The notes below the pieces were generated by a model. The model made no database searches. It saw only the letters and a program-made list of their open reading frames with translations, and was not told where the DNA came from. Below are positions 1 to 64,000 of a stretch of 64,000 bases of DNA, piece by piece. Origin of the DNA: a virus; IMG/VR virus record IMGVR_UViG_3300023242_000003, positions 35,592 through 99,591 of that record. One strand, given 5' to 3'. A program made the position numbers and the translations under genes. Each line of letters opens with the position of its first letter. Position 1 is the first letter of the stretch.

Positions 1-186
1 AATGTGGTTGAATTTACTGAAAATGAAGTTGTTAGACATAGGTTAACAAAATATTTTATAAACATTTTTGAACATAAAGACTACAAAAAAATTACGGTAC
101 CAAAACCATCATCAAGTAGAATAATTAAAAAATCTGGTTTTTTTAGTTTTTTAAACTTTTTAAAAAAAAAAATAGATAATTTATAA
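1..186 (+). CDS. phoH: PhoH-like protein, C-terminal fragment (gene starts before window)
   Basis: VEFTENEVVRHRL resembles the PhoH C-terminal motif F...D/E-V/I-VRH-L. Confidence 0.55.
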   Translation, partial: NVVEFTENEVVRHRLTKYFINIFEHKDYKKITVPKPSSSRIIKKSGFFSFLNFLKKKIDNL

Positions 187-228
187 AATTTACTTTACTT
201 ATTGATGACTATCCCGTAAATTGGTATC

Positions 229-837
229 ATGAAAATAGGTATAAGTATAAATGAGGTTTTAAGAGATTTTATCGGCCAATTGGTTTACACATATGATAAG
301 TATATTGGCGAAACTAATTTAACAGAAGAAGACGTTACTAATTTTAATTTAATAGAACATTTTAAATTCGATAACGTTAACAAACTTAATTCGTTTCTAT
401 ATTTAGAAGCACCTCTAGAAATTTTTGGTCATGCTGACCAAATGTCTGATGGTTTAATTAACCATTTTAATAATTTTATTATGGATATTGTCGATGATGA
501 TGAACACCAAGTTGAATTGGTGAGTCGTGAAATCGATAAAAGTATCCCGTCTACCTATTTCTTCTTATCTAAAACCAGCTGTAGAATCGGAAACATTAGA
601 TTCGTTAAACAAAACTCTGATGAATGGGGTGATTGTGACGTATTAATCACCGCCAACCCAGTAGCTTTAGAAAATAAACCTTCTGGTAAAATAAGCGTGA
701 AGGTCAACGCATCTTACAATAAAAAAGTTGCTTCTGATTATCAGATTGACTCAATTTTGGATTTTATTAACGATGAAGAACTTAGAAATAGGATTTTAAC
801 AACGACAACAATAACAACAACTTACGAAGAAATTTAA
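229..837 (+). CDS. HAD-like / 5'(3')-deoxyribonucleotidase-like protein (degenerate motif I)
   Basis: N-terminal MKIGISINEVLRDF resembles IGIDxDxVLxD but lacks the canonical Asp residues. Confidence 0.4.
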   Translation: MKIGISINEVLRDFIGQLVYTYDKYIGETNLTEEDVTNFNLIEHFKFDNVNKLNSFLYLEAPLEIFGHADQMSDGLINHFNNFIMDIVDDDEHQVELVSREIDKSIPSTYFFLSKTSCRIGNIRFVKQNSDEWGDCDVLITANPVALENKPSGKISVKVNASYNKKVASDYQIDSILDFINDEELRNRILTTTTITTTYEEI

Positions 838-841
838 AAAT

Positions 842-1195
842 ATGATTGAATTTGGAGGAATAATCTATCAACTAGATTTAGATGCTTTAAACGAAGCGAT
901 TAAAATAAAAGGTCAAAACTCTAAAGACATTGTTGAAAGAGTTGAAAAAACTTATACTAACGAAAAAGGTGAAGTTACTGGTGGTGAAATATTAGAAACG
1001 TTTAGAGGTCGTTTTCCTCTTTTAGATTCTAATAAATACGAAATAATAAGAATGTTAATTGATATTCTTATGGATGACGTAGATGAAGAACCAGACGATT
1101 CATTAGGTATTGAAAGAGCTTTAAGTAAAAAACCAGTATCGTATAGAATAGCATTCAACACGCTAAAAAATTATAAAATATTAAAAGAAATATAA
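842..1195 (+). CDS. hypothetical protein
   Basis: 117-aa ORF tightly packed in the + operon. Confidence 0.7.
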   Translation: MIEFGGIIYQLDLDALNEAIKIKGQNSKDIVERVEKTYTNEKGEVTGGEILETFRGRFPLLDSNKYEIIRMLIDILMDDVDEEPDDSLGIERALSKKPVSYRIAFNTLKNYKILKEI

Positions 1196-1214
1196 CAACC
1201 CAAAAACAAAAAAA

Positions 1215-2363
1215 ATGGAAGGACAAACAAAACAAATTGAAGAACAAATCGATAACGTTACCAAAGTAATCAAAAATTTAAAAAATAAAGATTTTAATGT
1301 TTATTTCTTTACTCTAGACACTAAAGGTAACCCTACAGCTGGTATCGCAAATATCTATGAGCATGTTAAAATGCTTAATGAATTAGGTTATAATGCCGCT
1401 ATTCTACACGAAAAAAACGATTATAAATTAAAAGCCGATGAAAATGGTCAAGGAATTAGTGAATGGTTAGGTGAAGAATATGCTTCATTACCACACATTT
1501 CAATTGAAGGGCAGAATTTAAATATTAGTCCAGCTGATATTATTGTCATACCAGAAATATTTTCAAATGTTATGGACCAAGTAAAAGGGTTCCCATGTAA
1601 AAAAGTTGTTTTCTCGCAAAGTTATGATTACTTATTGGAGTTATTACCTATCGGTAAAAGATGGAACACTGATTATGGTTTTAATGATGTAATAACGACT
1701 TCAGAAAAACAAGCTGATTATTTAAAATCACTATTCCCATCAATCAACACACAAGTTGTACCAGTATCAATACCCTCTTATTTTAAAGATAGTGATAAAC
1801 CTAAAATCCCAGTTGTGTCAATCCTTACCAGAAACCAAGGTGATGCGGCTAAAATTGCAAAATCATTTTATTTACAATACCCAATTTATAAATGGGTTAC
1901 TTTTAAAGAATTAAGGGGTTTGCCTAGACAACAATTCGCCACTGAATTAGCTAAATCTTGTTTAGCTGTATGGGTTGATGATACTTCTGGTTTTGGAACA
2001 TTCCCTTTAGAAGCTATTGAGTGTAACACAACGGTTATCGGTAAAATGCCTAATCTTATCCCAGAATGGATGGAAACTAAAGATGAAGAAGGTAATTTAG
2101 TTATCAATAATAATGGTGTTTGGACAAACACAACTATGAATATTCCAGAATTAATTGCAACCTATTTAAAAGTTTGGTTAGAAGACTCCGTACCAACTGA
2201 TTTGATTGAGGGAATTAAAGGCTCACAAGGTTTATACACAGAAGAAAAACAAAAAGATGCGTTATCTAAAGCGTATGATACTTTAACGAATAACAGAATC
2301 CTAGAAGTTCAAAATTCTTTAGCTAAATTAGAAGAAGCTAAAACACAAACAACTAACGTTTAA
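1215..2363 (+). CDS. glycosyltransferase, GT-B (GT4-like)
   Basis: AGIANIYEH N-terminal motif; SGFGTFPLEAIEC resembles the EGFG-P-LEA-x-C signature. Confidence 0.75.
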   Translation: MEGQTKQIEEQIDNVTKVIKNLKNKDFNVYFFTLDTKGNPTAGIANIYEHVKMLNELGYNAAILHEKNDYKLKADENGQGISEWLGEEYASLPHISIEGQNLNISPADIIVIPEIFSNVMDQVKGFPCKKVVFSQSYDYLLELLPIGKRWNTDYGFNDVITTSEKQADYLKSLFPSINTQVVPVSIPSYFKDSDKPKIPVVSILTRNQGDAAKIAKSFYLQYPIYKWVTFKELRGLPRQQFATELAKSCLAVWVDDTSGFGTFPLEAIECNTTVIGKMPNLIPEWMETKDEEGNLVINNNGVWTNTTMNIPELIATYLKVWLEDSVPTDLIEGIKGSQGLYTEEKQKDALSKAYDTLTNNRILEVQNSLAKLEEAKTQTTNV

Positions 2364-2388
2364 TTAAATATAAAATAAAAAAAGAAAA

Positions 2389-3186
2389 ATGGAAAAACAA
2401 ACACAAATAAGCGTTATCCTTCCAGTTCATGATTTGAACGAAGTAACAAAACCTATGTTTCAAAACGCAATCCAAAGCGTTACAAACCAAACAGTGCAAC
2501 CAGACAAATTAATTATTGTTGTACCTAAAGGAAGTGAAACAGCAAAATACATCAAATCTTTTGATTTTGGTGAAAATAAAAAATTAGTAGTTATCGCTGA
2601 AAATGATGGTGCTACTGATTTTGCCTCGCAAGTTAATTACGGTGTTTCCGTTACCAAAACAGAATGGTTCTCTATCTTAGAATTCGATGATGAATATGCT
2701 AAGATTTGGTTCAAAAATGTTGTTGAATACATAGATGCACATAGCAACGTTGATTTATTTTTACCAATTGTAATTGATGTAGATTCAGTAGGAAACTTTA
2801 TTGGTTTTACCAACGAAGCAGTTTGGGCCAACAGTTTTTCAGATGAGTTAGGTATTTTAGATAACAATGCATTATTAACCTATCAAAACTTTAATATTGA
2901 TGGAATGGTTATTAAAAAATCTACTTATGAAGAATTTGGTGGGTTTAAACCTAGTATTAAATTAACGTTTATCTATGAGTTTTTATTACGTATGACATTC
3001 AAGGATGTTAGGGTAATGGTTGTACCTAGATTTGGTTACAAACACGTAAACCAAAGACCAGGTTCTTTATTCTCATACTACAAAGAAACTCTAGACCCAA
3101 TTGAAGCTAAGTGGTGGTTATCAACAGCAAAAAAAGAATACTATTTTCCAAAAGATAGACAGATAACATACGATTCACAAAGTTAA
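2389..3186 (+). CDS. glycosyltransferase family 2 (GT-A)
   Basis: ISVILPVH, AIQSVTNQT, N-G-S...TEWFSILEFDD (DxD-like). Confidence 0.85.
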   Translation: MEKQTQISVILPVHDLNEVTKPMFQNAIQSVTNQTVQPDKLIIVVPKGSETAKYIKSFDFGENKKLVVIAENDGATDFASQVNYGVSVTKTEWFSILEFDDEYAKIWFKNVVEYIDAHSNVDLFLPIVIDVDSVGNFIGFTNEAVWANSFSDELGILDNNALLTYQNFNIDGMVIKKSTYEEFGGFKPSIKLTFIYEFLLRMTFKDVRVMVVPRFGYKHVNQRPGSLFSYYKETLDPIEAKWWLSTAKKEYYFPKDRQITYDSQS

Positions 3187-3189
3187 TAA

Positions 3190-3918
3190 ATGATTATAAA
3201 AAGAGGGCGTAAAAGAAAAAATGATATGTACTTTGGTCCAGAGGAAGAAGAAGCGGTCGTTAAATTTTTAGAGTCAGATAGTGAAACAGAAAGAAATGTT
3301 ATTTTTAATGAATGGTTAAAAGCGCCATTAGATAAGATGATTGAATCAATTATCAGAAGGTATAAATTATATAGAAAGGGTGAAACTTTTGAAGAACTTC
3401 ATGGTGACACCGTTTCTTTTCTGATAACTAAAGTGCATAAATTTGAAACTGGAAGAGGGAAAAAAGCTTATTCGTATTTTGGAACAATAGCCAAGAATTA
3501 TATTCTTGGGTTATTAATAAAAGATGAAAAATACATGAAACAGACATCATCTTATGAAGATATGTCGTCAAGTATAGAGGAAAGGTCAGATATGACTTAT
3601 GTTATTGATGGTGATGAGCTTATGATGGATAATTTTTTAAAAAAATTATCTAGTGGTATCCAAGAAGAAATGAACGATGAAAACCAACCACAAAAAAAGA
3701 AATTAAATGATAATGAAAGAAAAGTGGGGTTAGCTCTTATCGAAATTCTAGAAAACTGGGAAACAGCGTTTGAATCTATGGACGGTGGTTCTAAATATAA
3801 TAAAAATTCTGTTTTAGAAACCATGAGAAATTACACCAACTTATCGACAAAAGATATTAGATTGGCTATGAAAAGATATAAAGAGCTTTATGAGTTATTA
3901 AAACACCATGGTTTATAG
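3190..3918 (+). CDS. phage sigma factor, gp55-like late sigma
   Basis: HKFETGRGKKAYSYFGTIAKNY resembles sigma region 2 of T4 gp55-type factors. Confidence 0.6.
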   Translation: MIIKRGRKRKNDMYFGPEEEEAVVKFLESDSETERNVIFNEWLKAPLDKMIESIIRRYKLYRKGETFEELHGDTVSFLITKVHKFETGRGKKAYSYFGTIAKNYILGLLIKDEKYMKQTSSYEDMSSSIEERSDMTYVIDGDELMMDNFLKKLSSGIQEEMNDENQPQKKKLNDNERKVGLALIEILENWETAFESMDGGSKYNKNSVLETMRNYTNLSTKDIRLAMKRYKELYELLKHHGL

Positions 3919-3969
3919 AATTATTACGATAAAACCAAACTAACAGGTATTTATAGTAAAACAAAAATC

Positions 3970-4356
3970 ATGGGAAGAAAGAAAAAACAAGAAGTTAAAG
4001 TAAATAACAATGAATCGCTAGAGGGTTTAATGCAAGAAACCTATAACGATGCGTGTCTACAAATAAATGACGCTCAAAAAACAATCAATGAATTGTCAGC
4101 TAGCGCTACCCCAGTAGATATTGATGATTTAACTAAAGTAGCTAAAGAAAAAGGTGGTTTATTAAAAATAAAAGATTCAGCTATTAGGATAAAATTAGAA
4201 TTGGCTAAACTACAAAGCGATATCATCAAAAATAGAGGTGATGCTGAGGGTGCTATTTCTGAAAGAAGTAACGGTTCCGCATCTCTTAGTGATTTTAAAA
4301 CTATTCGTGAAATGTTGAAAAACAAAGGAATTGAAGAAGAAGAAGAAAACAAATAA
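3970..4356 (+). CDS. hypothetical coiled-coil protein
   Basis: 128-aa ORF preceded by TATTTAT motif. Confidence 0.7.
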   Translation: MGRKKKQEVKVNNNESLEGLMQETYNDACLQINDAQKTINELSASATPVDIDDLTKVAKEKGGLLKIKDSAIRIKLELAKLQSDIIKNRGDAEGAISERSNGSASLSDFKTIREMLKNKGIEEEEENK

Positions 4357-4405
4357 TAAATTAAACCCACTAACGTTTAGAAATTAGTTTTAATAAAAAA
4401 ACATT

Positions 4406-5827
4406 ATGAGTGTCTTAAATAAAAAAAGAAAAATCTTTGGAAATATTGCTGCCGCTAAGACTTTGACAGAATCGATGCCAAATTTAAAACTAAGCTCATC
4501 GTTTCCTTCGGTTAATAACAATGGGGATAGCATAACTTTCCTAACTGACCTAATCCAATCTTTGATTGGGTATGCTGCGTTAATAAAAGCATTGGTTGAC
4601 ACTCTAACCCACTCAATCGAAGAAATAGAAGTGGAGGTTAAAAAAGCACTTAAAACAGAATTAAAAAGTATTGTTAGTTGCGGTATAGACCCTAGTTTAC
4701 CAGCCTTTATTAAATCAAACACCACTACTGGTATAGTGATTGAAGTTAAAAAGATTGATTTTTTAGACCTAATGAAAGTTGACCCAACTAGTGTGTCTGG
4801 TAAATTAATGTATGACGACCCAACAGCTGGTCTGGCTTCAACAGACTTCAATACTTTTTTATATGCGGTTATACAAGATGATGGAAACACCCATACGTGG
4901 CAAAACATTATTGATTTTAAATTTGTTTCATTAGACCCTAATGGTGTCAACCCTAATAACTCGCTTATTATAAAAGCAAACCCAAGTTTTGATACAAAAA
5001 CGCTTAATGATTTAAACAATAATTTTGTTGATAGTCTTAACTTATTTAATTCTCAAGGGTTAATCAATAAAATAATCGATATTGTTTTTGGTTCTATATC
5101 ATTTAGTTTAGGTAAAAGTAGTAAACAATTAGAAGCCGAGGCGAAGATTAATAATGTAGTCGATAAAATAGTCAATACAGATGAAGGTCAAACTATTGGT
5201 GATAATTATTTTACTTTTGACAACCAAGAAATTTCTAAAATACAAAATGACGTTGATAATAGAAAAAAAGGTATTGTAAAAATTAAATCAGCAACAACAT
5301 TCGATGCCTCAATACCCGAAACTAATTTAACTAATTTTAATAATGATATGGGCACTGCGGTTACGGTTCAACAAAAAAAAGAAGTTTTAAATAGTCACTT
5401 GGATAAAATGGCTGACAAAACAACAATTAATTCGCCAAACCCACAAGATAAACAAACGATTAAATTAAATTTTATTCAAGGAATTATTAGTACTTTGATT
5501 AAAGGGATTGTAAGCGTTATTTTATCACCAAAGGTTGTTCTTATTTTTTTAGTTAATTTTAAAATAGTATACGGCCCAACAGTAACTTATACTGATGGTG
5601 TTGATTTTATTAAAAAAAACAAAGCTTTAGTTAAAAATATAATAAAAAGAATAACAACTATGATTATTGAAATGTTATTGGCAATTGCGTTGAAAAGAAT
5701 AGCGGAATTAATTGGTGAGGCACAAATAAAAAAACAAATTGATGTGTTAAAAAATAAAACCACTCAACTGCTAAGTTTAGTGGGCGTTTCGCAAGAAGCG
5801 ATTAGAAGAATAAAAGGTTTAGGATAA
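4406..5827 (+). CDS. hypothetical, probable virion structural protein
   Basis: 473-aa ORF in operon with baseplate spike gene. Confidence 0.55.
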   Translation: MSVLNKKRKIFGNIAAAKTLTESMPNLKLSSSFPSVNNNGDSITFLTDLIQSLIGYAALIKALVDTLTHSIEEIEVEVKKALKTELKSIVSCGIDPSLPAFIKSNTTTGIVIEVKKIDFLDLMKVDPTSVSGKLMYDDPTAGLASTDFNTFLYAVIQDDGNTHTWQNIIDFKFVSLDPNGVNPNNSLIIKANPSFDTKTLNDLNNNFVDSLNLFNSQGLINKIIDIVFGSISFSLGKSSKQLEAEAKINNVVDKIVNTDEGQTIGDNYFTFDNQEISKIQNDVDNRKKGIVKIKSATTFDASIPETNLTNFNNDMGTAVTVQQKKEVLNSHLDKMADKTTINSPNPQDKQTIKLNFIQGIISTLIKGIVSVILSPKVVLIFLVNFKIVYGPTVTYTDGVDFIKKNKALVKNIIKRITTMIIEMLLAIALKRIAELIGEAQIKKQIDVLKNKTTQLLSLVGVSQEAIRRIKGLG

Positions 5828-6279
5828 TGGCGTTTAATATAGATAAAAAAGAAGAAATAAAATCGATTAATTCTAGTTTCAATCTAGGTAGTATAAGTGG
5901 TGTTTTGAACCTTATTTTATCTGCTTTTTCAATACCAGATGAACCTGTTGTTCCATTACCACCACCACTTATATTGATTGGCGCTAAACTAAGACCTGGT
6001 GTTTCGGCAAGTGCAGTTGCTTCTAGAATAATTTCTAGGCAATCAGAAGCTGGAAGACAAGTCGGTGATGTGTTTGCTGATGGTCCTAATAACGAAGAAG
6101 CCATGGAACTTATTCGAATCGAAGAAATAATCAATGCCGTTTTAACCGAAGCTAAAATAGAGGTTGTAATCCCACCAGGCGTATCCGTTACCACTATTGG
6201 TGTTGGTAACTTAGGCGCACCAGTTATTTCAAAAGGTGCAACAACTACAATGGGTATAGGTGACGGTGTAATTAGATAA
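5827..6279 (+). CDS. hypothetical, probable baseplate-associated protein
   Basis: 150 aa, TAATG coupling to upstream gene, Gly-rich beta-like C-terminus. Confidence 0.55.
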   Translation: MAFNIDKKEEIKSINSSFNLGSISGVLNLILSAFSIPDEPVVPLPPPLILIGAKLRPGVSASAVASRIISRQSEAGRQVGDVFADGPNNEEAMELIRIEEIINAVLTEAKIEVVIPPGVSVTTIGVGNLGAPVISKGATTTMGIGDGVIR

Positions 6280-6290
6280 AACATAAAAAT

Positions 6291-6470
6291 ATGTATGAAG
6301 ATTTAAAAGAAAAATCAAACAATGAAATTTTGTTTGAGATAAAACAAATGGAGGCAGACCACGAAGCTATCAAATTAAAAATGTTGCAAGACTATGATAA
6401 ATTGGTTGAAATAGAAAAAAAATTTGATGTTGCAAATAAACTAATACTAAAGAGATTAAAAGGGGAATAA
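6291..6470 (+). CDS. small hypothetical coiled-coil protein (59 aa, not in ORF track)
   Basis: MYEDLKEKSNNEILFEIKQ...LKRLKGE fills the gap between neighbours. Confidence 0.65.
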   Translation: MYEDLKEKSNNEILFEIKQMEADHEAIKLKMLQDYDKLVEIEKKFDVANKLILKRLKGE

Positions 6471-6471
6471 T

Positions 6472-7449
6472 ATGTATTTTTTTGAAGGTACTAATAAATT
6501 AAATAGAGGCGAAAAAAGCGGATACGAAAACGTAAGTAGTTTTAAGTATTTAAAATATGGTGAAGTTATTTCTATCACAGATGAATTTGGTTTAGGTAGA
6601 ATAAAAGTTAGGGTAAAAGGTTCCCAATCAGTTGGGGGTGATGATGGTATATTAAATGCTGATTTACCTTACGCTACACCTATGTTACCTAAATTTTTAT
6701 CAACATACCCAAAAATAGGTGAAGCGGTTTGGGTTTTTGTTTTAGACAAAACCAAACAACAAGTTGATAGATTATATATTGGTCCAATAATCTCACAATT
6801 AGATAAATTAAATAGAGATAGCGGGTTAACAACAGCATTGGCTGGTTTCAGTTTTGGACCAATAGCTCCAAAAGTAAATATTGATACAATACCACAACTT
6901 AAAGGTGTATTTCCAGATTTAGAAGATATATCTATTCAAGGTAGGTTTAACACAGATATAACTCAGAAAAAAAATGAGATAGTTCTTAGGGCTGGTAAAT
7001 TTGAAAACACACCAGTATCGGCAAAAAACCCGTTTCCGTTTCAATTTAACACTAAAACTCAAGCGTTTATCCAAATTAAAAACGATGTTACGATAAATAA
7101 AGAAACACGTGAAAAGGGTACAATCACAAATATTGTCGCTAATAAAATTAATTTAATAACACATAAAGATGGTAGTCCTAGATTTAACGTAACTGACCAA
7201 AATAATTTGGTTAGTGAAGCCGAAATGATTAAAATTTTAGAAGAAGCACACCAGTTACCTTTTGGTGATGTTTTGATTGAATACCTTAAATTATTAAAAG
7301 AAGCTTTATTTTCTCACGTCCATAACGGTAATGGAAACCCAGCAACCGATTTAACAGCGTCTGGTAATAAACAAGCATTAGCTACTTTTAAATCTAAAGC
7401 CGAAGACTTAGAAAAATCAATGTTATCTAAAAACATTCGCATTAATTAA
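6472..7449 (+). CDS. baseplate spike/hub protein with gp5/VgrG-type OB fold
   Basis: GEVISITDEFGLGRIKVRV, P-IGEAVWV, YIG; C-terminal HVH typical of spike tips. Confidence 0.7.
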   Translation: MYFFEGTNKLNRGEKSGYENVSSFKYLKYGEVISITDEFGLGRIKVRVKGSQSVGGDDGILNADLPYATPMLPKFLSTYPKIGEAVWVFVLDKTKQQVDRLYIGPIISQLDKLNRDSGLTTALAGFSFGPIAPKVNIDTIPQLKGVFPDLEDISIQGRFNTDITQKKNEIVLRAGKFENTPVSAKNPFPFQFNTKTQAFIQIKNDVTINKETREKGTITNIVANKINLITHKDGSPRFNVTDQNNLVSEAEMIKILEEAHQLPFGDVLIEYLKLLKEALFSHVHNGNGNPATDLTASGNKQALATFKSKAEDLEKSMLSKNIRIN

Positions 7450-7480
7450 TCTTCTTAGATATTTATTAATAAAAGATAAA

Positions 7481-8887
7481 ATGGTAATACGAACATACTT
7501 CGATAAGAGCAACACTATCGTCAGCAATACTAACGTTAACACTGGGTTAAACCCAGTAACTGAACTATTCTATGGTGGCACTGACAGTCAACAACGATAT
7601 AGTAGATTTTTATTATACTTCGATGAAACTCGAATTAAAGAATTGTATACTGGCGATACATTTACGGATTTAACAAAATTAAAACATACTCTTAGAATGA
7701 CCAATACTGGTTCATTTGATAAAGAATTATTAAACAAAAATATGGGTTCAAAAGATAGAACAGCATCTTTTGATTTAATTGCTTTCAAGATTAATCAACC
7801 ATGGGATAACGGTGTTGGTTATGATTATGAGATACCCATATTAACTAACGGTGACGCATCATTTAATAATGGTGTTTCAAACTGGGTGAATGCAAGAACA
7901 GGTGTTGAATGGGCTAATGGGACTGGGGTTTATTCTGGTTCACCTTCTGGCATTACTGTTTCTACACAACATTTTGATAAAGGAAACGAAAATATTGAAA
8001 TGGATATAAGTGATTTCGTTAACGGAGTATTAACTGGTGATACTAATCATGGTTTAGGTATAGCATATTCTAGAGCTTACGAAGCAATAAACACTACCGA
8101 ATTACAATATGTTGGTTTCTTCACAAATAATACTCAAACATTCTACGAACCATTTATCGAAACAACTTATTCTAATCACATTAAAGATGATAGGAATGAT
8201 TTTTATTTGGATAAGAACAACAAATTATTTTTATATGTAAATTTAGCTGGTAACCCACATAACTTAGATTTTAAACCAACAGTAGATATATACGATAATA
8301 ACGATGTTTTATTTTCTGGTTTTTCGGATACTGAAGTAAATCATGTAACCAAAGGAGTTTACTCAATAGATTTATTGGTGCCAACCACTACTGAAAATAT
8401 AGAAACCATGTATACTGATACTTGGTCTAATATATATATTGATGGTGTTGCTAGACCAGATATTTCATTGGATTTTGTCGTTAAAGACTCTTTAGGGTAT
8501 TATAACATCGGTAACACTGATTATCTACCCAAAAAAGTTGGGTTGACTGTTTCTGGTGTTAAACATAATGAAAAAATTAAACGTGGTGATATAAGAAAAA
8601 TTTTAGTTTCTGCTAGAATACCTTATACTGTTGAACAAAATCAAAAAATAAGTGATTTAGAATATAGGTTATATGTTAAAGAAGGTTCAGCTGAATTAAC
8701 CGTTATAGATTTTCAACCAGTTGAAGCCACCCCAAACAATTATTATTTTTTAATAGATACTAGTAGTCTTATACCAAATATTTATTATTTAGATATAAAA
8801 GTTACATCTAACCTAGATGTGACTACGATTAAAGAAAATATTAAATTTGAGATTGTCAATCAAGTTGACCTTAGAAATTCTCAATAA
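7481..8887 (+). CDS. probable virion structural protein (beta-rich)
   Basis: 468 aa, Thr/Asn/Gly-rich, preceded by ATATTTAT motif. Confidence 0.5.
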   Translation: MVIRTYFDKSNTIVSNTNVNTGLNPVTELFYGGTDSQQRYSRFLLYFDETRIKELYTGDTFTDLTKLKHTLRMTNTGSFDKELLNKNMGSKDRTASFDLIAFKINQPWDNGVGYDYEIPILTNGDASFNNGVSNWVNARTGVEWANGTGVYSGSPSGITVSTQHFDKGNENIEMDISDFVNGVLTGDTNHGLGIAYSRAYEAINTTELQYVGFFTNNTQTFYEPFIETTYSNHIKDDRNDFYLDKNNKLFLYVNLAGNPHNLDFKPTVDIYDNNDVLFSGFSDTEVNHVTKGVYSIDLLVPTTTENIETMYTDTWSNIYIDGVARPDISLDFVVKDSLGYYNIGNTDYLPKKVGLTVSGVKHNEKIKRGDIRKILVSARIPYTVEQNQKISDLEYRLYVKEGSAELTVIDFQPVEATPNNYYFLIDTSSLIPNIYYLDIKVTSNLDVTTIKENIKFEIVNQVDLRNSQ

Positions 8888-8921
8888 AAGCTTGACAAAA
8901 AATAATTTTGTCGTATATTTA

Positions 8922-9963
8922 TTATTACGTTAACTCACGTATTAGTTTCGAGTCATTATTTGACTTTAGAGTTGTTAAAGCAACAAAGAAATTAGTACAA
9001 TAATAACAACTATTAAAAGTTAAATAAAATGAAAAAACAAATGATTAGTGGTCCGTCTAAAACGGTACCAACAGCAAACATTGCTGTAAACAAAAGTAGA
9101 ATAAAAGTCTACAACAAAGAAGGCGAAATGCCATCCTATTATCTTCAAAGCGGACAAGAGTTCCAAATTGAAATCTTTAACCCAACAACAGAAGTTGTGT
9201 TGGCAAAAATCACACTAAATAATAAATCCTTATCTCAAGGTGGGTTGGTATTAAATCCTGGCCAGAGAATATTCTTAGACCGTTACTTAGACGTTGCTAA
9301 AAAATTCTTGTTCGATACTTACGAAGTGTCAAACACTAGCGAAGTAAAAAAAGCCATAGAAAACAATGGTGACGTTAAGGTAGAATTTTTTAAAGAAAAA
9401 GTACAACAATACTATGGTGGCATACTAAAAAGACAAGGAAGCCGCACAATATTCGGTGGTCCAACGTTTACCACAAACACTGGTGGTTATGTTCACTATA
9501 GTACAACTAATGATATTGATGGTATGGGTTCTTTTACTTCACTAAATAGTAATTTTATCGGGTTAACGGCTCTTAATAGTTCAAGTATTGCCACGACAGA
9601 TTCGATAGATTTGTTAGCTCTAGGTGATGTAACTTACACACAAAGAACTGTACCCATCAAAGATAGTAAATTAAAACCGCTATCTAGTATTACTCGTTCA
9701 GCAAAAATAATTGAAACTGGTAGAGTTGAACAAGGTTCTAGTTCTGACCAAAAATTTAAAACGGTAAACAAAGAATTTGATTACTTTGCTTTCCATGTGG
9801 TAGAATATAAACTTCTTCCAGTATCACAAAAAATAAACACAGTCGAAGATTTAAACGTTAAAGTTTACTGTACAAACTGTGGTGCAAAATTAGGTAAAGG
9901 ACATAATTTCTGTTCTAGCTGTGGTACAAAAGCTTAAATAAAATATAAGAGTTAACGTAATAA
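8922..9963. repeat. perfect 15-bp inverted repeat bracketing gene 9029-9937
   Basis: TTATTACGTTAACTC (8922-8936) / GAGTTAACGTAATAA (9949-9963). Confidence 0.85.
9029..9937 (+). CDS. hypothetical protein with C-terminal zinc ribbon
   Basis: YCTNCG...FCSSCG at C-terminus. Confidence 0.75.
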   Translation: MKKQMISGPSKTVPTANIAVNKSRIKVYNKEGEMPSYYLQSGQEFQIEIFNPTTEVVLAKITLNNKSLSQGGLVLNPGQRIFLDRYLDVAKKFLFDTYEVSNTSEVKKAIENNGDVKVEFFKEKVQQYYGGILKRQGSRTIFGGPTFTTNTGGYVHYSTTNDIDGMGSFTSLNSNFIGLTALNSSSIATTDSIDLLALGDVTYTQRTVPIKDSKLKPLSSITRSAKIIETGRVEQGSSSDQKFKTVNKEFDYFAFHVVEYKLLPVSQKINTVEDLNVKVYCTNCGAKLGKGHNFCSSCGTKA

Positions 9964-9993
9964 AAAAAGCCTAGGTAATTCTAGGCTTTTTTT
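9962..9993. terminator. bidirectional intrinsic terminator
   Basis: A7-GCCTAG-gtaatt-CTAGGC-T-run between convergent genes. Confidence 0.85.
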
Positions 9994-9995
9994 AT

Positions 9996-10643
9996 TTAAT
10001 CTAGTTTAATTATCGTTTTGTTTAGTTTGAATACGTCATTTAATTCTTTTACTGTAGTTTTGGTTATTAACCCATTTATATTAGAACCAATCCAACAGAA
10101 TACTTTTTCATCAATATAAACGACTTTGAAGAACGACATAGGGATTGGTATTTTTGATTTACCCATGTATGTGGTCTTTTTACCGTCATAGATGACTCCT
10201 GTGACAATAATAGCGTCTTTCTTGTACTTGGCTATAGAATCTTCAACAGAACGTTCTATTTGGGCCCATTTACCTCTATTAAAAGCTGCTAGTTGTGGCG
10301 CTGCATTAAATAAACTAAAAGACCTATGGTTTAATTCATTATTATAAGAAGTAATATGTGATGGTGTTAAGTGTCCAATATCATAACCAGTTCTTAAATA
10401 ATAATCTTTTGTATATTTTCCTTTGTAGGTGTCTTGAAACCATCTATTGTCTCTTTCTTTATCTAATTTTAAAAAGTCAGAATAAGTTATCACATGTTTA
10501 GAGGCTAAAGCGCATGTGTCTTTTGTTAGATATAAAGTAATATCTCCATGTGAGATGGTTAATTTATTATCTATCGTAATTGTTTGACCAATCGAAACTA
10601 TGGATACCAGACCTAACCCCAATATTAATAATTTTTTAACCAT
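9996..10643 (-). CDS. DNA/RNA non-specific endonuclease with signal peptide
   Basis: YDIGHL (DxGH), NAAPQ...FNRGKW; hydrophobic N-terminus. Confidence 0.85.
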   Translation of the reverse strand: MVKKLLILGLGLVSIVSIGQTITIDNKLTISHGDITLYLTKDTCALASKHVITYSDFLKLDKERDNRWFQDTYKGKYTKDYYLRTGYDIGHLTPSHITSYNNELNHRSFSLFNAAPQLAAFNRGKWAQIERSVEDSIAKYKKDAIIVTGVIYDGKKTTYMGKSKIPIPMSFFKVVYIDEKVFCWIGSNINGLITKTTVKELNDVFKLNKTIIKLD

Positions 10644-10717
10644 AACTTTTTTATTATAATGAGTAACTATAAATAATAAAGTAAAAACTACATTAACTAT
10701 TGGTTTTTTAAGTTATT

Positions 10718-11266
10718 TTAAAGTTCTATTCTATTAAATTTATTATCAAAAAACGGTATGTCACCAATACTTGCTTTAAATTCATTAAAAATATCGGGTT
10801 CATGCGTTTTAAGGTATTCAATCATATTACTACCTATTTTTGAGTTATCGGTAGAATCTCTAATACCTAAAATATACTTGCTTAACCCGTTAAGTGGTCC
10901 AATTAAGAATTCTTCGGATTCAACATAATTATTTCTTGTTACCGATGATTTACTTGGGGCTTTTCCACCATAATAATCGTAAGGGATTAATTTATTACCA
11001 TAATCTCGTTTAATTAAATCACCATCTAAAATTAATTGAGCATCACCAAATACAACATCTTTATTCCTAGTAAAAGACACCCCAGTATATTTTCTATCCT
11101 CTTTATTAAATTTTGTTTTTATTGTTTGAGTAGTTCTAGCTTCAATCTTATTAATTGATAACATATTCATAACTGCATCGATGTGGGATGAATGGTATAT
11201 TAAATTTCTACCCCTAAATGGTGAATTAAAATTCTCTCTTAATAATTTTTTAATTAATGTTTTCAT
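10718..11266 (-). CDS. hypothetical, possible ADP-ribosyltransferase-like fold
   Basis: YH, VSFTR and ESEE in the order of ART motifs; N-terminal KKLLRE leader. Confidence 0.35.
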   Translation of the reverse strand: MKTLIKKLLRENFNSPFRGRNLIYHSSHIDAVMNMLSINKIEARTTQTIKTKFNKEDRKYTGVSFTRNKDVVFGDAQLILDGDLIKRDYGNKLIPYDYYGGKAPSKSSVTRNNYVESEEFLIGPLNGLSKYILGIRDSTDNSKIGSNMIEYLKTHEPDIFNEFKASIGDIPFFDNKFNRIEL

Positions 11267-11312
11267 ATAAATATAAATATATGATATTCAGTAATAGTTA
11301 AATATATAAAAT

Positions 11313-11343
11313 AAAAAAGGCTACCGTTATGGTAGCCTTTTTT
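11313..11343 (-). terminator. intrinsic terminator after major capsid gene
   Basis: AAAAAA-GGCTACC-gttat-GGTAGCC-TTTTTT. Confidence 0.85.
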
Positions 11344-11363
11344 ATTTTATAGCGTTAATTAGA

Positions 11364-13190
11364 TTATCTTAATTCTCTTACGTCAAATGTAGGTACACCG
11401 TCTACTCTTACGTGACCGTAAAAACGGTTGTTCACAACTTTCTTAGCGTAACGTGTCATGATACCTTTAACTGGCGCAAAGTTGAACGGGTTGTACATCG
11501 TTGGCGTTAATTGTAATGGTACGTATGGAGCGTAGATATAACCAGTATCAAGTAAAGATTTACCTTTGTGACCAATGATTACTGAGTAAGATGGCGCATA
11601 AGGGTCTCTGTATACTTGGAAACGTCCAGATAATGAACCGATTCTTTCGATACCCATGTTATATTGGTCTTGCTCTGGGTTAGCATCACTTACGTGGAAG
11701 TATTCTAAATCATCAAAGATAGCAGAGATTTCAGAAGAAACTACGATAAAGTTAGCACCACCTCTAAGAGTAGATTTGTGGATTTGAGCAGAAACTTGGG
11801 TTAATCTAGTGATTAAAGTTTGGTTCCAGTCTTTTTGTGTGTATGGGCTAGCAGCTGAAGAAGCACTTCTCCATCCGTTATAGTCCCAACGTAATTGCCA
11901 TGCAGCAGCTTTACGGATATCTCTAAGGATTTCACGGTCAATCTCAGCAGCAACTTGTTCTGATAACATAGCTGTTAATTCAGCTTCAGCATCAATGTTG
12001 TGGAATGCACTAACGTCTTGAGCAAGCTCTGGAGACCAAGTAGCACGTAATTTTCTTTCTTCAACAACAACAACAACTTCGTCTAATCTGAAAGATACTT
12101 CTCCCATTTCAGTTTCAAGTTCTAATGTTGCATATCTTGCCCATGCAGATGTAAAAGTAAATGCAGATACAGTAGAAGCAGAAGCACCAACGTAACCATC
12201 ATAAGTTGTAGTTCCAGCAGCAGCAGCAGTTCCAGCAGCAGTTGTTCCTACAGGGTGACGTAAGTCTAATTCTAAGAAACATACACCAGTTCCATCAGTT
12301 AATGCGTTAGAACCAGATACGATACCTTTACCATATTGTTGGGTAACAAGACGGAAAGGAATTTCTTTACCAGCAGCAATAATTGTGTTTGCGTCTCTAT
12401 CTAAGATAGCGTTAGTAGACAATACGTGTAATGAAGCTAAGAAAGATTCAGTATCCATTTGGTTACCATCAGCACCTGTCATTACTTCTCTACCGTTAGT
12501 TGTTAAACCAGCTGAGAAACCAGAAATACCAACAATGATACCTCTTAATGAACCATCAGTTGCAGTTGGTAAAGTAGCACTAGGAGCAGCAATAGCGAAA
12601 GCACCGTCAACACCCATAGTGTAAACTTGATTAGCACCAGCAACAATTGTTAAAGTACCTTTTGAGTTATCAAATAAACCATCGTTATAGAATGCATCGT
12701 ATAAGTTTTTTCCGATGAATTGAGTAACTGCACAGTTAGTTTGGTCGATACAAGATGGAACACCACCGTTCATTGCTGTATGAGCAGAGAAAGTAGTACC
12801 ATAAGCACCACCAGTAGCATAATTATCACCAGCTACACCAGCAGCATCTACACGAGATGAAGTTTGTGGTACGAAGTAAAATAATTTACCGATTGGCATG
12901 TTCATAGCTTGTACAGACACGATGTCGTTAGCTAATAATTTAGAGAATACTCTACGTACAATTGGGAATACAACTGTTTCGAAAGAACCAGAAGATTGTG
13001 TAGTAGTACCTTCACTTAATAATGTAGATGCTTGGTTTTCATATAACTGAGCAATGTTTTCTTTAACGTGTCCTTTTAGACCGTCTAGGAATCCTAATGA
13101 ATCCCATTTAGATTGTGTTTCTTTACGGATAGCCTTCATGTGGTTTAATCCGATGTTACCAACCTGTCCAGATGCTAATAAATGTGACAT
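11364..13190 (-). CDS. gp23: major capsid protein, T4 gp23-like
   Basis: FPIVRRVF, VSVQAM..PIG, RKLRATWSPELAQD, AEIDREI, YAPYVPL, KGIMTRYA. Confidence 0.95.
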   Translation of the reverse strand: MSHLLASGQVGNIGLNHMKAIRKETQSKWDSLGFLDGLKGHVKENIAQLYENQASTLLSEGTTTQSSGSFETVVFPIVRRVFSKLLANDIVSVQAMNMPIGKLFYFVPQTSSRVDAAGVAGDNYATGGAYGTTFSAHTAMNGGVPSCIDQTNCAVTQFIGKNLYDAFYNDGLFDNSKGTLTIVAGANQVYTMGVDGAFAIAAPSATLPTATDGSLRGIIVGISGFSAGLTTNGREVMTGADGNQMDTESFLASLHVLSTNAILDRDANTIIAAGKEIPFRLVTQQYGKGIVSGSNALTDGTGVCFLELDLRHPVGTTAAGTAAAAGTTTYDGYVGASASTVSAFTFTSAWARYATLELETEMGEVSFRLDEVVVVVEERKLRATWSPELAQDVSAFHNIDAEAELTAMLSEQVAAEIDREILRDIRKAAAWQLRWDYNGWRSASSAASPYTQKDWNQTLITRLTQVSAQIHKSTLRGGANFIVVSSEISAIFDDLEYFHVSDANPEQDQYNMGIERIGSLSGRFQVYRDPYAPSYSVIIGHKGKSLLDTGYIYAPYVPLQLTPTMYNPFNFAPVKGIMTRYAKKVVNNRFYGHVRVDGVPTFDVRELR

Positions 13191-13226
13191 AATTTGTTTT
13201 TGTTTTATTTTTTATTGTTAGGGTTA

Positions 13227-14393
13227 TTATCTTTTTTCAACTCTGTTAATCAAATCCATGATTCTCTTCGTTGAAGGGTCAACATAAGCAGTGCTTTCAT
13301 TTAATTGTTTTGAAGTACTAGTAGTTGCCTCTTTAATAATTTTACGCTCAATCGATTCGTTGATTGGTTTTCTTGTATCCAATTCGTTAGCGATTGTTTT
13401 GTAAAGTTTTTTTGATTCTTTAAGGTTAGAAACCTCTTCATCAAATCTTTTTATAATATTTTGTTTTTCACCTTTTGTAGTTGAATGTTCCATTAACAAT
13501 TTAGTTACATATGTAAGGTTAGAATTAAACACCACAGTTTCTACTAACTTAGTTCTAAATTCTTTAAGAGCAGCTCTGAATTCTTCGTTCTCCCCTTTAA
13601 GTTTTCTAGCTTCAATCAATAAACTATTATATTTTTTTGTTGTTTCAAAAACTAATTGTTTCGCTTTTGTAGATTCGTTTACCGATTTAGGGTTTTCTGG
13701 AGCTCCGATAGAACCAGGTCCTCTTTTGTTACGGTGAGTACCTTGACTCATTCCCGTACCAACGCCAATTTTTTCTTCGATTGCCTCAATCTCTTCTTCT
13801 TCTTCTTCTTCTTCATCAGCTGGTACTAAGTCATCTGGCGTTTCTGATTCATCATTATCATCATCCATCTCAATTTCGTATTCAACATCGTCAGTTCCTT
13901 CTAAATCTTCACCACCCATTTCAGCTGGTTCTAATTCTAATTCTTCTTCCTCTGCTCCTACACCATCAAGTTTAACTACGTATTCACCTGGTTCAGCGAT
14001 ATTCATGTGGATTTCATCACCCACGATTTCGATTTCGTCTTCGCCACTTAATTTTTTATAAATTGCGATTACTTCATCATCCGATGCTTCGGTCATATCC
14101 ATTTCTTCTCCACCTAACACGTCTGTGTCCATTCCTAATTCAGAGCCCATTTCTGGTCCCTCTTTTGGGGTTTCAATGTCGCCTAAGCTATCGTCTTCTT
14201 CACCACCCATTTCAGCTGGTTCCAATTCCAATTCTTCTTCTTCATAAACCTCGTATAGAGATTCTTTCACCACACCATTAATTTCTTCTTTAGCAACGCT
14301 ACGAAGTATTTCTTTAGTGTTGGCATTAAGAGCGTTTTGAATATTTTTGATATCCAATAATGCTTCTTCAATTATAGATTTTTTATCTGCCAT
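13227..14393 (-). CDS. prohead core scaffold protein, gp22-like (start adjusted to MADKKS)
   Basis: Very acidic coiled coil between protease and MCP; many [IL/V]xE-S sites; duplicated EEEELELEPAEMGGE. Confidence 0.75.
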   Translation of the reverse strand: MADKKSIIEEALLDIKNIQNALNANTKEILRSVAKEEINGVVKESLYEVYEEEELELEPAEMGGEEDDSLGDIETPKEGPEMGSELGMDTDVLGGEEMDMTEASDDEVIAIYKKLSGEDEIEIVGDEIHMNIAEPGEYVVKLDGVGAEEEELELEPAEMGGEDLEGTDDVEYEIEMDDDNDESETPDDLVPADEEEEEEEEIEAIEEKIGVGTGMSQGTHRNKRGPGSIGAPENPKSVNESTKAKQLVFETTKKYNSLLIEARKLKGENEEFRAALKEFRTKLVETVVFNSNLTYVTKLLMEHSTTKGEKQNIIKRFDEEVSNLKESKKLYKTIANELDTRKPINESIERKIIKEATTSTSKQLNESTAYVDPSTKRIMDLINRVEKR

Positions 14394-14515
14394 TTTTTTT
14401 TTTATCTTTTTTAGTTTTATTTTATAGATAAAGAATGAGATAGAACTCATTTGTTAATAAATATACGTTATTTCATTAAAAATCATTTTTTCAATAAAAA
14501 TGATTAAAAAAAATC

Positions 14516-16393
14516 TTATTCAGATAAAAATTTATCTAAATCGTTTAATAGGTTTTCTTTTATTAATGGTTTCTTGGTTTCTTTGTTCTCAACATAAGGT
14601 TTCATTTCTTCTCTACTTCTACCAATCCATGCGTCTGGGGTAGAAGGGGCTGTAACTACATCCCAACAAATAATTTCAAAATCTTCTTGAACTATTTGTT
14701 CACCATTTTCCCCTTCAACTAACGAACCAACACCTCTAGAGGAAACACCAATCTTAATTCTATTTCTTAATAAGTTAGCCACTTCATCTCCTTTTGTTGA
14801 CACTATACCGTAGTTAATAAAACCAGGTGTCATCAAAATTTCCATTTTACCCATAAGTGTGTGACCTTCCCACCATGTCTCAACAATATTATGTGAAATT
14901 CTATCACCAGCAATAATAGATGAATTTCCATTCCAACAAGTTTTACCATTATCTCTAACATAGAACACGTGATTAGGTACATCAACACAATAAACATTAT
15001 CGTTATACTCAACTAATTCCGTTTTTAACGTTCTTTTATCTAAATAAATACCTTTTGTTTTTGAAATATGTAATCTATTCATTGGGTTTGAATGACCTTT
15101 TTTAATTACTCTATTTTCAAACATTCTATCATAATTTCGTTCCTCAATTCTTAAATTAGATGAGTACCCAATTTTTAATATAATTTCTTGTAAATCATTT
15201 ATTAATTTTTTAGAAGTACTAAAAACTTCTCGATATTTACCATCTCTAACTCGTCCATCCCCCAAAACAAACCAATCTAAAAAATCAGATAATAAGTTAT
15301 CACTCAATCCTTTTAATTCAGTTGGTATAAATTTATCTTGTGATTTACCAAATTGTTTTAAATAATTATGTAATCTAGCATCATTTATTTTAAAATCTAC
15401 TTTACCATCTGAATAGATTATTTCTTTAAAACTTAACGGTAATAATTGTAATAATTCCCTTATCAGTATTTTACCATTTTCTTTTTTCTGTGTTATTTTA
15501 CAAACATAACCACTATCAGATGATTCAAAACCATATTCTGTTTCACCATTTTCAGTTATTCTAGATATTCTTTTTTTTGTTTTGTTAACCACAACACAAC
15601 CATCGGCTAAATAAACACCCATAAATTTGACCCATAAATCCATTGGTATCTCAATATCACTCATCAATTCTAATTTTTTACTGTATGAGGTATTAAAAGC
15701 TATTTCATTTTCATCTAGACCTTTAATAGTAAAAAATTTTTTATCGTCACCAACCCACTTACCAAGTTTAGGTATATACATTTTATCAATACCTTTAATC
15801 TTGTGTTCGTGTATGTCTGTGGCGGTAATAAAACTCCCATTACCGTTTCTATCTATAACCCAAAATTTATGGTTAGGTGTGACCATTAAGTCAATTGACC
15901 TACCTTTTATTGAAATCATATTACCGTTGTAGTGCTTAACTATTTTTTTTGTTATAGTTTTTAGCTCTATTTGGTTTGAAATTGGGTTTAAAGTATATAC
16001 TTCTTCAGTTGAAGAAATATCTTTAATATATTTCCACCCATCTTTAGTTAAAATTTCAGCACTTTGTCGGTGACATTCTGGGTGGTCTAATTCACCAACT
16101 GCTCTTCTTTCTCTAATTGCTTCTTGATATAGTCTGTCTTGGCTTTTAAGTATCGCTTCTCGATAGATTCTACCGTTACGATTAAGAATACCAAATTTTT
16201 GTAAAACCACATAAACGATAAGTGGTTCCATTATAGCTAGTTTGCCACCTGTATCTAATTTTTTTATCTCATTGATAAAAAGTTGGTTTCTCGGTTCTTC
16301 TGGGGAGATATATCCAGCATCGTGCTCGATTAGCCCACCCCAACCGCTCTCACCACGTTTAAGTATTCTAAAGTCTTTATAATTTATGTCCAT
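14516..16393 (-). CDS. gp21: prohead protease, T4 gp21-like, with intein
   Basis: NRNGRIY, GELDHP, IGVSSRGVGS, WDVVTAPSTPDA. Confidence 0.92.
   Translation of the reverse strand: MDINYKDFRILKRGESGWGGLIEHDAGYISPEEPRNQLFINEIKKLDTGGKLAIMEPLIVYVVLQKFGILNRNGRIYREAILKSQDRLYQEAIRERRAVGELDHPECHRQSAEILTKDGWKYIKDISSTEEVYTLNPISNQIELKTITKKIVKHYNGNMISIKGRSIDLMVTPNHKFWVIDRNGNGSFITATDIHEHKIKGIDKMYIPKLGKWVGDDKKFFTIKGLDENEIAFNTSYSKKLELMSDIEIPMDLWVKFMGVYLADGCVVVNKTKKRISRITENGETEYGFESSDSGYVCKITQKKENGKILIRELLQLLPLSFKEIIYSDGKVDFKINDARLHNYLKQFGKSQDKFIPTELKGLSDNLLSDFLDWFVLGDGRVRDGKYREVFSTSKKLINDLQEIILKIGYSSNLRIEERNYDRMFENRVIKKGHSNPMNRLHISKTKGIYLDKRTLKTELVEYNDNVYCVDVPNHVFYVRDNGKTCWNGNSSIIAGDRISHNIVETWWEGHTLMGKMEILMTPGFINYGIVSTKGDEVANLLRNRIKIGVSSRGVGSLVEGENGEQIVQEDFEIICWDVVTAPSTPDAWIGRSREEMKPYVENKETKKPLIKENLLNDLDKFLSE
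14924..16075 (-). mobile_element. intein (384 aa) with LAGLIDADG endonuclease in prohead protease
   Basis: HPE|CHRQS...VTPNH...GVYLADG...FVLGDG...WNGN|S. Confidence 0.9.
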
Positions 16394-16430
16394 ATTTATG
16401 TGTTATGTATATAAATATGTCAGTAAAATA

Positions 16431-16461
16431 AAAAAACCCTTAGTAGAGCTACTAAGGGTTT
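16431..16461 (-). terminator. intrinsic terminator
   Basis: AAAAAA-CCCTTAGTAG-ag-CTACTAAGGG. Confidence 0.7.
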
Positions 16462-16465
16462 AAGT

Positions 16466-16909
16466 TTATATTTTTTTTCTGTGAAAATTAAACGTTTTGT
16501 TGTCATCGAAAACGTGTTTAATTATAATTGGTGTAATCTCATCTAGGTTTTTTTTCATTTGTTTTGAATTAGCTGGAACCTTTTCTTGTAGATATAGAGT
16601 TATTTCACAACTCATAAAACTACGTTTACCATATCTAATACCAGACTCCCTAATATCTAAATCGACAATTGTATTTTGTTTTACAAAATTATTGTTTGGG
16701 TGGTTCTGGAAATAATTATAAATAACTTGTTTTGTTTTTTTATGTATATCTCTTATTACTCTAGAGTAATTTTTTTCTTCATCACTAAGTGGCTCTACCC
16801 ATGCCGAAATGTTGATGTAAATCGCTTTTGGTGTTTTATTGTTTACACTTCCAAAAACTACGTTGTAGTTTTTAAAGTCGTTCATTTTAATTTCTTTTCC
16901 CGTTTTCAT
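16466..16909 (-). CDS. hypothetical protein
   Basis: 147-aa ORF. Confidence 0.7.
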   Translation of the reverse strand: MKTGKEIKMNDFKNYNVVFGSVNNKTPKAIYINISAWVEPLSDEEKNYSRVIRDIHKKTKQVIYNYFQNHPNNNFVKQNTIVDLDIRESGIRYGKRSFMSCEITLYLQEKVPANSKQMKKNLDEITPIIIKHVFDDNKTFNFHRKKI

Positions 16910-16968
16910 GTGTTGTTTTTTTTATTTACAAATATAAACATTTTTTACCAGGAAGTCAAACTTTAAAA

Positions 16969-17307
16969 TTAACGTAATTTACCCCAAATTACTATAACAA
17001 TACCAATAGCTATTTGAACAAAAGAAATAATTGCTATAGCCGATGTAATTAACCCTTTTTGTTTATAGATTTCATCTTTACCTTCTTTCATCTGTGAAGG
17101 TGACCAAACGTCATTTACTTTTTCAATCCATCTTGAAGTAGTCTCAAGATTTTTTTCAAGGTTTTTAACGTTACTAAGCTTTAGATTCATCTCATTAAGT
17201 TTTGTATCAAAATCAGAACGCATTTTTTCGTGGTTGTCATTTAAACGTTCTAATTCTTTTAGAACTAGTTTACTATAATCACCCCAATTATTTTTTTCTT
17301 CTATCAT
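16969..17307 (-). CDS. coiled-coil protein with C-terminal transmembrane helix
   Basis: AIAIISFVQIAIGIVIVIWG hydrophobic tail. Confidence 0.65.
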   Translation of the reverse strand: MIEEKNNWGDYSKLVLKELERLNDNHEKMRSDFDTKLNEMNLKLSNVKNLEKNLETTSRWIEKVNDVWSPSQMKEGKDEIYKQKGLITSAIAIISFVQIAIGIVIVIWGKLR

Positions 17308-17321
17308 TATTTTAGTTTATT

Positions 17322-17552
17322 TTAATTTATTTTAATATTGTCTAAAATGTTAGTGATGTTTATGCACATATTTTCATAACATTTCATCTTAGCTTTGATT
17401 GTTTTTAAACTGATAATTTCTTTTTTACTACTATCTAAAACGTTTTTTAAATTTAAGAACATTCCTTTATATCCATCATTGTTTTGTTTGCTGCAAATTT
17501 CATGAGTTAATTTTCTCAATTTTAATATGTTTTCACTTGGAACTGTTGTCAT
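17322..17552 (-). CDS. hypothetical protein
   Basis: 76-aa ORF in minus-strand operon. Confidence 0.6.
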   Translation of the reverse strand: MTTVPSENILKLRKLTHEICSKQNNDGYKGMFLNLKNVLDSSKKEIISLKTIKAKMKCYENMCINITNILDNIKIN

Positions 17553-17579
17553 TTATTTATATTTTAAAACTATATTATT

Positions 17580-18344
17580 TTATTTTAAACTAACTCTCAA
17601 CTCAAGTAACTTAGAAATATTTTTAATAAAATCCTCATTTACTTCTTGTTTATCGTTTAATAATTTGTCTTTTACACGTAATAATTTGTCTTTAGCTTCT
17701 AAACTTGATTCAACTAATTTTTCGTTGATTAAATCGATACATTCTCTAAGAGTTGTTAAATAAAGTTCTTTCTTTTTTTTATCATCTGATTCAAATAAAA
17801 CTTTAATAAATTGTTTTTCTGTCTCATCCAAGTCAACATATTTTTCGTTATACTTATCAACCATTATTGTAGTTAACATACTATTAGGTAAATCAATACT
17901 TTCCTTAATTTCTTTTTCTTTATTGTTTTTCATAAAATCAATAATGTTAGCTGTTGCTTCAACAATCTCATTAATGTTTTTAGAATTTTTTTCGGTGAAT
18001 ATAAGTGTTGTGATATTTTCGTGTAGTATCTGGTTAGGGTAACTAACTTCTTCAACATCTAATATCGGTTTAGCCAATAAAAAATTTGCTTCTAATAATT
18101 CTCTTTTTGAAAACTTATTTAAAAGAGCTATGTTTTCTTGTAAAAACAAATTAGCTTTAAATTCATTTGTTTCTACTTTGTTTTCTATATTGTTGTAAAC
18201 CATGAACTGAGTTTTTAAAGACTCATTTTCTTTGATTGTTTTAATGTATTTTTTGAATGTTTGTTTATTTTTTGTATCTATAGATAACAATCCTTCTACT
18301 AAAATTCCATTAAATGCGTTTGTGATTTTACCAAAATTTTGCAT
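17580..18344 (-). CDS. hypothetical head-module protein
   Basis: 254 aa directly downstream of portal, preceded by late motif. Confidence 0.65.
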   Translation of the reverse strand: MQNFGKITNAFNGILVEGLLSIDTKNKQTFKKYIKTIKENESLKTQFMVYNNIENKVETNEFKANLFLQENIALLNKFSKRELLEANFLLAKPILDVEEVSYPNQILHENITTLIFTEKNSKNINEIVEATANIIDFMKNNKEKEIKESIDLPNSMLTTIMVDKYNEKYVDLDETEKQFIKVLFESDDKKKKELYLTTLRECIDLINEKLVESSLEAKDKLLRVKDKLLNDKQEVNEDFIKNISKLLELRVSLK

Positions 18345-18390
18345 AAGTTTAGTTTTTAATAATAAATATTATAGTTTTAAGTAAAAAGTC

Positions 18391-21300
18391 TTATTCGTCC
18401 AACATTTTATCAATATCATTAATCATACTATTAACTGTTTGATTAACCTTTACTGTTTTGTCGTATATTTTAACTTTTTCAGTTGATTTATTTTTTTCGC
18501 TAGGTTTAACTGATTCAACTAAAGCATCAACCCATTTGTTTTGATATTTTTTAGTTCTTTCATTAAGTTTTTTAGATAAAATAATTTTTTCTTCTTTTAA
18601 TAATTTATCAACCCTTTTTAAAGATTCAGCAACGGTTTGTGGTTCGGTATCCGTAGTTTCTTCAGCTCCAGCTAAAGCTTCTGCTCCAGCTTCTAATTCA
18701 GCTCCAGCTTCTTCTTCTTCGCCACCAGCTTCTTCAGCTTCACCAAAATCTAAATCTTCACCACCAGCTCCACCACCACCGAATGAACCACCTAGACCAC
18801 CACTGCCACCACCTACGGCATCAGCGTCAGCTTCACCAGCACCACCACCACCAGCCATTGCCGCTTTAAAATCACCATAGATTCTATCAACTGTGTCAAA
18901 CATTCCCGTGTGTTTGATAACATTGGCCGTATTTTGTAGTTCAGCAGACGCTGCTTTTTCCATACGTTGTTCAAGTAAATCTGATTTTATTTCATCATCA
19001 GACCAACCCATAATATCTCTGTGTGCACGAGTCCATGACATAGTACCAAAACCATTACCAATATCAGATACAGCATCTTTAAGTAATGTAACTTTTTGTT
19101 GCATGTGTTCGATTTTAAGCATTTCGGCTTGAGTAGAAGGATTATTCAATGTAAGGGTAAAGTTGTCTAAATCTTCTTCAAACCCTAGAATATATAAGTG
19201 AATAATGGCAATCTTGTTAAGTTCTTGTAACATTGATTGTTGTATACGGTTAATTGTTCTAGAAAAACGAATATCTTGTATTGCTAAGTTTTTACCATCA
19301 CCAGTTGCTTCCTCAAACCCTAAAAAAGGTTTTGGAACACGTAATGCAGTAAATAAATTTCTTTGCAAGTACTCAATATCTGCAATTTGGTCCAAATTAG
19401 ATGCCCCAGGCAAAGTATCAATAGGGTTAGGTGCGTCTTCAGTTCTTACTGGAATAAAGAAATCTTGGTCGTTAGCTAATTGATTATAACGTAAATCTAT
19501 TTGCCCTGTTTGTGGGTCAGTAATAGGCATACGTTTAAATCTATCAGCAATTGTATTTACATACGCCTCAACATCAGCATCGTCAATATTACCAACATAA
19601 ATCTTATATACACGTCTTTCTGGCGCTCTTGTCACACGATAAACGAGCATTGAGTCTTCTGAAAGGATAAGTTGTTTCCATATACGTCTAGCCTTCTCTA
19701 ACACAGAATTATGTACAACGATACCATTTGCATAGAAATTATGATTATCATTTTCAACATATATATCGTATGTTTCGTGTTCACCACTTTCCTCAATTGA
19801 TTTAATCGGTTCTAAAATAAAATCGTTAGTTAACCTATTACCAATTAAATCATATTTATTTTTTTGTCTTACACTACTATCATAAAAATAAAAATAAAAA
19901 CTTTCTTGTTGTGTTTTAAATCTCCTATCACCAATACCAGAACCCTTACGAAGTCTACTACATATTTTACCAGATTTCAAACCCAAAGATTGAACTAAAA
20001 TTTTAATATCGTTAATAAGTTCTTCATTTGACAGTTCGATAGAATATCTTAGACAATCTGATTTATCTATAAATAACGAACCATCAGCGTCAATAATACC
20101 ATTCAAGAAAGCTTGTCTTACCTCCATAGAAGAAGTATAAACCCATTTAGGTATTCTTTTACTATAAACATCACCTATGAAACCCATATCTCTAAGAATT
20201 ATTGATAAAGTTTTAGAATTACAGATACCTTGTGCCATACCATTATCACCACCAGAAAATTTAATATCTCTACCAGTAATTTGATTCATATATTTAATAT
20301 ATTTTTTGTTTATTGATTTATGTTCTGATAAGGCTATAAAAACTGAATCATTGTGAACCCAACCATCACCTATTAAATAACCGAAAAATTCTGCAAATTT
20401 AGTGTCAACAAAATCGGGTATCAACCCAACATTATTCCAAAACCCATTTTTGTTTGATTCTGGTTTATTTTTAATTATTGGAACGTTAACATTATTTAGA
20501 TTAATTTTATCAACAACCAATAAATCACCTACTTTAAAATCTAGCGTATTTTTATAATCGAATTTATTTAATTCGGTATTATAATACATTATCTTATGTT
20601 CTTTAGATGCGTCTATAAAATTATGTTTGGTACTAAGTTTATAAGTTTTTTTATTACCAGAATTAACAGTATCCAATACTTTTGACAATACTTTAACTTG
20701 ATTTATCTCATCAAATGAATAAACCATATCACCAATAACAATATCTTTTATCTCCTTATACCCCTCACTTGTCTCAACTCTAGAATTATATTTTAAACAC
20801 GTACCATAAGGTAAACGTCTATCATCACCTAATAAACGGAAATGTGCAATTTGCCAAGAATTAAATTCAACATCATTACTTCTCCAGTAAAACTTAACTT
20901 TATCATTAGTTTCTTGACCATCAGTCATTTCTCTACCAGATATCATGTCAAATAACCCAGCTTCTCTACGTTCCATTTCATAATTAGGCATTTGTTTAGC
21001 ACCTAATATACCATGTGAATCGTTTATATTCAAGAATACGAAGTTATCACCGTATTTACACGTATTTCTAGTCCACATTGGAAGCGAAGTGTGTAAATCT
21101 AAACGATTAAAAAATAAGTCTTCAAGTATTCCTTTAACTCGTTTACTGTCAGAATAAATGTTAAGAACTCTACCGTGTTCATTAACCGTAGTTGATTCTT
21201 CCATCATCACATCTAAGGCAGCCGCAATTGTTGGGTAAAACTCCATAGCTTCAAAATCAGAATATGAACCAATACGTGTTGTTTCATAATTTATTGATTG

Positions 21301-21522
21301 TTGAAACAAACCACTTTCTACTTTTTTCCAAAGACCACCTAGGTATTTGTTTTGCTGGGCTTGTAATTTAGCTTTTTCAAATTCAGCTTTGTTATTCGTT
21401 TTAAGTAACTCTCCGTTACCCAAGTTATATCGTTGAGTTGGTTGTTTTTGTGTTAGCGTGTTAGAATCTGGACTAAGTACTTGACCTAATCTTTGAAATA
21501 ACGTTAAATTTTTATTTGCCAT
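18391..21522 (-). CDS. gp20: portal vertex protein, T4 gp20-like, with intein
   Basis: IAAALD, LPYG-S-LE-ARRIWKQL-L-EDSMLVYRVTRAPERRVY, DFFIP, IDTLPG. Confidence 0.93.
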   Translation of the reverse strand: MANKNLTLFQRLGQVLSPDSNTLTQKQPTQRYNLGNGELLKTNNKAEFEKAKLQAQQNKYLGGLWKKVESGLFQQSINYETTRIGSYSDFEAMEFYPTIAAALDVMMEESTTVNEHGRVLNIYSDSKRVKGILEDLFFNRLDLHTSLPMWTRNTCKYGDNFVFLNINDSHGILGAKQMPNYEMERREAGLFDMISGREMTDGQETNDKVKFYWRSNDVEFNSWQIAHFRLLGDDRRLPYGTCLKYNSRVETSEGYKEIKDIVIGDMVYSFDEINQVKVLSKVLDTVNSGNKKTYKLSTKHNFIDASKEHKIMYYNTELNKFDYKNTLDFKVGDLLVVDKINLNNVNVPIIKNKPESNKNGFWNNVGLIPDFVDTKFAEFFGYLIGDGWVHNDSVFIALSEHKSINKKYIKYMNQITGRDIKFSGGDNGMAQGICNSKTLSIILRDMGFIGDVYSKRIPKWVYTSSMEVRQAFLNGIIDADGSLFIDKSDCLRYSIELSNEELINDIKILVQSLGLKSGKICSRLRKGSGIGDRRFKTQQESFYFYFYDSSVRQKNKYDLIGNRLTNDFILEPIKSIEESGEHETYDIYVENDNHNFYANGIVVHNSVLEKARRIWKQLILSEDSMLVYRVTRAPERRVYKIYVGNIDDADVEAYVNTIADRFKRMPITDPQTGQIDLRYNQLANDQDFFIPVRTEDAPNPIDTLPGASNLDQIADIEYLQRNLFTALRVPKPFLGFEEATGDGKNLAIQDIRFSRTINRIQQSMLQELNKIAIIHLYILGFEEDLDNFTLTLNNPSTQAEMLKIEHMQQKVTLLKDAVSDIGNGFGTMSWTRAHRDIMGWSDDEIKSDLLEQRMEKAASAELQNTANVIKHTGMFDTVDRIYGDFKAAMAGGGGAGEADADAVGGGSGGLGGSFGGGGAGGEDLDFGEAEEAGGEEEEAGAELEAGAEALAGAEETTDTEPQTVAESLKRVDKLLKEEKIILSKKLNERTKKYQNKWVDALVESVKPSEKNKSTEKVKIYDKTVKVNQTVNSMINDIDKMLDE
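19708..20799 (-). mobile_element. intein (364 aa) with LAGLIDADG endonuclease in portal
   Basis: PYGT|CLKYN...GYLIGDG...NGIIDADG...GIVVHN|S. Confidence 0.92.
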
Positions 21523-21570
21523 AAGTTTTTTATAAAGTATAATTAATTTTTTTAAAAATTAAATAGTTTG

Positions 21571-24500
21571 TTAATGTTTTCTCACACCACCAAACAACCA
21601 AGAATATTGCCCTCTAGGGTCTTGTGTGTTTCTATAGGCTGTGTGTTGTTGGTTTATTTTAGTGACAGTTTTACCTGTTTCTTTATCTACTGTTGTTATT
21701 GTTGGTTTTGTTGGGTTGGAAGGCATATTAGCACCACTTATCCAACTATTTAAAATAGCTTTGTTTTGTTTTTCAAGTCTCTCCAAGTTTTTAAACGAGT
21801 GTTCAATAACCCATAAAGCCATACCCATAGACATAAGTAAATCATCATGGTAGCCTTCCATATGGTCTGGTCTACCATTTTTATAGACAAACGTTTTCAT
21901 TTCAGAAACCATTCTAGATGAACGAATTTTAACACCGTTGGTTCTAATTTTATATTCTAAATTTGAAATCATAGGTAAACGAACACCAGTGGCGTGGAAA
22001 CCTGGAATTTTATTCTGTTTATCGTATTGAGATAACTCTCTCTGTCTAGCTGAAAGAATTTTACCGTTGGTGTTGTCATAATGTAATAATTTGTAATCAA
22101 ATTCCATAAGTTTTAACACTGTTGATACACCCATACCGCCAGTCACATCGACAACTGTATACGCTTTATACCTTTCACCGTATTCTTCCACAATTTGAGC
22201 CAATAAATCTGGTTGTATTTTACCTTGATACTCCATGACTTGTTCCATTGTTGTAAAATCAAGAATAACTATTGTTGAACTGTCTTCTCCATCACCTCTT
22301 GATACATCGACACCCATCACATATTGATGACCTTCTTGTGGTTCTTCCCAAACCCATATTTCATTTTCTCCACCAAAAGTGATTGCTGGTTCTTTAACGT
22401 TATTTTTTTCTTGGAATTCGATATATTCTTCACTAATCACGTTACCACCAGAACCAATAAATGATACATCTAACTCTTGAGCAATCATCTTGGCATCGTT
22501 ATTCAGACCCATAGACATTTCCTCATACCATGATGAAGTTGGTTTCCAAGCGTCATCTAAACGTTTCTGGTACGACTCAAAAGTAAATTCAACCTCAACC
22601 TCAACCAAATCATCTTTTAACCATCTTAAATCTTTGTTGTAACGTAAATCCTCGTACCATTTCATTTCAATAATATTGAAGTTATTCTTTTTGGTTTTTG
22701 CTTGGTCGTATGTTTTATAGTATAATGAATCCATACCATTGGGTGTTTGATGACCTAATATACCATTATAAATAACGGAATGACACCAAAAATCATTAGT
22801 TTCAGGTAATGAAACATCATATGTTTTGTTTTTAAGTTTTTCTAATTTAGTTATTGGAACCCATTTTGAATCTTTAAAATTAATTTTATCAATTGAATAT
22901 CTGGATAAATCAAGATTTAAAACATTAATAAAATAATCTATAAATTCATTAAAAATATTTACTGATAAATTAGCTGTTTTGTTTTTATTAGAAATTCTAA
23001 TTTTATTAACTAGTAAACCAGTGTTAGATAATTTTTTAACTAATTTATGTTCGTTTATGATATTTCTAATTATATTCTTACCGTTTGGTATTATTCTATA
23101 TCTATTATTATATGATACTAATTTATTTTGGTCTCTTTTTATTTGTTTCCTATTAAATCTAAAACCAATGGTATCGTAATATTTATCCGCATCAATAGAT
23201 GTTGATGAAAGTCTATAATATTGACTACTAACTTTAACTTTTTTAGTTGGTGGTGTTATTCCTTCTGAATAATCAGTTAATATACCAAGATTTAAAAATA
23301 AAAACCTTATTTGTTGAATTAATTTTTTAGAGGACAAATTTATACCTATCCTACCTCTAATATTATCAGAATAACCATCACCATCCATAATACCTTGTAG
23401 CATAGCAATAATATTTTCACGCCCCATTTCAAGTAAACGTTTAGGTATTAATTTATTTGGGGCTTTTAAGGTTAAATCAAACCCCAAATACTCTAATAAA
23501 CCACCTAAATATTTAGATGAAATTTTATAGTGTAAATTATCGTGTGATGAATAATTAAACCCAGCATTAGATATGTATGTACTAACATCATCGCCACATG
23601 TTATCGTAATATCACAACCAACAATAATACCATCAATATTTTTTGGTTTATAACAAGACCCTTCTGATAAATATAAACCAATTAGGTAAGCTAAATCAGT
23701 ATTTATTTTATCATAAACTATTTTTGGTTTATGTTCTCTATTTGAAAACTCATAGGTAAAATCAATAGTATCGTTATTACCAAAAATATTAAACGAATGT
23801 TGTACATTAACATAATCACCAATTTCTAATTCACTAACCGTAAACCAATCATATTTATTTTTTTTATTTGAATAAGACCACAATTTATGTGTTTCAGTTG
23901 ACTCAAGTTCTGAATTAGTAGTTGTTAATTTTATAGTTTCTTGAAAACCATTATTAACAATTAAATTTGATTTCCTAGATATATTATTTCCTCTAATATT
24001 ATAATCTTTAACATAATAACCTAAATTAGGTATATCTGGTTCATTATAATTAATAATGTCTTTCATTTGTTGTAAACCAGTGTCAGTAAAAATAAAAGTA
24101 TCTTCAGTAACACAAGAAATTAAGGTCGCTCGACCCCCAGTATTATGACTTATAATACCGTTTGAAATAAATGAATTTGTTTCTGGTACATGTAAATCAT
24201 AAGTATAATCTTCTGACTCAGTTATAGAAATAATTTCATCAATATAAAATAATTCTTGTCTTTTTAATTGTTCAGTTAATGATAATAAAAAACTATTATT
24301 TGGTAATAAGTTTAATAAACGCTTTAATGATTCGACACTTAATCTATTTAAGTCTGATTCCCAAAATCTTTCTAAAAATCTAACTTTAGTTTTAACTATA
24401 TTATTTATTTGTAAAACTTCTAAAATTTCTTTATTACTTACATTAACAAATCTTGAGTTTTGTTTCTTATTTAATAAAAATTCTTTATTATTTTGTTTTC

Positions 24501-26031
24501 TATCTAATCTGAAACCAATTTCGTCATAAAATTTAATTGCATAATTTGAATATATTTTTAAGTTGTAAATTTTACAAATACGTTTTTTATTTTTTAATAT
24601 TGATGATTTAGATGTTTTTTGTTCTTCATATTTAACATGTGATATAATACCAAAATTAAATAATAAAGTTTGTAGAGTTTGAATTAGTTTTTTAGATGTA
24701 CTTGAATATTTAATATCTTTTATAGTACTCATACCATCACCATCGAACATACCTTGTAAAAATGCTTTAATGACATATTTAGGCATCTTTAATAAAGCTA
24801 AAGGTATTTCTTTATCCCTAGCGTTATGTTTATCCAATCCAAACATTTTAAACCATTCAATTAATTCAGTTGAGTGAAATTGATAATGTCGGTCATCAAC
24901 TTTTTTAAATGCGTTACCTAAACAAGCTTTATCTGTTAATAGAAAATTTGTTATATAATCGTCAATATTTGTGATGGTAATACCTCTTGAATTAAAATTA
25001 CCCTTAGCTACGAATAAACCTAATAAATAAGAAAAATCTAAATTGTCACTAAGCTTTTTAGGTATTGTGATATTTTTATTATTTTTGGTTTTATTGAAAA
25101 CAAAATTTACTTCACTATTATCACTAAAACAATTTTGACCATATTGAATTATTGGTTTGTCACCAATTTTTAAATCGTTCATACGAACCCAATTTTCAGT
25201 TCCATTCCTATCAATTAAGATAGGATGCTTCCAACTCCCCTCTAATTCAACACCTAATTTAGTTTTTATTTTAAATGTTTGACCATATTCACTAACAAAA
25301 GTTTGAGTTGCATCAACAATATCACCATCTTTATTACAAACTTTATGTGGTAACTCCAAATCAGTAAAACCTATTTTATCTTTTTCAGAAACTAATTCAT
25401 TAAGTTGAATTAAACCATTTTCAGTTAAAATTAACGAATCTTTTGTTAAGCATCCTAATGCAGTAAGTGCGGCACCAAATACTTGAGCCCCGTTATCAAT
25501 ATATGCCGCCTCATCCATGATAAGGAATGTCGGTGTAAATCCACGCAATGCATCTTTAGATGTAGCTACGGCCTTTACACGACTACCATTAGGTAATCTA
25601 ATTTCTTTCTTGGAATCGGTTAAAAAAATAGTTTTACCCTCATTTTTTTTGTTCCCGTAATACTCAGTACCCCAAATCCATCTAGGTAATTGATTTAAAA
25701 AGTCTTTAATTTTTTCCAAGAACTCAAAAGCTAAGTCTTGTTTATTGGCAATGATAAGTATATTCTCTGGGTTGTCGGCATCAGCCCAACCCACTTTGAT
25801 AGACATATATGCCGCTGTAGTAGTTGATACACCAGCTTGTCTAGGTTTTGTTACGATATTAAATCTATGTTTTTCATATGCGAGTATGATTTCCTTTTGC
25901 CTAGGAAACAACTTAAAAGGAACGAAACCCTCTTGTGTTTTATCAAATGTTTCCAAATACGTCTCAATAGCGTATGATGTATCCATTAAACCCTTGGTGT
26001 ATTCCTTAAGCATCTCAGTTGTGGTTAACAT
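21571..26031 (-). CDS. terL: terminase large subunit, T4 gp17-like, with two inteins
   Basis: KPRQAGVST (Walker A), LIMDEAA (Walker B), LIS-TPNG after splicing, GVDVSRG, HDDLLM. Confidence 0.95.
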   Translation of the reverse strand: MLTTTEMLKEYTKGLMDTSYAIETYLETFDKTQEGFVPFKLFPRQKEIILAYEKHRFNIVTKPRQAGVSTTTAAYMSIKVGWADADNPENILIIANKQDLAFEFLEKIKDFLNQLPRWIWGTEYYGNKKNEGKTIFLTDSKKEIRLPNGSRVKAVATSKDALRGFTPTFLIMDEAAYIDNGAQVFGAALTALGCLTKDSLILTENGLIQLNELVSEKDKIGFTDLELPHKVCNKDGDIVDATQTFVSEYGQTFKIKTKLGVELEGSWKHPILIDRNGTENWVRMNDLKIGDKPIIQYGQNCFSDNSEVNFVFNKTKNNKNITIPKKLSDNLDFSYLLGLFVAKGNFNSRGITITNIDDYITNFLLTDKACLGNAFKKVDDRHYQFHSTELIEWFKMFGLDKHNARDKEIPLALLKMPKYVIKAFLQGMFDGDGMSTIKDIKYSSTSKKLIQTLQTLLFNFGIISHVKYEEQKTSKSSILKNKKRICKIYNLKIYSNYAIKFYDEIGFRLDRKQNNKEFLLNKKQNSRFVNVSNKEILEVLQINNIVKTKVRFLERFWESDLNRLSVESLKRLLNLLPNNSFLLSLTEQLKRQELFYIDEIISITESEDYTYDLHVPETNSFISNGIISHNTGGRATLISCVTEDTFIFTDTGLQQMKDIINYNEPDIPNLGYYVKDYNIRGNNISRKSNLIVNNGFQETIKLTTTNSELESTETHKLWSYSNKKNKYDWFTVSELEIGDYVNVQHSFNIFGNNDTIDFTYEFSNREHKPKIVYDKINTDLAYLIGLYLSEGSCYKPKNIDGIIVGCDITITCGDDVSTYISNAGFNYSSHDNLHYKISSKYLGGLLEYLGFDLTLKAPNKLIPKRLLEMGRENIIAMLQGIMDGDGYSDNIRGRIGINLSSKKLIQQIRFLFLNLGILTDYSEGITPPTKKVKVSSQYYRLSSTSIDADKYYDTIGFRFNRKQIKRDQNKLVSYNNRYRIIPNGKNIIRNIINEHKLVKKLSNTGLLVNKIRISNKNKTANLSVNIFNEFIDYFINVLNLDLSRYSIDKINFKDSKWVPITKLEKLKNKTYDVSLPETNDFWCHSVIYNGILGHQTPNGMDSLYYKTYDQAKTKKNNFNIIEMKWYEDLRYNKDLRWLKDDLVEVEVEFTFESYQKRLDDAWKPTSSWYEEMSMGLNNDAKMIAQELDVSFIGSGGNVISEEYIEFQEKNNVKEPAITFGGENEIWVWEEPQEGHQYVMGVDVSRGDGEDSSTIVILDFTTMEQVMEYQGKIQPDLLAQIVEEYGERYKAYTVVDVTGGMGVSTVLKLMEFDYKLLHYDNTNGKILSARQRELSQYDKQNKIPGFHATGVRLPMISNLEYKIRTNGVKIRSSRMVSEMKTFVYKNGRPDHMEGYHDDLLMSMGMALWVIEHSFKNLERLEKQNKAILNSWISGANMPSNPTKPTITTVDKETGKTVTKINQQHTAYRNTQDPRGQYSWLFGGVRKH
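22747..24114 (-). mobile_element. terminase intein 2 (456 aa), LAGLIDADG, ends in His-Gln
   Basis: LIS|CVTED...GLYLSEG...QGIMDGDG...GILGHQ|TPNG. Confidence 0.9.
24142..25452 (-). mobile_element. terminase intein 1 (437 aa), LAGLIDADG (first motif degenerate)
   Basis: ALG|CLTKD...GLFVAKG...QGMFDGDG...GIISHN|TGG. Confidence 0.9.
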
Positions 26032-26134
26032 ATTGTTTTTACTAATAAATATGGTGAAATAAAGTAAAATGTCTTATGTTAAAAGACAAAGGCCCCAAAC
26101 GGAGCCCTTAATCAAATATTATTTGTTCAAAATC

Positions 26135-27454
26135 TTAAAATAATTCCCCAAAATCAAAACCTTCTTCATTATCTTCTTCATTATTTGCATCGTCACTACC
26201 TTTAAGACCCATAAGTTCTTCAAAATCAAAACCTTCAACCTCTTCTTCCGAATCACGGTAGTTTTCTTCACCATAATTACTTATTTCATTCATTGTTTCA
26301 TTAAACTCATCTTCTTGTAAATCAGCTTTAACTTCTTTAACTATCCCTTTTATTATGGCTTTACCCTCTTTAGTCCCACCCATAACTTCTCTCATTTTTA
26401 TGTTGAACTCATCAACTGGTAAACTAGCCATTTCAGAATAAATATGGTGTTTTAAGTCAAAATCTTCGGAATCAATTGCGTCAGTAAACTTACCCCATAA
26501 CGCTGGACCTATTCTCATATCCCATGGTTCGGCCGATAAAAAATCGGCTTTATTTATTACAAATTCACCAGTTTTTTTATCTTTAGGTAAACCGTGTGCT
26601 GAAAGTAATTCCATAACACCTTTTACCAATTCATGTATAAGTACTGGAAAAACCATTGCTTGTACATGTATAATAGCTTTTGGGTTAGATTGTGTTGGGA
26701 ATTGAACCCTAACAACACCTCCAGTAGTACCATTTTCCATTTCAGGTATAACATAATACATATAATCAGCAGCCGCCATCATCTTAGCATATTTGCTAGC
26801 TAATCTAGGCTCCATCGCAGTTAATTCTTCGTCAACCATGTGGAACATATGGTTACATTTTTTAGCGGCACCTTGGGTCATTGCGTTAAGGAAACGTCTT
26901 TTATAAACTTCTTTATTTGCTTTAACCATATCTTCATGGTTATTAAACTCCATTTCAGTAGTCATTGGTTTAGGGTTTTTCTTAGTACCAACTAGACTAA
27001 TTCTAGGTGTTAATTCAGCGTGTATTTCAACAATGTCTTCACCCATATCGTATTCTTCTCTAATCATTCTAACAGCTAAATCTTCTAACTTTTTTTTGTG
27101 TTTAGATTCTAACGACATAGATTCATTTACTAGCGGCATCATTTCACCAACTAATTTACTATTGTCAATACTGTCACAGTCAAATGCTCTTTTATATCTA
27201 GTGGCTACCTCGTTAAAACGTTCACCCATTATTTTTTGGTCAAAAGAAGCTTCATCACCTTCTGGAAACACAGGGTGTTTTCCTAAAGAATGTTTACGTT
27301 CAGCTAGTTCACTTTCCAATTGAGGGTGCATTCTTTCGTTAAGCCCATCTGGATATACAACACTTTCATTAAGTTTTGGTTTCTCAGGCTTTGCTGCTTT
27401 AGCTAACTTAGCTTTTCTTAAAGCTTCTTCTGCTATTTTTTTATAATCTGCCAT
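26135..27454 (-). CDS. hypothetical, probable head-associated protein
   Basis: 439 aa, LNES site near N-terminus, acidic tail. Confidence 0.65.
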   Translation of the reverse strand: MADYKKIAEEALRKAKLAKAAKPEKPKLNESVVYPDGLNERMHPQLESELAERKHSLGKHPVFPEGDEASFDQKIMGERFNEVATRYKRAFDCDSIDNSKLVGEMMPLVNESMSLESKHKKKLEDLAVRMIREEYDMGEDIVEIHAELTPRISLVGTKKNPKPMTTEMEFNNHEDMVKANKEVYKRRFLNAMTQGAAKKCNHMFHMVDEELTAMEPRLASKYAKMMAAADYMYYVIPEMENGTTGGVVRVQFPTQSNPKAIIHVQAMVFPVLIHELVKGVMELLSAHGLPKDKKTGEFVINKADFLSAEPWDMRIGPALWGKFTDAIDSEDFDLKHHIYSEMASLPVDEFNIKMREVMGGTKEGKAIIKGIVKEVKADLQEDEFNETMNEISNYGEENYRDSEEEVEGFDFEELMGLKGSDDANNEEDNEEGFDFGELF

Positions 27455-28728
27455 TATTTAATATCTTTTGCTTTGATTGTTTTTATTACTTTCTTTTTCC
27501 TCAACGATTCTAATAATTGATTTTTGGTAATTCTTTTCGTTTCAGCTAGTGCTGCTGGTTCTTCTGCACCATCTTTAGCTATATCTTTAAACGAAGCCAT
27601 CAACGTACTTAATTTATTCAAAGGAACCCCAATTTCGTTGGCCATTGCTTGTAAGAATTGAACTTGTTCTATCGGTTTATCTAGTTTTGACAAAGCTATA
27701 CTAAACTTATCTTTTATTAATTTAGATAATTTTTTAACGTCAGCTTGCAGTTTAGAAGTATCGGTACCATTACCCATATCTTCGGTTTCAACTATATCTT
27801 TTTTAAAATAATCACCTAATCTAAATTTTTTAAGTGTCCTAGCATCCATATAATCTTCACCATCACCTAATTTTTGACCAGAAGTCATCATTTCTTTAGT
27901 GGTTTTAAATCTAGCTGTTACTTTACCATTATCTATGTTAACAAAGAAATGCTTATGCCCCTCTAAATCTCTGAGATTAAGGTAGTCAATAAAACCTTCC
28001 TTATCGTGGTATTCTCTTTCATCGTCAGCAAAGCCGTAACCTTCTTCTTCAATTGGCATACTTTTACATTCTTTTTCTAACATTGGCTTTGCCACTCTAG
28101 ATTCAAATTCTTCAATTGAATGAATCATATTTTCACCAGCATCGTTCATGTCGTCATGACAGAAAACTGCCATTACAATTTGTTTAGATTTGTCAATACC
28201 TCTAATCATTTGATATCTTTTATCTGCAATAGTAAATGATTGTGAAACTTTACCTGTTTTTGAATCCTTAACGTTAGAAAGATATTTGATAGTTGCTTGG
28301 TCTTTTGGTTCTATCACTGCGTTGTCTTCTTTCAAAGAAGAATTGAATAAATGGGCAAATTCAGCGCTTGGACGAAAAGTTGCATCTTGACCTTTTAAAT
28401 CTTTAAGGGTTAAATCATAGTTGGCTAATATTTTTTTAACCATATCCAACGGTATTTTATCACCATACACCATCAAACTAAATAATTCTTCTTTTATATC
28501 TTCACCAAAATTTCCAGCTTGTTGCGCTAATCTACTTAATTGTCTGTCTGTAATGGTTTTTTTAGGTATAATGTCCTCATCTACAATGTTAACGCTGACA
28601 TCATTACCCAATTTTTTTATATTGCTAGTAATATTAGCATCAGTTAAGTCATCTTTTTTGATATTAACCGTGGTTTTGTCAGTCGCCCCACCCAACATAT
28701 TTTCTTTGATTTTATTTTTGTTTATCAT
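27454..28728 (-). CDS. hypothetical, probable internal head protein
   Basis: 424 aa, repeated IKE/LKE/LAE/LLE sites. Confidence 0.6.
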   Translation of the reverse strand: MINKNKIKENMLGGATDKTTVNIKKDDLTDANITSNIKKLGNDVSVNIVDEDIIPKKTITDRQLSRLAQQAGNFGEDIKEELFSLMVYGDKIPLDMVKKILANYDLTLKDLKGQDATFRPSAEFAHLFNSSLKEDNAVIEPKDQATIKYLSNVKDSKTGKVSQSFTIADKRYQMIRGIDKSKQIVMAVFCHDDMNDAGENMIHSIEEFESRVAKPMLEKECKSMPIEEEGYGFADDEREYHDKEGFIDYLNLRDLEGHKHFFVNIDNGKVTARFKTTKEMMTSGQKLGDGEDYMDARTLKKFRLGDYFKKDIVETEDMGNGTDTSKLQADVKKLSKLIKDKFSIALSKLDKPIEQVQFLQAMANEIGVPLNKLSTLMASFKDIAKDGAEEPAALAETKRITKNQLLESLRKKKVIKTIKAKDIK

Positions 28729-29125
28729 AATTCTTTATATTGTATTTTAATATTAGGTCTTTTTCATATAACTTAGCATCAACATCTTCAAGTGTTTCAC
28801 CAAATTTAAAACAAAGTCTTTTTTCTGGATAAGCATCGTAAGCGTTGATGTTTTCCCAAGCCAAGGCAATAACACCATCAATGGCATCCCACACGGCAAA
28901 CGTATCGCTATTTTGAATAACATCTAATTTTAGTTCTGACTCAAGTCTCCCAACATTTTTTATAAAATTATCGTGCGGTGGCTCTGGTCGACCAGATGCT
29001 GGGAATGTGTCCCATTCTTCACCATCAATATTACTAATTGTGTTAGAAAAAATAAATTCATAAATCAGATTGCCTTTATAATCTTTACCAACCATATTTA
29101 CGTATATCAAAAATAAATTATTCAT
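28712..29125 (-). CDS. hypothetical protein
   Basis: 137 aa, overlaps both neighbours. Confidence 0.7.
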   Translation of the reverse strand: MNNLFLIYVNMVGKDYKGNLIYEFIFSNTISNIDGEEWDTFPASGRPEPPHDNFIKNVGRLESELKLDVIQNSDTFAVWDAIDGVIALAWENINAYDAYPEKRLCFKFGETLEDVDAKLYEKDLILKYNIKNYDKQK

Positions 29126-30963
29126 TAATTAACGTAATAGTTTAATTCGTAAGTGTTTCCTTTATCCAAACCTCGGTTATAAACTTGGATAGCTAAAGCT
29201 TTTCTTTGTTCTTTTCCGTCTTTAAATAAACCAATAATGTGACTTCTAGTTTCACCAGATTTTGGTTTACCTCGACCAAATGTTATTTGAGTTTCCCAAG
29301 AATTTTGGTCAATCTCATAACCTTTTGCTTCAACATTCTTACGTGCCGCTTGTACTGCACCAGAATAAGTATCAAAATAAGTATTTTCTTTGTTTTCATT
29401 CATTGCTTTTGGGTCTGGTTGGACCTCTGGCATTGGTAAAAAAGGCTTATTCTTTCTACTTGGTTTAGTTTCACTTGGTTTAACTTCTGGTGTTTTTACT
29501 GGTGCTGTTTTTGGTTCTGTATTTTTCATATCTTCTTGATTAAAAGTCTCGTGTAATTTATTTACAAAATAGTCTTTATCAAAGGTACTACTTTTTTTTG
29601 TATTAATCAAATTTTCACCAACCATTTTTGATACAGGTGTTTTAGACCACATTTTACATGACCAATATTTAGGTGTTGTTCTATCTTTAGCTTGAGCACA
29701 TTTATGTCTAGCTCTAAATGATTTTCTTCTTTCTGGGTCGTCTCTCTTGATTTCCATGTTAGGGTCACCAAAATTAACTTTTATCACGTTTCCTTTTTTG
29801 TTTTTAACATAAACTTTAAATTTTTTTACATCACCTTTAATTGGTTTACCCAATGGTTTTCCATCATATTTACCTTCATAAAGTTCACTAATCTCTACGT
29901 TACCGTATTCGTCTTCGTAACCACCTTCAGTTTCACCATCGTAGTCCATAGAATCATCTTCTATGTTAGACTCAAAGAAATGATATACTTCTTCAATATC
30001 ATCAGCTGAACTAGCAACGTGGTCTACTGCCCATGCGTGACCATTGGCGCACATTTCATCTACTTGTTCTTTATTCATTTCTAATAATTCACAAGTAGCA
30101 TGGTGTATTGTTTTAAGGTTTTGCCAAAACATATAATTCATGGACTCACGACCTTCATAGTTTCCACCTTCGTTTGTTAGTTTATCCCATTGTTTTTTGT
30201 CTGGATAATCTTCACTTCCTGGTTTTGCTGGTGATTCACCTCTTTCTCTTTTGGCTTGTATGTTAGCCCACAAACCGTCACCTTCATTAACTGGGACGCA
30301 ATTAGGTACTTCTTTACCACCTTTTTCTTTCATACCAATTTGTTTATAACCCTTCCAACATGGATTCGCTTCATCTAAAATATCATTAGACCCATCTTGA
30401 AACATATTGTTTTTTTTAGGTGTTTTTAAGAATAAGTCTTTGTTTTCGAATATTTGTAGTTCTTCCAAATTTTCTTCGTCTTGTCCACTGTTAGATTGAC
30501 CATCAGTAGTATCCCCGCTTCCAAACCCATCATCACTATCGTCTGCATTATCGGTATCATCATTAGCGTTATCAATATCAGAACCTTCTGAACCATTATT
30601 CCCAGCCGTATTAATTTTTTTAATTATATCTTTTTTGTCTTCTTCATCCATTTGAGATGTGTTTGTGGCAGATATTAATGAATTGATAGCAAATTTTTCT
30701 AAATCAAAATCTGGTTGTCCTTGTTCTTCTGTATATTTTCTAAGTGCTTGACCTAATTTACCAGTCAATTGTTCGATGAATTTTTTAGGGTCCACCGTTT
30801 CATCAGCTTCTACTCCCGCATCAAATGGTTCGTCATCAAATGGTTTATCATCTGCTGGCGCTGTTTCTGGTTCGGTATTAGCTAAACCATCAAAACCAGC
30901 ATCATCTGCTGGTTCTGTAATAGGTGCAGCTGGAGCTGGAGACGCTGGTGCGTCTAGCTTCAA
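29125..30963 (-). CDS. multidomain acidic protein, probably the C-terminal part of a -1 frameshift fusion with 30990-31706
   Basis: Only a TTG start; frame stays open up to the A10 run of the upstream gene; modules CWKGYKQIG and VNFGDP...FRARHKC separated by xNE sites. Confidence 0.65.
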   Translation of the reverse strand: MKLDAPASPAPAAPITEPADDAGFDGLANTEPETAPADDKPFDDEPFDAGVEADETVDPKKFIEQLTGKLGQALRKYTEEQGQPDFDLEKFAINSLISATNTSQMDEEDKKDIIKKINTAGNNGSEGSDIDNANDDTDNADDSDDGFGSGDTTDGQSNSGQDEENLEELQIFENKDLFLKTPKKNNMFQDGSNDILDEANPCWKGYKQIGMKEKGGKEVPNCVPVNEGDGLWANIQAKRERGESPAKPGSEDYPDKKQWDKLTNEGGNYEGRESMNYMFWQNLKTIHHATCELLEMNKEQVDEMCANGHAWAVDHVASSADDIEEVYHFFESNIEDDSMDYDGETEGGYEDEYGNVEISELYEGKYDGKPLGKPIKGDVKKFKVYVKNKKGNVIKVNFGDPNMEIKRDDPERRKSFRARHKCAQAKDRTTPKYWSCKMWSKTPVSKMVGENLINTKKSSTFDKDYFVNKLHETFNQEDMKNTEPKTAPVKTPEVKPSETKPSRKNKPFLPMPEVQPDPKAMNENKENTYFDTYSGAVQAARKNVEAKGYEIDQNSWETQITFGRGKPKSGETRSHIIGLFKDGKEQRKALAIQVYNRGLDKGNTYELNYYVN

Positions 30964-30989
30964 CTTATATTTTGTTTCGTTTAAGTTAT

Positions 30990-31706
30990 TTACTGTACTT
31001 TTTTTTTTAAAGCATCGATGATGTCGTCCATTGAATCAATTGCTAATTCAATAGATAACCTAGATTCATTAATGTTTTCACTAGCTTTTTTACCAGCTCT
31101 TAAACCAGCTAAATCTCCAGAGTCAATTTTACCGTTTTTGTTAAGGTCTATTTTATCTTGGTCTCCAACTAAATCTTCTTCCTCAAGCATTGCATCAATA
31201 GCTTTTTCAGCTTCGGTTAATTCATCATCTTCAATTTTTTCCTCAAACATTGGTTCGTTTTCTTCCATATTACCTTCGTTAGTAAATCCGTTACCACCAT
31301 ATTGTGAAAAACCAGCAATACCGTTTTCAGTCAACAAGTTGTCGTTTTCAAACACATTGATATCGCCACCTTTACCATAAGCTTCAGCTAATGATTTAAA
31401 GTTTAAGTTTAAATGTTTAATAGCCTTTGCGTAAGACGAATAAGCTTCTGATTTTTTATTTTGTAAACCACCAATGTAGTTAAAATCTTCAGCTAACAAA
31501 TTAGATTTTTTATTAGATACTTTAATAAAGTATTCTTGATTTTCTCTTACAATAGCGTAAGACTTACCATCTGGACCAATCTTCGTTAATTCAATAGCTG
31601 ATTTTGATGTGTTTTCATTGATAGACGAAATTCCCATCAATTCTCGCATACGTTCGTTGATTTGGTTTCCTTTAAGACCCATTGGGTTTATGTTTAAGTT
31701 TTTCAT
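30990..31706 (-). CDS. hypothetical head protein with EF-hand/dockerin-like loop
   Basis: DLNKNGKIDSGDL; INE/LTE sites; late motif upstream. Confidence 0.65.
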   Translation of the reverse strand: MKNLNINPMGLKGNQINERMRELMGISSINENTSKSAIELTKIGPDGKSYAIVRENQEYFIKVSNKKSNLLAEDFNYIGGLQNKKSEAYSSYAKAIKHLNLNFKSLAEAYGKGGDINVFENDNLLTENGIAGFSQYGGNGFTNEGNMEENEPMFEEKIEDDELTEAEKAIDAMLEEEDLVGDQDKIDLNKNGKIDSGDLAGLRAGKKASENINESRLSIELAIDSMDDIIDALKKKVQ

Positions 31707-31751
31707 ATCTTATTTGTTTTTATTTATAAATATAATAGTTTTTATTAAAGA

Positions 31752-31997
31752 TTATCTAACATCAAGACTACCTAGTGTAACGTCTTTATTATCACCCATT
31801 AACCAACAACCTGTACCACCACTAACGGTTCTTACCCAAATAGGTATACTTGAAGAAGAACCTACGTTAACAACAATGCCGTTGATTCCGATAATACAAC
31901 CAGAAGCACCACCATAAACTTCGGTGTAAGTATGTGCGGTCATATTTGGTGTTTGCGCTGGAACTATAATGCTATGTATATCATTAATTTTTGCCAT
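31752..31997 (-). CDS. small hypothetical (structural?) protein
   Basis: 81 aa, preceded by late motif. Confidence 0.6.
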   Translation of the reverse strand: MAKINDIHSIIVPAQTPNMTAHTYTEVYGGASGCIIGINGIVVNVGSSSSIPIWVRTVSGGTGCWLMGDNKDVTLGSLDVR

Positions 31998-32082
31998 AAT
32001 TCTTTTGTTTCTATATAAATATTCAACAAATTAAAAAAAGCACCATAACGGTGCTTTATTTAATTTTATTATCGGTATTATG

Positions 32083-32382
32083 TTAAAATAACAACGCAAA
32101 ATAATATGCAAGTTTATAACCAAGAAAAGCGCCTAATGCCGTTGGTACTGGGAATATAATAAATTTAGCCAAACTTGTTACATATTTAGGTCTATTAATA
32201 ACCTTACCTACATAAAAGTAATAGATTAAGTAACCTATTAGGACCATTATATCTATTTTTTCTGCAATGAAAACTACTAGTATTGAACCTAAAAACCCAT
32301 AAACCGTATTTTCTAAAATAGCTTGTCTAATTTCTTTAGAGCTAGTCTCTCTATATTCTTTTTTTATTTTTTTTAAACTCAT
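32083..32382 (-). CDS. membrane protein
   Basis: About three hydrophobic segments. Confidence 0.65.
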   Translation of the reverse strand: MSLKKIKKEYRETSSKEIRQAILENTVYGFLGSILVVFIAEKIDIMVLIGYLIYYFYVGKVINRPKYVTSLAKFIIFPVPTALGAFLGYKLAYYFALLF

Positions 32383-32448
32383 AAGTTTTATTAATTACTT
32401 AAAGTTGCTTTAATTGCTGGGTCCACCTCACTAAACTCTTTCATTAAT

Positions 32449-42038: not shown

Positions 42039-42446
42039 GCCAATATATTCATGTGAAAAACAAAGTCTTTTATTATCATAAAAATGGTTTTTGTAATTAT
42101 CCCCATTTTTAATATCTGACCTAATTTTCATGTTTTTACTAGTTGGTTTCCATAAATTAGAGTTATTCCTATAAAATCCAAGTCTTGGGTGTGATGTTTT
42201 ACTGAAAAATCGATGTCCCTCATCAACATGAATTTGAGCTATAGCGTTTGAAAACGCAGAACCGATTCCCACGCCTTGTACATCTGGTAAAATTACCGTC
42301 CTGTGACCACGCCACGCATTTTTAATTGTCCCACTCGGCATCGTGATAGTGGCACCAAACGCTACAACGTTTCCATCCCATACGCCAACATAACACCTAG
42401 AAGCTTTATTTACATTCCCATCTAAATAGTGATGGTCTTTAAACAT
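42030..42446 (-). CDS. GNAT-like acetyltransferase domain, likely fused to upstream ATPase by -1 frameshift
   Basis: FKDHHYL, HRTVILPDVQGVGIG, KTSHP; frame open back to the T9 run. Confidence 0.75.
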   Translation of the reverse strand: MFKDHHYLDGNVNKASRCYVGVWDGNVVAFGATITMPSGTIKNAWRGHRTVILPDVQGVGIGSAFSNAIAQIHVDEGHRFFSKTSHPRLGFYRNNSNLWKPTSKNMKIRSDIKNGDNYKNHFYDNKRLCFSHEYIGLK

Positions 42447-43111
42447 TCCCCAACTATCATATTTTGTGCGATATATGTCAATTTTGATTTCTGGGCGGGC
42501 AAAAAAAAACCGTCCATCAGCTCACCTGTGTCCGTATCTAAAACCCAATCTGGTTCTAGCCACTCTAAAATGTCTCTATGACAAGTTGAGAGCACTATGT
42601 TTTCTAAGTTATTATTCTTTACGAATCTAGCTAGTGACATACTAGCAGCTTTAGCAACGTTTCTATCAACAACACTAGTAAACTCATCGATTACAGCACC
42701 GTTTTTTAATTTCCTAGCTAAATCGGCTCTGAATTTTTCACCGTTGGATAATACATGATATGGTTTATACCATGAAGGTACTGAATTAAGACCAACACTA
42801 CCTAATTTATTGATTGCGTCATCTGGGGTTTCAAAATGCGATACAATAGATTTAACGGGTTCCCACGTAGGTGATTCCTCAACACCAAAGTTTTTTAATA
42901 ACGTTGACTTTCCAGAACCACTGGAGCCAACAATTACACCTATTTTAAATTTAGTAGGGAGTTTACTTGGAATTTTCCAAGGGTGGAATTTAGATATTCC
43001 ATCAAAAGCACAATCAAATGCTTTTTCGCTGGCTGCGATGAAATCATCTCGGTCAACACTAGATACCAATGGCTCAATATCTTTTTTTAGTTTTTCAATA
43101 ACTTTTTCCAT
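42422..43111 (-). CDS. ABC-type ATPase domain
   Basis: GSSGSGKST, LSNGEKFRA, VIDEFTSVVDR, STCH. Confidence 0.9.
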   Translation of the reverse strand: MEKVIEKLKKDIEPLVSSVDRDDFIAASEKAFDCAFDGISKFHPWKIPSKLPTKFKIGVIVGSSGSGKSTLLKNFGVEESPTWEPVKSIVSHFETPDDAINKLGSVGLNSVPSWYKPYHVLSNGEKFRADLARKLKNGAVIDEFTSVVDRNVAKAASMSLARFVKNNNLENIVLSTCHRDILEWLEPDWVLDTDTGELMDGFFLPAQKSKLTYIAQNMIVGECLKTITI

Positions 43112-43214
43112 AAAACTTTTTTTAATAAATATTAAAAAAAATGGTAAAATTATAAAAATAAAAAGTTAGGGCACTAAAAAAATGTCCTAACTTTTAATAT
43201 TTTGTTTGGTAAAA

Positions 43215-43433
43215 TTATTTTTTACCTTCGGTAAGTCTATTAACTTTATCGGTTAAAGCAGCAATCTTGTTTTCTAAAATAGCAGACTTTTGTGCTTGTC
43301 TTGTAGATTGTTCGTTAATCCACTCTTGTTTTTTAACAGCAACTGCCTCATTTACAATGTTATCGATTAAATCAACAAGGTGATTTTCTTTAATTTTTAC
43401 TGTTTTTTTTGCAACTGAATTTTCTTTTGACAT
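43215..43433 (-). CDS. small hypothetical, probable head protein
   Basis: IKE/VNE/INE/ILE/LTE sites; late motif upstream. Confidence 0.6.
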   Translation of the reverse strand: MSKENSVAKKTVKIKENHLVDLIDNIVNEAVAVKKQEWINEQSTRQAQKSAILENKIAALTDKVNRLTEGKK

Positions 43434-43712
43434 ATGTTCTAAGGTTTAATTAAATCTTATTTAGTAATAAATATGCTAATTTTAATAAAAGTCATAAAAA
43501 ACTACCTAACAAATTCCTCTACCTTAAAAATTAATAGTAAATCTGTGGTTGTGATATTTTTTAAGGTAGCAAAAAATTTTGCTGCATTTAATGTATCGTA
43601 AGCCGATGTTGTGTTTATAACTTCACCATATTTTGTTAATAACGCAAATTTTTTCATAGTATTATATTTTTATATAAATATAATGAAAAAAATATAAAAG
43701 TAAATTAACTAT

Positions 43713-44225
43713 TTAACAAAGCTTGTCAGCACATGATGAACTGGCCCATGCGTCTGGTTTTACTTTAAATTCATAACCCATCCCTAAAATATAACCAACA
43801 GCTTGTTGAAGAGCTTTGTTAGATTCGTGTTTAGGGTCTGGGTTTATATCAGCATGAATTTCCATTTTTATGTCATATAAATCTAATAAAGGGGCTATTT
43901 CATAAGCTACTTCAACCGATTTACTAACTTCATAAACCATTCTCTCGTTAACCAACTCTTTACTGTTAGCTTGTTTAAATTCATGGTAATAAGTTGCAGC
44001 GATAATCATACCACCACGACCAACAACCACCCCACCACCTAAATCTTCGGTTGTGGTAACAAGTATCACCGTAGCAAATTTATATGTAAATTTACCAGCT
44101 TTTTGAGAATCAGTACCAACCGATACTTTAAGCATACGACCTTTTTCTAACTCTGCTTCAAACAATCCCTCTAAGTAATCTAAGATTGGTTCACCAATCA
44201 ACTTTTCATTTCTTTTCCATATCAT
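43713..44225 (-). CDS. RNase H-like YkuK (DUF458) family protein
   Basis: VGTDSQ, EVSKSVEVA, EIHADIN, GYILGMG, VKPDAWASS-CAD. Confidence 0.85.
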   Translation of the reverse strand: MIWKRNEKLIGEPILDYLEGLFEAELEKGRMLKVSVGTDSQKAGKFTYKFATVILVTTTEDLGGGVVVGRGGMIIAATYYHEFKQANSKELVNERMVYEVSKSVEVAYEIAPLLDLYDIKMEIHADINPDPKHESNKALQQAVGYILGMGYEFKVKPDAWASSSCADKLC

Positions 44226-44289
44226 AACACTAATTTTTGTTTTTACTTTATAACAAAAAAGACCCCTTAAAAAGGAGCCTTTGATTTTC

Positions 44290-45705
44290 TTAGTTGATAA
44301 ACGTTGTTGGTAACAACTCTTTCAACCTAGAATAATTCTCTTCTCCTATATCTTCTATTTTTACACCAATTCTATGTAACGACCCACCATTCGACTTATC
44401 TAAATAGGCTATCTCAGACGGAATGTCTTTAATAGGGTTACCGTTTAGATTTAAAAATTGTAGATTTTTTAACATGCCGATTTCTTTCGGTAACACTTTA
44501 ATATTATTTTCCGTTAGAACAAGCATTTCTAAATTCGTTAATTTACCAATAGAAGGGTGTAACTCCACCATCTTTGCGTTTGTGATGATAAGTTGGTCAA
44601 GTAATTTAAACTTGCTAATATCTGGTAATCTAGGTATTTCTCTAGTCATAAATCTTATTGATGGTGTGTTTTCATCCAATAACTCAAACAGACTCTCAGC
44701 GAATCCAAATTGAATCAAGTAATCCAAGTACCTGTTATTTTCTAATCCTTTGCTATGGTGTTTAGCCATAGACATTAATTCTGTGTAAAAAAAGTTACTA
44801 ACACCTTCACTTTTACTTATTACGTCTTCAAATATACTAACATTTTGTCCGTTACGACTATCCTTTAACTGGTTAGTTTCAAAGTGAATTTGGTAAATCT
44901 CTTTCGATTTTCCTTCAAAGAACTCGTTATTAATTATAATATAAATATCAGAGTTTTTACCGTTAGGTTTTTTATGGTTATTTGTATAACTTTTAAACAT
45001 ACCATTACCTTTTCTAGCTGTACACCAGTTAGCAAAATCTTCAAAGATTACACTAGCTTCAGTACTTCTAGGTATAAAAAGAGTAAATTTTCTATCTTTT
45101 ACTGGTATAATCGCTTGACCTATATCTACAAATCGCTGCATTGTTCTCTCAATAGCACTTGGGTCTTTTTCAATAAACGGGTCAACGGCATCAAATAATT
45201 GAGATAAAGACTTATATTGGTTAATATCCGTAGGGTCACTAACACCCACAAGACTGTAACTACCTTTACATAATTCTTTAAATTTTTTCTTACGTTTATT
45301 TTCTTCAAACAATGTAAGATATTTGTTAGCTTGTGGTAAATCCTCATAAACTAATCTAATCGCTGACTCAATTGTTTTTGGTTCTTTTAACAAACGAGAA
45401 AATAAATTCAACATCCATTGTAGATTTATCTTATTTTCAGTTGGGTCAGCTATAATCATTGAACTAAATACTTCAGAACAAATACTTACTTTTTTTAGTG
45501 TTCTATCTTTACCGTTTTGTTTTTCAGAAATAATAGCGATTAGCTCACCATCAATATTTGCTATAGGTAATGACACATAACCAATCTTGGTTAAGTCAGA
45601 CAAGTTTGAATCCAATTGTTTATTTTCTGTTCCCTCGTTACATTCAAATATATCGAATAATTCAGCTAAAAAAGTTAACCTGTCTGTAATGTTTTTTTCT
45701 TTCAT
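44290..45705 (-). CDS. leucine-rich-repeat protein (start adjusted to MKEKNI)
   Basis: LHPSIGKLTNLEMLVLTENNIKVLPKEIGMLKNLQFLNLNGNPI; TACCTTTG promoter element at 45727-45734. Confidence 0.8.
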   Translation of the reverse strand: MKEKNITDRLTFLAELFDIFECNEGTENKQLDSNLSDLTKIGYVSLPIANIDGELIAIISEKQNGKDRTLKKVSICSEVFSSMIIADPTENKINLQWMLNLFSRLLKEPKTIESAIRLVYEDLPQANKYLTLFEENKRKKKFKELCKGSYSLVGVSDPTDINQYKSLSQLFDAVDPFIEKDPSAIERTMQRFVDIGQAIIPVKDRKFTLFIPRSTEASVIFEDFANWCTARKGNGMFKSYTNNHKKPNGKNSDIYIIINNEFFEGKSKEIYQIHFETNQLKDSRNGQNVSIFEDVISKSEGVSNFFYTELMSMAKHHSKGLENNRYLDYLIQFGFAESLFELLDENTPSIRFMTREIPRLPDISKFKLLDQLIITNAKMVELHPSIGKLTNLEMLVLTENNIKVLPKEIGMLKNLQFLNLNGNPIKDIPSEIAYLDKSNGGSLHRIGVKIEDIGEENYSRLKELLPTTFIN

Positions 45706-45761
45706 CTTATAGAATTTCCTAATACGCAAAGGTACTAACAATTTTTGGCTAAAACAAGGGG

Positions 45762-46103
45762 TTAAATTAAAAATCTTTTAAAATAATCTTCTTCCATGTA
45801 TTCTTCAACTCTTCTTTTTAAAAACCAGACCAAACTATCCATATTGTCTGCTTCTCTTTCTAGAATATCTAAAATTATGTCATTTGGGTTTTCACCATCT
45901 GTTAATCGATACTTCATTTCTTTAAAATAATTAACTTTATCTTCTTTGACTAATTGAGTTATAATTAAATTATAGGTTTCCCATCTAAACTCTAATTCAT
46001 CATCCAAGGTTTGTAGCACACAATTAATGTGTTTGTTGTACGCTTTATCTAATGTGGATTTTTTTCCGTTACCAGCTGTTAATAAAAAATTTTTAGCTTC
46101 CAT
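45762..46103 (-). CDS. hypothetical protein
   Basis: 113 aa; shares KE-xYxLT-xxxPN motif with 46228-46548. Confidence 0.65.
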   Translation of the reverse strand: MEAKNFLLTAGNGKKSTLDKAYNKHINCVLQTLDDELEFRWETYNLIITQLVKEDKVNYFKEMKYRLTDGENPNDIILDILEREADNMDSLVWFLKRRVEEYMEEDYFKRFLI

Positions 46104-46227
46104 CAGTGTAAAATTAATAAAATGTTATTTAGTAATAAATATCTCAGAAGTCTAGATAATACTGACAATAATAAATTGGGAAAGTTAATTGAACTGATTT
46201 TCAATTAACTAATTATTAATTTTTTTT

Positions 46228-46548
46228 TTAGAAATTTTTTATTTTATTATAAAGTCTTTCTAATTCCTCGGTTTGGCTTTTTATCGATTCAATCACTTCA
46301 ATACAAACTTCGTTAGGGTCTACGTCCTCTGTTAATTTGTACTGTAATTCTTTAACTTTTAGATTATCTTTTAAGGTGTTTTTTAATTCTAAGATAACTT
46401 GGTTGTATGTGGCCCAAGCTTGTTTTTTTTCATTATCACCTAGAATAAGATTTTGGGTGATTTTAATTTCGTACTCGTGTTCCAAATAAGAATCAAAATC
46501 ACCGTAGTGTTCTCTTAAGACCGTTTTTATTTTTTCTTTTATGTCCAT
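46228..46548 (-). CDS. hypothetical protein
   Basis: 106 aa; IKTVLRE leader; KELQYKLTEDVDPN. Confidence 0.65.
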   Translation of the reverse strand: MDIKEKIKTVLREHYGDFDSYLEHEYEIKITQNLILGDNEKKQAWATYNQVILELKNTLKDNLKVKELQYKLTEDVDPNEVCIEVIESIKSQTEELERLYNKIKNF

Positions 46549-46554
46549 TACATA

Positions 46555-46896
46555 TTATTTTAATGGAACATTTTTTGATAAAAGATAATCTTCTCCAATG
46601 TTACCAAACATCCAATCAGTAATAACTTGTTTTGTAAAATCATCTCCCATATTATACTTATTTTTCATATACTCGAATAAAGCTTTTGGTGATATTACCT
46701 CATCATCAACGTTAACCTTAACCATTTTCTGTGTGTGGTATTCACCACCTTCACGAACATAGTTTTCCGTTGGTGTATAGTTAGCCATCAAGTCTTCTGA
46801 CATTTCTTTAACCATGTTACTATAAACCTCTGATTCGACAATAAAAACCTTCAGTTTATCAAACTGTGATTCGGTTATGATTAATTTTGTTTTCAT
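46555..46896 (-). CDS. hypothetical protein
   Basis: 113 aa; LIITESQ leader; late motif upstream. Confidence 0.65.
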   Translation of the reverse strand: MKTKLIITESQFDKLKVFIVESEVYSNMVKEMSEDLMANYTPTENYVREGGEYHTQKMVKVNVDDEVISPKALFEYMKNKYNMGDDFTKQVITDWMFGNIGEDYLLSKNVPLK

Positions 46897-46964
46897 AATT
46901 ATAAATATCTAGGAAATAAAAAAAGGCCCTAAAACTAGGGCCTTTTATGTATTAAAAAAAAAAT

Positions 46965-47291
46965 TTATAATAAAGCATCAATTAATTCTTGATACTTTTC
47001 TTTGTCTTTCAAACCAACTATTCTCCCGTTTTCAACGATTACACCATCTTTAAATGTAATAACACATGGAATACCTCTAACATTGTATTTGTCGGCTATA
47101 TCACCATTTTCAACTACGTTAATTTTACCTATTTTTATTGCTTTGTCTTTGTTGTCATCACTCAATGATTCAATCACTGGGCTTAACATTTTGCATGGTC
47201 CACACCATGGGGCCCAGAAATCCACCATCACTGGTATTGTTGATTTTAAAACCATTTCTTCGAAATTCTCTTTTGTGAGTTCTAATGTCAT
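46965..47291 (-). CDS. trxA: thioredoxin
   Basis: VDFWAPWCGPCK, RGIP. Confidence 0.95.
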   Translation of the reverse strand: MTLELTKENFEEMVLKSTIPVMVDFWAPWCGPCKMLSPVIESLSDDNKDKAIKIGKINVVENGDIADKYNVRGIPCVITFKDGVIVENGRIVGLKDKEKYQELIDALL

Positions 47292-47424
47292 TTACTTTGT
47301 TTTTTTTATTTTGTTATAATTATAAATATAATACCCTAAATCTAAAAATCAATGAATGATTCCGAAATTTTATGTAAATTTATTTCACTTGAATTTCCAG
47401 ATGACCACATGGTTATCTATTTTA

Positions 47425-47739
47425 TTAGTCACAAGACATAGGGTAAAACTCATTTGTTTCCATTACACATCGATGAAAATTTGAAAGTAATTCAGTTTCA
47501 AGGTTAAAAAAACCAACAATATAATTTGCCGTTAACATATCGTCCATAGAATAAATTATATCTAACATATTAGTTATATTAATTATTGTAGTTTTTTCTC
47601 TAAAATACAATGAATCATGGGTTAACGAATAAGACATGCCGTTACAAAAACTAATAAAAGAAGAATAATTGGTTTTTTTCATTTCTTTCATTGAAACTTC
47701 GCAAATAGTCAAATATATGTAATTGTTTAGTTTATTCAT
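47425..47739 (-). CDS. hypothetical protein
   Basis: 104 aa; TACCTTTG immediately upstream. Confidence 0.5.
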   Translation of the reverse strand: MNKLNNYIYLTICEVSMKEMKKTNYSSFISFCNGMSYSLTHDSLYFREKTTIINITNMLDIIYSMDDMLTANYIVGFFNLETELLSNFHRCVMETNEFYPMSCD

Positions 47740-47797
47740 TTATTTTACAAAGGTACGAATTATTATTGATATTTAAAATATTTATCATAAAAAAGCT

Positions 47798-48040
47798 ATG
47801 ATAAATAAAATAGATGAGGAAATGATTGTTAAATTTCTACAGAGAAACTACCCAGTGTCTAGAATCAAACAAAACAATAGATTTAAACGTGCTATTGTTT
47901 TAGATGACGTTGCTTATATGCTTAGCGACATTAATTCAAGTAAACCACTTAAAACAAAATTAATAGCAACACTTAAAATTATTTTTGATTGTGATGCAAC
48001 TAACGCTTATCGTTTAATTAGCCAAGCTTTAAGTATCTAA
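47798..48040 (+). CDS. hypothetical protein
   Basis: 80 aa; ATATTTAT upstream. Confidence 0.6.
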   Translation: MINKIDEEMIVKFLQRNYPVSRIKQNNRFKRAIVLDDVAYMLSDINSSKPLKTKLIATLKIIFDCDATNAYRLISQALSI

Positions 48041-48119
48041 TTACCATTTTTCTATTTTATTTAGAGGACAAAGGTATACATAAAAAAATGTAACTACAAA
48101 ATTTTTTGTGTGTTTTTTA

Positions 48120-48569
48120 TTAAATCGAATAAACAGCCATTTCCATCCTATCAATAACTAAGTTTCCTTCTTCGTTTTGTATCAAATATATCTCTACTTC
48201 CTCACCTACAGTAATAATTCCCTTACCAGAATCTTTTTCAGTGGTTAGTTTTGACCAATCCAAAGGAATTGTCACATAAGCATCGTCAGTGTTGTCGTTA
48301 TCTATAAAGTAATTTACCTCCACTTCAATTTCAGAAGGTCCAGTAATACCACCTAAGTTGATATCTCTAATCCCCCAAGATTTCATTTCAATGTCAATAC
48401 TAAAAGACACACGTATTTTTATGGGTGCAATATCGTTGATGTCATAACCCATGTATGTTTTGTAATTAAATCTAGCTTCAACCTCTCTAACGTATTTTTC
48501 ATCTAAAGGTTCCTCATTTAAATTAGTTCTTAAACGTTCTAATTGTGATTCTGTAAGTCTTATTTTCAT
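48120..48569 (-). CDS. hypothetical protein
   Basis: 149 aa; IRLTESQ...LNE leader; late motif upstream. Confidence 0.65.
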   Translation of the reverse strand: MKIRLTESQLERLRTNLNEEPLDEKYVREVEARFNYKTYMGYDINDIAPIKIRVSFSIDIEMKSWGIRDINLGGITGPSEIEVEVNYFIDNDNTDDAYVTIPLDWSKLTTEKDSGKGIITVGEEVEIYLIQNEEGNLVIDRMEMAVYSI

Positions 48570-48627
48570 TGTTAATTTTTATTATAAATATCATTGATTT
48601 ATAATAAAAATTTACTTACTATTGTAA

Positions 48628-49080
48628 ATGGCAAACTTAGAATTTAAAAGTGATTTAAAATTAGGCAATGATGGTGAAGATGCCGTCATCAAATTCCTAG
48701 AATCAAAGGGGCACAAATATATCGATTCAAACCACGATAACAAATATGATGTCAAAATGTTAACCAAAGGTAAAGAAACAACCTATGAGGTAAAAACAGA
48801 CGTTAAATGTGCCCCACTATTTGATACTGGTAATATTTTTATAGAATTTGAATCAAGAGGGAAAGCTTCTGGTATTGTCGTCACTCAAGCCAAATGGTTT
48901 GTTACCTATTTCAAATACTTAAATGAAGTATGGTTTATAAAGTCAAATGAACTAAAAAACCTAATAGAAAATAATGAATTTACAATTTTTAGAGATGCTG
49001 GTGATGTAGGAAGCGCAACACACGGATATTTAATTAAAAGAAAAGACTTTAAAAAATATTTTTATGTGTGCAAAATCTAA
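48628..49080 (+). CDS. PD-(D/E)xK nuclease-like protein
   Basis: GE..V..FL, YDV, YEVKTD, TGNIFIEF. Confidence 0.7.
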   Translation: MANLEFKSDLKLGNDGEDAVIKFLESKGHKYIDSNHDNKYDVKMLTKGKETTYEVKTDVKCAPLFDTGNIFIEFESRGKASGIVVTQAKWFVTYFKYLNEVWFIKSNELKNLIENNEFTIFRDAGDVGSATHGYLIKRKDFKKYFYVCKI

Positions 49081-49708
49081 AATACCTAAACTATTCGTAG
49101 AACTAGTTCCATCAACATGTCACTTCTCCAACGTAAGAACAACAGTAAAACCATCAGAATGGGATATTATTCGTTTTATATCTTATGAAGCAGCTGGGAA
49201 TAAATGTGAAATTTGTGGCGGGACAGGAAAAGAACAAGGCTATAAACATAACGTGGAATGTCACGAAATATGGGAATATGATGATGAAAACTATAAGCAA
49301 AAATTAGTAGGGCTTATTTCCTTATGCCCTACGTGTCATCAAGTAAAACATATTGGTAGAGCAATTGCGATAGGTAAGCAAAATGAATGCTTTACTCAAC
49401 TCGCAAAAGTTAATAAATGGACCCAGAAAGAAATTGATGACCATATTATATCTTCATTTCAGTTACACAAGGAACGTTCTAAAAACAAATGGGATTTAGA
49501 TATATCTTTATTGGAAAAAACCCCTTACAATATAAAATTAAAACCAATGAAAGAACGGGTTTTTGAGGTTAAAAAATATAAGAAAAAACCTAAAAAGAAA
49601 GCAGTCGCTGGTGTGCCAAAAAATAAAAAAATTCACCCAAAAGCAAAGATTGCTGCTGTGTTAAAACCCATGTCTTCATTAAATAATAAACGACCACCAA
49701 AAAAATAA
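49064..49708 (+). CDS. HNH-family zinc-finger endonuclease-like protein
   Basis: CEICG, ECHEIW, LCPTCHQVKHIG; basic tail. Confidence 0.7.
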   Translation: MCAKSKIPKLFVELVPSTCHFSNVRTTVKPSEWDIIRFISYEAAGNKCEICGGTGKEQGYKHNVECHEIWEYDDENYKQKLVGLISLCPTCHQVKHIGRAIAIGKQNECFTQLAKVNKWTQKEIDDHIISSFQLHKERSKNKWDLDISLLEKTPYNIKLKPMKERVFEVKKYKKKPKKKAVAGVPKNKKIHPKAKIAAVLKPMSSLNNKRPPKK

Positions 49709-49732
49709 TTTTAAGGTATTATACTTTATCTG

Positions 49733-50080
49733 ATGATGCTGTATTTATATGAAAAAATTATTATGAATATAGTACACTTAAAACCTAACAATCAAGAAGT
49801 AGAATCTTGGGTTGCAATGATTGAAAACGAAATTGTTGGCCATATCTTTATGAAACACGAGATTGAAAATAAAATAAAATTTTTAGATGCATGGGTTCAT
49901 GACGACCATAGACGAAAAGGTATCTACAGAAAACTATGGGAAACTAGATGGGAGTATGTGCAAAAAAACTATCAGGGGTTTATAATATACGCTTGGTGTA
50001 AAAATACTAGTTTACCATTGCTACTAGAAAAGGGGTTTAATGCTGGTGAAATCTGTACCTATGTAGAAATTAAAGTTTAG
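49733..50080 (+). CDS. GNAT acetyltransferase
   Basis: WVHDDHRRKGIYRKL...KGF. Confidence 0.75.
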   Translation: MMLYLYEKIIMNIVHLKPNNQEVESWVAMIENEIVGHIFMKHEIENKIKFLDAWVHDDHRRKGIYRKLWETRWEYVQKNYQGFIIYAWCKNTSLPLLLEKGFNAGEICTYVEIKV

Positions 50081-50474
50081 TTTTTAAATTTTTAATAAAA
50101 TCATCCATGGCCGACTTCTCAGTCAATAAAGACTTAAACATTTCATTTCGTTCACCATTCTCTGAACCCCAAGCAATTTGACACTTAGTGCACTGATAAA
50201 AACCGTCTAAACCATTAAAACCATCTTCCCCATCAGAAACTTCAATAAAAGCCAATTTACTAATTCTTTTTTTATTTTCTGGTGTCCAACCATATGATTT
50301 TCTAGCCATATTTTCAGCTACAACCTTATCACTAGTGGCACCCAAGAATAATTCTTTGTTCATCAAGTAATCAATAACTTCTCCATTATCCCAACTTGTA
50401 TTACATTCTGGACACGTTCCACAATGATTTGTCTCGTTAATTTTGTAATTTTCTACCATAAATTGCGTTTTCAT
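50070..50474 (-). CDS. zinc-binding hypothetical protein
   Basis: CPEC...CTKC. Confidence 0.6.
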   Translation of the reverse strand: MKTQFMVENYKINETNHCGTCPECNTSWDNGEVIDYLMNKELFLGATSDKVVAENMARKSYGWTPENKKRISKLAFIEVSDGEDGFNGLDGFYQCTKCQIAWGSENGERNEMFKSLLTEKSAMDDFIKNLKTKL

Positions 50475-50511
50475 TCAATATACTAAATATTTATATAAAA
50501 ATCTATAGTTA

Positions 50512-52662
50512 ATGAAATTATTTTTAAATAGAAACGTAATAGTAGAAAACTATGTAGCGCCATCTGCAAGTCAAACAATTGACGAAATAGATGATATTGC
50601 TAATAGTATTTCCGACAACATATCCAAAGAGGTTTCAATACCTAACGATGTATTGAACAGTTTTAAAATCAAAGATACGCTAGAACCACAAATCTGGCAA
50701 AATGAAAAACTCAACGCAACTGTTAAATCTAAGCTAATGAAAATTGCGTCAGACTTTTATAACAGTTTAAAACTTCCTTCTGAAGTAAAAATGAAAGATG
50801 TTATTTTTACAGGTTCACTTGCAAATTTTAATTGGTCCAAATTTTCTGATGTAGATTTACATGTTGTATTGGACTTTAGTCAACTAGAAGGTGGTGAACA
50901 ATTTAAAGAAGACTTCTTCTGGTCTCAAAAAGCTCTTTGGAATCAAGAACACGACATTATAATCTTTGACTACCCAGTAGAAATATACACACAAGATATA
51001 AAAGCAAAGCTTGTGGCTACCGCAGTATATAGTATTAAGTTTGATAAATGGATTCTTAAACCAGAATATGAAAATTTTAAAATTAATAAAAAGATAATCA
51101 AAAACAAAGCTGAAATTTTTATTGACCGACTTAAAGATATTCGTGATGATTATAAAAATAAAGATTTTAGTAGCGTTGTTAGTAAGGTAGAAAAACTTAA
51201 AAATAAAATCAAAAAATATAGAACCGCTGGTTTAGATAATGGTGGTGAATTTTCATTGGAAAACTTAGTATTCAAGGTTCTGAGAAGAACTACATTTATG
51301 GATATCTTAGGTAGTTATAAAGCCAAAGCTTATGATACCCTTATGTCAGTAGAAGAAGTTGAAACTATTAATGAAACTGTAATCGAAGAAGGTGAGTTAG
51401 TCGATAACACCAAATTTAAACTAGTTAGAGATAATGGTAGTGAATATTCTTATGAAGCAATTTTTGAAGACGAAGTTATTGGTAAGGTACTTATGGACGA
51501 AATCTATAATATAGATGAATATTTTAATGACGATTTTTCCGAAGAACAAATAGCAGAACTATTTCATAATGATAATATTTTTATAATAGAATGGCTTGAA
51601 GTCCCAGATGACTACTATAAAGGTGGTGGGATTGGTCGTGCACTTATGAATAAAGCAATAACATTTGCAAAGAAAAAAGGATACTCCCAAATATATTTAA
51701 ACGCAAGCCCAATCGGTGGTCAAGGTTTAAATACAAAAAATTTAACCAAATGGTACGGAACATTCGGTTTCAAACCAATACTTGACCAAGGAAACAACGT
51801 TCAAATGTTATTAAACATGGGTGTCAACGAAAATAAAACCATAATTAAAAATATGCTATGCTTGTTATCCGAAGCAAATAATAGATACGCAACCAAAAGA
51901 GATTATTTTACCACATTATTCAAAATCACCAAAGCTAAACAACTTTATGGTGGTGATGAGTATTGGGAAAACGTACAAGAAGGTCAATGGGTTGGTGCCG
52001 CAATTGTTAATATTTATGGTATCATGTCTAAAATTTCAACATACAACGCACCAGCTGGACAAGTTAGAACAAACGATTTAGGTATGAGAGGTGAAAACCC
52101 AAATTACCTAGAATTTAAAATTATGGCGGGTAGAGGTATAGAACATAAAGGAACTCAAACACCAAATTTGCAACCAGCAAGAACAAGAGGTGGTTTAGGT
52201 TCAGAAGAAAATGAAGGAACCTTTACAATGGAATTACCACAAGGTATTACTCTAGAAAACGGTGCCACGTCAATTACGTTTGGTTTACCAAAACCAGGCT
52301 CGCCAGCATCCGATGCCGCAATAAAAACATACCTAATATATGGTGATGTAATCTTAGACTTCGTAAAAAACAACATGAAAGACAAAGTAGGATATGTAGA
52401 TGGAAAAGGTGCTGAAGTATCAGCCCAAGCAATGGCCAACAACCCAACACTTCAAAAAAAGAAAATCAAGAAAGACTTGGAAATGGAATTAGGTCGTAGA
52501 GTAACCGATTCTGAATTGGAAGACTTCATGGCAACTGGACAAAAACCACAACCAAAACAAAGAACAATATCTATGGACCCAGACAAAGCAGCAGAATTTG
52601 AAAAAAGACAAGCTGACGCTCTGGCTAGAAGAGAAAAAATGATGCAAAGAAGACAAAAATAA
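50512..52662 (+). CDS. Pol-beta-family nucleotidyltransferase + GNAT multidomain protein
   Basis: TGSLANFNW-SDVDLH (GS..DxD); YKGGGIGRALM...WYGTFGF. Confidence 0.75.
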   Translation: MKLFLNRNVIVENYVAPSASQTIDEIDDIANSISDNISKEVSIPNDVLNSFKIKDTLEPQIWQNEKLNATVKSKLMKIASDFYNSLKLPSEVKMKDVIFTGSLANFNWSKFSDVDLHVVLDFSQLEGGEQFKEDFFWSQKALWNQEHDIIIFDYPVEIYTQDIKAKLVATAVYSIKFDKWILKPEYENFKINKKIIKNKAEIFIDRLKDIRDDYKNKDFSSVVSKVEKLKNKIKKYRTAGLDNGGEFSLENLVFKVLRRTTFMDILGSYKAKAYDTLMSVEEVETINETVIEEGELVDNTKFKLVRDNGSEYSYEAIFEDEVIGKVLMDEIYNIDEYFNDDFSEEQIAELFHNDNIFIIEWLEVPDDYYKGGGIGRALMNKAITFAKKKGYSQIYLNASPIGGQGLNTKNLTKWYGTFGFKPILDQGNNVQMLLNMGVNENKTIIKNMLCLLSEANNRYATKRDYFTTLFKITKAKQLYGGDEYWENVQEGQWVGAAIVNIYGIMSKISTYNAPAGQVRTNDLGMRGENPNYLEFKIMAGRGIEHKGTQTPNLQPARTRGGLGSEENEGTFTMELPQGITLENGATSITFGLPKPGSPASDAAIKTYLIYGDVILDFVKNNMKDKVGYVDGKGAEVSAQAMANNPTLQKKKIKKDLEMELGRRVTDSELEDFMATGQKPQPKQRTISMDPDKAAEFEKRQADALARREKMMQRRQK

Positions 52663-52685
52663 AAAAAGGGGCGTAAGCCCCTTTG
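52661..52685. terminator. bidirectional intrinsic terminator
   Basis: A7-GGGGC-gtaa-GCCCC-TTT. Confidence 0.85.
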
Positions 52686-52689
52686 TTGT

Positions 52690-53922
52690 TTAAAACGGTA
52701 ACTCATCAAAAAAACTAACATCAAAGGCTGCATCATTTTTATGTTCTGGATATTGATAATCACACTTAAACTCATTAAAAGCATCAACCATCATTCTAAC
52801 ACCATCATCCAAATCTTTTGGTGGGTTGACATTGCTCACACCTTTTAACTGATTATAAACCAACAATTTGATTTTGGTATAATTGTTATCAACCCATGTG
52901 TTTCGATATCCAACCTCTAACGTATGACCTTCAACCCTCATGATACCAGAATCACCAGCGTTCACATTGCCTATATAAGAACCAACACAATGACACATAA
53001 GCCTTCCTTCATTAATCAATTCGTGATTGGTCAACAACAATTTATAACCACTAAACTCGGAAAAGTCCCTATAAACCTGTGCAATATTCAAATTGATAAC
53101 TGGCTCATACTTCATAACAATCGCATCATATTCTTTGGACCATTTATCATGCTCTTCCTTCAAACGTCTTAGGCTCCAAGAACAATTTATCTTATAACCC
53201 AACTGCCCACCAATCTTACACGCATCAATAAAATAATTGCTTCCTAATATCTCTTCCTTCAAGTTTTCAATGTTAATTAAATGTCTTCTTATCTGTTTCC
53301 ATATCTTTAGATAATCCCATGGGTTATAACCAGATTTGTTCTTGGATAAAATATCAGCAACTGGATAAGGAACACCATAGATATGTGCCAACGCTTTCTT
53401 GCCGTTGAACAACTTCTTGGTCATGATAACATTGAAACTTAACGCATGCAACTTTTGGTCCTCACCAATATTCCTTAACCAACCAAACTTGGAAGCCAAA
53501 TATTGATACACAGGATATTCATCTGGAATCTTATTGTTTTGTGTCGGCATAACCCTTAACAATGTACTATATGTGCATTGAGTGATTTTACCCTTATTAC
53601 CAACACCACCAATAAAATACAACTTCTTGGTAGACTTCTTATACGAAATGGCCCAATCAGTACTTTCCCTATGATAGATGATATTGGTAATCGACATACC
53701 AAACTGTCTAACCATCCTAGCAATCTTGAAATCCCCATTGGGGAACTCAAACAAAACATCCCTAGTAGACGAATAAGAATACTTGCTCTTATTTGACTCA
53801 AAGATAACCTTCGCATGCATTCTGTCTTGTTTATAAATCTCAAGCAACCTATCCAAATTAGGACACTTGCTCTCACTAAATAAACCCCAAGTAACCCCAT
53901 TCTCCGATACCTGTTTTTCCAT
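52690..53922 (-). CDS. PcfJ-like domain protein
   Basis: LKEEHD...ELINEGRLMCHCVGSY...Q-KG--N. Confidence 0.7.
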   Translation of the reverse strand: MEKQVSENGVTWGLFSESKCPNLDRLLEIYKQDRMHAKVIFESNKSKYSYSSTRDVLFEFPNGDFKIARMVRQFGMSITNIIYHRESTDWAISYKKSTKKLYFIGGVGNKGKITQCTYSTLLRVMPTQNNKIPDEYPVYQYLASKFGWLRNIGEDQKLHALSFNVIMTKKLFNGKKALAHIYGVPYPVADILSKNKSGYNPWDYLKIWKQIRRHLINIENLKEEILGSNYFIDACKIGGQLGYKINCSWSLRRLKEEHDKWSKEYDAIVMKYEPVINLNIAQVYRDFSEFSGYKLLLTNHELINEGRLMCHCVGSYIGNVNAGDSGIMRVEGHTLEVGYRNTWVDNNYTKIKLLVYNQLKGVSNVNPPKDLDDGVRMMVDAFNEFKCDYQYPEHKNDAAFDVSFFDELPF

Positions 53923-53925
53923 ACC

Positions 53926-54246
53926 TTATTTTTTAAATAGCTTATCTAAATTAGAATACAAATCCATAACAACCATCCCATCATATAATACAGGAACCCC
54001 ATTGTTAACAACAAGAAATACTTCTCCATCAGTAGATTCCATTCCCTCAACAAAAAGGTCAAATCGCAAATCTTCCAAATAACCAACAACACCCTTATAC
54101 ATCCATGGACGATTATGGTCATGTGGTGGACCCTCGTTAAATACCAAACCAATTTGAGAAGCAGCAACAACTACCAATCCATTCTCGTCAACTATCAAAG
54201 GTTTCTCATCTACAAAAATAACCTTGAACTCTTTAATTTCTATCAT
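53926..54246 (-). CDS. hypothetical protein
   Basis: 106 aa; TACCTTTG promoter element at about 54300. Confidence 0.6.
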   Translation of the reverse strand: MIEIKEFKVIFVDEKPLIVDENGLVVVAASQIGLVFNEGPPHDHNRPWMYKGVVGYLEDLRFDLFVEGMESTDGEVFLVVNNGVPVLYDGMVVMDLYSNLDKLFKK

Positions 54247-54504
54247 ATAGTAAATTTTAAATTATGTATAGGTAAAATACAAATATTGCTTTCATTTTAC
54301 AAAGGTATGTAAAAGATTCCATACAGACAAATTTTAAATGAAAAAAAATCCTAAAAAAAATTTTTGGAAAATGGGGTACCCATATTTTTATTCCTAAAAT
54401 TTCTGAAAAAAAAATGTGAATATAAGGGTCTTATAATATGAATCAAAAAAATTTCCCAAAAAAAATTCGTGAATAACATCATAGCCCCTATCTGGACGGC
54501 ATAC

Positions 54505-54555
54505 GGGGGGGTGCAACGAGGGGGGTAACGGGGGGAGGGGGTACGTAGGGAGGGG
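54505..54555 (+). other. G-run cluster, potential G-quadruplex
   Basis: G7-tgcaacga-G6-taac-G6-a-G5-tacgta-G3-a-G4 in non-coding AT-rich DNA. Confidence 0.8.
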
Positions 54556-54712
54556 TGGCATGCACTATCTTTTAATAAATGTATTACGTATCCACTTAAA
54601 ACTATCGTTCTTTAAAACGCTTTATTTGCAGTCATGTAAAATAAATGATATATGCAAGTTTTTTAGTTAAAAGTTTTAAACAAAAAAAAGTGCCTTTCGG
54701 CACTCTTAATTT

Positions 54713-55300
54713 TTAGATTGTTACACCTTGCAAATTTACTTCGGCTTTGTCAAAGATAAAGTTTCTATATTTGTCTTGTTTAAATTCGCACAATTTTTTG
54801 ATTTTGTTTTGTACGATTGTTAAATCTCTGCTTTTGGTTTCTTTGTACTCAATAGCTTGTAAGATTGTTTTTTTAACTACCAATCCGAAAACGTGGATTT
54901 GATTTGTTTCTTTGTTTACCTTAACACCTTTTGTAATGTGAGTATAAGCATCTTTTTGAGCATCTGACAAAGCGATTGTTTTATCATTTTGTTGTCTTAA
55001 TGCTTCTTTTACTTCTTCGCTTGACAAACGTTTTTCTAATGATGTATAAACGTTTTTGTATGCGGTTTCGATTAATTCGTTTGAATAATCTTTTTGCAAT
55101 TTTTCAAAAACTTCTTTTTGATTTTCTTGCAATACTTTGAAATCGTTTACTAAACAATTTTCGTAAGTAATACCCGCAACGATTGTTTGGTTTGATTTTT
55201 CGCCTTGTTTGTTTTCGTAGTTTTTAATACCTACAAACGATGTACCTTTGATTGTTTTCGCTACTAAAACTAAGCCTAAATTTTCTACTAATGTTTTCAT
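54713..55300 (-). CDS. hypothetical early protein
   Basis: 195 aa; own TATATTTG promoter, CCAATTAAA leader and terminator. Confidence 0.75.
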   Translation of the reverse strand: MKTLVENLGLVLVAKTIKGTSFVGIKNYENKQGEKSNQTIVAGITYENCLVNDFKVLQENQKEVFEKLQKDYSNELIETAYKNVYTSLEKRLSSEEVKEALRQQNDKTIALSDAQKDAYTHITKGVKVNKETNQIHVFGLVVKKTILQAIEYKETKSRDLTIVQNKIKKLCEFKQDKYRNFIFDKAEVNLQGVTI

Positions 55301-55542
55301 AATATTTGTGTTTTTAATTGGTTACTTAAATTTGTTATGCAAATATACAACTTTTTTTTAAACTACCAAACTTTTTAATAAGTTTTTTTTTTATTTGTTT
55401 TTTCGTTGTTTTAATTTGTTGGTACAAATATAAGAAACTTATTTCGTTCCCACAAGTTTTTTAGTTAATTTATATTCATTCTAAATAAGAAAAAAGTTTG
55501 TATTTTATTTGGTGGATTGAAATATTATTACTATCTTTGACT

Positions 55543-55600
55543 TGTCAATATGAAAGACAGGTCGCCACGAGAGTGTTGAGAGAGTAGACTCCGACACGTC
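55543..55600 (+). ncRNA. repeated structured ncRNA, copy 1
   Basis: TATCTTTG promoter then TGTC/GACA stem, TCGCCAC-GAGA-GTGTTGA stem, core GAGAGAGTAGACTCCGAC. Confidence 0.65.
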
Positions 55601-55708
55601 TTTTATTTTTTTATGGGACTGAAAAAGTTTTTTGAAAAAAGTTGTGTTTTTATTTGGTTGATTAAAATATTATTCTTATCTTTGTATCGAACCAATTAAA
55701 TAAAGGAT

Positions 55709-55975
55709 ATGACACAATTTGAACAAGCACAAAAAGACGTTAAGGAAAAAAAACTAAAAACGCCAGATGTATCAGTAGGTGGTAAACAAGTTGATTACTT
55801 CGGTTATCAGTTATCTGTTCACAAATTTAACTTATCTATTATGGCAACTGGTATGAGTTGTCGAGGAATTAAGTTTACAGATATTAAAAAGTATTATGGT
55901 TTGAAAGGACGAACCGCAAAAGATTGTTTACAGCAATTCCTTAAGATTATTGAAGATTATAAGAAAGCCCTTTAA
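55709..55975 (+). CDS. hypothetical early protein
   Basis: 88 aa; own promoter and leader motif. Confidence 0.75.
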   Translation: MTQFEQAQKDVKEKKLKTPDVSVGGKQVDYFGYQLSVHKFNLSIMATGMSCRGIKFTDIKKYYGLKGRTAKDCLQQFLKIIEDYKKAL

Positions 55976-56009
55976 GGGTTTTTTTTCCTATGTCCACAAT
56001 TGTGTACAA

Positions 56010-56065
56010 GCCGTGTTGGAGTCTACTCTCTCGCTTGTCGCAACCCGTACCTTTCTCTTTTGTAC
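56010..56065 (-). ncRNA. repeated structured ncRNA, copy 2
   Basis: TATCTTTG promoter, GTAC/GTAC stem, TTGC-GACAA-GCGA stem, core GAGAGAGTAGACTCCAAC. Confidence 0.65.
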
Positions 56066-56154
56066 ACTACAAAGATAAGATAAATAATCCACACTACCAA
56101 ATATAATGTGGATTATTTTTAAAGTTTTAATTGCGTTTAAAAAGCCAAGAAACA

Positions 56155-56469
56155 TTAGCAGTAACTTAACCCAAAATCACGTGCAAGAATTTTCAAGACA
56201 TTTTTTCTATTTAATGCTGGAATATAAATGCAATCTTGTTTTTTAGAAATGCTTTTATTTTCTTTTTTTTGTTGCATTTCATCAGAAAAAGTTATAGTTA
56301 AGTTTCTATCAAATTTTGCTTTTTCAATAGTCTTTTCGATTAAATTGACTTCAAATATTGTATGATTTTTATGTGGCTGTATTCTGCCAACTAAAATTCT
56401 TTGAATATCTTTTTTAGCTTCTTTAGTGATTTCCATTTTATCACTTTGATTTAATTCGGTTTCTTTCAT
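56155..56469 (-). CDS. hypothetical early protein
   Basis: 104-aa ORF. Confidence 0.7.
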   Translation of the reverse strand: MKETELNQSDKMEITKEAKKDIQRILVGRIQPHKNHTIFEVNLIEKTIEKAKFDRNLTITFSDEMQQKKENKSISKKQDCIYIPALNRKNVLKILARDFGLSYC

Positions 56470-56519
56470 TTTTTATTTTTTAAGGGGTTTTTACGCCCCT
56501 ATTGTTTAATTTTTTAGTA

Positions 56520-56726
56520 TTATTTAATTTCAGTTTCAAAAACTCTTTCGCCAGTTTCAATATTTACAATAGAAACAGTTCCTCCTTTGTAATTTTTAAA
56601 ATAACTTTCGCTAGTTCCGTTATTTGAATTGATATAATATTGACATTCTTCTAATGAATATTTAAAACCTTTATTATTTGAGTTGTCATTATCATCAAAA
56701 AAGACGAATAAAAAAAACTTCTTCAT
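56520..56726 (-). CDS. hypothetical early protein
   Basis: 68-aa ORF. Confidence 0.6.
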   Translation of the reverse strand: MKKFFLFVFFDDNDNSNNKGFKYSLEECQYYINSNNGTSESYFKNYKGGTVSIVNIETGERVFETEIK

Positions 56727-56928
56727 CTTCTAAGAATTTCTGACCCTCTTCTGAAAAATTATAAATAGTAGATATTAATTCATCCTTTGTCATTTTCATA
56801 AACTTTTTAAACGACTCATCAGTACTCATTGCAACTCTTCTATCTTTTGAAAAGTAAGTATCTTTTCCGCAATCATTATTTTCATTTACTAACCATTGAG
56901 TTAAAGCTTGTTTCTTAAAAGTTTTCAT
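56695..56928 (-). CDS. hypothetical early protein
   Basis: 77-aa ORF with upstream promoter. Confidence 0.6.
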   Translation of the reverse strand: MKTFKKQALTQWLVNENNDCGKDTYFSKDRRVAMSTDESFKKFMKMTKDELISTIYNFSEEGQKFLEDEEVFFIRLF

Positions 56929-57048
56929 AATTTCTATTTGTTTGAGTTTGCTGTGTAAATCACTTTCTTAATTCTTTTACAAATATAGGAATAAAAAATG
57001 ACACTACCAAATGATAGCGCCACTTTTTTGTATTTGTTTTATAACCAA

Positions 57049-57198
57049 TTAAACAAATATATTTATTAATGCTATTAACCAAATAAATATTATTATAGCG
57101 ACCGAATAAGGTCTAAATTCTGTTGTTAATCTAATTCCAGCAATTGAGTTGATTACCCATATAAGGAAAGCAACAAGTGTAAATTTGTGTAATTTCAT
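57049..57198 (-). CDS. small membrane protein (49 aa, not in ORF track)
   Basis: MKLHKFTLVAFLIWVINSIAG...IIIFIWLIALINIFV; leader motif upstream. Confidence 0.55.
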   Translation of the reverse strand: MKLHKFTLVAFLIWVINSIAGIRLTTEFRPYSVAIIIFIWLIALINIFV

Positions 57199-57220
57199 TT
57201 TGTGTGTTTTAATTGATTAA

Positions 57221-57290
57221 TGTAGTAATCAAGTGGGGATTGCCATTCAGAATAAATCCGTGCTTTCCAGAACTCTCCTTGATTACTACA
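57221..57290 (-). ncRNA. stem-closed structured leader RNA
   Basis: 13-bp perfect terminal stem TGTAGTAATCAAG/CTTGATTACTACA starting just after TATCTTTG. Confidence 0.5.
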
Positions 57291-57577
57291 CTACAAAGAT
57301 AAGGATAATATTTCTATTATCCAAATCTTTTTGCAATTATTTTTAGTATCTGCAAATATTTGTATAGTTACCAAATAAAAATGTTGATACTGAACTGTAA
57401 ACTTTGTTAATTGATTTCATAAGGTTTAAACTTTAATGTTAGTGATTATTTCTTTAGCAAAGATAAGGATAATATTTCTATTATCCAAATCTTTTTGCAA
57501 TTATTTTTAATTATTTTTATTTAATTTTTTTTACTATTTTATTTGGTAGATTAAAATATTATTCTTATATTTGTAGT

Positions 57578-57633
57578 GTTGAAAGAGCAACGGGTCGATA
57601 TGGAAATATTGAGAGAGTAGACTCCGACACGTC
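57578..57633 (+). ncRNA. repeated structured ncRNA, copy 3
   Basis: TATATTTG promoter, GTTG/CAAC stem, TCGATAT-GGAA-ATATTGA stem, core. Confidence 0.65.
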
Positions 57634-57693
57634 TATACGTTACTAGCGACAAGGCAAAAAAATCGGAGGGCACAACCCCTCCGACATTCCGAA

Positions 57694-57813
57694 CTAGATA
57701 CCGAAAATAAGCGATACCAACGTCCTACCAATTAAAAAACTTGCACAAAGGACTAGCAATGGCATAGACACTTTGTCCATAAACTTTTCAAATTTTTTAT
57801 CAATGTTATTCAT
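57694..57813 (-). CDS. small membrane peptide (39 aa, not in ORF track)
   Basis: MNNIDKKFEKFMDKVSMPLLVLCASFLIGRTLVSLIFGI; own promoter and GC-rich terminator. Confidence 0.5.
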   Translation of the reverse strand: MNNIDKKFEKFMDKVSMPLLVLCASFLIGRTLVSLIFGI

Positions 57814-57893
57814 GGCTTTTGGTTTTAATTATTATAGTACAAAGATAAGGATAATATTTCTATTATCCAAATCTTTTTGTGATTATTTTTTTA

Positions 57894-58103
57894 TTAACTT
57901 GTATAATTTTGTGTGTAGATTAACCCATCAATTTTACATTTTAAACGCTTTTTAACACGTCCATTTTTATCGGTACACGCTGATTCAGAAAATGTTTTAT
58001 AGTGTGTTGCACCGTGTCCAAATTTGATTTCTGATGCTGTTGGTTTTCTGTGGTACTCGATAGTTTTTTCTTGTACGCCAGTAATGTTAAGTGAATTTTT
58101 CAT
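57894..58103 (-). CDS. hypothetical early protein (start adjusted to MKNSLN)
   Basis: Promoter plus CCAATTAAA leader directly upstream of 58103. Confidence 0.7.
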   Translation of the reverse strand: MKNSLNITGVQEKTIEYHRKPTASEIKFGHGATHYKTFSESACTDKNGRVKKRLKCKIDGLIYTQNYTS

Positions 58104-58189
58104 TTTGTGTTGTTTTAATTGGTTCGGTACAAAGATAAGATAAAATAACCACACTACCAAATAAATGATAGTCTTTTTTTAAATTATTT

Positions 58190-58522
58190 TTAGTATGCTG
58201 ATACTGACATATTTTGATTTTGTTCATAACTCAGTCCTTCAAGTTCACCATAGGGATTAGTTAGTGAATGATAATACTTTTTAAGTCGTTCCGCTATTCT
58301 GTCTAACTTTGCATTTTGTTTATTGGTGCAAGGTTTATCAAAGGCTCTAATTGTATCATTTGCACAAACTTTGCCTAACATTCCACCACCTAAATAGTTT
58401 TGATAAGCTGACATTTTTTCTTTTTTGAATCCAAAACGTGTTAAATCTATTTCGACCCCACCACCACGACTTGAAACTTCTAGTCTTAATGTTATTTCTG
58501 AAAATTGAATTGCTTTTGCCAT
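58190..58522 (-). CDS. hypothetical early protein
   Basis: 110 aa; own promoter and leader. Confidence 0.75.
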   Translation of the reverse strand: MAKAIQFSEITLRLEVSSRGGGVEIDLTRFGFKKEKMSAYQNYLGGGMLGKVCANDTIRAFDKPCTNKQNAKLDRIAERLKKYYHSLTNPYGELEGLSYEQNQNMSVSAY

Positions 58523-58657
58523 TGTGTTTTGTTTTAATTGGTTCGGTACAAAGATAAGTAAACTATTTCAATCTACCTAATTTATTTGCAAGTATTTTTA
58601 TTTATTTTTTATGTCTTTTTATTTGGATAAGTCATTTATTATCCTTATCTTTGTAGT

Positions 58658-58713
58658 GTACAAAAGAGAAAGGTACGGGTCACGACAAGTGAGAGAGTAG
58701 ACTCCGACACGTC
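58658..58713 (+). ncRNA. repeated structured ncRNA, copy 4
   Basis: TATCTTTG promoter, GTAC/GTAC stem, TCAC-GACAA-GTGA stem, core. Confidence 0.65.
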
Positions 58714-58999
58714 TTATATTTTTTTATATATAACCATAAAAAAAATGGTGCAATATTGCACCACTTAAAATATTTAGCAAATCGGGTGGTATAAAATTAA
58801 CCCATTTAATTTGCCTAGATTAAAATATTGTTCTATGTATTCTTGTCTAGTTATTTTGCTAGTTAAAAATTTAGCTCTTAATTTTTTAAATTTAGCAATT
58901 ACTGATTTTGATACTTTTGTTTCCATTGTGTTTTATTTAATTGGTTGAAACAAAGATAAGGATAAGTTTTCACTTATCCAAATCTTTTACTAATTATTT

Positions 59000-59299
59000 T
59001 TAGTTAATATCAATTAACTTTCCGTTCCATTCTGCACCATTCAAAAACCATTTACCTTTTATTTGTACTATATGTACATTAGGTAAAGCGTTTAATCTTT
59101 CTTTTGTGGTCTTTGATTTCCAACCAGCATTGGTAATTGATAACGTTCTTTCGGGGTCATTGTATTGATATGCAATAGGATTTCCAAACAATTTAAGGAT
59201 TGTAACATTATGCAATACTTCAACTTGTGTATTGCTTGTTTTAAACGTTTCAGCATTTAAAAATTTCTCGATTGCATTTGTTGTGATAGTTCTTGACAT
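59000..59299 (-). CDS. hypothetical early protein
   Basis: 99 aa; GW-SKTTKERLNAL; own promoter and leader. Confidence 0.75.
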   Translation of the reverse strand: MSRTITTNAIEKFLNAETFKTSNTQVEVLHNVTILKLFGNPIAYQYNDPERTLSITNAGWKSKTTKERLNALPNVHIVQIKGKWFLNGAEWNGKLIDIN

Positions 59300-59370
59300 T
59301 TTGTGTATTTTTAATTGGTTAATTATTACAGTACAAATATAAGTAATTTATTTTAAACTACCAAACTTTT

Positions 59371-59550
59371 TCAGTTATTTTTTTTGACAAAAATAAGAAA
59401 ACTACCTACGCCAATTGTGCCCGATACATTAAACAATACTAATAAATTAAATAGTTGCTCATTTGTATCTACTAAAAACAACCCTGTTACCGATGATGCC
59501 ATTACAATAAGACAAGCAACTGCTAAAACTAATAATGTGCTATTTTTCAT
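59371..59550 (-). CDS. small two-TM membrane protein (59 aa, not in ORF track)
   Basis: MKNSTLLVLAVACLIVMASS...; leader identical to that of 59299. Confidence 0.55.
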   Translation of the reverse strand: MKNSTLLVLAVACLIVMASSVTGLFLVDTNEQLFNLLVLFNVSGTIGVGSFLIFVKKNN

Positions 59551-59692
59551 TTTGTGTATTTTTAATTGGTTAATTATTACAGTACAAAGATAGTAAAAAA
59601 ATCCGAACTACCAAACTTTTATGTAATTATTTTTATTTTATTTTTTTGCTATTTTATTTGCATATATCAATTATTTGTTTTATCTTTGTAGT

Positions 59693-59744
59693 GTACAAAT
59701 GAAGTACGGGTCATGACAAGTGAGAGAGTAGACTCCGACCTACC
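59693..59744 (+). ncRNA. repeated structured ncRNA, copy 5
   Basis: TATCTTTG promoter, GTAC/GTAC stem, TCAT-GACAA-GTGA stem, core. Confidence 0.65.
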
Positions 59745-59778
59745 TTATATTTTTTTTATCTAGCCATAAAAAAAACCC

Positions 59779-59976
59779 CTAATAAGGGGTTTGTGGTGTG
59801 TGTTTTTTGCCTGTGGTTACATCAACCCATTTTTGTTTTGTTTCACGTTCTACGAGCTTCTCAAGGCTTTTAATTTTCAATTCTCCAGCTTCAATCGCTT
59901 CGGCTTCAGTTCCACCGTTATCGATAATAAATTTATAAGTTTGTTTTCTTAAAATTTCTTGTACCTTTGCGTTCAT
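59779..59976 (-). CDS. hypothetical early protein
   Basis: 65 aa; own promoter and leader. Confidence 0.65.
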   Translation of the reverse strand: MNAKVQEILRKQTYKFIIDNGGTEAEAIEAGELKIKSLEKLVERETKQKWVDVTTGKKHTPQTPY

Positions 59977-60125
59977 AATTTTGTGTTGTTTTAATTGGAC
60001 ACTACAAAGATAGACAAATATTTTAAACCACCAAACTTTTTTACGCTTTTTTTTATTTTTTTTTACCTAGTAAAATAATTGCATTTTTATTTGGTTATAT
60101 CAATTATTTGTTTTATCTTTGTAGT

Positions 60126-60176
60126 GTTGAAAGAGCAACGGGTCATGACAAGTGAGAGAGTAGACTCCGACACGTC
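60126..60176 (+). ncRNA. repeated structured ncRNA, copy 6
   Basis: TATCTTTG promoter, GTTG/CAAC stem, TCAT-GACAA-GTGA stem, core. Confidence 0.65.
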
Positions 60177-60235
60177 TATACATTACTAGAACCCGAAAAT
60201 AAAAAAACCTAGAATTTATCTAGGTTTCTTTTTAA

Positions 60236-60571
60236 TTATTTTGTATATTCTGCTATTCGTTCCACTTTGGTATCAATCAATTCCGCCAAGTCATCGCAAT
60301 ATACATTTTCAAATACTGCTTTTTCGTTCCATTGACTAGATAAAAAACGAACTGTATATGTATCATCCCAAGCTAGGGTAATTAAAACAATTCCTTTGTG
60401 GTGGTGTCCCGATACTGTAAAGAATAACGCTTTGCCCTCAAACGTGGTAAAGTTTCTAGCACCCCAAGTCATAGACCACAAACGGTTTCTGTTAACCCAT
60501 TGAAGCGTTTCTTTTGCGTCAAAGTTTATTTGAACTGCTGACTGTAATACTGATAATTTTTTTGCTGACAT
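60236..60571 (-). CDS. hypothetical early protein
   Basis: 111 aa; own promoter, leader and terminator. Confidence 0.75.
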   Translation of the reverse strand: MSAKKLSVLQSAVQINFDAKETLQWVNRNRLWSMTWGARNFTTFEGKALFFTVSGHHHKGIVLITLAWDDTYTVRFLSSQWNEKAVFENVYCDDLAELIDTKVERIAEYTK

Positions 60572-60729
60572 AATACTTTTATTTAATTGGTTGATGCAAA
60601 GATAGACAAATATTTTAAACCACCAAACTTTTTAGCAATTATTTTTATTTTATTTTTTTTACCTAAAAAGTTTGCATATTAAATAAAAAGTATTATTTTT
60701 GTACCGTTAACCAATTAAAACAATATAAT

Positions 60730-60969
60730 ATGACAACTAGACCTATTTATGTTATTGCTCAGGAAATCAAACAGGACTGGAAATCTGTAAACTATGCGGC
60801 TAAACCTTACCTTGATGCAATGGGTTGCATTACGACAATCAATGACAGTTTCGGCATGGACAATGGTAAAAGCATGGTACTGTATTTTCTTTCAAACGCT
60901 GGACAATGGCGAGGCGAAAACGCAAAACGAATCAAAGCTGAATTAAAGAAAATGGTGGGGCTGAAATAA
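60730..60969 (+). CDS. hypothetical early protein
   Basis: 79 aa; promoter and CCAATTAAA leader. Confidence 0.75.
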   Translation: MTTRPIYVIAQEIKQDWKSVNYAAKPYLDAMGCITTINDSFGMDNGKSMVLYFLSNAGQWRGENAKRIKAELKKMVGLK

Positions 60970-61480
60970 GCCCCAGTTTTTTGTCTAATATAAAAAAAAA
61001 TTTATCATGTATATATTTACCTGTGAAGAGTGTCTTCAAGAAAAAAATAGCTTTCATGAATCGCTAGAAAAAAAATAATGTTTGTGATGATTGCTTCAAC
61101 GAATTATCACAGGCTGATGAGGGTTACAATAGATGGTGTGATTCTTGTCAAATGTTTTCACATATAACCGATAGTAACCCATACGGTACTTGCCAATGTA
61201 GTTAATCCAACAAATGATTTAACCCTAGTATATTTTACTAGGGTTTTTTGTTTCTAGTTTATATCTGACGTAAAATAAAGCGATTTAAGAGACTTTCTCC
61301 CTGTGGGTGGCACAACGCTGGGGCGTGTACACAAATGTGTATATATGGGGCTCTATATACAGAAAGAGACCGCCTCATAGAGACAGTCTCATCTTTGTGG
61401 GAACCACCCCACGTTTTGTGCAAGCCATTGTCGTATATCTTTTTTAATAAATATACGACAAAGTACAAAAAAGTCTAAAG

Positions 61481-61610
61481 TGGCGATGAGGGGATTCGAA
61501 CCAAAGAATATTTTAGAGCCCATCAACATTCCACTCCTTCGTTAGGTTGCTCATGACTGCAATCCTTAGGTTGCTCATGACTGCAATCCTTCTCTCCAAA
61601 GAGCATCGCC
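61481..61610 (-). ncRNA. tRNA-like RNA / pseudo-tRNA with internal 24-nt tandem duplication
   Basis: 5' GGCGATG pairs with 3' CATCGCC-A; GGTTCGAATCC T-loop; TACCTTTG promoter element just upstream. Confidence 0.55.
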
Positions 61611-61687
61611 TTGTTGGTACAAAGGTAAGAATAATAATTGACACTACCAAACAATAGTCAAACTTTTTTTGTGACCTCGGAAAGAGT

Positions 61688-62014
61688 TTAAAAATTCTCT
61701 CCTCTAATTTTGTTCATTGTCTTATCAAGACCAATCTCATATTCTTCAAGCAAATTGTAAATTTCATCTACAATATCATCGCTTAAATCCTCATAGTCAA
61801 CATCATCTTCTGAAATTTCAGTTTCATTAACATAGTGAACAACTGTGACATTATCCTCTCCAAATGTTTCTACAAGAAAAGAAATATTTGTCTTATTTCC
61901 TGTACTCATTATACAAGGTGAACTACCCAATTCTAATTCCCCAGTTGTAACTGAACCCTCAAAGTGTTCAACAACAATTCTTTTAATCTCTGAAATCTGC
62001 TCTTCTTTTTTCAT
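61688..62014 (-). CDS. acidic hypothetical protein
   Basis: 108 aa. Confidence 0.7.
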   Translation of the reverse strand: MKKEEQISEIKRIVVEHFEGSVTTGELELGSSPCIMSTGNKTNISFLVETFGEDNVTVVHYVNETEISEDDVDYEDLSDDIVDEIYNLLEEYEIGLDKTMNKIRGENF

Positions 62015-62122
62015 TTTTTTTGATTTTAGTTTATTTGTGTATCAATTGGAATCAGAATAAATTGTATTTTCTTTACTCATAGTACAAAGATAGGTATTAT
62101 TTATTAATCTACAAAATATTTT

Positions 62123-62401
62123 CTACTTTATTTTTGCGGAATTTTCTATTTGGTCTTCTGTAAAGTTTTCGCTAGCCTCTACACTAGCTTTGTAAGGGTT
62201 CCCTGTTACTGGGTGCATACGGTGTCTGAACTCATGGATAACTTTATCTTTGTTCTTGAAGCTGCCCATATATTGCCACGCCTCGCCATTGTTTTCGGCT
62301 ACCTGTGGTTCGTCTAGTGATTCGTTGATTGGGTGTTTGGCTAACCAATCCCACATATAATCCCATTCGGTACTTCCTATTTTTATTGCTACTAATTCCA
62401 T
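62123..62401 (-). CDS. hypothetical protein
   Basis: 92 aa; ATG a few nt after TATCTTTG (near-leaderless). Confidence 0.7.
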   Translation of the reverse strand: MELVAIKIGSTEWDYMWDWLAKHPINESLDEPQVAENNGEAWQYMGSFKNKDKVIHEFRHRMHPVTGNPYKASVEASENFTEDQIENSAKIK

Positions 62402-62514
62402 GTAGCAAAGATACGAATAAAAAAAGAAATATCCAAATTAATTGGATATTCTTTTCTCTGTTTGTAATTGTTCAGCTTCCCACATTTCAGCTAGGAACAA
62501 AATTTCTTCTCATT

Positions 62515-62742
62515 TTATCTAACTTTTATTGTTAAATCTTCTCGGTCTGTTCCCCACTTTGGAACAAGCGTACCATTTTTACGCCACGTGCGAACAACAA
62601 ATCCGTTATGGAAATTATCACGCCCTGTTACTGGGTCTTTCACACGCCCACGAAAAACGTTATCACGTTCTAACCAAACTAATTCTTTAATTTCGTACCC
62701 ACCAACTGTGTGGGTTATCTGTTGTAATATTGATTGTTCCAT
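62515..62742 (-). CDS. hypothetical protein
   Basis: 75 aa; ATG a few nt after TATATTTG (near-leaderless). Confidence 0.65.
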   Translation of the reverse strand: MEQSILQQITHTVGGYEIKELVWLERDNVFRGRVKDPVTGRDNFHNGFVVRTWRKNGTLVPKWGTDREDLTIKVR

Positions 62743-62837
62743 GATGCAAATATAAGAATAATATTTTAAACTACCAAATTATTTAACAAAAAAAAGTTGG
62801 ATAATTTCTTACCCAACCTTTCCACCAATTAAAACAT

Positions 62838-63383
62838 CTAACTTTCAATCAAATCAAAAACTAATTCGTTGTACCCTTGTGGTTTTTCGGGTTCAATGCT
62901 TATTAAATCCCTCGCCCATTTTCCAATGATTGAAGTATTGCCTTGTGGTTTTTCGGGAACTACATAAAAGTCGCCACCACCCCTTAAATTACCCTCGCAA
63001 GTCAATAACGGTAAAGGCGCAATTCGCCAACCGTCAGTATCTTTTGGAACTTTGGTTTTATCTACATACTGTTTTTTGGTATGGTTTACGACAAAACGTG
63101 TTTCTTTGTCCGTTAGTTTCGTTTCGGGTTTAACCTCGTTATTATCATTGCAACGGTCATACGTGGTTGATTTTCGCCCTTTGCAATTTTCAGCGTAATC
63201 GCCACCCCATACAATATGCTGTGGGTTTTGATAGATAAGACTTTCAACTGCACGAACAAAAGGGTTTTTAGACCAAGAATGTTCCATTAGTTTAGAACCG
63301 CTTTCAAAAGTCCAACTTTCAACCCACTTCAAAACTGTTTTTTTGTTTTTTGCCAAAATTGCTGGTCGATAATACTGTCCCAT
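62838..63383 (-). CDS. hypothetical early protein
   Basis: 181 aa; MGQYY, KLMEHSW, PLPLLTCEGN-RGGGDF; own promoter and leader. Confidence 0.8.
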   Translation of the reverse strand: MGQYYRPAILAKNKKTVLKWVESWTFESGSKLMEHSWSKNPFVRAVESLIYQNPQHIVWGGDYAENCKGRKSTTYDRCNDNNEVKPETKLTDKETRFVVNHTKKQYVDKTKVPKDTDGWRIAPLPLLTCEGNLRGGGDFYVVPEKPQGNTSIIGKWARDLISIEPEKPQGYNELVFDLIES

Positions 63384-63477
63384 AATTTCTAAATTTAATT
63401 GGTTAATTATTTCTTTAGCAAAGATAAGTAAAATAATCTACACTACCAAATATAATGTAGATTATTTTTAATTTATT

Positions 63478-63771
63478 TTACCATTCACTAGTAAATTTTG
63501 TTTTGGTTTTAATCCAATCCATAACTTCTCCAGCGTAGTAGCTTGTAGTTAAGTCAAAAAGAAACCAATCCAACTGTCTTTCAGCATCGTTACTGTTGGT
63601 AGAAACTTCTAATCTGTTCCATTCTTTAGCGTTGCTTTGGTTACTACCTTTGCTACTACCCTGTGAGAAATCCCACTCTTTAGCCTGTATCAATACTGTT
63701 TTTTTATTTACAGTAACAGTTATTACACCGCCTCGACATGATTCGCCAATCTTGAAAGTCTTTGTTGCCAT
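63478..63771 (-). CDS. hypothetical early protein
   Basis: 97 aa; own promoter and leader. Confidence 0.75.
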   Translation of the reverse strand: MATKTFKIGESCRGGVITVTVNKKTVLIQAKEWDFSQGSSKGSNQSNAKEWNRLEVSTNSNDAERQLDWFLFDLTTSYYAGEVMDWIKTKTKFTSEW

Positions 63772-63827
63772 AATTTGTATGTTTTAATTGATTAGAGTAC
63801 AAAGATAAAATAAAATTAGGATATATC

Positions 63828-64000
63828 CTAATTTTCTCTTGTTAAATTATAAATTTCTTTCCATTTCAAAACTCTAAAGTCATTATTCGATACCCTTTGA
63901 ACCAAAGCATTTGCTTTTACTTGCCATTCGCCTTGATTGTTTTCAAGTTTTAAAGTGTCTAATTCTGTCAATAAAACAGAAATTTCTTTCTTGTTTTCTT
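63828..64000 (-). CDS. partial ORF (starts beyond window)
   Basis: Open frame ...EISVLLTELDTLKLENNQGEWQ...LTREN*. Confidence 0.45.
   Translation of the reverse strand, partial: ENKKEISVLLTELDTLKLENNQGEWQVKANALVQRVSNNDFRVLKWKEIYNLTREN

Follow-up and report, generated by a model that had tools for sequence, protein, structure and literature searches.

The non-coding RNAs of phages have been charted much less than their proteins, and even less so where phages of Bacteroidota are concerned. Among the described systems that come closest to the repeats discussed here are the orphan phage and metagenome motifs of Rfam, which are likewise short, place covarying helices around invariant nucleotides and stem mainly from uncultured phage sequence; the present family differs in having its own promoter, in reaching up to 13 copies per fragment and in lacking a match in Rfam 15. 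The nut sites of lambdoid phages (boxA plus boxB) and the put sites of HK022 are also promoter-proximal hairpin RNAs with a conserved linear segment beside the hairpin, but the family has no boxA consensus, its conserved segment is unrelated in sequence, most of its copies have no downstream operon and no N-like gene is regularly linked to it. Pseudo-ToxI of phage PhiTE and the RNA anti-CRISPRs are small phage non-coding RNAs, sometimes present in several copies, and act stoichiometrically on a host defence protein. They copy a host RNA sequence, whereas the repeats considered here are dispersed single units for which no host counterpart was found. T4-type phages are said to carry promoter-early stem-loop cassettes (reportedly the subject of work by Arbiol, Comeau and Krisch in 2010), and these resemble the present locus as repeated blocks of an early promoter and a stem-loop among small genes in a plastic region. 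In contrast to such cassettes, the transcribed part here combines an invariant core with covarying helices across many unrelated phages, which argues for an RNA product and not only a recombination substrate. Terminator-ended seed small RNAs likewise combine a promoter and hairpins at the 5' end with a conserved segment left unpaired and with a 3' hairpin, which a U tract follows in part of the family's copies; they differ in that the bases most conserved here belong to the 3' hairpin's loop, that no target complementarity was detected and that the family occurs in many copies and is confined to phages.

The six repeats in this viral DNA are short structured RNAs driven by promoters, and represent a so far undescribed family of Bacteroidota phages. 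What sets the family apart is an unusually strict invariant core of 8-12 nt amid freely varying helices, together with a promoter of its own and very high dosage.

Six copies and their promoters

The first-pass annotation had reported six dispersed copies of a structured RNA with a near-invariant core, and an exact search for the 18-nt core GAGAGAGTAGACTCCRAC recovers exactly these six in the window (the whole stretch of 64,000 nt analysed here): at 55578-55595, 57611-57628, 58691-58708, 59722-59739 and 60154-60171 on the + strand and at 56015-56032 on the minus strand. Shuffled sequences give an expectation of 0.00 for the window, which excludes chance, and the whole 99.6-kb viral record holds no core copies beyond these six. 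The cores agree at 17 of 18 positions, copy 2 having A instead of G. A TAnnTTTG box precedes the start of each copy by 3-5 nt, and a TTTG box lies exactly 20 nt upstream of TAnnTTTG in all six, much as had been noted before; this layout is that of a predicted promoter of Bacteroidota type. The only open reading frames that overlap the copies are mechanical ones of 30-40 aa with GTG or TTG starts; the first-pass annotation had stated that none of the copies contains an ORF.

Copy 1 (55543..55612, + strand) follows a predicted promoter at 55508..55539 (TTTG 55508-55511, TAtcTTTG 55532-55539) and opens with the hairpin P0 (TGTC 55543-46 / GACA 55556-59), followed by the anchor AGG (55559-61), the hairpin P2 (55562-55579) with its GAGA loop and, overlapping the core, the helix P3 (AGAC 55586-89 / GTCT 55598-601), with a U tract that ends at 55612. 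Copy 2 (55998..56067) is the one on the minus strand, its promoter lying at 56070..56101 (TTTG 56101-56098, TAtcTTTG 56077-56070); P0 is GTAC/GTAC, P2 is TTGC-GACAA-GCGA and the core, running from 56032 to 56015, reads CCAAC. This copy is convergent with the + strand gene at 55709-55975 and has no adjacent U tract, the next terminator-like hairpin being a shared one at ~55968-55990. Copy 3 (57576..57634, +) is preceded by a promoter at 57542..57573 (TTTG 57542-45, TAtaTTTG 57566-73) and consists of P0 (GTTG 57578-81 / CAAC 57588-91), GGG (57592-94), P2 (57595-57612) with a GGAA loop, the core and P3 (AGAC 57619-22 / GTCT 57631-34); it lacks a U tract, so that transcription probably continues to a hairpin at ~57660-57690.

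Copy 4 (58656..58727, +), the top match to family model R1 at 72 bits, has its promoter at 58622..58653 (TTTG 58622-25, TAtcTTTG 58646-53), P0 (GTAC 58658-61 / GTAC 58673-76), GGG (58677-79), P2 (58680-58692) with a GACAA loop, P3 (AGAC 58699-702 / GTCT 58711-14) and a U tract ending at 58727. In copy 5 (59691..59758, +; promoter 59657..59688, TTTG 59657-60, TAtcTTTG 59681-88), P0 (GTAC 59693-96 / GTAC 59704-07), GGG (59708-10) and P2 (59711-59723) are followed by a P3 in the alternative register, that of the family's majority (GTAG 59728-31 / CTAC 59740-43), and by a U tract that ends at 59758. Copy 6 (60124..60177, +; promoter 60090..60121, TTTG 60090-93, TAtcTTTG 60114-21) comprises P0 (GTTG 60126-29 / CAAC 60136-39), GGG (60140-42), P2 (60143-60155) and P3 (AGAC 60162-65 / GTCT 60174-77), has no adjacent U tract and is followed by a terminator-like hairpin and T run at ~60205-60235.

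The variants of both stems and their loops are as first described. P0 takes the forms TGTC/GACA, GTAC/GTAC and GTTG/CAAC, and P2 occurs either in short forms (TCAC/GTGA, TCAT/GTGA, TTGC/GCGA) with a GACAA loop or in longer forms that carry a GAGA or GGAA loop, the GACAA pentaloop being present in three to four of the six copies (those listed are 2, 4, 5 and 6) and in some relatives. The unit of about 55 nt that had been proposed is real, though its 3' end was placed too early: the functional unit runs some 10-20 nt further and takes in a short helix to which the 3' flank contributes, as well as a U tract in copies 1, 4 and 5.

RNA architecture and covariation

Across the family the layout from 5' to 3' is an optional hairpin P0, the sequence A-N-GGG, a variable hairpin P2, the invariant UAGACUCC and, usually, a short P3. 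The invariant part is thus narrower than the 18-mer that appears near-invariant in the window; UAGACUCC is unchanged in 136/136 copies while both hairpins differ freely, an invariance that is partly built in, as the patterns with which the loci were fetched contain the core. Among the 136 distinct relatives, the aligned pairs of P2 are 99.6% paired with 57 double-change cells, a level reached in 0/500 shuffles and well above the 29-54% of slid controls, and about 40% of P2 loops are GNRA or GNRA-like, the rest being other loops. P0 was found in 64/79 testable copies (mean z -1.44). The earlier suggestion that selection acts at the RNA level is well supported by this covariation. Folded singly, the six window copies show no unusual stability (z from +0.6 to -1.7), and the proposed fold is not always returned.

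Pairing between the 3' flank and the invariant strand occurs in two registers, as CUAC/CUGC in 76/136 copies and as ACGU in 22/136; GUAG has its first base changed from G to C in three cases, all of them in the register that leaves this base unused. The resulting P3 stem is short (4-7 bp) and, where formed, is predicted to present ACUCCRAC as its loop. A contact between the upstream GG and the CC of this loop is sterically possible, each pair being broken without compensation in 16/136 copies; as the bases concerned are invariant, neither this contact nor P3 is provable by covariation.

Distribution among phages and search for host counterparts

The family comprises at least 136 distinct copies at about 85 loci on viral contigs, many of them uncultured and of marine, freshwater or other origin. 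Copy number is highest in one 40-kb fragment with 13 copies, and six copies are found here within 4.6 kb. In the bacterial genomes searched the element is nearly absent. The 12-nt core occurs in 28/301 Bacteroidota genomes, no more often than a reversed control and hence at chance level; a search with family model R2 matched 2/151 Bacteroidota genomes, one match being on a phage-like contig and neither being an array; and a 19-mer search of 185,579 species returned only seven MAG contigs. In the genomes searched, the family is restricted to phages. A solitary CRISPR-repeat mimic of the RNA anti-CRISPR type is not indicated, the core being at chance level in the 301 genomes and no R2 hit falling in an array among the genomes sampled, nor is an antitoxin mimic of the pseudo-ToxI type, the copies being dispersed with their own promoters and no host loci with the core having been found in these searches.

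The family had not been recognised at first, and the searches of Rfam 15 agree with this: its models give no match at the gathering score in the whole window, and a search of 55300-60500 with E up to 10 gives only four weak, chance-level matches, three of them elsewhere in the region and the fourth, ncr1015, spanning copy 6 with 25 bits against a gathering score of 60, which is not significant. At the window copies no ribozyme or riboswitch model of Rfam matches, including those of the known self-cleaving classes. A tRNA-like gene was likewise rejected, as ARAGORN detects neither tRNA nor tmRNA there and the Rfam tRNA model has no match in the window. The family is ready for inclusion in Rfam and for genome annotation, where such intergenic gaps are currently blank.

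Transcription units and gene neighbourhood

A strict TAnnTTTG box is found upstream of 92/136 copies; the others have other promoter-like motifs, with the RNA starting at GG. The element always lies directly downstream of the promoter in one fixed orientation, and is tied in this way to the 5' end of a predicted transcript. The next gene is convergent in 39/63 cases and the previous gene divergent in 50/71, and about 30/46 of the co-directional next genes are preceded by a promoter of their own. Most copies are therefore predicted to be lone transcription units, usually independent of neighbouring genes, and the same orientations led to the rejection of a nut-type site upstream of an operon. 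In 47/136 copies a U tract, defined as at least 7 of 8 U, is present within 30 nt, so that many of the RNAs are probably longer or read into neighbours. The transcripts, their ends and their timing are predictions. Neighbouring genes are small accessory genes, such as those for DUF932 and SprT-like proteins; no protein family is regularly adjacent (at most 10/85 loci), and no link to metabolic or signalling genes was seen among the neighbours.

Possible functions

The reading to which we give the highest weight, at roughly 40%, is that of a free-standing, high-dose small RNA that acts in trans by binding a conserved partner through its invariant loop. Each copy would be a small gene of its own, from whose host-type Bacteroidota promoter an RNA of 45-70 nt (~100 nt where the U tract is missing) would be made. 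This RNA would fold into the optional P0, the conserved A-N-GGG, the variable P2, often with a GNRA-type loop, and a short P3 in which the 3' flank joins the invariant GUAG or AGAC, so displaying ACUCCRAC as a loop; the upstream GG may dock on the CC of this loop, either as a pseudoknot or through a contact resembling a T-loop. Encoded many times over behind host-type promoters, the RNA would be made in large amounts, probably early in infection given the type of promoter, and the dosage and conservation imply an important stoichiometric job at that stage. With its invariant loop and purine strand the RNA would capture and titrate a single conserved partner, for which a host protein or complex used in defence or gene expression is the likeliest candidate. 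A more specific version, in which the RNA is an RNA-only module of counter-defence or host takeover that soaks up one conserved Bacteroidota factor with no host RNA sequence copied, is tentative and rather unlikely; here a compact fold, pseudoknotted or held by a T-loop/GG contact like that of the tRNA elbow, would be made in bulk, its target being an immune signalling nucleotide or else a nuclease or sensor of a defence system. If true, it would represent a novel class of anti-defence kept in many phage lineages.

Action in cis during transcription is doubtful as an alternative. P2 would then be a pause hairpin a few nucleotides ahead of an invariant pause or factor-loading sequence, as in ops, nut or put, while P3 and the U tract would terminate or attenuate, the units serving as insulators, polymerase sinks, sources of antisense read-through or modifiers of RNA polymerase. 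The constant promoter-proximal position in a single orientation fits such a role, as does the GACAA pentaloop of those window copies that carry it, which is the loop of P22 boxB; P3 overlaps the U tract in 47/136 copies, and the 89/136 without a nearby one would read into the next, often convergent, gene. Most copies, however, have no co-directional gene to regulate, and such a gene, where present, usually has its own promoter; the spacing between P2 and the core varies by 2-5 nt, neither a boxA-like sequence nor a regularly linked factor gene was seen, and an insulator needs no invariant RNA loop conserved across unrelated phages.

It is unlikely that the RNA is a base-pairing regulator, with the C-rich loop ACUCC or the strand AGAGUAGA as a seed for G-rich sites in host mRNA or rRNA. 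An invariant single-stranded segment, covarying hairpins and a terminator-like 3' hairpin are the usual layout of a seed small RNA, and C-rich loop seeds are known in Gram-positive bacteria, but invariance over 8-12 nt across host genera needs an equally invariant target, and none was seen. The complement of the 12-nt core is not above chance in the 301 Bacteroidota genomes, in a search that covered this length, seeds of 6-8 nt being too short for such tests; nor is it in the phage record, where the antisense role suggested by the first-pass annotation finds no target.

Less probable again would be a putative aptamer, acting as a sponge for, for example, an immune signalling nucleotide, or an unrecognised self-cleaving ribozyme. 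Either would suit a layout in which helices vary freely around junction and loop nucleotides that are invariant, together with GNRA-type loops capable of docking, a possible H-type pseudoknot and a length of 45-55 nt, and stoichiometric sequestration fits the high copy number. The absence of any match to Rfam riboswitch or ribozyme models argues against it, as do the unproven status of the pseudoknot and the lack of linked metabolic or signalling genes, and it is not evident why a ribozyme should begin at a promoter.

A function of the DNA itself is very unlikely, whether as a protein-binding site at the 10-bp near-palindrome GAGT-AG-ACTC inside the core or as a recombination cassette of promoter and hairpin that shuffles small genes, comparable to the stem-loop cassettes of T4-type phages. 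It is true that the window copies are set among small genes in a plastic region and that some form near-identical pairs, such as copies 3 and 6 or copies 2 and 4; the compensatory changes, G-U tolerance and GNRA loops of P2, however, act on RNA and not on duplex DNA, the orientation to the promoter is fixed in all copies and the core is kept across phages with unrelated neighbouring genes. Mimicry of a host RNA (a type III antitoxin, a CRISPR repeat or part of a tRNA) as a decoy for a defence nuclease, close to the decoy in the manner of antitoxin mimics or RNA anti-CRISPRs that the first-pass annotation had put forward, is the least credible reading, as no host counterpart emerged from the searches with core, model and 19-mer, the copies are dispersed rather than tandem and ARAGORN finds no tRNA, even though phage precedents are small RNAs in multiple or repeated copies, counter-defence suits the accessory-gene setting and the loop UCCRA with the upstream GG might loosely recall a tRNA T-loop and D-loop GG.

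For the trans-acting small RNA, the partner, once found, could reveal a new way in which phages disarm or reprogram Bacteroidota cells. The family is bench-testable, as at least one phage in culture, Tenacibaculum phage Larrie, has it, in four unannotated copies.

Six copies and their likely source

The 18-nt core GAGAGAGTAGACTCCRAC was found by pattern matching at six places in the window, at 55578, 57611, 58691, 59722 and 60154 on the plus strand and at 56015-56032 on the minus strand, with none expected from dinucleotide-preserving shuffles. A search of the whole 99.6-kb viral record, for which CheckV estimates a completeness of 28%, with a 15-mer and up to 2 mismatches returned no further copy. 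The first-pass annotation had described a promoter-driven RNA with two covarying stems and a near-invariant core, and sequence reading and alignment bore this out. A TAnnTTTG box precedes each copy at a gap of 3-5 nt (6/6) and an upstream TTTG lies exactly 20 nt before this box, again in all six. The differences between copies preserve pairing in both stems (here P0 and P2), and 17 of the 18 core positions are the same in every copy. TTTG together with TAnnTTTG makes up the two-box type of promoter known from Bacteroidota, and the neighbouring small genes are driven by the same type as the element copies. DNA similarity of the region to Flavobacterium phages such as FpV4 is distant and confined to one small gene; the promoters, the relatives and the element-bearing MAG contigs point to a phage of Bacteroidota as the source.

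Extent of the family in phages

Exact-pattern scans of IMG/VR located the 18-mer in 19 loci, and shorter patterns recovered the element in many more, nearly all true matches sharing the same upstream context. Searching 757 kb of retrieved locus sequence with a covariance model built from nine short-form copies (R1) gave 149 matches at E <=1, 136 of them distinct. A second model built on these matches (R2) detected 13 copies in a single 39.9-kb viral fragment. In Tenacibaculum phage Larrie (ON950054), which has been cultured, it detected four, at 16934-16988(+), 17004-17056(-), 18783-18837(+) and 19416-19469(+), all inside unannotated intergenic gaps; E-values from both models are approximate. 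The R2 search found no element copy in the Flavobacterium phages FpV4 and hattifnatt9-1.

The 39.9-kb IMG/VR fragment (G304; 39,928 bases, holding locus L002) showed the highest density seen, its 13 copies lying on both strands at positions 4081-24640, and a 4.6-kb viral contig carries two full copies in tandem, 154 nt apart (L112:193-401). Two other loci (L005:279-345 and L012:3720-3790) hold a variant in which a GC-rich hairpin (GCAACG...CGUUGC) follows the core and is itself followed by a partial second core, UAGACUCCRAC; this looks like a duplication of the loop region around an inserted hairpin. A 1.1-kb stretch of Larrie without annotated genes (locus L210; ON950054, 19227-20364) combines one element copy with repeated blocks, aaaggttttgttaaaattttgttaaaataaa and cagtacaaagatataaa, and therefore probably holds further unannotated small transcription units.

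Anatomy of the RNA

The 5' hairpin P0, of 3-6 bp, is present in 64 of the 79 copies whose 5' sequence is long enough, with a stability above that of shuffled sequence (mean z -1.44); it is missing from the short forms, some of which begin directly at GG. An A-N-G-G-G motif has its A conserved at 95% and its three G at 86-96%. P2, a hairpin of highly variable length and sequence, is paired in 99.6% of cells across its outer four aligned pairs, with 57 cells changed on both sides, a level reached by none of 500 shuffles and compared with 29-54% in slid controls. GNRA loops, GNRA-like pentaloops and loops ending in ACAA or GCAA together account for around 40% of those on P2. On the 3' side of P2 follow a purine strand R-A-G-A-G, then UAGACUCC, and then R-A-C, in which R is 99% purine, A 83% and C 96% conserved. 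UAGACUCC is invariant in all 136 distinct copies, an apparent invariance that is inflated because the loci were fetched with patterns that include the core; among copies found by the models only, the core variants AGGGUAGACUCC (in Larrie), GAGCGUAGACUCC and AGACUAGACUCC occur.

The 3' flank of the 136 copies reads CUAC or CUGC in 76 and ACGU in 22. The former is paired to GUAG in the invariant strand, in a helix that can be lengthened to AAG-A-GUAG with CUAC-CUU, and the latter to AGAC, two bases further on, so that P3 is modelled in either register as a short hairpin with ACUCCRAC as its loop. P3 cannot be proved by covariation because its 5' strand never varies. The first G of GUAG is replaced by C in three copies, all in the ACGU register, where that base is unused, and this confinement is one sequence detail that supports P3. 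By conjecture, the upstream GG could contact the loop CC as an H-type pseudoknot or, in another reading, UCCRA and GG could resemble the T-loop/D-loop contact of tRNA; each of the GG:CC pairs is broken, uncompensated, in 16 of the 136 copies.

Single-sequence folding of the six window copies gave unremarkable z values, from +0.6 to -1.7, and did not consistently return the proposed fold. The extended rod that it predicted for copies 3 and 6 was rejected, its 5' partner sequence being unconserved in relatives. RNAalifold on the model-derived alignment returned no pairs because that alignment is gap-rich, and a MAFFT alignment of 81 copies, right-justified and misaligned in its 5' part, was not used for structure. 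A closing helix between the RNA 5' end and the 3' flank is not general (duplex energy -4.24 for native against -4.13, sd 0.16, for mismatched combinations), and a GUAGGU...ACCUAC helix of this kind is present in a subgroup of copies. Pairing of ACGGG with a CACGU flank was likewise set aside, the association being weak (U at the middle G with A opposite in 6/13 versus 32/117).

Promoters, transcript ends and neighbouring genes

Of the 136 copies, 92 have a strict TAnnTTTG 28-69 nt ahead of UAGACUCC and 19 more have a looser form, the remainder having other promoter-like motifs. In a set of contigs (L102, L137, L157, L182 and L185) TAnnTTTG is absent and the element begins at GG directly after a GCTATACAC-like motif, which recurs around 20 nt downstream of the element and may represent another kind of promoter, perhaps one specific to phages. 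Only 47 of the 136 copies, among them window copies 1, 4 and 5, are followed by a U tract within 30 nt; the transcripts of copies 2, 3 and 6 would run a predicted 40-60 nt or so further, to hairpins that also end convergent genes.

Longest ORFs served as a rough gene call in place of a gene caller; on this basis a convergent gene follows the element in 39 of 63 cases, and a divergent one precedes it in 50 of 71. A copy therefore typically stands alone, opposing a series of small genes, and this is so for five of the six in the window. Where the next gene is co-directional, its start codon is separated from the element by a TAnnTTTG of its own in about 30 of 46 cases, among them copy 1, whose co-directional gene at 55709-55975 has its own such promoter. 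ORF clustering across 85 loci found no regularly adjacent protein family (best 10/85), and the recurrent neighbours, namely DUF932, SprT-like, Kyano_Gp96-like and families of unknown function, are typical of accessory regions. DUF932 and SprT-like genes each adjoin the element in about 10 of the 85 loci (L004:1149-2114, L054:1891-2421 and relatives); genes of both families are also often encountered where conjugative plasmids have their leading regions.

Searches of host genomes, Rfam and the literature

Among 185,579 species genomes a 19-nt pattern matched only seven contigs, all from MAGs, the element-bearing contigs being assigned to Saprospirales, Lentimicrobium and 'Bacteroidetes'. Of 301 Bacteroidota genomes, 28 contain the 12-nt core, a frequency not above that of its reversed control, and R2 matches two of 151 Bacteroidota genomes, with three matches on one phage-like contig and one weak; these genome sets being samples, the host claim is limited to 'not found in genomes searched'. 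The comparison with Rfam that the first-pass annotation had proposed gave no relevant match in Rfam 15 (gathering score; E <=10), and ARAGORN found no tRNA. Full-text searching with the core sequence retrieved only unrelated primers and reference hairpins, and no published description of the family was found in Rfam, by keyword literature search or in the one preprint checked. The element is a new RNA family, of a kind, the small structured phage RNA, that is not unprecedented; identifying its partner could well show it to be more novel than that.

Mode of action

Compensatory changes in P2, tolerance of G-U pairs, GNRA loops and the fixed orientation behind promoters show that selection acts on the RNA, and the observations also show that the product is usually not a gene leader. 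That the element is a free-standing structured phage RNA is given a probability of about 0.8. Its strictly invariant loop and purine strand, set between freely varying helices, point to recognition by one conserved partner, and their invariance spans phages with unrelated neighbour genes and hosts of several Bacteroidota lineages. High gene dosage, for its part, suggests that the RNA acts stoichiometrically. Invariance and dosage together therefore favour a trans-acting, high-dose small RNA. Such an RNA would bind and titrate a conserved factor, and its host-type promoters suggest that it may be made early. The full statement, combining a free-standing RNA with titration in trans, is tentative, at somewhat below even odds.

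Foremost among the rivals is an element acting in cis on transcription, in which a pause hairpin would be combined with a loading or pause sequence and with an attenuator; this explains the proximity to promoters but leaves the absence of genes to regulate unexplained. A seed-pairing small RNA is possible, restricted to a short seed because the core has no long complement in the searched host genomes or the phage record; for the antisense regulator suggested earlier, no target was found within the phage. The architecture would also suit an aptamer or a ribozyme, each as a speculative reading. Covariation of the RNA type contradicts a DNA-binding site, which the first-pass annotation had set against an RNA-level reading. 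The host searches (301 and 151 Bacteroidota genomes; 185,579 species genomes) found no counterpart and so contradict the idea that the element copies the sequence of a host antitoxin RNA, a CRISPR repeat or a tRNA, and with it the proposed antitoxin mimic or RNA anti-CRISPR.

Other promoter and leader features nearby

A TAnnTTTG promoter near 57300 appears to drive the minus-strand gene at 57049-57198, whose mRNA would carry a leader of about 95 nt (57200-57305, minus strand) with complementary ends, GUAGUAAUCAAG ... CUUGAUUACUAC, a predicted long structured leader unrelated to the element family. A promoter block of about 55 nt, CAAAGATAAGGATAATATTTCTATTATCCAAATCTTTTTG in plus-strand reading, is present in three near-identical minus-strand copies (57283-57345, 57458-57510 and 57838-57890) and contains the inverted repeat GGATAATA...TATTATCC between two promoter boxes, which could be an operator or a hairpin common to the neighbouring unit. 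Here and in many related loci, an inverted repeat embraces the -33 TTTGG box in many promoters of the element and its neighbouring genes, as with AATCCACA...TGTGGATT at 56080-56115 of the window and GGAGAAT...ATTCTCC in loci L001 and L006, and this looks like a recurrent, putative promoter-embedded hairpin or binding site.
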